DNA of 9,910 nucleotides from a virus (Duplodnaviria; Heunggongvirae; Uroviricota; Caudoviricetes): IMG/VR virus record IMGVR_UViG_2695420701_000018; one strand, written 5' to 3'. Shown piece after piece: positions 1 through 9,910 of this stretch. Both the position numbers and the translations under genes were made by a program. The notes beneath the pieces were generated by a model. It had not been told where the DNA came from. It was given only the letters and a program-made list of their open reading frames with translations, and did not search any database. Numbering within the stretch: position 1 is the first letter of the stretch; every line of letters begins with the position of its first letter.

Positions 1-576
1 GGCGGTAATCCTCCGGCATTTTCCCTGACACCGGACGGAAAACTGACCGCTAAAAATGCAGATATCAGTGGCAGTGTGAATGCGAACGCCGGGACGCTCA
101 ACAATGTCACAATTAATGAGAACTGTCAGATTAAGGGGAAACTGTCAGCCAACCAGATTGAAGGCGATATAGTCAAAACAGTGGGTAAGGCTTTTCCGCG
201 GGACTCCCGGGCACCGGAGCGGTGGCCATCAGGGACCATTACCGTCAGGATTTATGACGATCAGCCTTTTGACAGGCAAATTGTTATTCCGGCGGTGGCA
301 TTCAGCGGCGCTAAACATGAGCGGGAGAATAACGATATTTATTCGTCATGCCGCCTGATAGTACGGAAAAACGGTGCTGAAATTTATAACCGTACCGCGC
401 TGGATAATACGCTGATTTACAGTGGTGTTATTGATATGCCAGCTGGTCGCGGCCACATGACGCTGGAGTTTTCGGTGTCAGCATGGCTGGTGAATAACTG
501 GTATCCCACAGCAAGTATCAGCGATTTGCTGGTTGTGGTGATGAAGAAAGCCACCGCAGGCATCAGTATCAGCTGA
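1..576 (+). CDS. J: Tail tip / host-specificity protein J, C-terminal fragment (5' end lies outside the window)
   Basis: Frame 1 is open from base 1 to the TGA at 574-576. The translation ([28 protein letters not shown] ... DMPAGRG ... GISIS) matches my recollection of the C-terminal receptor-binding end of lambda gpJ, and it sits directly upstream of lom as in lambda. The ORF-track start at 76 is an internal Met. Confidence 0.85.
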
Positions 577-594
577 ATTTTATAACCCATATAC

Positions 595-620
595 GGGCGC
601 CAGAAATGGCGCCTTTTTTA
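595..620 (+). terminator. Rho-independent terminator after J
   Basis: GGCGCC (596-601), loop AGAAAT, GGCGCC (608-613) forms a GC stem, followed by TTTTTT (614-619). Confidence 0.55.
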
Positions 621-643
621 TTGCAGAAAAGCGAGAGGTAATT

Positions 644-1243
644 ATGCGTAAAGTTTGTGCAGCCATTTTGTCCGCAGCCATTTGCCTGGCCGTATCCGGT
701 GCGCCTGCATGGGCGTCTGAACATCAGTCCACACTGAGCGCGGGGTATCTTCATGCCCGTACGAACGCTCCCGGCAGCGATAATCTGAACGGGATTAACG
801 TGAAATACCGTTATGAGTTTACGGACGCGCTGGGGCTGATTACGTCCTTCAGTTATGCCAATGCTGAGGATGAGCAAAAAACGCACTACAGCGATACCCG
901 CTGGCATGAAGATTCCGTGCGTAACCGCTGGTTCAGCGTGATGGCGGGGCCGTCTGTACGCGTGAATGAATGGTTCAGCGCGTATGCGATGGTGGGTGTG
1001 GCTTACAGCCGTGTGTCGACTTTCTCCGGGGATTATCTCCGCGTAACTGACAACAAGGGGAAAACGCACGATGTGCTGACCGGAAGTGATGACGGTCGCC
1101 ACAGCAACACGTCTCTGGCGTGGGGGGCTGGCGTGCAGTTTAACCCGACCGAATCCGTGACCATTGACCTTGCTTATGAAGGTTCCGGTAGTGGTGACTG
1201 GCGAACGGATGCATTTATTGTTGGTATCGGATACCGTATCTGA
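644..1243 (+). CDS. lom: Outer-membrane beta-barrel protein Lom (Ail/Lom/PagC family), lysogenic-conversion type gene
   Basis: 199 aa with an N-terminal signal peptide (MRKVCAAILSAAICLAVSGAPAWA). The C-terminus AYEGSGSGDWRTDAFIVGIGYRI matches the lambda Lom C-terminal beta-strand region as I recall it. GAGG RBS 7 nt upstream. Canonical position between J and stf. Confidence 0.9.
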   Translation: MRKVCAAILSAAICLAVSGAPAWASEHQSTLSAGYLHARTNAPGSDNLNGINVKYRYEFTDALGLITSFSYANAEDEQKTHYSDTRWHEDSVRNRWFSVMAGPSVRVNEWFSAYAMVGVAYSRVSTFSGDYLRVTDNKGKTHDVLTGSDDGRHSNTSLAWGAGVQFNPTESVTIDLAYEGSGSGDWRTDAFIVGIGYRI

Positions 1244-1347
1244 CAACAGACGCCGATTTATCTTCTGTAAATATTGTTATGATACGCAGGTTCATCCACC
1301 TTATGGGGTGAACTGCGTTTGAGGAAACGTAAAGTTACACTGTCCTG

Positions 1348-1380
1348 AAGCCCGTGGCGTCACTGCTGCGGGCTTTTTTT
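1348..1380 (+). terminator. Rho-independent terminator after lom
   Basis: AAGCCCG (1348-1354) pairs with CGGGCTT (1369-1375), followed by a T-run through 1380. Confidence 0.55.
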
Positions 1381-1394
1381 ATTGGTGGAAAAGT

Positions 1395-4151
1395 ATGACA
1401 GTAAAAATTTCTGGCGTGCTTAAAGATGGCACAGGAAAACCAGTACAGAACTGCACCATTGTGCTGAAGGCCAGACGAACCAGCAGCACGATGGTGGTGA
1501 ACACGGTGGCCTCTGAAAATCCGGATGAAGCCGGACGTTACAGCATGGATGTTGAGCATGGTCAGTACAGCGTCACCCTGCTGGTTGAAGGTTTTCCGCC
1601 TTCACATGCCGGGACCATTACCGTCTATGAAGGTTCCAGACCAGGTACGCTGAATGATTTTCTCGGTGCCATGACGGAGGATGATGTCCGACCGGAGGCA
1701 CTGCGCCGCTTTGAGCAGATGGTGGAAGAGGTGTCACGTAACGCCTCCGCGGTTGCACAGAATACGGCAGCCGCGAAAAAATCAGCCAGCGAGGCGGCAA
1801 CTCATGCAACCGATGCTGCAGCCTCAGCACGTGCCGCCAGCACGTCAGCCGGACAGGCCGCGTCGTCGGCTCAGTCAGCGTCTTCCAGCGCAGGAACGGC
1901 ATCGACAAAGGCCCGTGAAGCAGCAAAAAGTGCTGCTGCAGAGTCATCAAAAAGCGCGGCAGCTACCAGCGCCAGTGCCGCGAAAACGTCAGAAACGAAT
2001 GCCGCAGCATCACAAAAATCGGCAGCCACTTCTGCATCCACAGCGACCACGAAGGCGTCAGAAGCTGCCACCTCGGCACGGGGTGCGGCGGCCTCAAAAG
2101 AGGCAGCGAAATCTTCAGAAACGAATGCATCATCAAGTGCCAGTAGTGCAGCTTCCTCGGCAACGGCGGCAGGAAATTCCGCGAAGGCGGCAAAAACGTC
2201 CGAGACGAACGCTAAGTCTTCTGAAACAGCAGCGGGACAGAGCGCCTCAGCTGCGGCAGGTTCAAAAACAGCGGCTGCATTATCTGCCAGTGCCGCGTCA
2301 ACAAGTGCCGGGCAGGCCTCAGCCAGTGCCACCGCCGCCGGAAAATCGGCAGAAAGCGCCGCATCATCCGCTTCAACAGCCACAACGAAGGCTGGCAAAG
2401 CCACTGAGCAAGCCACTGCAGCAGCGAGGTCTGCTTCTGCAGCAAAAACCTCTGAAACAAATGCAAAGACTTCAGCAGACAATGCTGCTTCCTCTAAGGC
2501 AGCAGCCGCATCGTCAGCCAGTTCAGCGGCGTCATCGGCATCATCTGCGTCTGCTTCAAAAGATGAGGCGACCAGACAAGCGTCAGCAGCGAAAGGTAGT
2601 GCCACGACAGCAACAACGAAAGCATCAGAGGCGGCAGGCAGTGCGACGGCTGCATCTCAGAGCAAAGTTGCTGCTGAATCCGCGGCAACGCGCGCCGAGA
2701 CAGCAGCAAAACGGGCAGAGGATATTGCATCCGCCGTGGCGCTTGAGGATGCGAGCACGACGAAAAAGGGGATAGTACAGCTCAGCAGTGCGACCAACAG
2801 CACTTCCGAGTCACTGGCGGCAACGCCAAAAGCGGTTAAGGCGGTAATGGGTGAAACGAACAAGAAAGCGCCCTTAAATAGTCCTGCACTGACCGGAACG
2901 CCAACAACACCAACTGCGCGACAGGGAACGAATAATACCCAAATCGCAAGCACGGCTTTCGTTATGGCTGCGATTGCCGCCCTTGTAGATTCGTCACCTG
3001 ATGCACTGAACACGCTGAACGAGCTGGCTGCGGCGCTGGGCAACGACCCGAATTTTGCGACCACCATGACTAACGCGCTTGCGGGTAAGCAACCGAAAGA
3101 TGCCACCCTGACGGCGCTGGCCGGACTTACTACTGCGGCAGGCAAGTTTCCGTATTTTACGGGGAATGATGTCGCCAGCCTGGCAACCCTGACAAAAGTC
3201 GGGCGGGATATTCTTGCGAAATCGACCGTTGCTGCCGTTATCGAATACCTCGGTTTACAGGAAACGGTAAACAAGGCTGGTAACGCCGTTCAGCGTTCCG
3301 GCGATAAAATGACCGGAGAACTGAAAATTGGCACGGTGAATGCGCTGCGAATTTTCAATGATACCTTCGGTCTAATTTTCCGTCGTTCAGAAGATTTTCT
3401 TCATTTCATTCCGACGGCTGAAGGACAAGGCGAAAACGGTAATATCGGCCCATTAAGGCCATTCGCTATAAATCTGAGAACAGGTGCTATATCTGTCAGC
3501 CACGGGGCCAAAATTAAAGGAGGTCTAGCTATTGGAGCTACTGATAACGCACTGGGTGAAAACTCCATTGTTCTGGGAGATAACGACACCGGATTTAGGC
3601 AAGATGGAGATGGTATTATTAGCTTCTATTCAAATGGTTCGCGCATCGGACATATTGATGAGTTAGGATTACATCTTTATAAAGATATTGAATCTAATGG
3701 CAGCAATTTTAGATTAAAAAGTAATTACCGCCACCACATTACATTCGCCAACGAAGACGGAAGAATTCGTATGTTTTTGTGGAAAGATAACGGTGGTGAT
3801 GGTGTTCATATTAATAACGGTTCAGATGGTGGTGGTGATTTCATTTTTAAAACAGATGGGGGATTTGCGCTGGGAAGTGGTGCGCAAGTTGCGTCTAGTG
3901 GCGATATTTATGGTTCAGTGTGGGAAAACAACTGGTTAAGCACATGGCTGCATAATCATGTCGTTCGGGATATTCGTCTTGGCAGCATTGAATATAAAAA
4001 CGTATGGCGCGACTACGGCTTTGGCGATGCGTCAGGTTATGTTTTAACAGCCGCAATTAACAGCAATGCGGATGATATTGTCGACACTGTTGCCAGAAGG
4101 CCAATTCAGAAATTGATTGGGGGAATATGGTACAACGTGGGGAGTGTTTAA
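1395..4151 (+). CDS. stf: Side tail fibre protein Stf, mosaic: lambda-like N-terminal two thirds, divergent C-terminal receptor-binding domain
   Basis: 918 aa. N-terminus [28 protein letters not shown] ... [14 protein letters not shown] matches lambda Stf as recalled. Long Ala/Ser/Thr-rich repeat region. Conserved region through GRDILAK...EYLG, then a different C-terminal domain containing the GDKMTGEL motif typical of distal tail-fibre domains. The domain after about base 3250 is visibly more AT-rich. Confidence 0.9.
1750..2770 (+). repeat. Low-complexity Ala/Ser/Thr-rich repeat tract inside stf (recurring AKTSETNA units)
   Basis: The unit A-K-[TS]-S-E-T-N-A recurs at least four times (nucleotide near-repeats beginning about 1979, 2107, 2191 and 2443). 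The GCN-rich composition generates the long spurious ORFs on other frames and the opposite strand. Confidence 0.7.
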
Positions 4152-4152
4152 G

Positions 4153-4680
4153 ATGATGCACCTGAAAAATATTAAGGCCGGGAATCCGAAAACACCGGAA
4201 CAATACCAGCTAACTAAAAAAGCGGGCGTGGTATGGCTCTTTTGCGAAGATGGCAAAAACTGGTATGAGGAACAAAAGAATTTTCAGCCAGACACCATAA
4301 AAATTGCTTACGATGAGAACAACATCATCGTTGCTGTCAGTAAAGACGTTTCAACTATTAATCCTGAAGGGCTAAGCATAGTTGAAGTTCCTGATATTAC
4401 GGCAAATCGTCACGCAGACAATAACGGAAAATGGATGTTTCTGGATGGTAAAGTAGTAAAGAGGGAATATACAGAACAGGAACTGCAACAACAGGCCGAA
4501 TCACAAAAGGCCGCATTGCTTTCCGAAGCTGAATCAGTCATCCAGCCGCTGGAACGCGCTGTCAGGCTGAATATGGCAACAGACGAGGAACGCACACGAC
4601 TGGAAGCATGGGAACGCTACAGTGTTCTGGTCAGCCGTGTGGACACTGCAAAACCTGAATGGCCACAAAAGCCCGGGTGA
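4153..4680 (+). CDS. tfa: Tail fibre assembly chaperone Tfa
   Basis: The C-terminus [31 protein letters not shown] resembles the conserved Tfa C-terminal motif (lambda Tfa ...LLEAWKKYRVLLNRVDTS...EWP). ATG at 4153 lies 1 nt after the stf stop (TAA 4149-4151) with GGGGAG 10-15 nt upstream. The ORF-track start at 4117 overlaps stf and is less likely. Confidence 0.8.
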
Positions 4681-4685
4681 AAACC

Positions 4686-4708
4686 AAGGCCCGAACGCCA
4701 GGCCTTTT
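4686..4708 (+). terminator. Weak putative terminator after tfa
   Basis: AAGGCC (4686-4691), 9-nt loop, GGCCTT (4701-4706) then TT. Short stem and short T-run, so tentative. Confidence 0.3.
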
Positions 4709-4816
4709 GCGAATACACCGGCATGCCAGAGTGGAAACAAATTGCGACGCACCAGTCCGTGCACATTTCTGACCGGGCAGCTATTCCAGAAAACAGCAGA
4801 CAAGAGAGGTACAGAT

Positions 4817-5560
4817 ATGTGGTTTCCGGCAAAACTGATGCTTCCGACAGGTAATATCACCCCCATAACATGTTCAGCTATGGCTGTACATCCGTGGGAT
4901 GTTGAAGCGGGGCACATTACGCCAGACGGTGCGTATTTAAGCCCTGTCAACGCAATAAACCACCTTAACAACAAACTCCCGGGCCTGACCGAAAACAGCG
5001 ATATCGCCATCATAATGGTAACAGGCAGCAATAATAACGATTTTATTCGTCAACTGTCAGCACTGGCAGACACACTCCCTTTACCCACTCTGACGCAGAC
5101 GCTAAGACGCGCAAGAACACAGCTCACCCAGGCAATCACCAGAATGCAAATCCCGGCGACACCACAGAACGGACTGCCCGCGCCACAACCACTTATTGCC
5201 AGCACACTACAGAACAGCATCAGTAACCACACCGCGCTTAACGCTATGAAGGCCGAAGGGCTGAACTCTGTCGACTCACTGAAAAACGCGTTATCCGGTT
5301 TTCAGGCACAACGTCAACGGTTGCAGCAACAGATAATCGCTGAACTGGCAGGAGCAGGCGATAAAGTGGCAAAAGCATTTGCGTTCGTGCATACCGGCGA
5401 CGCCGTTTTAGCCCGCCGGGAAATGATGAAAAATATTCCGCACCCCACAGCTTCACTGACGTATGCACACCTGTTCGCAGGCGATCTTTCCGGGATGCTG
5501 AACTGGATAACGAAGGCAGAAAATGAGCCAGAACACGACAACGCCACTGCTGGCCCTTAA
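4817..5560 (+). CDS. Hypothetical protein, first gene of a three-gene accessory module
   Basis: ATG at 4817 with AGAGAGG 7-13 nt upstream; 247 aa to the stop at 5558-5560. The longer ORF-track version begins with GTG at 4622 inside tfa and is less likely. No motif I recognise. Q/L/A-rich central segment (RQRLQQQIIAELAGAG) may be helical. Confidence 0.55.
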   Translation: MWFPAKLMLPTGNITPITCSAMAVHPWDVEAGHITPDGAYLSPVNAINHLNNKLPGLTENSDIAIIMVTGSNNNDFIRQLSALADTLPLPTLTQTLRRARTQLTQAITRMQIPATPQNGLPAPQPLIASTLQNSISNHTALNAMKAEGLNSVDSLKNALSGFQAQRQRLQQQIIAELAGAGDKVAKAFAFVHTGDAVLARREMMKNIPHPTASLTYAHLFAGDLSGMLNWITKAENEPEHDNATAGP

Positions 5561-6089
5561 TGGTCAGATAATCCCGCTAAAACGCTTAAGTGTCAGCGTG
5601 AAGCTGACCATCAAAGACAAAGACGCTTCCGGAAAATCCTCATCAACAGCGACTTCAGAACAGGGTGTAAAAGCCAAGGAGCTGCAGATTTCCGGACTGA
5701 TTCCGTTCACCCAGCCGGAAGCACTCACACGCTTATTTCGTCTGGCTGAAGCCAGAGCCGCTAACGGTGCACAACAGGTTTACCGCATCGCCAACATGGA
5801 TGCTAAAGCGGTCAATATGAAGCAAGGGATTTTTTCCGGTGCCGTGGGCGCAACTCCTGAAACAGGCCTGATGGCATGGAAAGTTGACTTCACTCTGAAA
5901 GAAAAACTCAGCAGTGCCGAAAAGGCGACAGGACGCGGCCCGGCTGGCAATCAGAGTGCTGAACAGCACGCACAGGCCGTCAAATCAGGTGGCAAAGGCG
6001 AAAAAAACGAAGAGCATGGCTGGTTCTGGAAAATGTCAGACAAACTCAATAACTGGATAGGCCCGGCAGGCAATGAAACCAATTCGTGA
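5523..6089 (+). CDS. Hypothetical protein, second gene of the module
   Basis: 188 aa. The start overlaps the upstream gene by 38 nt and the stop overlaps the next start by 17 nt, suggesting translational coupling. Lys/Gly-rich charged C-terminal tail. No recognised domain. Confidence 0.6.
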   Translation: MSQNTTTPLLALNGQIIPLKRLSVSVKLTIKDKDASGKSSSTATSEQGVKAKELQISGLIPFTQPEALTRLFRLAEARAANGAQQVYRIANMDAKAVNMKQGIFSGAVGATPETGLMAWKVDFTLKEKLSSAEKATGRGPAGNQSAEQHAQAVKSGGKGEKNEEHGWFWKMSDKLNNWIGPAGNETNS

Positions 6090-7761
6090 TCTCTGCATTA
6101 ACGGCAGGCGTTATCCTGTCGTGGAAGAAAACATCATGTTGCGTCTCAACGGCGCGGGAACCGGCTTTATCACCATTAACGCCGCCGACAATACTCCCCC
6201 GCTACGCGGCAAACCCGTAGAGCTGTCCATCGGTTACAACGATCAGCCTGTAAAGTGGTTTTCGGGATATGTGGAAAGTGACAGTTGTACAGGCAGAGGG
6301 CTGCACAAGCTGATGGTGCGCGAAGCTGCTGCTATTCTGCAATACCCGCTCAACATCTCCATGCAGCATCCGACGCTGAAACAGGTCGCAGGACACATTG
6401 AAGGCAATACAGGTTTACGCATACAACTCCCGAAGGCAGGCTACACCACCACTCCGGTCCCTCATCTGACCCACAATGGCAACGGTTATCAGCTGATGGC
6501 CATGCTTGGCCGCATATTCAGTATCCCGGATTACGTCTGGTATCCGTCGGTTGACGGCATCATCTACGCCGGAAGCTTTGCTGACTGCCGTTTTGCAAAA
6601 CGCCCTGCCAGATTGCCGGTCGATATCACCAGAGGTGATCACGGAGCAAATGGCTGGACAATACAGACGATTCCCATGATGCGCCCCGGCGTGGTCATGA
6701 ACGATCACCGTATAAATCAGGTACAGCTACAGGGTGACAGCATGATCATTAGCTGGAGTGATGGCCGTCAGTCGCCCGTACAACGCCAGATCGAAACCCT
6801 TTACCCCGAGATAGGCAACAAAACCCACCTTCCACGCATGGGACGCGTGATCTCACCAACTGAAAACACAACCCAGGGGGATTTGCATGATGAATTTCGC
6901 CCACGCTACGCCGTCAATGTGCAGTTGCTCGACGAGAACGGCACCCCCGACAAGGACACACCGGTATATAACGCCGTCCCCGTTCCTGTGCCAATGGCCG
7001 GCAATGAATCCGGGATATTCCAGTACCCGCCCGCAGGAACCATAGTTACACTGGCCCACGTTGACGGCAGGCCGGATAAACCCATCATCACCGGCACTCA
7101 CGCCAGCGGCCAGAGTCTGCCGGGAATAAAGCCCGGCGAACAACTACAACAGCAACGCGCAGAGGTATTCCAGCGTGTGCATACAGATGGCACATGGCAG
7201 CGTGAAACCGATCAGGTTATTCGTGAGAAATCCACCGACCGCATCATCCAGAACACAACGGAAACGCGCACCAGTACCACTCGTAATATTACCGTAAAGG
7301 CCAACAACACCATAACGGTGCTCGGCACTCATAAGCTGATGAGCGGCCACATACAGCACATCGCAGACGGTGACTATGCCGTAGCCGCCACGAAGAAACT
7401 GATACAGCACGCCGACAACGCTGAACTCGACGTTACTCACCAGTGGCAAACCAGCACAGAAAGCGCCACCCACAATGTGGCGAAAACGCTGGAAGAAAAG
7501 ATTGGCCGGATTAAAAAATCCGTCGCTGGCCAGATGCAACAGATCATCGCCCCGCAGGTCTGGTTTGGCAGCAATACCATCAACACACTTAACCTCATGC
7601 TGGATCTTTGCGACACCGTTCAGCAACTGGCGCAGCTCACCGCACAACACACTCATACCAACAACGGGTCGTCACAGCCCACCAACAGCGGCAGCATAGA
7701 CACGGTGGCATCAATGGCAGGCAACCTGAAAGCGAAGTACAGTACCGTGATTAAGCAGTAA
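6073..7761 (+). CDS. Hypothetical protein with spike-like (gpV / gp5 / VgrG-type) OB-fold signature and C-terminal HTH tip motif
   Basis: 562 aa. Residues about 305-346 (GNESGIFQYPPAGTIVTLAHVDGRPDKPIITGTHASG) follow the pattern I recall from the phage baseplate spike OB-fold (P2 gpV PSVGEQVLILAVGGELDTAFVLPGIYSG; VgrG PEVGDEVLVAFEHGDPRRPYVLG). A T/N/I-rich segment follows (NITVKANNTITVLGTHKLMSGHIQHI) and QHTHT lies near the C-terminus (P2 gpV has HTHKH near its tip). Pattern recognition from memory, not a computed alignment. Confidence 0.7.
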   Translation: MKPIRDLCINGRRYPVVEENIMLRLNGAGTGFITINAADNTPPLRGKPVELSIGYNDQPVKWFSGYVESDSCTGRGLHKLMVREAAAILQYPLNISMQHPTLKQVAGHIEGNTGLRIQLPKAGYTTTPVPHLTHNGNGYQLMAMLGRIFSIPDYVWYPSVDGIIYAGSFADCRFAKRPARLPVDITRGDHGANGWTIQTIPMMRPGVVMNDHRINQVQLQGDSMIISWSDGRQSPVQRQIETLYPEIGNKTHLPRMGRVISPTENTTQGDLHDEFRPRYAVNVQLLDENGTPDKDTPVYNAVPVPVPMAGNESGIFQYPPAGTIVTLAHVDGRPDKPIITGTHASGQSLPGIKPGEQLQQQRAEVFQRVHTDGTWQRETDQVIREKSTDRIIQNTTETRTSTTRNITVKANNTITVLGTHKLMSGHIQHIADGDYAVAATKKLIQHADNAELDVTHQWQTSTESATHNVAKTLEEKIGRIKKSVAGQMQQIIAPQVWFGSNTINTLNLMLDLCDTVQQLAQLTAQHTHTNNGSSQPTNSGSIDTVASMAGNLKAKYSTVIKQ

Positions 7762-7893
7762 GTTTACAGATGAGAAGAGGTGCACAGGCAGCCCGGCTTA
7801 CCATTCAAGAATCATGCCACAAAATACAGACAAATAAGCATTTCGTGAAATTATTCATATATCAATAAATTTCATTCATCGAACCAGACGAAA

Positions 7894-7909
7894 GCCCGTC
7901 GCGACGGGC
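7894..7909. other. Perfect 16-bp palindrome GCCCGTCGCGACGGGC in the non-coding region
   Basis: Verified by reverse-complementing. It lies 133 bp downstream of the 6073-7761 stop, with an AT-rich tract containing a TGAAATT/AATTTCA inverted repeat (7846-7874) just upstream. Possible protein-binding site, hairpin or recombination site. Confidence 0.3.
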
Positions 7910-8403
7910 ATTCCCCCAGAAAAACACCCCCCCACCAGACGCGCTGTATCGCATTCTGCAACATGCTTTAAGCAAATAAACGCGCGAGTCACCCTGAATT
8001 CAGCTCGTAACGCCTGAAAGCGTACACGCACGCTACGTGGATATTTCACGGCATGATGAGCCCAACACACGGCACGGGCGCAAGCCCCCCGCGCTTGCAC
8101 TCTTTACGATAAAAATTTTTTGCCAAATAAATTTGCGCAAAACGACACTCCAGATCGCGCCAGCACTGGCGCTTTACAAAAAAGCCATCTGGCACAAAGT
8201 GTCAAAGATTGCCAGGCTTTGCCAGATTAACGTTAAAAAAGGATCTGACAGAAAAATTAACCATATGAAAAACAAAACTATTTTTTGCTTTCGTCATTTT
8301 AAAGGATCTGAATGCCGCCAAAGTGCCACGCACAGGAACCACTTAACGCAATGAAATAAAAGGTAAAAACAAAACATTGGACAAGGATCGTTTTGGCGCA
8401 GCG

Positions 8404-8424
8404 TTACACAGTTTCACTGTGTAA
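8404..8424. promoter_or_regulatory. Inverted repeat TTACACAG-5 nt-CTGTGTAA upstream of the hok-like gene
   Basis: Perfect 8-bp arms separated by TTTCA, about 280 bp upstream of the hok start. Candidate operator or RNA structural element in the toxin leader. Confidence 0.25.
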
Positions 8425-8706
8425 CTATTTTCAGGCGCAAGCAAAAACCGCTCACGAAGGCAGCGACAAAAGCGGCAAAATTTTAACTTTCGCGGAGAAC
8501 CGAACGGGTGACGTGAAACTTTACGTAGCAGAGAAGCGGGAAATCAGTAGAATAATCGCGGGTGCCTTTCGGCTGATGGTCGGAGGGAATACCCGAAGGC
8601 CGGATGTGGAAAGGCCCCGGAAAACATTTCTGTTTAACCGAGGCCCTAACATATCTACCTTAAGCAAGTGATAGGTTAGCGCCTCTCCAACAAAGGAGCA
8701 AGCGCT

Positions 8707-8847
8707 ATGTCGCAAAAATCGCTTACGGCCATCACGTTCTGCGTGACGGCAATCCTCATCATCTGGATGCTGCACGGTTCGCTGTGTGAAATACGGATGA
8801 GCTTCTGGGGAGCGGAGTTTGCGGCGTTCTTACAGTGTAAACAGTAA
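8707..8847 (+). CDS. hok: Hok/Gef-family type I toxin (small membrane peptide), 46 aa
   Basis: Absent from the ORF track, presumably below its length cut-off. Translation MSQKSLTAITFCVTAILIIWMLHGSLCEIRMSFWGAEFAAFLQCKQ has one hydrophobic TM segment followed by SLCEIR ... E-x-AAF, as in Hok from plasmid R1 (...[26 protein letters not shown]) and HokA (...ELAAFLACKLKE). AGGAG RBS 8 nt upstream. A stable hairpin (8857-8878) and a terminator lie downstream. Confidence 0.7.
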   Translation: MSQKSLTAITFCVTAILIIWMLHGSLCEIRMSFWGAEFAAFLQCKQ

Positions 8848-8934
8848 GGAAACCGCGACGGGGGAGCAATCCCCCGTCAATCGGTTGCTAAGGTTGGCTG
8901 AAGTGGCACCCTATCTCACAGACGTGAACAACAA

Positions 8935-8967
8935 ACCCGCAGCGTAAGAACTGCGGGTTTTCTTTTT
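8935..8967 (+). terminator. Rho-independent terminator downstream of the hok-like gene (possibly bidirectional)
   Basis: ACCCGCAG (8935-8942), loop CGTAAGAA, CTGCGGGT (8951-8958), then TTTCTTTTT. On the minus strand the stem is followed by a weaker U-rich tract, so it may also terminate the 9036-9317 gene. Confidence 0.7.
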
Positions 8968-9035
8968 GGAACTATCACTAGCTAGTGTACCGTTAACGGC
9001 ACATAATGCTCGCACAACAAACCTGTTAAAAGAGA

Positions 9036-9317
9036 TTACTCAGCATTCTCCTGCTTCCATTGCCGGATCATTTCATCGGTAACATCACCCTCATAACATA
9101 CCACGTCATACCCTCCATTACGGCTATATGCACTGCGTCCACCACATCTACTACCATTCCTTGCATGATTATAAGGACACGCACAATTGCCTGGATAAGA
9201 TTCAATGGATTCTTTAATTATTTCTTTTTTGATCTGAGCATCAGACTTTCCTGTTGCTGCATATCCACTAAAAGATACTAAACAAAGGCAGATTGCCATT
9301 AATAAACCACATCGCAT
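9036..9317 (-). CDS. Small secreted Cys-containing protein (signal peptide plus about 70 aa mature domain), function unknown
   Basis: Probable start at the Met of MRCGLLMAICLCLVSFSGYAATG (complement of CAT at 9315-9317), a typical Sec signal peptide. The ORF-track N-terminal extension to 9431 has no signal-like character. Mature part contains CACPY...RCGGRSAYSRNGGYDVVCYEG with 4 Cys. AT-rich relative to neighbours. Confidence 0.6.
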   Translation of the reverse strand: MRCGLLMAICLCLVSFSGYAATGKSDAQIKKEIIKESIESYPGNCACPYNHARNGSRCGGRSAYSRNGGYDVVCYEGDVTDEMIRQWKQENAE

Positions 9318-9573
9318 ACCGATACACTCTATTACTAACCAATCATAGCCCACATCATAAAATCGAGATGAGGAGTACAATACCTTTAACAAGAAGGTGT
9401 CATAACGATAATATGTCGTGCAATTCATCAAAAAAAAGATCTATATCAAAGAGATAGAACTCTTATCAGTGCTTCAGACATCGGCATTCGAGGCAGCAGA
9501 AAAACAGTAAATCTGACGAATTTGCCTTTTCCCAAGATGTTGTCAGATTAAAAAAGATAGATTAGCGCAGGTA

Positions 9574-9717
9574 CCTGTTGGTGGATTGCAGGAGGAAAAA
9601 TGAAGTCGAGTGGAAAAATCCCAAAAAAATTTTTGTTTAACAGAGGTCCTGGTTCACTATGCGAAATACGGAGGAGCTGCAGAAGAATTCTGCTTCATCC
9701 TTAGAGTTTAAACAGCA
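9574..9717 (+). pseudogene. Decayed second copy of the hok-like locus (leader plus C-terminal coding remnant, N-terminal region deleted)
   Basis: 9574-9650 is alignable to 8576-8648 (both end in TGTTTAAC-GAGG-CCT) and 9651-9717 to 8776-8844 (GGTTC-CT-TG-GAAATACGGA...AGT-TAAACAG). The roughly 127 bp that in copy 1 carries the hok RBS, start codon and TM segment (8649-8775) is missing. The remnant frame reads LCEIRRSCRRILLHP-stop. Confidence 0.45.
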
Positions 9718-9793
9718 CGTGCACTACCATTGTTTCTGCATATCGCCACACCATCGCCACTCTACCGCCATTGCACAAAATACAAATACGAAA

Positions 9794-9813
9794 AAACCAC
9801 CCGAAGGTGGTTT
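9794..9813 (-). terminator. Rho-independent terminator downstream of the minus-strand tRNA
   Basis: AAACCACC (9794-9801), loop CGAA, GGTGGTTT (9806-9813). On the minus strand the stem is followed by UUUUUU (complement of the A-run 9791-9796), about 45 nt past the tRNA 3' end. Confidence 0.65.
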
Positions 9814-9856
9814 CACGACACTGCTTATTACTTTGATTTTATTCTTATCTTTCCCA

Positions 9857-9910
9857 TGGTACCCGGAGCGGGACTTGAACCCGCACAGCGCGAACGCCGA
9901 GGGATTTTAA
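9857..9910 (-). tRNA. leuZ: tRNA-Leu (anticodon UAA), 3' portion only; 5' part lies beyond the window
   Basis: Reverse complement of 9857-9910 reads TTAAAATCCCTCGGCGTTCGCGCTGTGCGGGTTCAAGTCCCGCTCCGGGTACCA: anticodon loop with UAA, long class II variable arm, T-arm GGTTCAAGTCC, acceptor stem and encoded CCA. Matches the E. coli leuZ sequence as I recall it. Confidence 0.85.

Follow-up and report, generated by a model that had tools for sequence, protein, structure and literature searches.

Behind a lambda-type tail fibre in a 9,910-nucleotide stretch of caudoviricete DNA (IMG/VR record IMGVR_UViG_2695420701_000018; the whole stretch is referred to here as the window) lie three overlapping genes on the + strand, one of which encodes a spike-like protein. 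A gpV-type spike serves no purpose in a lambda-type tail, a point on which we agree with the sequence-only reading of this DNA, and the locus therefore raises the question of what these genes are and how they came to lie there. The open reading frames were reproduced at 4817-5560 (gene 1, 247 residues), 5523-6089 (gene 2, 188 residues) and 6073-7761 (gene 3, 562 residues), with overlaps of 38 nt between genes 1 and 2 and 17 nt between genes 2 and 3. All three are real and intact and their boundaries are correct. The start of gene 1 at 4817 is preceded, 8 nt upstream, by the Shine-Dalgarno sequence AGAGAGG, and its first two residues (Met1 and Trp2) are kept in all orthologues, including that of Haemophilus phage HP1; the RefSeq start at 4880 is 63 nt too late. 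The initial Met of gene 2 and the initial MKPI of gene 3 are likewise conserved among orthologues.

All three proteins have a homologue in HP1 (orf33, orf34 and orf35, respectively; UniProt P51737-P51739), with 26% identity and a BLASTP E-value of 2e-17 for gene 1, 45% identity and 2e-36 for gene 2, and 2e-98 for gene 3. Judged by this homology and by gene order, the trio is the orthologue of the orf33-orf34-orf35 block with which the tail operon closes in HP1-type P2-like myoviruses (Peduoviridae), and as such is a standard part of a well-sampled phage group. The order fibre-tfa-orf33-orf34-orf35 ends the late operon in HP1, ESSI2_ev239, Kappa, phiO18P and SI7, where the equivalents of the trio are HP1 orf33-orf35, ESSI2_ev239 gp03-01, Vibrio phage Kappa/K139 kp43-45, phiO18P 44-46 and SI7 gp22-24. 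The same order is present at 77 of 78 IMG/VR loci and in six complete Escherichia coli genomes and seven draft contigs; in these E. coli copies the upstream genes encode sheath, tube, tape measure, DUF2590, Baseplate_J and gpI. Among 80 viral loci, N-gapped scaffolds aside, none carries the trio outside a myovirus tail operon.

The window shares with HP1 and its relatives the order, strand and overlapping starts of the genes, their place closing the late operon, immediately behind fibre and tfa, the fusion of gpD-like and gpV-like parts in one protein and a C-terminal His-x-His motif. It differs from HP1 in sequence (only 26-45% identity), in the spacer between tfa and gene 1 (136 nt compared with 32 nt) and in its upstream genes, which are lambdoid rather than of the HP1 baseplate type. 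These results replace the earlier description of the trio as an uncharacterised module, without a standard lambda gene, in the accessory-cargo position after stf-tfa: the co-occurrence of the genes places them at the HP1-type tail-operon end, gene 2 has its own Pfam family, both PHROGs and phage records name gene 3 a baseplate protein, and genes 2 and 3 are ordinary parts of a known tail module. Gene 1, for which no function had been offered, is assigned to the tail module on the strength of synteny and of an orthologue detected in virions by mass spectrometry.

Gene 3 encodes a central hub fused to a gpV/gp5-like spike, and published HHpred work describes HP1 orf35 as a fusion of gpD and gpV. 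The protein matches phrog_2258 ('baseplate protein') with an E-value of 8.6e-196. Residues from about 1 to 230 form a hub segment of the gpD/Mu gp44/gp27 fold, for which the best fold matches are phage hubs. This is followed by a putative OB-fold region (residues about 250-345), a Thr/Asn/Ile-rich segment presumed to form a beta-helix (residues about 380-470) and a His-x-His tip motif at residues 526-528. The two histidines (His526 and His528) are invariant in 19 gene 3 orthologues and in HP1, Kappa, phiO18P, SI7 and ESSI2_ev239. The motif is present in six phage genera, as well as in P2-like gpV, in which it is a metal site, and Mu-like gp45. The 562-residue protein is thus of the spike type, as had been proposed. 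Of the features cited for that proposal, the tip motif stands, and the OB-fold region gives weak matches below the curated cut-offs (PF04717, E-value 2e-4; TIGR01646, E-value 2.3e-8). Comparison of the orf35 profile with P2-like gpV, Mu-like gp44 and Mu-like gp45 using hhalign gave no significant alignment; the non-significant alignments place gpV (at a conserved motif) and gp45 on the OB-fold region and gp44 on the hub. The monomer model has a pLDDT below 50 over residues 346-503. Two differences from the classical systems are apparent. Hub and spike are separate proteins in P2 (gpD and gpV) and Mu (gp44 and gp45) but a single polypeptide here, and the His-x-His motif of gene 3 has predicted helices on either side and is followed by about 35 residues, whereas the P2 gpV tip is short.

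By analogy with these systems, three copies of the 562-residue protein would form the central hub, matching a tail tube of six-fold symmetry to a spike of three-fold symmetry, and the same polypeptide would provide a membrane-piercing spike with a putative metal-binding His-x-His tip. The hub-spike complex would plug the tube and seed the assembly of gpW/gpJ/gpI-type wedges, and sheath contraction would push it through the outer membrane. Genes 1 and 2 may encode small partners of this complex, made by coupled translation. Mass spectrometry of ACA1 virions found homologues of orf33, gpD and gpV (PMC10612066).

The domain order of gene 3 (gp27-like hub, gp5-like OB-fold, spike) is also that of the VgrG proteins of type VI secretion systems (T6SS), and RefSeq names the protein 'type VI secretion system Vgr family protein'. 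An orphan T6SS VgrG island would account for this name, for the weak matches to TIGR01646 and TIGR03361 and for weak PDB matches to VgrG over the OB-fold region. Both NCBIfam cut-offs are missed widely (33.5 versus 121.8 bits and 24.8 versus 186.35 bits), fold searches point first to phage hubs, the orthologues that match over the full length are baseplate proteins of phages, and the neighbouring genes are phage tail genes with no T6SS genes among them. The failed cut-offs and the phage context rule out VgrG as the identity of gene 3, and we consider the chance of such an island negligible.

Gene 1 matches phrog_1677 with an E-value of 9.9e-42. Its AF2 model (pLDDT 71.5) found no match in fold searches of the PDB and BFVD, and single-sequence and profile comparisons with PDB chains produced chance-level matches only. 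Its orthologue gp46 was detected in ACA1 virions (PMC10612066 Table S2). Gene 1 is a conserved companion of the hub genes, and synteny suggests a baseplate role. Possibly, the orf33 family contributes to the baseplate a fold that no solved structure has yet shown.

Gene 2 matches PF25759 (HP1_ORF34; E-value 6.7e-49, 166 bits against a cut-off of 27) and phrog_1398 (E-value 3.5e-55), which identifies it as a member of the HP1 ORF34 family of baseplate complex proteins; comparisons with PDB chains, by single sequence and by profile, again gave chance-level matches only. Its orthologue is absent from the proteins detected in ACA1 virions (PMC10612066 Table S2), and synteny by itself suggests a role as a baseplate partner. 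HP1 orf34 has been linked to P2 gpU in published work that marks the link as 'uncertain', and alignment of the orf34 profile with P2-like gpU using hhalign was negative, so that the assignment of gene 2 as a P2 gpU analogue is possible but uncertain. Vibrio phage XM1 gp11 (250 residues, a tube-like ring) and gp12 (188 residues, an Ig-like inner baseplate protein; PMC10457771) are close in size to genes 1 and 2 and occupy a comparable place in a simple baseplate. They were rejected as equivalents, the likeness being a coincidence of size: neither gene has a sequence match to any PDB chain, and gene 1 shows no fold match.

The position of the trio is explained by the gene that precedes it. The trio does follow the tail fibre assembly gene tfa (4153-4680, + strand; PF02413, E-value 2.5e-36), as had been stated, and mismatch maps of this tfa against two parents indicate that it is a hybrid, its 5' two-thirds derived from a Shigella sonnei lambdoid prophage, its 3' end from an HP1-like one. 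From 4519 to 9910 the window has no mismatch with the right end of an HP1-like prophage copy (L005), the last mismatch being at 4518, and from 4107 to 4518 the identity to this prophage is about 75%. Conversely, the window is identical from 2745 to 4643 to the lambdoid copy in S. sonnei 53G (L021), with the next mismatch at 4644, and positions 1-4643 show four mismatches against eight S. sonnei copies. The switch accordingly falls within 4519-4643, a tract of 125 nt that is identical in both parental tfa genes and is the longest exact run between the two parents. It is the joining of two prophages within this shared tract that puts the trio behind a lambda-type tail fibre; near-identical copies of it, among them copies with 100% identity from 4519 onward, sit in a complete myovirus tail module, whereas in the window the upstream genes are the lambdoid J-lom-stf. 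On these alignments the trio is not cargo of a lambdoid prophage, and the DNA from 4519 onward is not lambdoid, contrary to the cargo position assigned to it.

The flanking regions agree with this division. The C-terminal part of J (76-576), lom (644-1243) and stf (1395-4151, 918 residues), all on the + strand and assigned by Pfam, belong to the S. sonnei lambdoid prophage, in which J-lom-stf-tfa adjoins trpA in complete genomes. The exact 918-residue stf occurs in S. sonnei 53G and in 271 other blocks, and downstream of those copies are tfa and then an inverted tfa'/fibre cassette, not the trio. A search of independent genomes for lambdoid prophages with the trio downstream of stf-tfa found none. 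Beyond gene 3, the right arm of the HP1-like prophage (7762-8968, + strand) consists of a non-coding stretch and a hok/sok-type toxin-antitoxin locus, comprising a sok-like element at 8560-8717 (Rfam sok, 44.8 bits, E-value 2.9e-8, below the gathering score) and hok at 8707-8847 (RefSeq 'Hok/Gef family protein'). The element ends at about 8968, where the alignment to an HP1-like copy at another insertion site (L004) stops. The HP1-like prophage is integrated beside tRNA-Leu (leuZ); a tRNA scan and an Rfam scan at the gathering score gave no matches in the window, and the tRNA-Leu lies just beyond or across the window end.

The join itself could arise from the assembly or from recombination. 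The hybrid tfa protein occurs in one contig only in an index of 153 billion genes, the hybrid junction is absent from 5,426 complete E. coli genomes, and the only other IMG/VR record with it is a scaffold, interrupted by Ns, from a sister isolate. The scaffold of the source record itself contains an N run, and nothing anchors its left end, as the contig begins within J. Sister assemblies attach the same lambdoid fragment variously to HP1-like, P2-like and other lambdoid pieces; segments are duplicated there, and the switches coincide exactly with N gaps. In sister contigs free of gaps and in complete S. sonnei genomes, the lambdoid DNA continues normally. Because the hybrid tfa is confined to a single scaffold and the other scaffolds of the project repeatedly mis-join tail-fibre repeats, an assembly artefact is the probable source of the junction, the alternative being a private recombination event. 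An artefactual join would stem from the scaffolding and gap-closing steps of a short-read draft assembly, and the isolate would then carry an intact HP1-like prophage with the trio in its usual place. Against an artefact, the junction in the window contains no N, and the two parts meet seamlessly with the reading frame preserved. The lambdoid fragment also lies beside the HP1-like right end in two assemblies (that of the window and L026/L031), which could reflect a real arrangement rather than a repeated pipeline error. Overall, we favour the reading that the trio consists of HP1-type hub and spike genes and that their join to lambdoid DNA within the shared 125 nt is most likely an assembly error, with a probability of roughly two in three.

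The same gene identities combined with a real junction, produced by homologous recombination in the 125-nt tract of the two tfa genes, would look no different, since a genuine RecA- or Red-type crossover in this identity would give an identical appearance. The event could have brought a lambdoid phage genome into a resident HP1-like prophage, or could have been an inversion between prophages. The seamless in-frame join is consistent with this, as is the exact coincidence of the switch with the longest stretch of identity between the parents, which homologous recombination predicts. Fibre/tfa cassettes are 96-98% identical among P2-like, Mu-like, P1-like and lambdoid elements, pointing to frequent real exchange, and the intactness of all three proteins would fit a very recent event. 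Several observations argue in the other direction: the hybrid tfa occurs once in the whole index, compared with 272 blocks for the parental stf and 38 for orf35, private mutations are absent on either side of the switch, and the scaffolds of the project arrange the same fragment in many mutually incompatible ways. In addition, trpA and leuZ lie about 0.7 Mb from each other in E. coli K-12, and the two tfa genes share one orientation with respect to their flanking genes, so that a simple chromosomal crossover would delete essential genes. Recombination is considered unlikely. Were it to have occurred, it would leave an intact orphaned hub-spike trio with no sheath, tube or wedges.

A real junction would also permit a further scenario in which read-through from the lambdoid late operon produces a free spike complex with a new role. 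The putative terminator described after tfa is not borne out, as no + strand terminator was found in a scan of 4681-4816. Folding of the spacer between tfa and gene 1 is no better than that of shuffled sequences (z +0.44), and the spacer holds merely a hairpin of 5-6 bp followed by UUUU; with no convincing terminator, read-through is possible. Under this scenario, which we rate as very unlikely, the trio, transcribed with the lambdoid late genes or independently of them, would have been co-opted as a free VgrG-like spike complex for superinfection exclusion, defence or tailocin-like activity, a proposal that is itself scarcely credible but would be compatible with the possible read-through, the intact genes and the lack of a known fold for gene 1. 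A scan of the three proteins against PADLOC-DB 2.0 at E-values up to 0.1 returned no families, the proteins are 100% identical to those of complete HP1-like prophages, the divergence signature expected after a change of role is absent, and the trio keeps to myovirus tail operons at the viral loci described above. No defence, T6SS or effector signal was found for the trio. Of the three options offered previously, a relic of a second tail module comes nearest to the truth; a defence or exclusion system finds no support, given the PADLOC result and the identity of the trio as the HP1-type tail-operon end block. If co-option were nevertheless true, a free spike complex might block related myoviruses or decorate another tail.

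Returning to the favoured reading of HP1-type genes brought behind lambdoid DNA by an assembly error, the locus has little biological import in itself, and the odd appearance of a spike behind a siphovirus fibre results from two prophages joined via a shared tfa segment. Two annotations could mislead, namely the RefSeq T6SS VgrG name of gene 3 and the late RefSeq start of gene 1. For the phage group, the HP1-type orf33 and orf34 families are left as families with no solved or recognisable structure, a small gap that baseplate cryo-EM could fill. More generally, tail-fibre/tfa cassettes are common to unrelated prophages and are hot spots of chimeric short-read scaffolds, and any 'unexpected cargo' after tfa should be compared with both parents before it is interpreted.

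The three overlapping genes that follow the tail fibre assembly gene tfa, gene 1 (4817–5560), gene 2 (5523–6089) and gene 3 (6073–7761), are present as the sequence-only reading described them, on the same strand and with overlaps of 38 nt (genes 1 and 2) and 17 nt (genes 2 and 3). Each has a family assignment and a counterpart in phage HP1. Gene 1 matches phrog_1677 (E = 9.9e-42) and HP1 orf33 (26% identity, E = 2e-17), gene 2 matches Pfam PF25759, 'HP1 ORF34 baseplate complex protein' (E = 6.7e-49), and HP1 orf34 (45% identity), and gene 3 matches phrog_2258, 'baseplate protein', over its full length (E = 8.6e-196) and HP1 orf35 (34% identity, E = 2e-98). These assignments agree with those made by HHpred for the HP1 subgroup (PMC10612066, Tables S1 and S2), in which orf35 fuses homologues of P2 gpD and gpV and orf34 is a possible gpU homologue marked 'uncertain'. 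All three are ordinary components of a known tail module, the outcome that had been set against their being uncharacterised.

The order fibre, tfa, orf33, orf34, orf35 is shared by HP1, ESSI2_ev239, Kappa/K139, phiO18P and SI7, which represent five Peduoviridae genera; in these phages the starts of orf33–35 overlap or abut and the genes are the last of the late operon. Homologues of gene 3 occur in 75 phage records. Of 80 IMG/VR loci that encode a gene 3 relative, 78 extend far enough upstream to be assessed, and 77 of these have the same contiguous trio; a Baseplate_J gene lies within 8 kb in 65. Only six of 5,426 complete Escherichia coli genomes carry the trio, in every case as the end of an HP1-like prophage beside tRNA-Leu/Cys/Gly and pgsA–uvrC that also encodes a terminase, a head completion protein, a DUF2586 sheath, tube, lysis genes, a tape measure, DUF2590, Baseplate_J, gpI, a fibre and tfa. 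The arrangement is the same in seven draft contigs. The element seems to end near window position 8968, the last base to which a copy inserted beside ihfA–pheT (L004) aligns; a strong terminator-like hairpin lies just before this end (8933–8960). In three assemblies (L004, L008 and L010) an IS110-family element is inserted between positions 7923 and 7928, a short way 3' of gene 3. The right arm also carries a hok/sok-type type I toxin–antitoxin locus (8560–8847), comprising a 46-residue hok ORF (8707–8847) and a sok-like RNA (RF01794, 8560–8717; 44.8 bits, E = 2.9e-8, below the gathering score of 59); about 1,500 complete E. coli genomes contain relatives of the hok region that are 81–96% identical. 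A Cys-rich small ORF on the minus strand (9036–9431; phrog_27544, E = 1.5e-57) lies outside the prophage and adjoins tRNA-Leu; it spans 131 residues from a TTG codon and is annotated as 93 residues.

The AlphaFold2 model of the gene 3 product, built on 19 orthologues, has high confidence over residues 1–230, moderate confidence over about 250–345 and in the C-terminal helices, and low confidence over 346–503. Evidence for the OB-fold proposed from the sequence is convergent but weaker: PF04717 (E = 2e-4) and TIGR01646 (E = 2.3e-8) match residues 254–355, both below their curated cut-offs, and VgrG structures in the PDB match residues 305–360. The proposed His-x-His motif is borne out, with His526 and His528 invariant across the 19 orthologues; the motif recurs at this position in six genera, and P2-like gpV and Mu-like gp45 have it too. 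Gene 3 thus encodes a VgrG-like hub–spike fusion of a phage baseplate, comparable to the fused proteins Afp8 and VgrG1, with a putative trimeric β-helix in the spike and putative metal binding, and the earlier suspicion of a spike-type protein was correct. It is not a type VI secretion system (T6SS) VgrG, because it falls far below both NCBIfam cut-offs; a T6SS island was also rejected for the trio. The RefSeq product name is T6SS Vgr family protein.

In phage ACA1 the orf33 homologue gp46 was found in purified virions along with the gpD and gpV homologues (PMC10612066). From these virion data, the strict synteny and the coupled translation, we infer that genes 1 and 2 encode inner-baseplate partners of the hub. 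The orf33 family (phrog_1677) is conserved across HP1-type phages, and neither the PDB nor BFVD contains a detectable relative by fold or by sequence; the Vibrio and Aeromonas members are longer at the N-terminus, by about 55 residues. XM1 gp11 and gp12 were rejected as counterparts of genes 1 and 2, their sizes matching without any similarity. The start codons of all three genes hold up: gene 1 begins at 4817 with Met-Trp, which follows a good Shine–Dalgarno sequence (AGAGAGG) and is kept in every orthologue, including HP1 orf33, and both Met1 of gene 2 and the MKPI start of gene 3 are conserved. The RefSeq start of gene 1 at 4880, giving 226 residues, is probably wrong. The terminator postulated after tfa is unsupported, as none was called on the plus strand within 4681–4816 and the spacer shows no excess of structure over shuffled sequence (z = +0.44).

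The window corresponds to contig CXDJ01000092.1 (assembly GCA_001260415.1) and joins two prophages. Its left part holds the C-terminus of a lambdoid J (76–576), lom (644–1243), stf (1395–4151) and tfa (4153–4680). Positions 1–4643 show four mismatches to the lambdoid prophage of Shigella sonnei 53G (HE616528.1, which we take to be its chromosome and which is cited in S. sonnei studies) and seven other genomes, and the window diverges from that prophage from 4644 on. Against the HP1-like copy L005, positions 4519–9910 are 100% identical, with no mismatch in 5.4 kb, and a mismatch map gives about 75% identity for 4107–4518. The parents have a single 125-nt stretch of identity in common, 4519–4643, inside tfa. 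In complete S. sonnei genomes J–lom–stf–tfa adjoins trpA, followed by an inverted tfa'/fibre cassette rather than by the trio. Within stf, an Ala/Ser/Thr-rich low-complexity stretch (1750–2750; GC about 0.58, AT skew up to +0.4) gives rise to several long ORFs, in the alternative frames and on the other strand, that are spurious.

A private homologous recombination within the shared tfa tract is a less likely origin of the junction than an assembly artefact. Sequence alone cannot tell the two apart: a genuine crossover, placed in the longest stretch of identity, would give the same result, and fibre/tfa cassettes do move between unrelated phages. The fibre C-terminus and tfa (3400–4694), a typical horizontally exchanged receptor-binding cassette, are 96–98% identical to P2-like prophages, a Mu-like prophage with an invertible segment and plasmid records. 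The hybrid tfa protein occurs in one contig of the whole exact-match index, against 272 blocks for the parental stf and 38 for orf35. The source record, a scaffold (N run at 15080–15151 of L007), begins within J, so that the lambdoid piece is tied to the chromosome only via the 125-nt repeat. In sister assemblies of the project this lambdoid fragment lies beside HP1-like, P2-like or other lambdoid pieces; 1–11 N gaps fall precisely at the switches, and segments are duplicated or re-ordered (L026, L031 and L109–L112); the gap-free sister contigs L113 and L114 show the normal lambdoid continuation. Given the singleton hybrid, the scaffolded record and these mis-joins, a scaffolding and gap-closure artefact is therefore favoured (probability about 0.7). 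The exact lom variant of the window is confined to assemblies of the same project. Three clustered mismatches to the eight S. sonnei copies (lom, 682–689) may reflect two lom copies mixed during assembly.

Among the roles offered by the sequence-only reading, a defence system finds no PADLOC match for the trio, and the relic of a second tail module comes closest. The trio itself is intact, an ordinary HP1-type block identical to the copies in complete prophages. Whether the junction is real or an artefact, the three genes are neither lambdoid cargo nor a defence system but the ordinary hub–spike end of an HP1-type tail operon.

What the first reader, a model, noticed from the sequence alone, without database searches (positions are those of the whole stretch)
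8576..8968. Unannotated Hok/Gef-family type I toxin locus
A 46-codon ORF invisible in the ORF track encodes a single TM helix followed by SLCEIR...EFAAF, the hallmark of Hok-family membrane toxins. It has a strong RBS, a GC hairpin just after the stop (8857-8878) and an intrinsic terminator (8935-8967). Known hok loci are controlled by an antisense RNA (Sok) and a leader ORF (mok) that overlaps hok. Here the only upstream frame (TTG-initiated, 8393-8671) ends 36 nt before hok, so if the toxin is regulated its control may differ from the classical mok overlap.
Basis: partly seen in the sequence, partly recalled or inferred. Interest (0 to 1): 0.65.

Follow-up and report, generated by a model that had tools for sequence, protein, structure and literature searches.

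The report
Known prophage Hok/Sok toxin locus
This is a real, intact copy of a well-known bacterial "host-killing" toxin/antisense-RNA module carried by E. coli prophages; it is already annotated and its peptide has already been shown to be toxic. The only unusual point is that this lineage lacks the usual leader reading frame (mok).

Summary
The 46-codon ORF at 8707-8847 is a Hok/Gef toxin (Pfam 29.9 bits against a cut-off of 22; PHROG 251, E 1e-22). It lies in a roughly 408-nt hok mRNA (8560-8967) that has the family's RNA architecture. The 5' and 3' ends pair. The hok ribosome-binding site sits in a local hairpin. A protective 3' hairpin (8857-8878) and a terminator follow. On the minus strand there is a Sok-type promoter and hairpin.

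It is not new. The window is E. coli chromosome beside leuZ, and RefSeq annotates the gene as WP_000078916.1. About 1,700 of 5,426 complete E. coli genomes carry this lineage, as do P2-like and Stx-converting phages. The exact peptide is Hok "72_1621" in a 2026 preprint that reports all but three named homologs as toxic.

Stop codons close all three frames at 8661-8679. The R1-equivalent start codon is AUA. Across 22 leader haplotypes the mok frame is closed in 11, and none has a proper start, while Hok itself stays under purifying selection.

The likely control is fold-back, 3' processing and Sok acting without mok. That last step is inferred, not shown.

Verdict: already known; low interest, with a modest regulatory question left open.

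The parts
8548..8553 (+). Putative -10 box of the hok promoter (TAGAAT). The -35 region is poor and is not shared with relatives.
   Evidence: It lies 6 nt upstream of the inferred 5' end at 8560. The equivalent hexamer (TAGATT, TAGAAT, TACATT or TAAATT) is kept in all 12 loci aligned. Homology to the relatives begins here. The consensus scan did not call it, so it is inferred only.
8560..8967 (+). Full-length hok mRNA (about 408 nt).
   Evidence: The Rfam RF01794 model begins at the known +1 of R1 hok mRNA (L015 position 200/201). It begins at 8560 in the window. The 3' end is set by the terminator. The fold is -182 kcal/mol, z -8.8. The consensus structure has 98.5% of cells paired.
8560..8574 (+). 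5'-end element (tac-like): GGGUGCC UUUCGGCU.
   Evidence: It pairs with 8896-8911 in the full-length fold. In the 3'-shortened RNA it pairs locally with 8575-8594 instead. Helices 1-2 are 99-100% paired, with one compensatory pair.
8896..8911 (+). Fold-back inhibitory element (fbi-like): GGCUGAAG U GGCACCC, the 3' partner of the 5' end.
   Evidence: GGCACCC is complementary to GGGUGCC and is almost invariant. The inner helix shows G-U, G-C and A-U variation.
8605..8665 (-). Predicted Sok-like antisense RNA (about 60 nt). It has a 5' single-stranded tail complementary to 8647-8665, a hairpin over 8613-8645, and ends near 8605.
   Evidence: The minus-strand fold is -31.1 kcal/mol, z -4.0. Its position relative to the hok AUG (-42 to -102) matches annotated SokC (-49 to -107) and SokB (-48 to -104) of K-12. 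The ends are inferred, not mapped.
8673..8701 (-). Sok-type promoter: -35 TTGCTC (reverse complement of 8696-8701), 17-nt spacer, -10 TAACCT (reverse complement of 8673-8678).
   Evidence: Read directly from the sequence. It has the same layout as R1, which has TTGCGC, a 17-nt spacer and TATCCT, read from L015. Both hexamers are invariant in 27 distinct relatives. The simple scan did not call it because the -10 matches only 3 of 6 positions.
8640..8679 (+). mok-equivalent region without a mok. It holds GAGG at 8640-8643 and AUA at 8651-8653 where R1 has the mok AUG. Stops follow in all three frames: TAA 8661-63, TGA 8669-71, TAG 8672-74, TAG 8677-79.
   Evidence: R1 and hokB have an ATG at -58 and hokC at -57. 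No ATG, GTG or TTG occupies this place in any of 22 haplotypes.
8604..8663 (+). Short upstream ORF (ATG, 19 codons, TAA). It is probably not functional.
   Evidence: The ATG is conserved, but its frame ends after 1, 8, 19 or about 62 codons in different relatives.
8680..8705 (+). Local hairpin that sequesters the hok Shine-Dalgarno sequence: GCGCCUCUCC pairs with GGAGCAAGCGC.
   Evidence: It is present in the full-length and shortened folds, with pair probability of at least 0.97. Helices 8-9 are 98-99% paired. The local hairpin is -7.5 kcal/mol, against -13.8 for R1.
8707..8847 (+). hok: a 46-aa Hok/Gef membrane toxin (RefSeq WP_000078916.1; Hok 72_1621).
   Evidence: pN/pS is 0-0.57, with 0 non-synonymous against 3-8 synonymous changes between close alleles.
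8857..8878 (+). GC hairpin, the probable 3' end and protective stem of the processed (active) mRNA.
   Evidence: Helix 17 has 4 of 9 pairs with compensatory changes. It occupies the same place as the R1 hairpin GGCGGGCGCAGGCCCGCC, which ends the 361-nt form (PMC9841398).
8933..8967 (+). Intrinsic terminator.
   Evidence: 10-bp stem, T-run. Helix 18 has 2 compensatory pairs.

Best explanation
[quoted passage not shown] It belongs to a lineage carried by P2-like and Stx-converting prophages of E. coli, and here it lies between a prophage and the leuZ tRNA gene.

The proposed mechanism runs as follows.

- A weak promoter makes a roughly 408-nt hok mRNA (8560-8967).
- The 5' end of that mRNA pairs with a 3' element (8896-8911), which locks the RNA in an inert, stable form.
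- Slow 3' trimming back to the GC hairpin (8857-8878) removes this lock.
- A short, unstable antisense RNA (Sok-like, about 8665 to 8605 on the minus strand) is made from a promoter that overlaps the hok ribosome-binding site.
- Sok pairs with the leader and keeps the toxin off while the element is present and transcribed.
- If Sok decays, the 46-aa Hok peptide is made and damages the inner membrane.

This lineage differs from plasmid R1 in having no mok leader frame. Sok must therefore act by triggering cleavage of the duplex, by letting the CCUC anti-Shine-Dalgarno stretch re-close the hok ribosome-binding site, or both.

What is shown here: family membership, the RNA architecture, the absence of mok, and purifying selection on Hok.

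What comes from the literature: toxicity of this exact peptide.

What is inferred: transcription, 3' processing, Sok expression, and the mok-independent step.
For: Identity.
- Pfam HOK_GEF scores 29.9 bits against a cut-off of 22.
- PHROG 251 has E 1e-22.
- The locus is 99.7-100% identical to E. coli chromosomes, where the CDS is annotated as a Hok/Gef family protein.
- The exact peptide is Hok 72_1621 in Table S2 of bioRxiv 10.1101/2025.08.07.668861. It is not among the three homologs that paper reports as non-toxic.

RNA architecture.
- The Rfam hok-leader model matches 8560-8717 (E 1.3e-7).
- The full-length fold has z -8.8 and shows 5'-3' end pairing.
- 19 of 100 consensus pairs carry compensatory changes, against 6.3 in shuffles and 0-5 in slid controls.

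Sok.
- The -35, 17-nt spacer and -10 are laid out as in R1 and are invariant in 27 relatives.
- The antisense hairpin has z -4.0.
- Its position matches annotated SokB and SokC.

No mok.
- Searches show this.

Selection on Hok.
- pN/pS stays below 0.6, including between alleles that have stops in the mok frame.

Support for direct control.
- The modelled cost of opening the hok RBS is 13.5 kcal/mol in the full-length RNA and 9.3 in the processed form.
- It returns to 13.6 when the Sok target is masked.
- In R1 the hok RBS stays at 16-17.5, while the R1 mok RBS drops from 12.6 to 7.8.
- When the hok RBS is opened, the anti-SD pairs with GAGGC at 8640-8644, inside the Sok target.
Against: No expression data were available, so the promoters, transcript ends and processing are inferred by homology.

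The hok promoter has a poor -35, and neither promoter passed the simple consensus scan.

At equilibrium the hok Shine-Dalgarno is predicted to be paired even in the processed RNA, with P(unpaired) about 0.

The opening-energy contrast with classical loci depends on the sequence context chosen. In the roughly processed-length context (-147 to +175) the clade gives 6.3-11.4 kcal/mol, against 9.0 for hokC and 13.1-13.7 for hokB and R1. In shorter contexts the ordering is not kept.

In R1, loss of the mok start or early mok stops abolish Hok synthesis (PMC9841398). A mok-less leader could therefore be poorly translated.

The leader scores below Rfam's gathering threshold (44.8 against 59).
Confidence: 0.8

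Rival explanations
1. The locus is a translationally silent relic. The hok ORF and the RNA elements are intact, but because the leader frame that should open the hok ribosome-binding site is missing or interrupted, Hok is never made. This would resemble the inactivated hok loci of E. coli K-12.
For: In R1, mok start-codon mutations and premature mok stops upstream of hok abolish toxicity (PMC9841398).

The window allele has TAA at -46 in the frame that stays open in the commonest haplotype.

The hok SD is paired in every predicted fold.

An internally deleted hok remnant lies 700 nt downstream, so hok loci do decay at this site.
Against: Hok is under purifying selection in alleles with and without the stop. 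Window against L006, both closed, shows 5 synonymous and 0 non-synonymous changes.

Every RNA element is kept, with compensatory changes.

Stops in that frame occur in 11 of 22 haplotypes, at two different sites, and also in the large Stx-phage lineage.

Even the 'open' haplotypes have no start codon with a Shine-Dalgarno at the right place.

The SD hairpin is much weaker than in R1 (-7.5 against -13.8 kcal/mol).
Confidence: 0.17
2. The locus uses classical mok-type coupling through an unconventional leader ORF. Candidates are initiation at AUA 8651 after GAGG 8640-43, or the ATG 8604 ORF, whose translation would loosen the hok RBS hairpin.
For: GAGG is invariant and an AUH codon often follows it 7-10 nt later (AUA, AUC or AUU).

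The ATG at 8604 is conserved in all 12 loci aligned (one divergent Salmonella relative, L020, lacks it), with AAGG 4 nt upstream.
Against: The AUH codons fall in three different frames and are absent from the second most common haplotype.

The window's AUA frame stops at 8669-71 and the ATG-8604 frame at 8661-63. Both are upstream of the hairpin, which starts at 8680.

The ATG-8604 frame ends after 1 to about 62 codons in different relatives.

GAGG and the ATG both lie in conserved stems of the mRNA and of Sok, which is enough to explain their conservation.
Confidence: 0.03

Closest known systems
hok/sok/mok (parB) of plasmid R1
   Same: Hok/Gef toxin with the conserved C..T...LCE...E residues.

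A roughly 400-nt mRNA whose 5' end pairs with a 3' element.

A GC hairpin at the processed 3' end.

The hok SD in a local hairpin.

A Sok promoter with -35 overlapping the hok SD, a 17-nt spacer and a -10, and a Sok RNA of about 60 nt antisense to the leader.
   Different: There is no mok. R1 has an AUG at -58 after GAGG, and the frame runs to +154. The window has AUA there and stops in all frames.

The leader is divergent: 44.8 bits against 88.9 for R1 on RF01794.

The SD hairpin is weaker (-7.5 against -13.8 kcal/mol).

The toxin is shorter (46 against 52 aa).

It is carried by prophages, not plasmids.
Chromosomal hokB/sokB/mokB and hokC/sokC/mokC of E. coli K-12
   Same: The same family and the same position of Sok relative to the hok AUG.
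   Different: Both K-12 loci have an annotated mok with ATG at -58 or -57.

Both score 110-118 bits on the Rfam leader model.

The window peptide scores below the NCBIfam HokA and Hok cut-offs.
Hok cluster 72 (peptides 72_1621 and 72_1589) of Escalera-Maurer et al., bioRxiv 10.1101/2025.08.07.668861; 'MokW-like host killing' PHROG 251; the gene of P2-like phage P88
   Same: The window peptide is identical to 72_1621.

The locus is 97.6% identical to that of phage P88.

That paper notes the enrichment of hok in prophages.
   Different: There is no difference for the toxin.

That study tested coding sequences with a fixed SD. It explicitly did not analyse Mok or the native leaders.
hokW/sokW of Stx2 prophage Sp5 (PMC8621323)
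   Same: It is a prophage-borne hok/sok module. It has been shown to act as a type I TA and to aid lysis and phage release after induction, which is a plausible role here.
   Different: HokW (MKQQKAM...DYESEK, 51 aa) is a HokC-like peptide from another cluster.

Stx phages carry a cluster-72 hok as a separate locus next to lom.
Type I systems without a leader ORF (aapA/IsoA of H. pylori; tisB/istR-1)
   Same: In these systems toxin translation is controlled directly by mRNA folding, by processing and by an antisense RNA that binds away from the toxin's own start. This is what a mok-less hok would have to do. The comparison rests on general knowledge and on PMC9841398.
   Different: They are unrelated in sequence. 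No homology was tested or is claimed.

Membership tests
Hok/Gef toxin family (Pfam PF01848) | Profile score above the curated gathering threshold | tested here: met
   29.9 bits against 22, E 4.1e-7, residues 7-44 on profile positions 5-42 of 42. PHROG 251 scores 80.6 bits.
Hok/Gef toxin family (Pfam PF01848) | A peptide of about 50 aa with one N-terminal hydrophobic helix and the conserved residues M1, C16, T18, L30, C31, E32 and E41 of the family logo | tested here: met
   The window peptide has M1, C12, T14, L26, C27, E28 and E37 at the aligned positions. The logo is described, and the aligned row >1621 is.
Hok/Gef toxin family (Pfam PF01848) | Toxic to E. coli when expressed | not testable with these tools
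   From the literature only. The identical peptide 72_1621 was cloned (LRP137). 42 of 45 homologs were toxic, and the three exceptions are other peptides.
NCBIfam HokA equivalog and Hok subfamily | Score above the curated cut-off | tested here: not met
   34.0 bits against 89 for HokA, and 21.6 against 73 for the Hok subfamily. The peptide belongs to the superfamily but not to these named subfamilies.
[quoted passage not shown] | Long-range pairing of the mRNA 5' end with a 3' element (tac/fbi) | tested here: met
   8560-8574 pairs with 8896-8911. The helices are 99-100% paired in 27 sequences, with G-U, G-C and A-U variation.
[quoted passage not shown] | A cis-encoded antisense RNA (Sok) with its own promoter inside the hok leader | tested here: inconclusive
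   The promoter layout matches R1 and is invariant. The hairpin has z -4.0. The position matches annotated SokB and SokC. The consensus scan did not call the promoter, and there is no transcript evidence.
[quoted passage not shown] | A stable hairpin at the 3' end of the processed, active mRNA | tested here: met
   The hairpin at 8857-8878 has 4 of 9 pairs with compensatory changes. Processing itself could not be tested.
[quoted passage not shown] | An overlapping leader ORF (mok), with SD and start codon inside the Sok target, whose translation reaches the hok start | tested here: not met
   The window has AUA at the equivalent of the start and stops in all three frames at 8661-8679. In the lineage, 11 of 22 haplotypes have a stop in the mok frame and none has a start 5-10 nt after GAGG. 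The Stx-phage lineage is likewise closed.
Rfam RF01794 ('sok', in effect the hok mRNA leader) | Score above the gathering threshold of 59 bits | tested here: not met
   The window scores 44.8 bits (E 1.3e-7) and relatives score 47.6-48.3. hokC, hokB and R1 score 118, 110 and 89 bits. The leader is homologous but divergent.

The most novel reading that the evidence does not exclude
The prophage-borne 'cluster 72' hok/sok lineage has dispensed with mok. On this reading, 3' processing and Sok control the toxin's own ribosome-binding site directly. The GAGGC stretch inside the Sok target and the hok Shine-Dalgarno would compete for the same CCUC anti-SD. Sok binding, or the fold-back, would then re-lock the site without any leader-peptide translation. 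That would make it a natural variant of the textbook hok/sok/mok mechanism, present in about a third of E. coli genomes.
Probability: 0.35. Interest if true: 0.45.

Novelty: already known. Interest (0 to 1): 0.2.

Why it matters
As a gene find it adds nothing. The toxin is annotated, catalogued and reported as toxic.

The small residual value is regulatory. The hok/sok paradigm holds that Sok works only through mok, and mutational data for R1 show that mok is indispensable. Yet a very common prophage lineage keeps hok, Sok and the fold-back intact while letting the mok frame drift.

If Hok is expressed from these leaders, the textbook mechanism is not universal within the family. Annotation pipelines and Rfam's leader model (which scores this clade below threshold) would then need adjusting.

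The function for the prophage is open. It could be maintenance, help with lysis as for hokW, or exclusion of other phages.

Tried and rejected
1. A chance ORF. Rejected on the profile scores, the purifying selection and the covarying RNA structure.

2. The TTG frame 8393-8671 as mok. Rejected because it starts 167 nt upstream of the mRNA 5' end. Homology with relatives begins only at 8548 and the upstream flanks are unrelated.

3. The ATG-8604 ORF as mok. Rejected because its frame ends after 1, 8, 19 or about 62 codons in different relatives.

4. An in-frame N-terminal extension, as in mokC. Excluded by the TAG at 8677-79.

5. Identity with the experimentally studied hokW. Rejected because the primers show that HokW is a HokC-like peptide.

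6. A link to the P2 defence hotspots. The two hotspot papers do not mention hok, and the one read in detail (PMC9122126) places its P2 hotspot between gpA and gpQ, next to cos, not between ogr and the attachment site.

7. A search of species-representative genomes gave only 5 loci (Escherichia, Salmonella and two likely contaminants). The clade is therefore narrow and adds little depth for covariation.

8. The weak Rfam isrG and IS009 hits elsewhere in the window are far below threshold, lie inside phage tail genes, and were not pursued.

9. Opening-energy modelling was tried as a test of mok independence. It is suggestive but depends on context, so it is not used as proof.

10. Literature searches found no paper that describes mok-less hok loci. 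Pedersen & Gerdes 1999 is not held.

Full report
**Observation.** The window holds a 46-codon ORF at 8707-8847 on the plus strand, encoding MSQKSLTAITFCVTAILIIWMLHGSLCEIRMSFWGAEFAAFLQCKQ. GGAG lies at 8695-8698, a GC hairpin at 8857-8878, and a terminator at 8933-8967. The peptide passes Pfam's curated threshold for HOK_GEF (29.9 bits against 22, E 4e-7). It matches PHROG 251, 'MokW-like host killing', over its full length (80.6 bits, E 1e-22). It stays below the NCBIfam cut-offs for HokA and for the Hok subfamily.

**Where it comes from.** The region is 99.7-100% identical to six complete E. coli chromosomes. Relatives at 73-98% identity cover at least 80% of the locus in 1,701 of 5,426 complete E. 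coli genomes, with up to nine copies per genome.

- RefSeq annotates the ORF as 'Hok/Gef family protein' WP_000078916.1.
- In the window it lies between prophage tail and baseplate genes and the leuZ-cysT-glyW tRNA operon, next to pgsA-uvrC.
- In most other genomes the same module directly follows the ogr/Delta gene at the end of P2-like prophages, at various insertion sites such as leuZ and serS.
- It is also present in sequenced phages: the P2-like phage P88 at 97.6%, Chuche, Xuanwuvirus, and about 176 Stx-converting phages at about 82%, where it sits next to lom.
- IMG/VR holds 310 relatives.
- Only five species-representative genomes carry it, all Escherichia or Salmonella apart from two likely contaminants.

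**Prior knowledge.** The exact peptide is entry 72_1621 (cluster 72, plasmid LRP137) in Table S2 of Escalera-Maurer et al., bioRxiv 10.1101/2025.08.07.668861.

- That study catalogued 32,532 hok loci and found hok enriched in prophages.
- It reports that 42 of 45 cloned homologs were toxic on induction. The three exceptions are other peptides.
- It did not analyse Mok or the native leaders, calling Mok identification 'not trivial'.

The toxin is therefore already known.

**RNA architecture.** Rfam's RF01794 is named 'sok'. In fact it matches the hok-sense leader from the mRNA +1 to the hok AUG. In K-12 it hits the strand of hokC and hokB, not the strand of the annotated sokC and sokB. In the R1-type locus it starts at the known +1.

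- In the window it aligns to 8560-8717 (44.8 bits, E 1.3e-7, below the gathering score of 59). This places the hok mRNA 5' end at about 8560.
- The 408-nt transcript 8560-8967 folds at -182 kcal/mol (z -8.8). GGGUGCCUUUCGGCU (8560-8574) pairs with GGCUGAAG-GGCACCC (8896-8911), which is the tac/fbi fold-back of the family.
- In a 3'-shortened RNA ending after the 8857-8878 hairpin, the 5' end instead folds locally.
- I aligned 27 distinct full-length relatives. The RNAalifold consensus keeps the end pairing, the hok Shine-Dalgarno hairpin (8680-8689 with 8695-8705), the 3' hairpin and the terminator.
- On that structure 98.5% of cells are paired and 19 of 100 pairs carry compensatory changes. 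Column shuffles give 6.3 +/- 1.6, and sliding the partners by 1-3 columns gives 0-5. The consensus was derived from the same alignment, so the paired percentage is inflated. The compensatory counts are the more meaningful figure.

**Sok.** On the minus strand the sequence reads TTGCTC (reverse complement of 8696-8701), a 17-nt spacer, then TAACCT (reverse complement of 8673-8678).

- This is the same layout as R1's TTGCGC, 17-nt spacer and TATCCT.
- Both hexamers are invariant in the 27 relatives.
- The simple scan did not call the promoter, because the -10 matches only three of six positions.
- The downstream antisense RNA would have a roughly 19-nt single-stranded 5' tail, a strong hairpin over 8613-8645 and a modest U-rich end (-31 kcal/mol, z -4.0).
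- Relative to the hok AUG it spans about -42 to -102. Annotated SokC spans -49 to -107 and SokB -48 to -104.
- The part of the leader facing the Sok tail (8647-8665) is the most variable stretch of the module, with substitutions and 1-nt indels, even among loci that encode the identical peptide. This fits diversification of Sok specificity among the several copies per genome. That reading is an inference.

**mok.** In R1 and hokB an ATG lies 58 nt before the hok ATG, 8 nt after GAGG, and its frame overlaps hok. In hokC an in-frame ATG lies at -57.

- In the window the aligned triplet is AUA (8651-8653).
- Stops then follow in all three frames: TAA 8661-63, TGA 8669-71, TAG 8672-74 and TAG 8677-79. 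No frame with a start codon reaches the hok ribosome-binding site.
It is not a gene.
- I examined 97 loci, which gave 22 distinct GAGG-to-ATG haplotypes. The frame used by R1 mok has a stop (at -46 or -19) in 11 and is open in 11. That is about what an unconstrained 22-codon stretch would give.
- No haplotype has ATG, GTG or TTG 5-10 nt after GAGG.
- The Stx-phage lineage is closed in all three frames too.
- A conserved ATG at 8604 heads a frame that ends after 1, 8, 19 or about 62 codons depending on the allele.
- Meanwhile Hok stays under purifying selection. pN/pS is 0-0.57, and close pairs show 0 non-synonymous against 3-8 synonymous changes. This includes window against L006, both of which have a closed frame.

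The lineage therefore keeps the toxin, Sok and the fold-back, but not mok.

**How it probably works.** The steps supported by homology and structure are a stable, folded, inert full-length mRNA, activation by 3' trimming to the 8857-8878 hairpin, and repression by a short-lived Sok.

The step that must differ from R1 is how Sok blocks Hok synthesis. In R1, mok start-codon mutations and early mok stops abolish toxicity (PMC9841398). A mok-less leader is therefore either silent or uses another route.

Thermodynamic modelling gives a hint of another route.

| Ribosome-binding site | Full-length RNA | Processed RNA | Processed, Sok target masked |
|---|---|---|---|
| Window hok | 13.5 kcal/mol | 9.3 | 13.6 |
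| R1 hok | 17.5 | 16.0 | 18.2 |
| R1 mok | 12.6 | 7.8 | not computed |

- These are the modelled costs of opening each site.
- The local SD hairpin is -7.5 kcal/mol in the window against -13.8 in R1.
- When the hok RBS is forced open, the freed GCCUC pairs with GAGGC at 8640-44, inside the Sok target.

This suggests that GAGGC and the hok SD compete for one anti-SD, and that Sok or the fold-back tips the balance.

Caveats apply. The SD is still predicted to be paired at equilibrium. The contrast with classical loci varies with the sequence context used. All the stems involved are invariant, so covariation cannot test them. RNase III cleavage of the Sok-hok duplex, known for R1 and hokW, would work without mok in any case.

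**Rivals.**

- A silent relic remains possible (about 0.17). The R1 genetics favour it, and a decayed hok copy sits nearby. Against it are the purifying selection, the preserved RNA elements, and the recurrence of closed frames in several large lineages.
- Coupling through a non-canonical leader ORF is unlikely (about 0.03).

**Comparison and verdict.** The locus belongs to the Hok/Gef family and has the hok/sok RNA organisation. It fails one defining feature of the R1 paradigm (mok) and scores below the Rfam and NCBIfam subfamily thresholds, so it is a divergent but recognised lineage.

HokW of Sp5, the one prophage hok studied functionally, is a different, HokC-like peptide. Its role in aiding lysis and phage release is a plausible analogy only.

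The finding is already known as a gene and of low interest. The lack of mok in a lineage present in about a third of E. coli genomes is a modest open regulatory question. I found it addressed in no held paper.

Noticed in passing
window 9562-9720 (+): There is a second, decayed hok locus between the intact one and leuZ. Its 5' leader aligns with 8555-8646 (for example TTTTTGTTTAACAGAGGTCC against TTTCTGTTTAACCGAGGCCC). It then jumps to the hok 3' half (TTCACTATGCGAAATACGG against TTCGCTGTGTGAAATACGG). An internal deletion of about 130 nt has removed the Sok promoter, the hok SD and start, and the membrane helix. The region 9440-9830 that contains it is covered at 80% or more in 615 of 5,426 E. 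coli genomes. It suggests repeated arrival of hok-bearing prophages at this site.
   Followed up: partly
window 9036-9317 (-): This is a 93-aa ORF with a signal-peptide-like N-terminus and several cysteines (RefSeq WP_001303543.1, 'hypothetical protein'). It matches PHROG 27544, of unknown function (E 7e-58). It is a constant neighbour of this hok module at the leuZ site, including in O157:H7.
   Followed up: partly
window 8548 (junction) and 7762-8560: Similarity to the O157:H7 and P2-remnant versions of the module begins exactly at the hok -10 box (8548). The DNA upstream is unrelated to what precedes hok elsewhere (ogr/Delta, another hok, lom). It is about 800 nt with no annotated gene and a terminator-like hairpin at 8403-8425. 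The module therefore seems to move or recombine with its 5' boundary inside its own promoter, which leaves the -35 region different in each context.
   Followed up: partly
window 8560-8717; L013, L014, L015: Rfam family RF01794, named 'sok antitoxin', matches the hok-sense strand from the mRNA +1 to the hok AUG. In K-12 its hits lie on the strand opposite to the annotated sokB and sokC. In practice it models the hok leader. This prophage clade scores only 45-48 bits, below the 59-bit gathering score, so default Rfam annotation would miss it.
   Followed up: yes
window 8647-8665 and the same stretch in L002-L101: The leader segment facing the predicted single-stranded 5' tail of Sok is hypervariable, with 22 haplotypes and 1-nt indels, even among loci that encode the identical Hok peptide. 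The flanking stems are invariant. This would fit selection for copy-specific Sok recognition in genomes with up to nine copies.
   Followed up: partly
L021-L100 (IMG/VR): In about half of the 80 viral contigs fetched, the predicted prophage ends 3 nt after the hok stop codon. Automated prophage boundaries therefore cut the hok mRNA and lose its 3' regulatory elements.
   Followed up: no
L101 1201-1567 (Stx2a-converting phage) and about 176 similar records: Stx-converting phages carry a cluster-72 hok (peptide 72_1589) next to lom. It appears to be a different locus from the published hokW, whose primers encode an unrelated HokC-like peptide. It is unannotated in many of these phage records.
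   Followed up: partly
window 9857-9910 (-): The window ends inside tRNA-Leu (leuZ). ARAGORN reports nothing because the gene is cut off. The assignment comes from the RefSeq annotation of the matching genome.
   Followed up: yes
window 1951-2712 (-): Three weak, tandem matches to the Rfam isrG model (19-27 bits against a gathering score of 100) lie inside the phage tail-fibre gene. They probably reflect a repetitive GC-rich coding repeat and not an sRNA.
   Followed up: no

Follow-up and report, generated by a model that had tools for sequence, protein, structure and literature searches.

A hok pseudogene beside leuZ as the probable fossil of an older ogr–hok right end in a P2-like prophage

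Introduction

Near the right-hand end of the viral DNA analysed here (the whole stretch of 9,910 nt, hereafter the window) lies an intact hok cassette (copy 1), and about 1 kb downstream of it, in the same orientation, a second segment in which only parts of a hok locus can be recognized (copy 2, hereafter the remnant). What is this segment: a recent duplicate of its neighbour that was then inactivated, an RNA that still acts, a stretch kept for its position beside an attachment site, or the residue of something older?

The hok/sok/mok (parB) locus of plasmid R1, in which translation of hok is coupled to mok, is the paradigm of type I toxin–antitoxin systems. In Escherichia coli K-12, hokA, hokC and hokE are reportedly disrupted by IS elements, and hokD/relF is said to be without its upstream regulatory part. 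Chromosomal hok/Sok loci have been proposed to be inactive (as summarised in preprint 10.1101/2025.08.07.668861), and a recent survey reports that hok is enriched in prophages. The remnant is unannotated in RefSeq, and a literature search found no paper describing it.

Results

The downstream segment descends from a hok locus

Pairwise alignment of the two segments resolved two colinear blocks (Table 1). For the leader (8548–8647 against 9558–9650), the alignment score was 44 versus 16.8 ± 2.6 (maximum 29) for 300 shuffles (z ~10.7); for the 3′ coding part (8776–8844 against 9651–9715), the local alignment score was 46 versus 20.7 ± 2.6 (maximum 32) for 200 dinucleotide shuffles (z ~9.7). The identities of 70% (leader) and 71% (coding) are global values. 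With two colinear blocks at ~70% identity and z ~10, descent of the segment from the hok family is established by nucleotide homology. The counterparts of 8620–8647 and 8776–8811 are adjacent in copy 2 (9623–9650 and 9651–9686), where TGTTTAACAGAGGTCCT (9634–9650) is joined directly to GGTTCACTATGCGAAATACGG (9651–9671).

Much of this agrees with a preliminary description of the locus, made from the letters of the window. The homology that it had noticed between two segments ~1 kb apart is above chance, the direct fusion of the leader to the LCEIR-coding part is confirmed at 9650/9651, and the loss of the hok ribosome-binding site, start codon and transmembrane part, which it put at about 127 bp, measures 128 bp (8648–8775) once the breakpoints are read from the alignment. 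Its span of 9574–9717 was slightly displaced: homology starts at 9558, with a weaker colinear extension from 9510, and ends at 9715.

The 21 nt of GGTTCACTATGCGAAATACGG differ from copy 1 at only three positions, all of them synonymous, and the frame is lost afterwards; this restriction to synonymous differences suggests that both genes diverged while still coding. In blastn searches, query positions 100–127 of the remnant led to annotated Hok/Gef coding sequences and positions 5–99 to the leaders upstream of them. The remnant is ~70% identical to every copy-1 allele tested, its neighbour being no closer than the others, and exact matches between it and copy 1 reach at most ~8–9 nt (judged by eye from the alignment). 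Among E. coli sequences, its next-best matches (~72%) belong to hok cassettes that are linked to ogr in P2-like prophages at other chromosomal sites; some of these cassettes directly adjoin bacterial flank (for example, ogr–hok–ihfA in O104:H4).

Table 1. Features of the right-hand part of the window (positions in window coordinates)
Feature	Position	Strand	Details
Intact hok/sok cassette, copy 1	8548–8967	+	-10 box, hok mRNA leader, CDS, 3′ UTR with fbi element, terminator
Putative Sok antisense gene and promoter, copy 1	8605–8699	-	-35 TTGCTC, 17-bp spacer, -10 TAACCT
Copy 1 stretch without counterpart in the remnant	8648–8775	+	128 bp
hok CDS, copy 1 (46 aa)	8707–8847	+	Pfam HOK_GEF; RefSeq Hok/Gef family protein WP_000078916.1
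AT-rich cargo ORF	9036–9317	-	93-aa Cys-rich protein, signal-peptide-like N-terminus, WP_001303543.1 (RefSeq)
Relic of ogr 3′ end, colinear with the hok remnant	9510–9532	+	19/23 nt match the last ogr codons of strain 55989 (L002 5936–5958)
Degenerate hok promoter of the remnant	9540–9563	+	-35 TTGTCA (9540–9545), -10 TAGATT (9558–9563), 12-bp spacer
hok mRNA leader remnant (-10 box plus roughly 88 nt from the mRNA 5′ end)	9558–9650	+	70% identity to 8548–8647
hok 3′ coding remnant, from codon G24 (GSLCEIR)	9651–9715	+	71% identity to 8776–8844
Prophage-specific spacer, remnant to att repeat	9716–9787		Absent from K-12
attR copy of the att direct repeat	9788–9910		124 bp; extends one base beyond the window end
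3′ETS-leuZ small RNA region and terminator (hairpin 9793–9814)	9788–9856	-	K-12 3′ETS-leuZ (b4759) at the homologous position
leuZ 3′ part, tRNA-Leu(UAA)	9857–9910	-	RefSeq tRNA-Leu at L001 10498–10584 (window 9857–9943); K-12 leuZ

Copy 1 is an intact hok/sok cassette

Copy 1 has the features of a bona fide hok locus: a Hok peptide that matches Pfam HOK_GEF at 29.9 bits (cut-off 22), a structured mRNA and a cassette identity to phage, to which a putative Sok can be added. The Rfam sok/hok-leader model RF01794 matches 8560–8717 (44.8 bits, E 1.3e-7, under the gathering score of 59). The RNA 8560–8965 folds with a minimum free energy of -182 kcal/mol (z -8.26), and its 5′ GGGUGCC pairs with GGCACCC near 8906–8912, forming the tac/fbi closure that characterizes hok mRNAs. 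The cassette is 97.6% identical to that of phage P88 and 92–94% identical to those of other P2-like (Xuanwuvirus) phages, and as this identity spans exactly 8548–8967, the cassette moves as a unit. Phages P88 and Chuche share the layout ogr/D–hok–cargo–attP/int, with ogr where annotated.

The sok promoter of copy 1 was placed by analogy with that of plasmid R1, which we take to be TTGCGC-17-TATCCT. It would lie at ~8673–8699, with the Sok RNA predicted to run from ~8666 down to 8605 on the minus strand; a promoter scan did not call it. A mok-like frame overlapping hok is absent from copy 1, where stops at 8661–8674, as read from the sequence, close both other frames; the position that would correspond to the R1 mok AUG reads AUA here.

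Among lineages, the loop of the presumed Sok-target hairpin, which on the other strand would be the Sok 5′ end (8651–8665, also 8689–8692), is hypervariable: sequences differ in pairwise comparison by ~17% on average and show small indels, against an almost invariant hok CDS beside it (0.5–3%). Such hypervariability would fit diversified Sok/hok pairing specificity among co-resident cassettes. In strain NCTC9040 (L014 306–1468), ogr and hok are separated by an IS3 element that has taken the place of the first ~35 nt of the hok leader (window-equivalent 8549–8585), which recalls the IS-inactivated hok loci of K-12. In SCU-124 (L012) and in loci L013 and L005/L011, most of the prophage has been lost, and the block ogr–hok–ORF–remnant still stands beside leuZ; this persistence would fit retention of an intact hok/sok by addiction.

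Elements of hok/sok lost from the remnant

The deleted 128 bp comprise, in copy 1, the sokT hairpin loop, the putative sok promoter, the 5′ part of Sok, and the hok Shine–Dalgarno sequence, ATG and codons 1–23 (transmembrane helix); that is, the homologue of the putative sok promoter and Sok-pairing region (8648–8699) together with the N-terminal half of the toxin. No hok ORF is left: in addition to the missing start, a net 4-nt deletion has shifted the frame of the remaining coding part, which also lacks a stop codon. Nor is there an antisense Sok gene, as the homologue of its putative promoter and recognition part falls inside the deletion; the stem of the putative Sok terminator hairpin is, as read from the sequence, non-complementary in copy 2.

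The remaining elements have fared no better. The copy-1 promoter of strain 55989 reads TTGCCG-17 bp-TAGATT, and the aligned remnant is short by 3 + 2 bases; a short spacer (11–12 bp) is common to all lineages, a promoter scan called nothing at 9540–9563, and the remnant's own promoter is probably inactive. Downstream, a comparison of 9716–9787 with the 3′ UTR, fbi element and terminator of copy 1 gave a best local score of 13, matched by 421 of 500 shuffles, and a terminator scan found no plus-strand terminator before that of leuZ. The structure of the hok mRNA is likewise gone, with folding z values of +0.61 (plus strand) and +0.57 (minus strand) against -8.26 for copy 1; a conserved RNA structure in the remnant was therefore rejected, the thermodynamic signal being absent on both strands. 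At E ≤ 1, the remnant was not matched by RF01794, whose sole match in the whole window is copy 1.

Base composition and variation are those of decay. The GC content of the remnant is 40–43% versus 52–55% in copy 1 (40% versus 55% for the leader), and substitutions relative to copy 1 are AT-biased, with 26 strong-to-weak and 9 weak-to-strong changes. Divergence between lineages amounts to 9–16% in the remnant, the most variable stretch nearby, versus 1–3% in the neighbouring ORF and the hok CDS; for 9737–9786 it is 4.7%, below that of the remnant. The only ORF to cross the junction, of 34 codons (9600–9704), is preceded by an AGGAGG Shine–Dalgarno sequence and runs in frame into GSLCEIR. It was rejected as a gene, since in the O145, strain 167 and 22AR0750 lineages it is broken by a 1-nt indel in an A/T run or by a stop. 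Having passed only the test of descent and failed every test for a functional hok/sok locus, the remnant is an ordinary pseudogene.

The remnant lies inside a P2-like prophage at leuZ

The final 1.5 kb of the window are 99.7–99.9% identical to the chromosomes of E. coli VL40 and other strains. In VL40, the RefSeq order is phage tail genes, Hok/Gef protein, a small hypothetical gene on the opposite strand, tRNA-Leu, tRNA-Cys, tRNA-Gly, pgsA and uvrC. ARAGORN reports no tRNA in the window, because leuZ is cut by its end. Strain 55989 carries an exact 124-bp direct repeat, at L010 4028–4151 (beside int) and 39672–39795 (beside leuZ), which extends from the 3′ETS-leuZ terminator as far as the anticodon loop and so takes in the 3′ half of leuZ; between the two repeats the order is int ... 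capsid/tail genes ... D, ogr, hok, ORF, remnant. In nearly all E. coli genomes, similarity to the window begins at ~9788, and K-12 and most other E. coli lack everything to the left of that position. As these strains share only 9788 onward, the remnant must be part of the prophage, with 72 bp between it and the repeat. The segment thus belongs to the right end of a P2-like (Peduoviridae) prophage at leuZ, located between att repeats and downstream of D/ogr. Prophage insertion at leuZ is known from STEC in the literature.

The genes upstream of 8548 differ from the layout of 55989, so that the arm is mosaic in this window. Positions 1–8556 of the window, like the corresponding region of five other strains, depart from the usual P2-like D–ogr layout of 55989; they encode a DUF2590 protein, baseplate J, a tail fibre and a 562-aa Vgr-type protein, and an unannotated 105-codon ORF (8037–8354) stands in place of ogr. 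The switch between layouts sits right at the hok -10/+1 of copy 1 (~8556), and copy 1 therefore has a different -35 region here (GTAGCA, a poor match). Three weak matches to isrG (Rfam; 19–27 bits against a gathering score of 100) fall in the tail-fibre gene, at 1951–2712 on the minus strand, and are almost certainly due to chance or driven by repeats.

The 124-bp att repeat also means that the prophage carries a copy of the 3′ETS-leuZ small-RNA sponge. Since the repeat holds 3′ETS-leuZ, the copy on the expressed leuZ is supplied by the phage after integration and an orphan is left at attL. The copy in the window differs from those of 55989 and K-12 at two positions (G at 9790, A at 9831).

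Between the two hok copies lies an ORF on the minus strand (Table 1) whose product passed the cut-off of none of the Pfam families; tblastn against 50,697 phage records gave no match either. Divergence of the ORF among lineages is only 1–2%. Kinship of the cargo ORF of P88 to this ORF was considered and rejected; the two are unrelated.

The same junction recurs in diverged lineages

Some 615–640 of 5,426 complete E. coli genomes carry the remnant. In 615 of them at least 80% of it is covered, and all 31 matches sampled (99–100% coverage) are a single colinear piece. The junction was further read from alignments of 55 related loci taken from RefSeq, IMG/VR (27 loci) and metagenomes (21 loci). 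All 55 show the same fusion; they comprise 26 distinct sequences in about five lineages, which reach down to 82.6% identity to the window across the remnant and differ from each other by up to 17%. In O157:H7 (Sakai, EDL933), the remnant and the neighbouring ORF are present, and IS30 stands in place of copy 1; strains 55989 and O145:H28 RM13514 carry both copy 1 and the remnant.

An intact copy 2 was absent from the sampled complete E. coli genomes, phage records, plasmids, IMG/VR (27 loci) and metagenomes (21 loci). A blastn search of 50,697 phage records with 9440–9790 gave no match. No free sequenced phage among these records was found to carry the leuZ arm. The IMG/VR matches are colinear with it and, to judge by their record names, may be prophages called from isolate genomes. 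The two matches in plasmid records, of 1.4 Mb and 0.44 Mb, are taken to be mislabelled pieces of chromosome. A species-level genome scan was run with AGGAGGAAAAATGAAGT, a generic Shine–Dalgarno-plus-ATG string, and among the matches listed only unrelated taxa appeared.

A trace of ogr precedes the remnant

Upstream of the hok remnant, the colinear homology runs into what may be the last codons of ogr. The ogr tail with the intergenic part scored 32, compared with 18.9 ± 2.4 (maximum 29) for shuffles, and the tail gave a blastn E of 0.013 in a small search; protein-level support was looked for and none was found. At 23 nt, this similarity is short and only moderately significant, and we treat it as moderate evidence of homology. 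Because the homology extends colinearly into the tail of ogr, the segment resembles the fossil of an earlier ogr–hok right end, which would fit arrangements such as that of O104:H4, in which ogr–hok directly borders bacterial DNA.

Discussion

We consider it very probable that ~9510–9715 is a non-functional fossil of an older ogr–hok/sok right-end module of a P2-like (Peduoviridae) prophage in leuZ. In P2-like phages of this group, ogr is followed by a hok/sok cassette, variable cargo and attP, and the leuZ-integrating lineage would once have had such an ogr–hok unit directly beside attP. A second, intact ogr–hok cassette (copy 1) and the AT-rich cargo ORF would later have been placed upstream of the old unit, presumably through recombination with a related phage or through tandem lysogeny followed by deletion; that the old unit came first and copy 1 later is what we infer, from position only. 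The old unit would then have decayed: ogr may have been cut to its last ~23 nt and the spacer of the hok promoter shrunk to 12 bp; 128 bp would have been lost with the Sok promoter, pairing region, hok start and transmembrane helix; the leftover coding part would have been frameshifted, the 3′ UTR with fbi and terminator lost, and the rest have drifted towards A and T. On this account, the remnant would do nothing and would persist as a passenger, owing to its place between the att repeat and a conserved cargo gene.

Some observations count against the fossil. That a neutral segment of 160 bp has survived while diverging by up to 17%, its further indels all being small, could be a sign of some constraint; recombination mosaicism, and not selection, may explain why the flanks diverge less. 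Moreover, the remnant and the cargo ORF are absent from all deposited phage genomes searched (50,697 records).

Could the remnant instead be a functional RNA? It might be a small RNA derived from the leader, an antisense product of read-through from glyW–cysT–leuZ, or a transcript convergent on 3′ETS-leuZ, each of which might affect hok copy 1 or the 3′ETS-leuZ sponge through cross-talk. All carriers do retain the architecture, the -35 and -10 hexamers are each recognisable, and the remnant, which faces the leuZ terminator, follows directly downstream of it. However, those hexamers are 12 bp apart, neither strand has any structure signal, no Rfam family matches, and the strong terminator hairpin with its U-tract parts the remnant from leuZ. 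Because the Sok-pairing region is deleted, the Sok of copy 1 has no target in the remnant, nor can the remnant produce Sok itself; exact matches to copy 1 that extend no further than ~8–9 nt, and the position of the remnant as the most variable stretch of its neighbourhood, also speak against such a role. We therefore regard a functional RNA as very improbable. The leader- or antisense-like cross-talk with copy 1 suggested in the preliminary description is not supported either: with the putative sok promoter and the pairing region gone, a 12-bp spacer, no structure and no Rfam match, it looks unlikely from the sequence.

A recent local duplication of hok, one copy of which was then inactivated by deletion, would account for two homologous segments 1 kb apart in the same orientation, one of them deleted internally. 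The reading first proposed was that of a duplicated locus with one copy inactivated by deletion, and its half concerning inactivity holds. A recent origin is not supported: identity is ~70%, no higher to the neighbour than to copy 1 of other strains or to ogr-linked cassettes elsewhere (~72%), the identical junction occurs in about five diverged lineages, and the exclusively synonymous differences in the first 21 nt past the junction suggest divergence while coding. The presence of the ogr tail within the relic further implies that the ancestral unit was ogr–hok, not hok alone. The intact second copy that might have been expected in related genomes was found neither in the 55 aligned loci nor among the sampled E. 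coli matches. A recent duplication is thus very unlikely.

The segment might also have been kept as part of a functional attP arm, with arm-type integrase, IHF or Cox sites, its hok ancestry being incidental. That it occurs in every carrier and lies towards ogr, ~70–230 bp from the att-repeat edge, would suit such a role, as would the better conservation of 9737–9786 (4.7%) relative to the remnant. But tyrosine integrases that target tRNA genes usually cross over in the anticodon loop, and if that is so here the remnant is ~195–350 bp away, beyond typical arm sites; moreover, it is more variable than its flanks. We attach a very low probability to this explanation.

The chance is slighter still that the relic was co-opted, with a transcript from a residual promoter in the leader relic, or from read-through past the leuZ terminator, that overlaps or converges on the phage-supplied 3′ETS-leuZ and so tunes the RyhB/RybB sponge of the host or the expression of the adjacent secreted cargo protein. 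Finally, that the similarity is due to chance or low complexity, as the AT-rich remnant with its runs of A and T might invite one to think, is practically negligible given two colinear blocks each ~10 s.d. above shuffles and independent blastn links to annotated Hok/Gef CDSs and leaders.

How does the fossil compare with known systems? Copy 1 resembles R1 hok/sok/mok in its ~400-nt structured mRNA, 5′ tac/3′ fbi closure, putative antisense promoter at the homologous place and HOK_GEF peptide, although it is without a mok-like frame overlapping hok; the remnant shares sequence ancestry only. Like the inactivated hok loci of K-12, the remnant has lost elements for regulated toxin expression. Unlike in those loci, its lesion is an internal 128-bp deletion of the antitoxin promoter/pairing region and the N-terminal half of the toxin, with further lesions besides, and whereas hokD of K-12 still encodes a toxic peptide, the remnant keeps no toxin ORF. 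The nearest intact relative of both of its segments (~70–72%) is the hok/sok cassette linked to ogr in P2-like (Xuanwuvirus/P88-like) phages, of which copy 1 is a member (97.6% to P88) and which occupies the same place after ogr, near attP/attR; unlike that cassette, the remnant is without toxin start and transmembrane segment, Sok region, 5′–3′ closing structure and terminator. Phage records label the ogr-linked cassette ‘MokW-like host killing’; a relative of the cassette is hokW–sokW of Stx phage Sp5 (PMC8621323).

The remnant is thus one more decayed type I toxin–antitoxin locus, and such loci are familiar from the E. coli chromosome. For annotators, it is a defined pseudogene, and the site should not be counted as a second hok locus. 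It is also a modest marker of prophage history, suggesting that the leuZ P2-like lineage once had ogr–hok at attP and later acquired a second ogr–hok together with a cargo gene.
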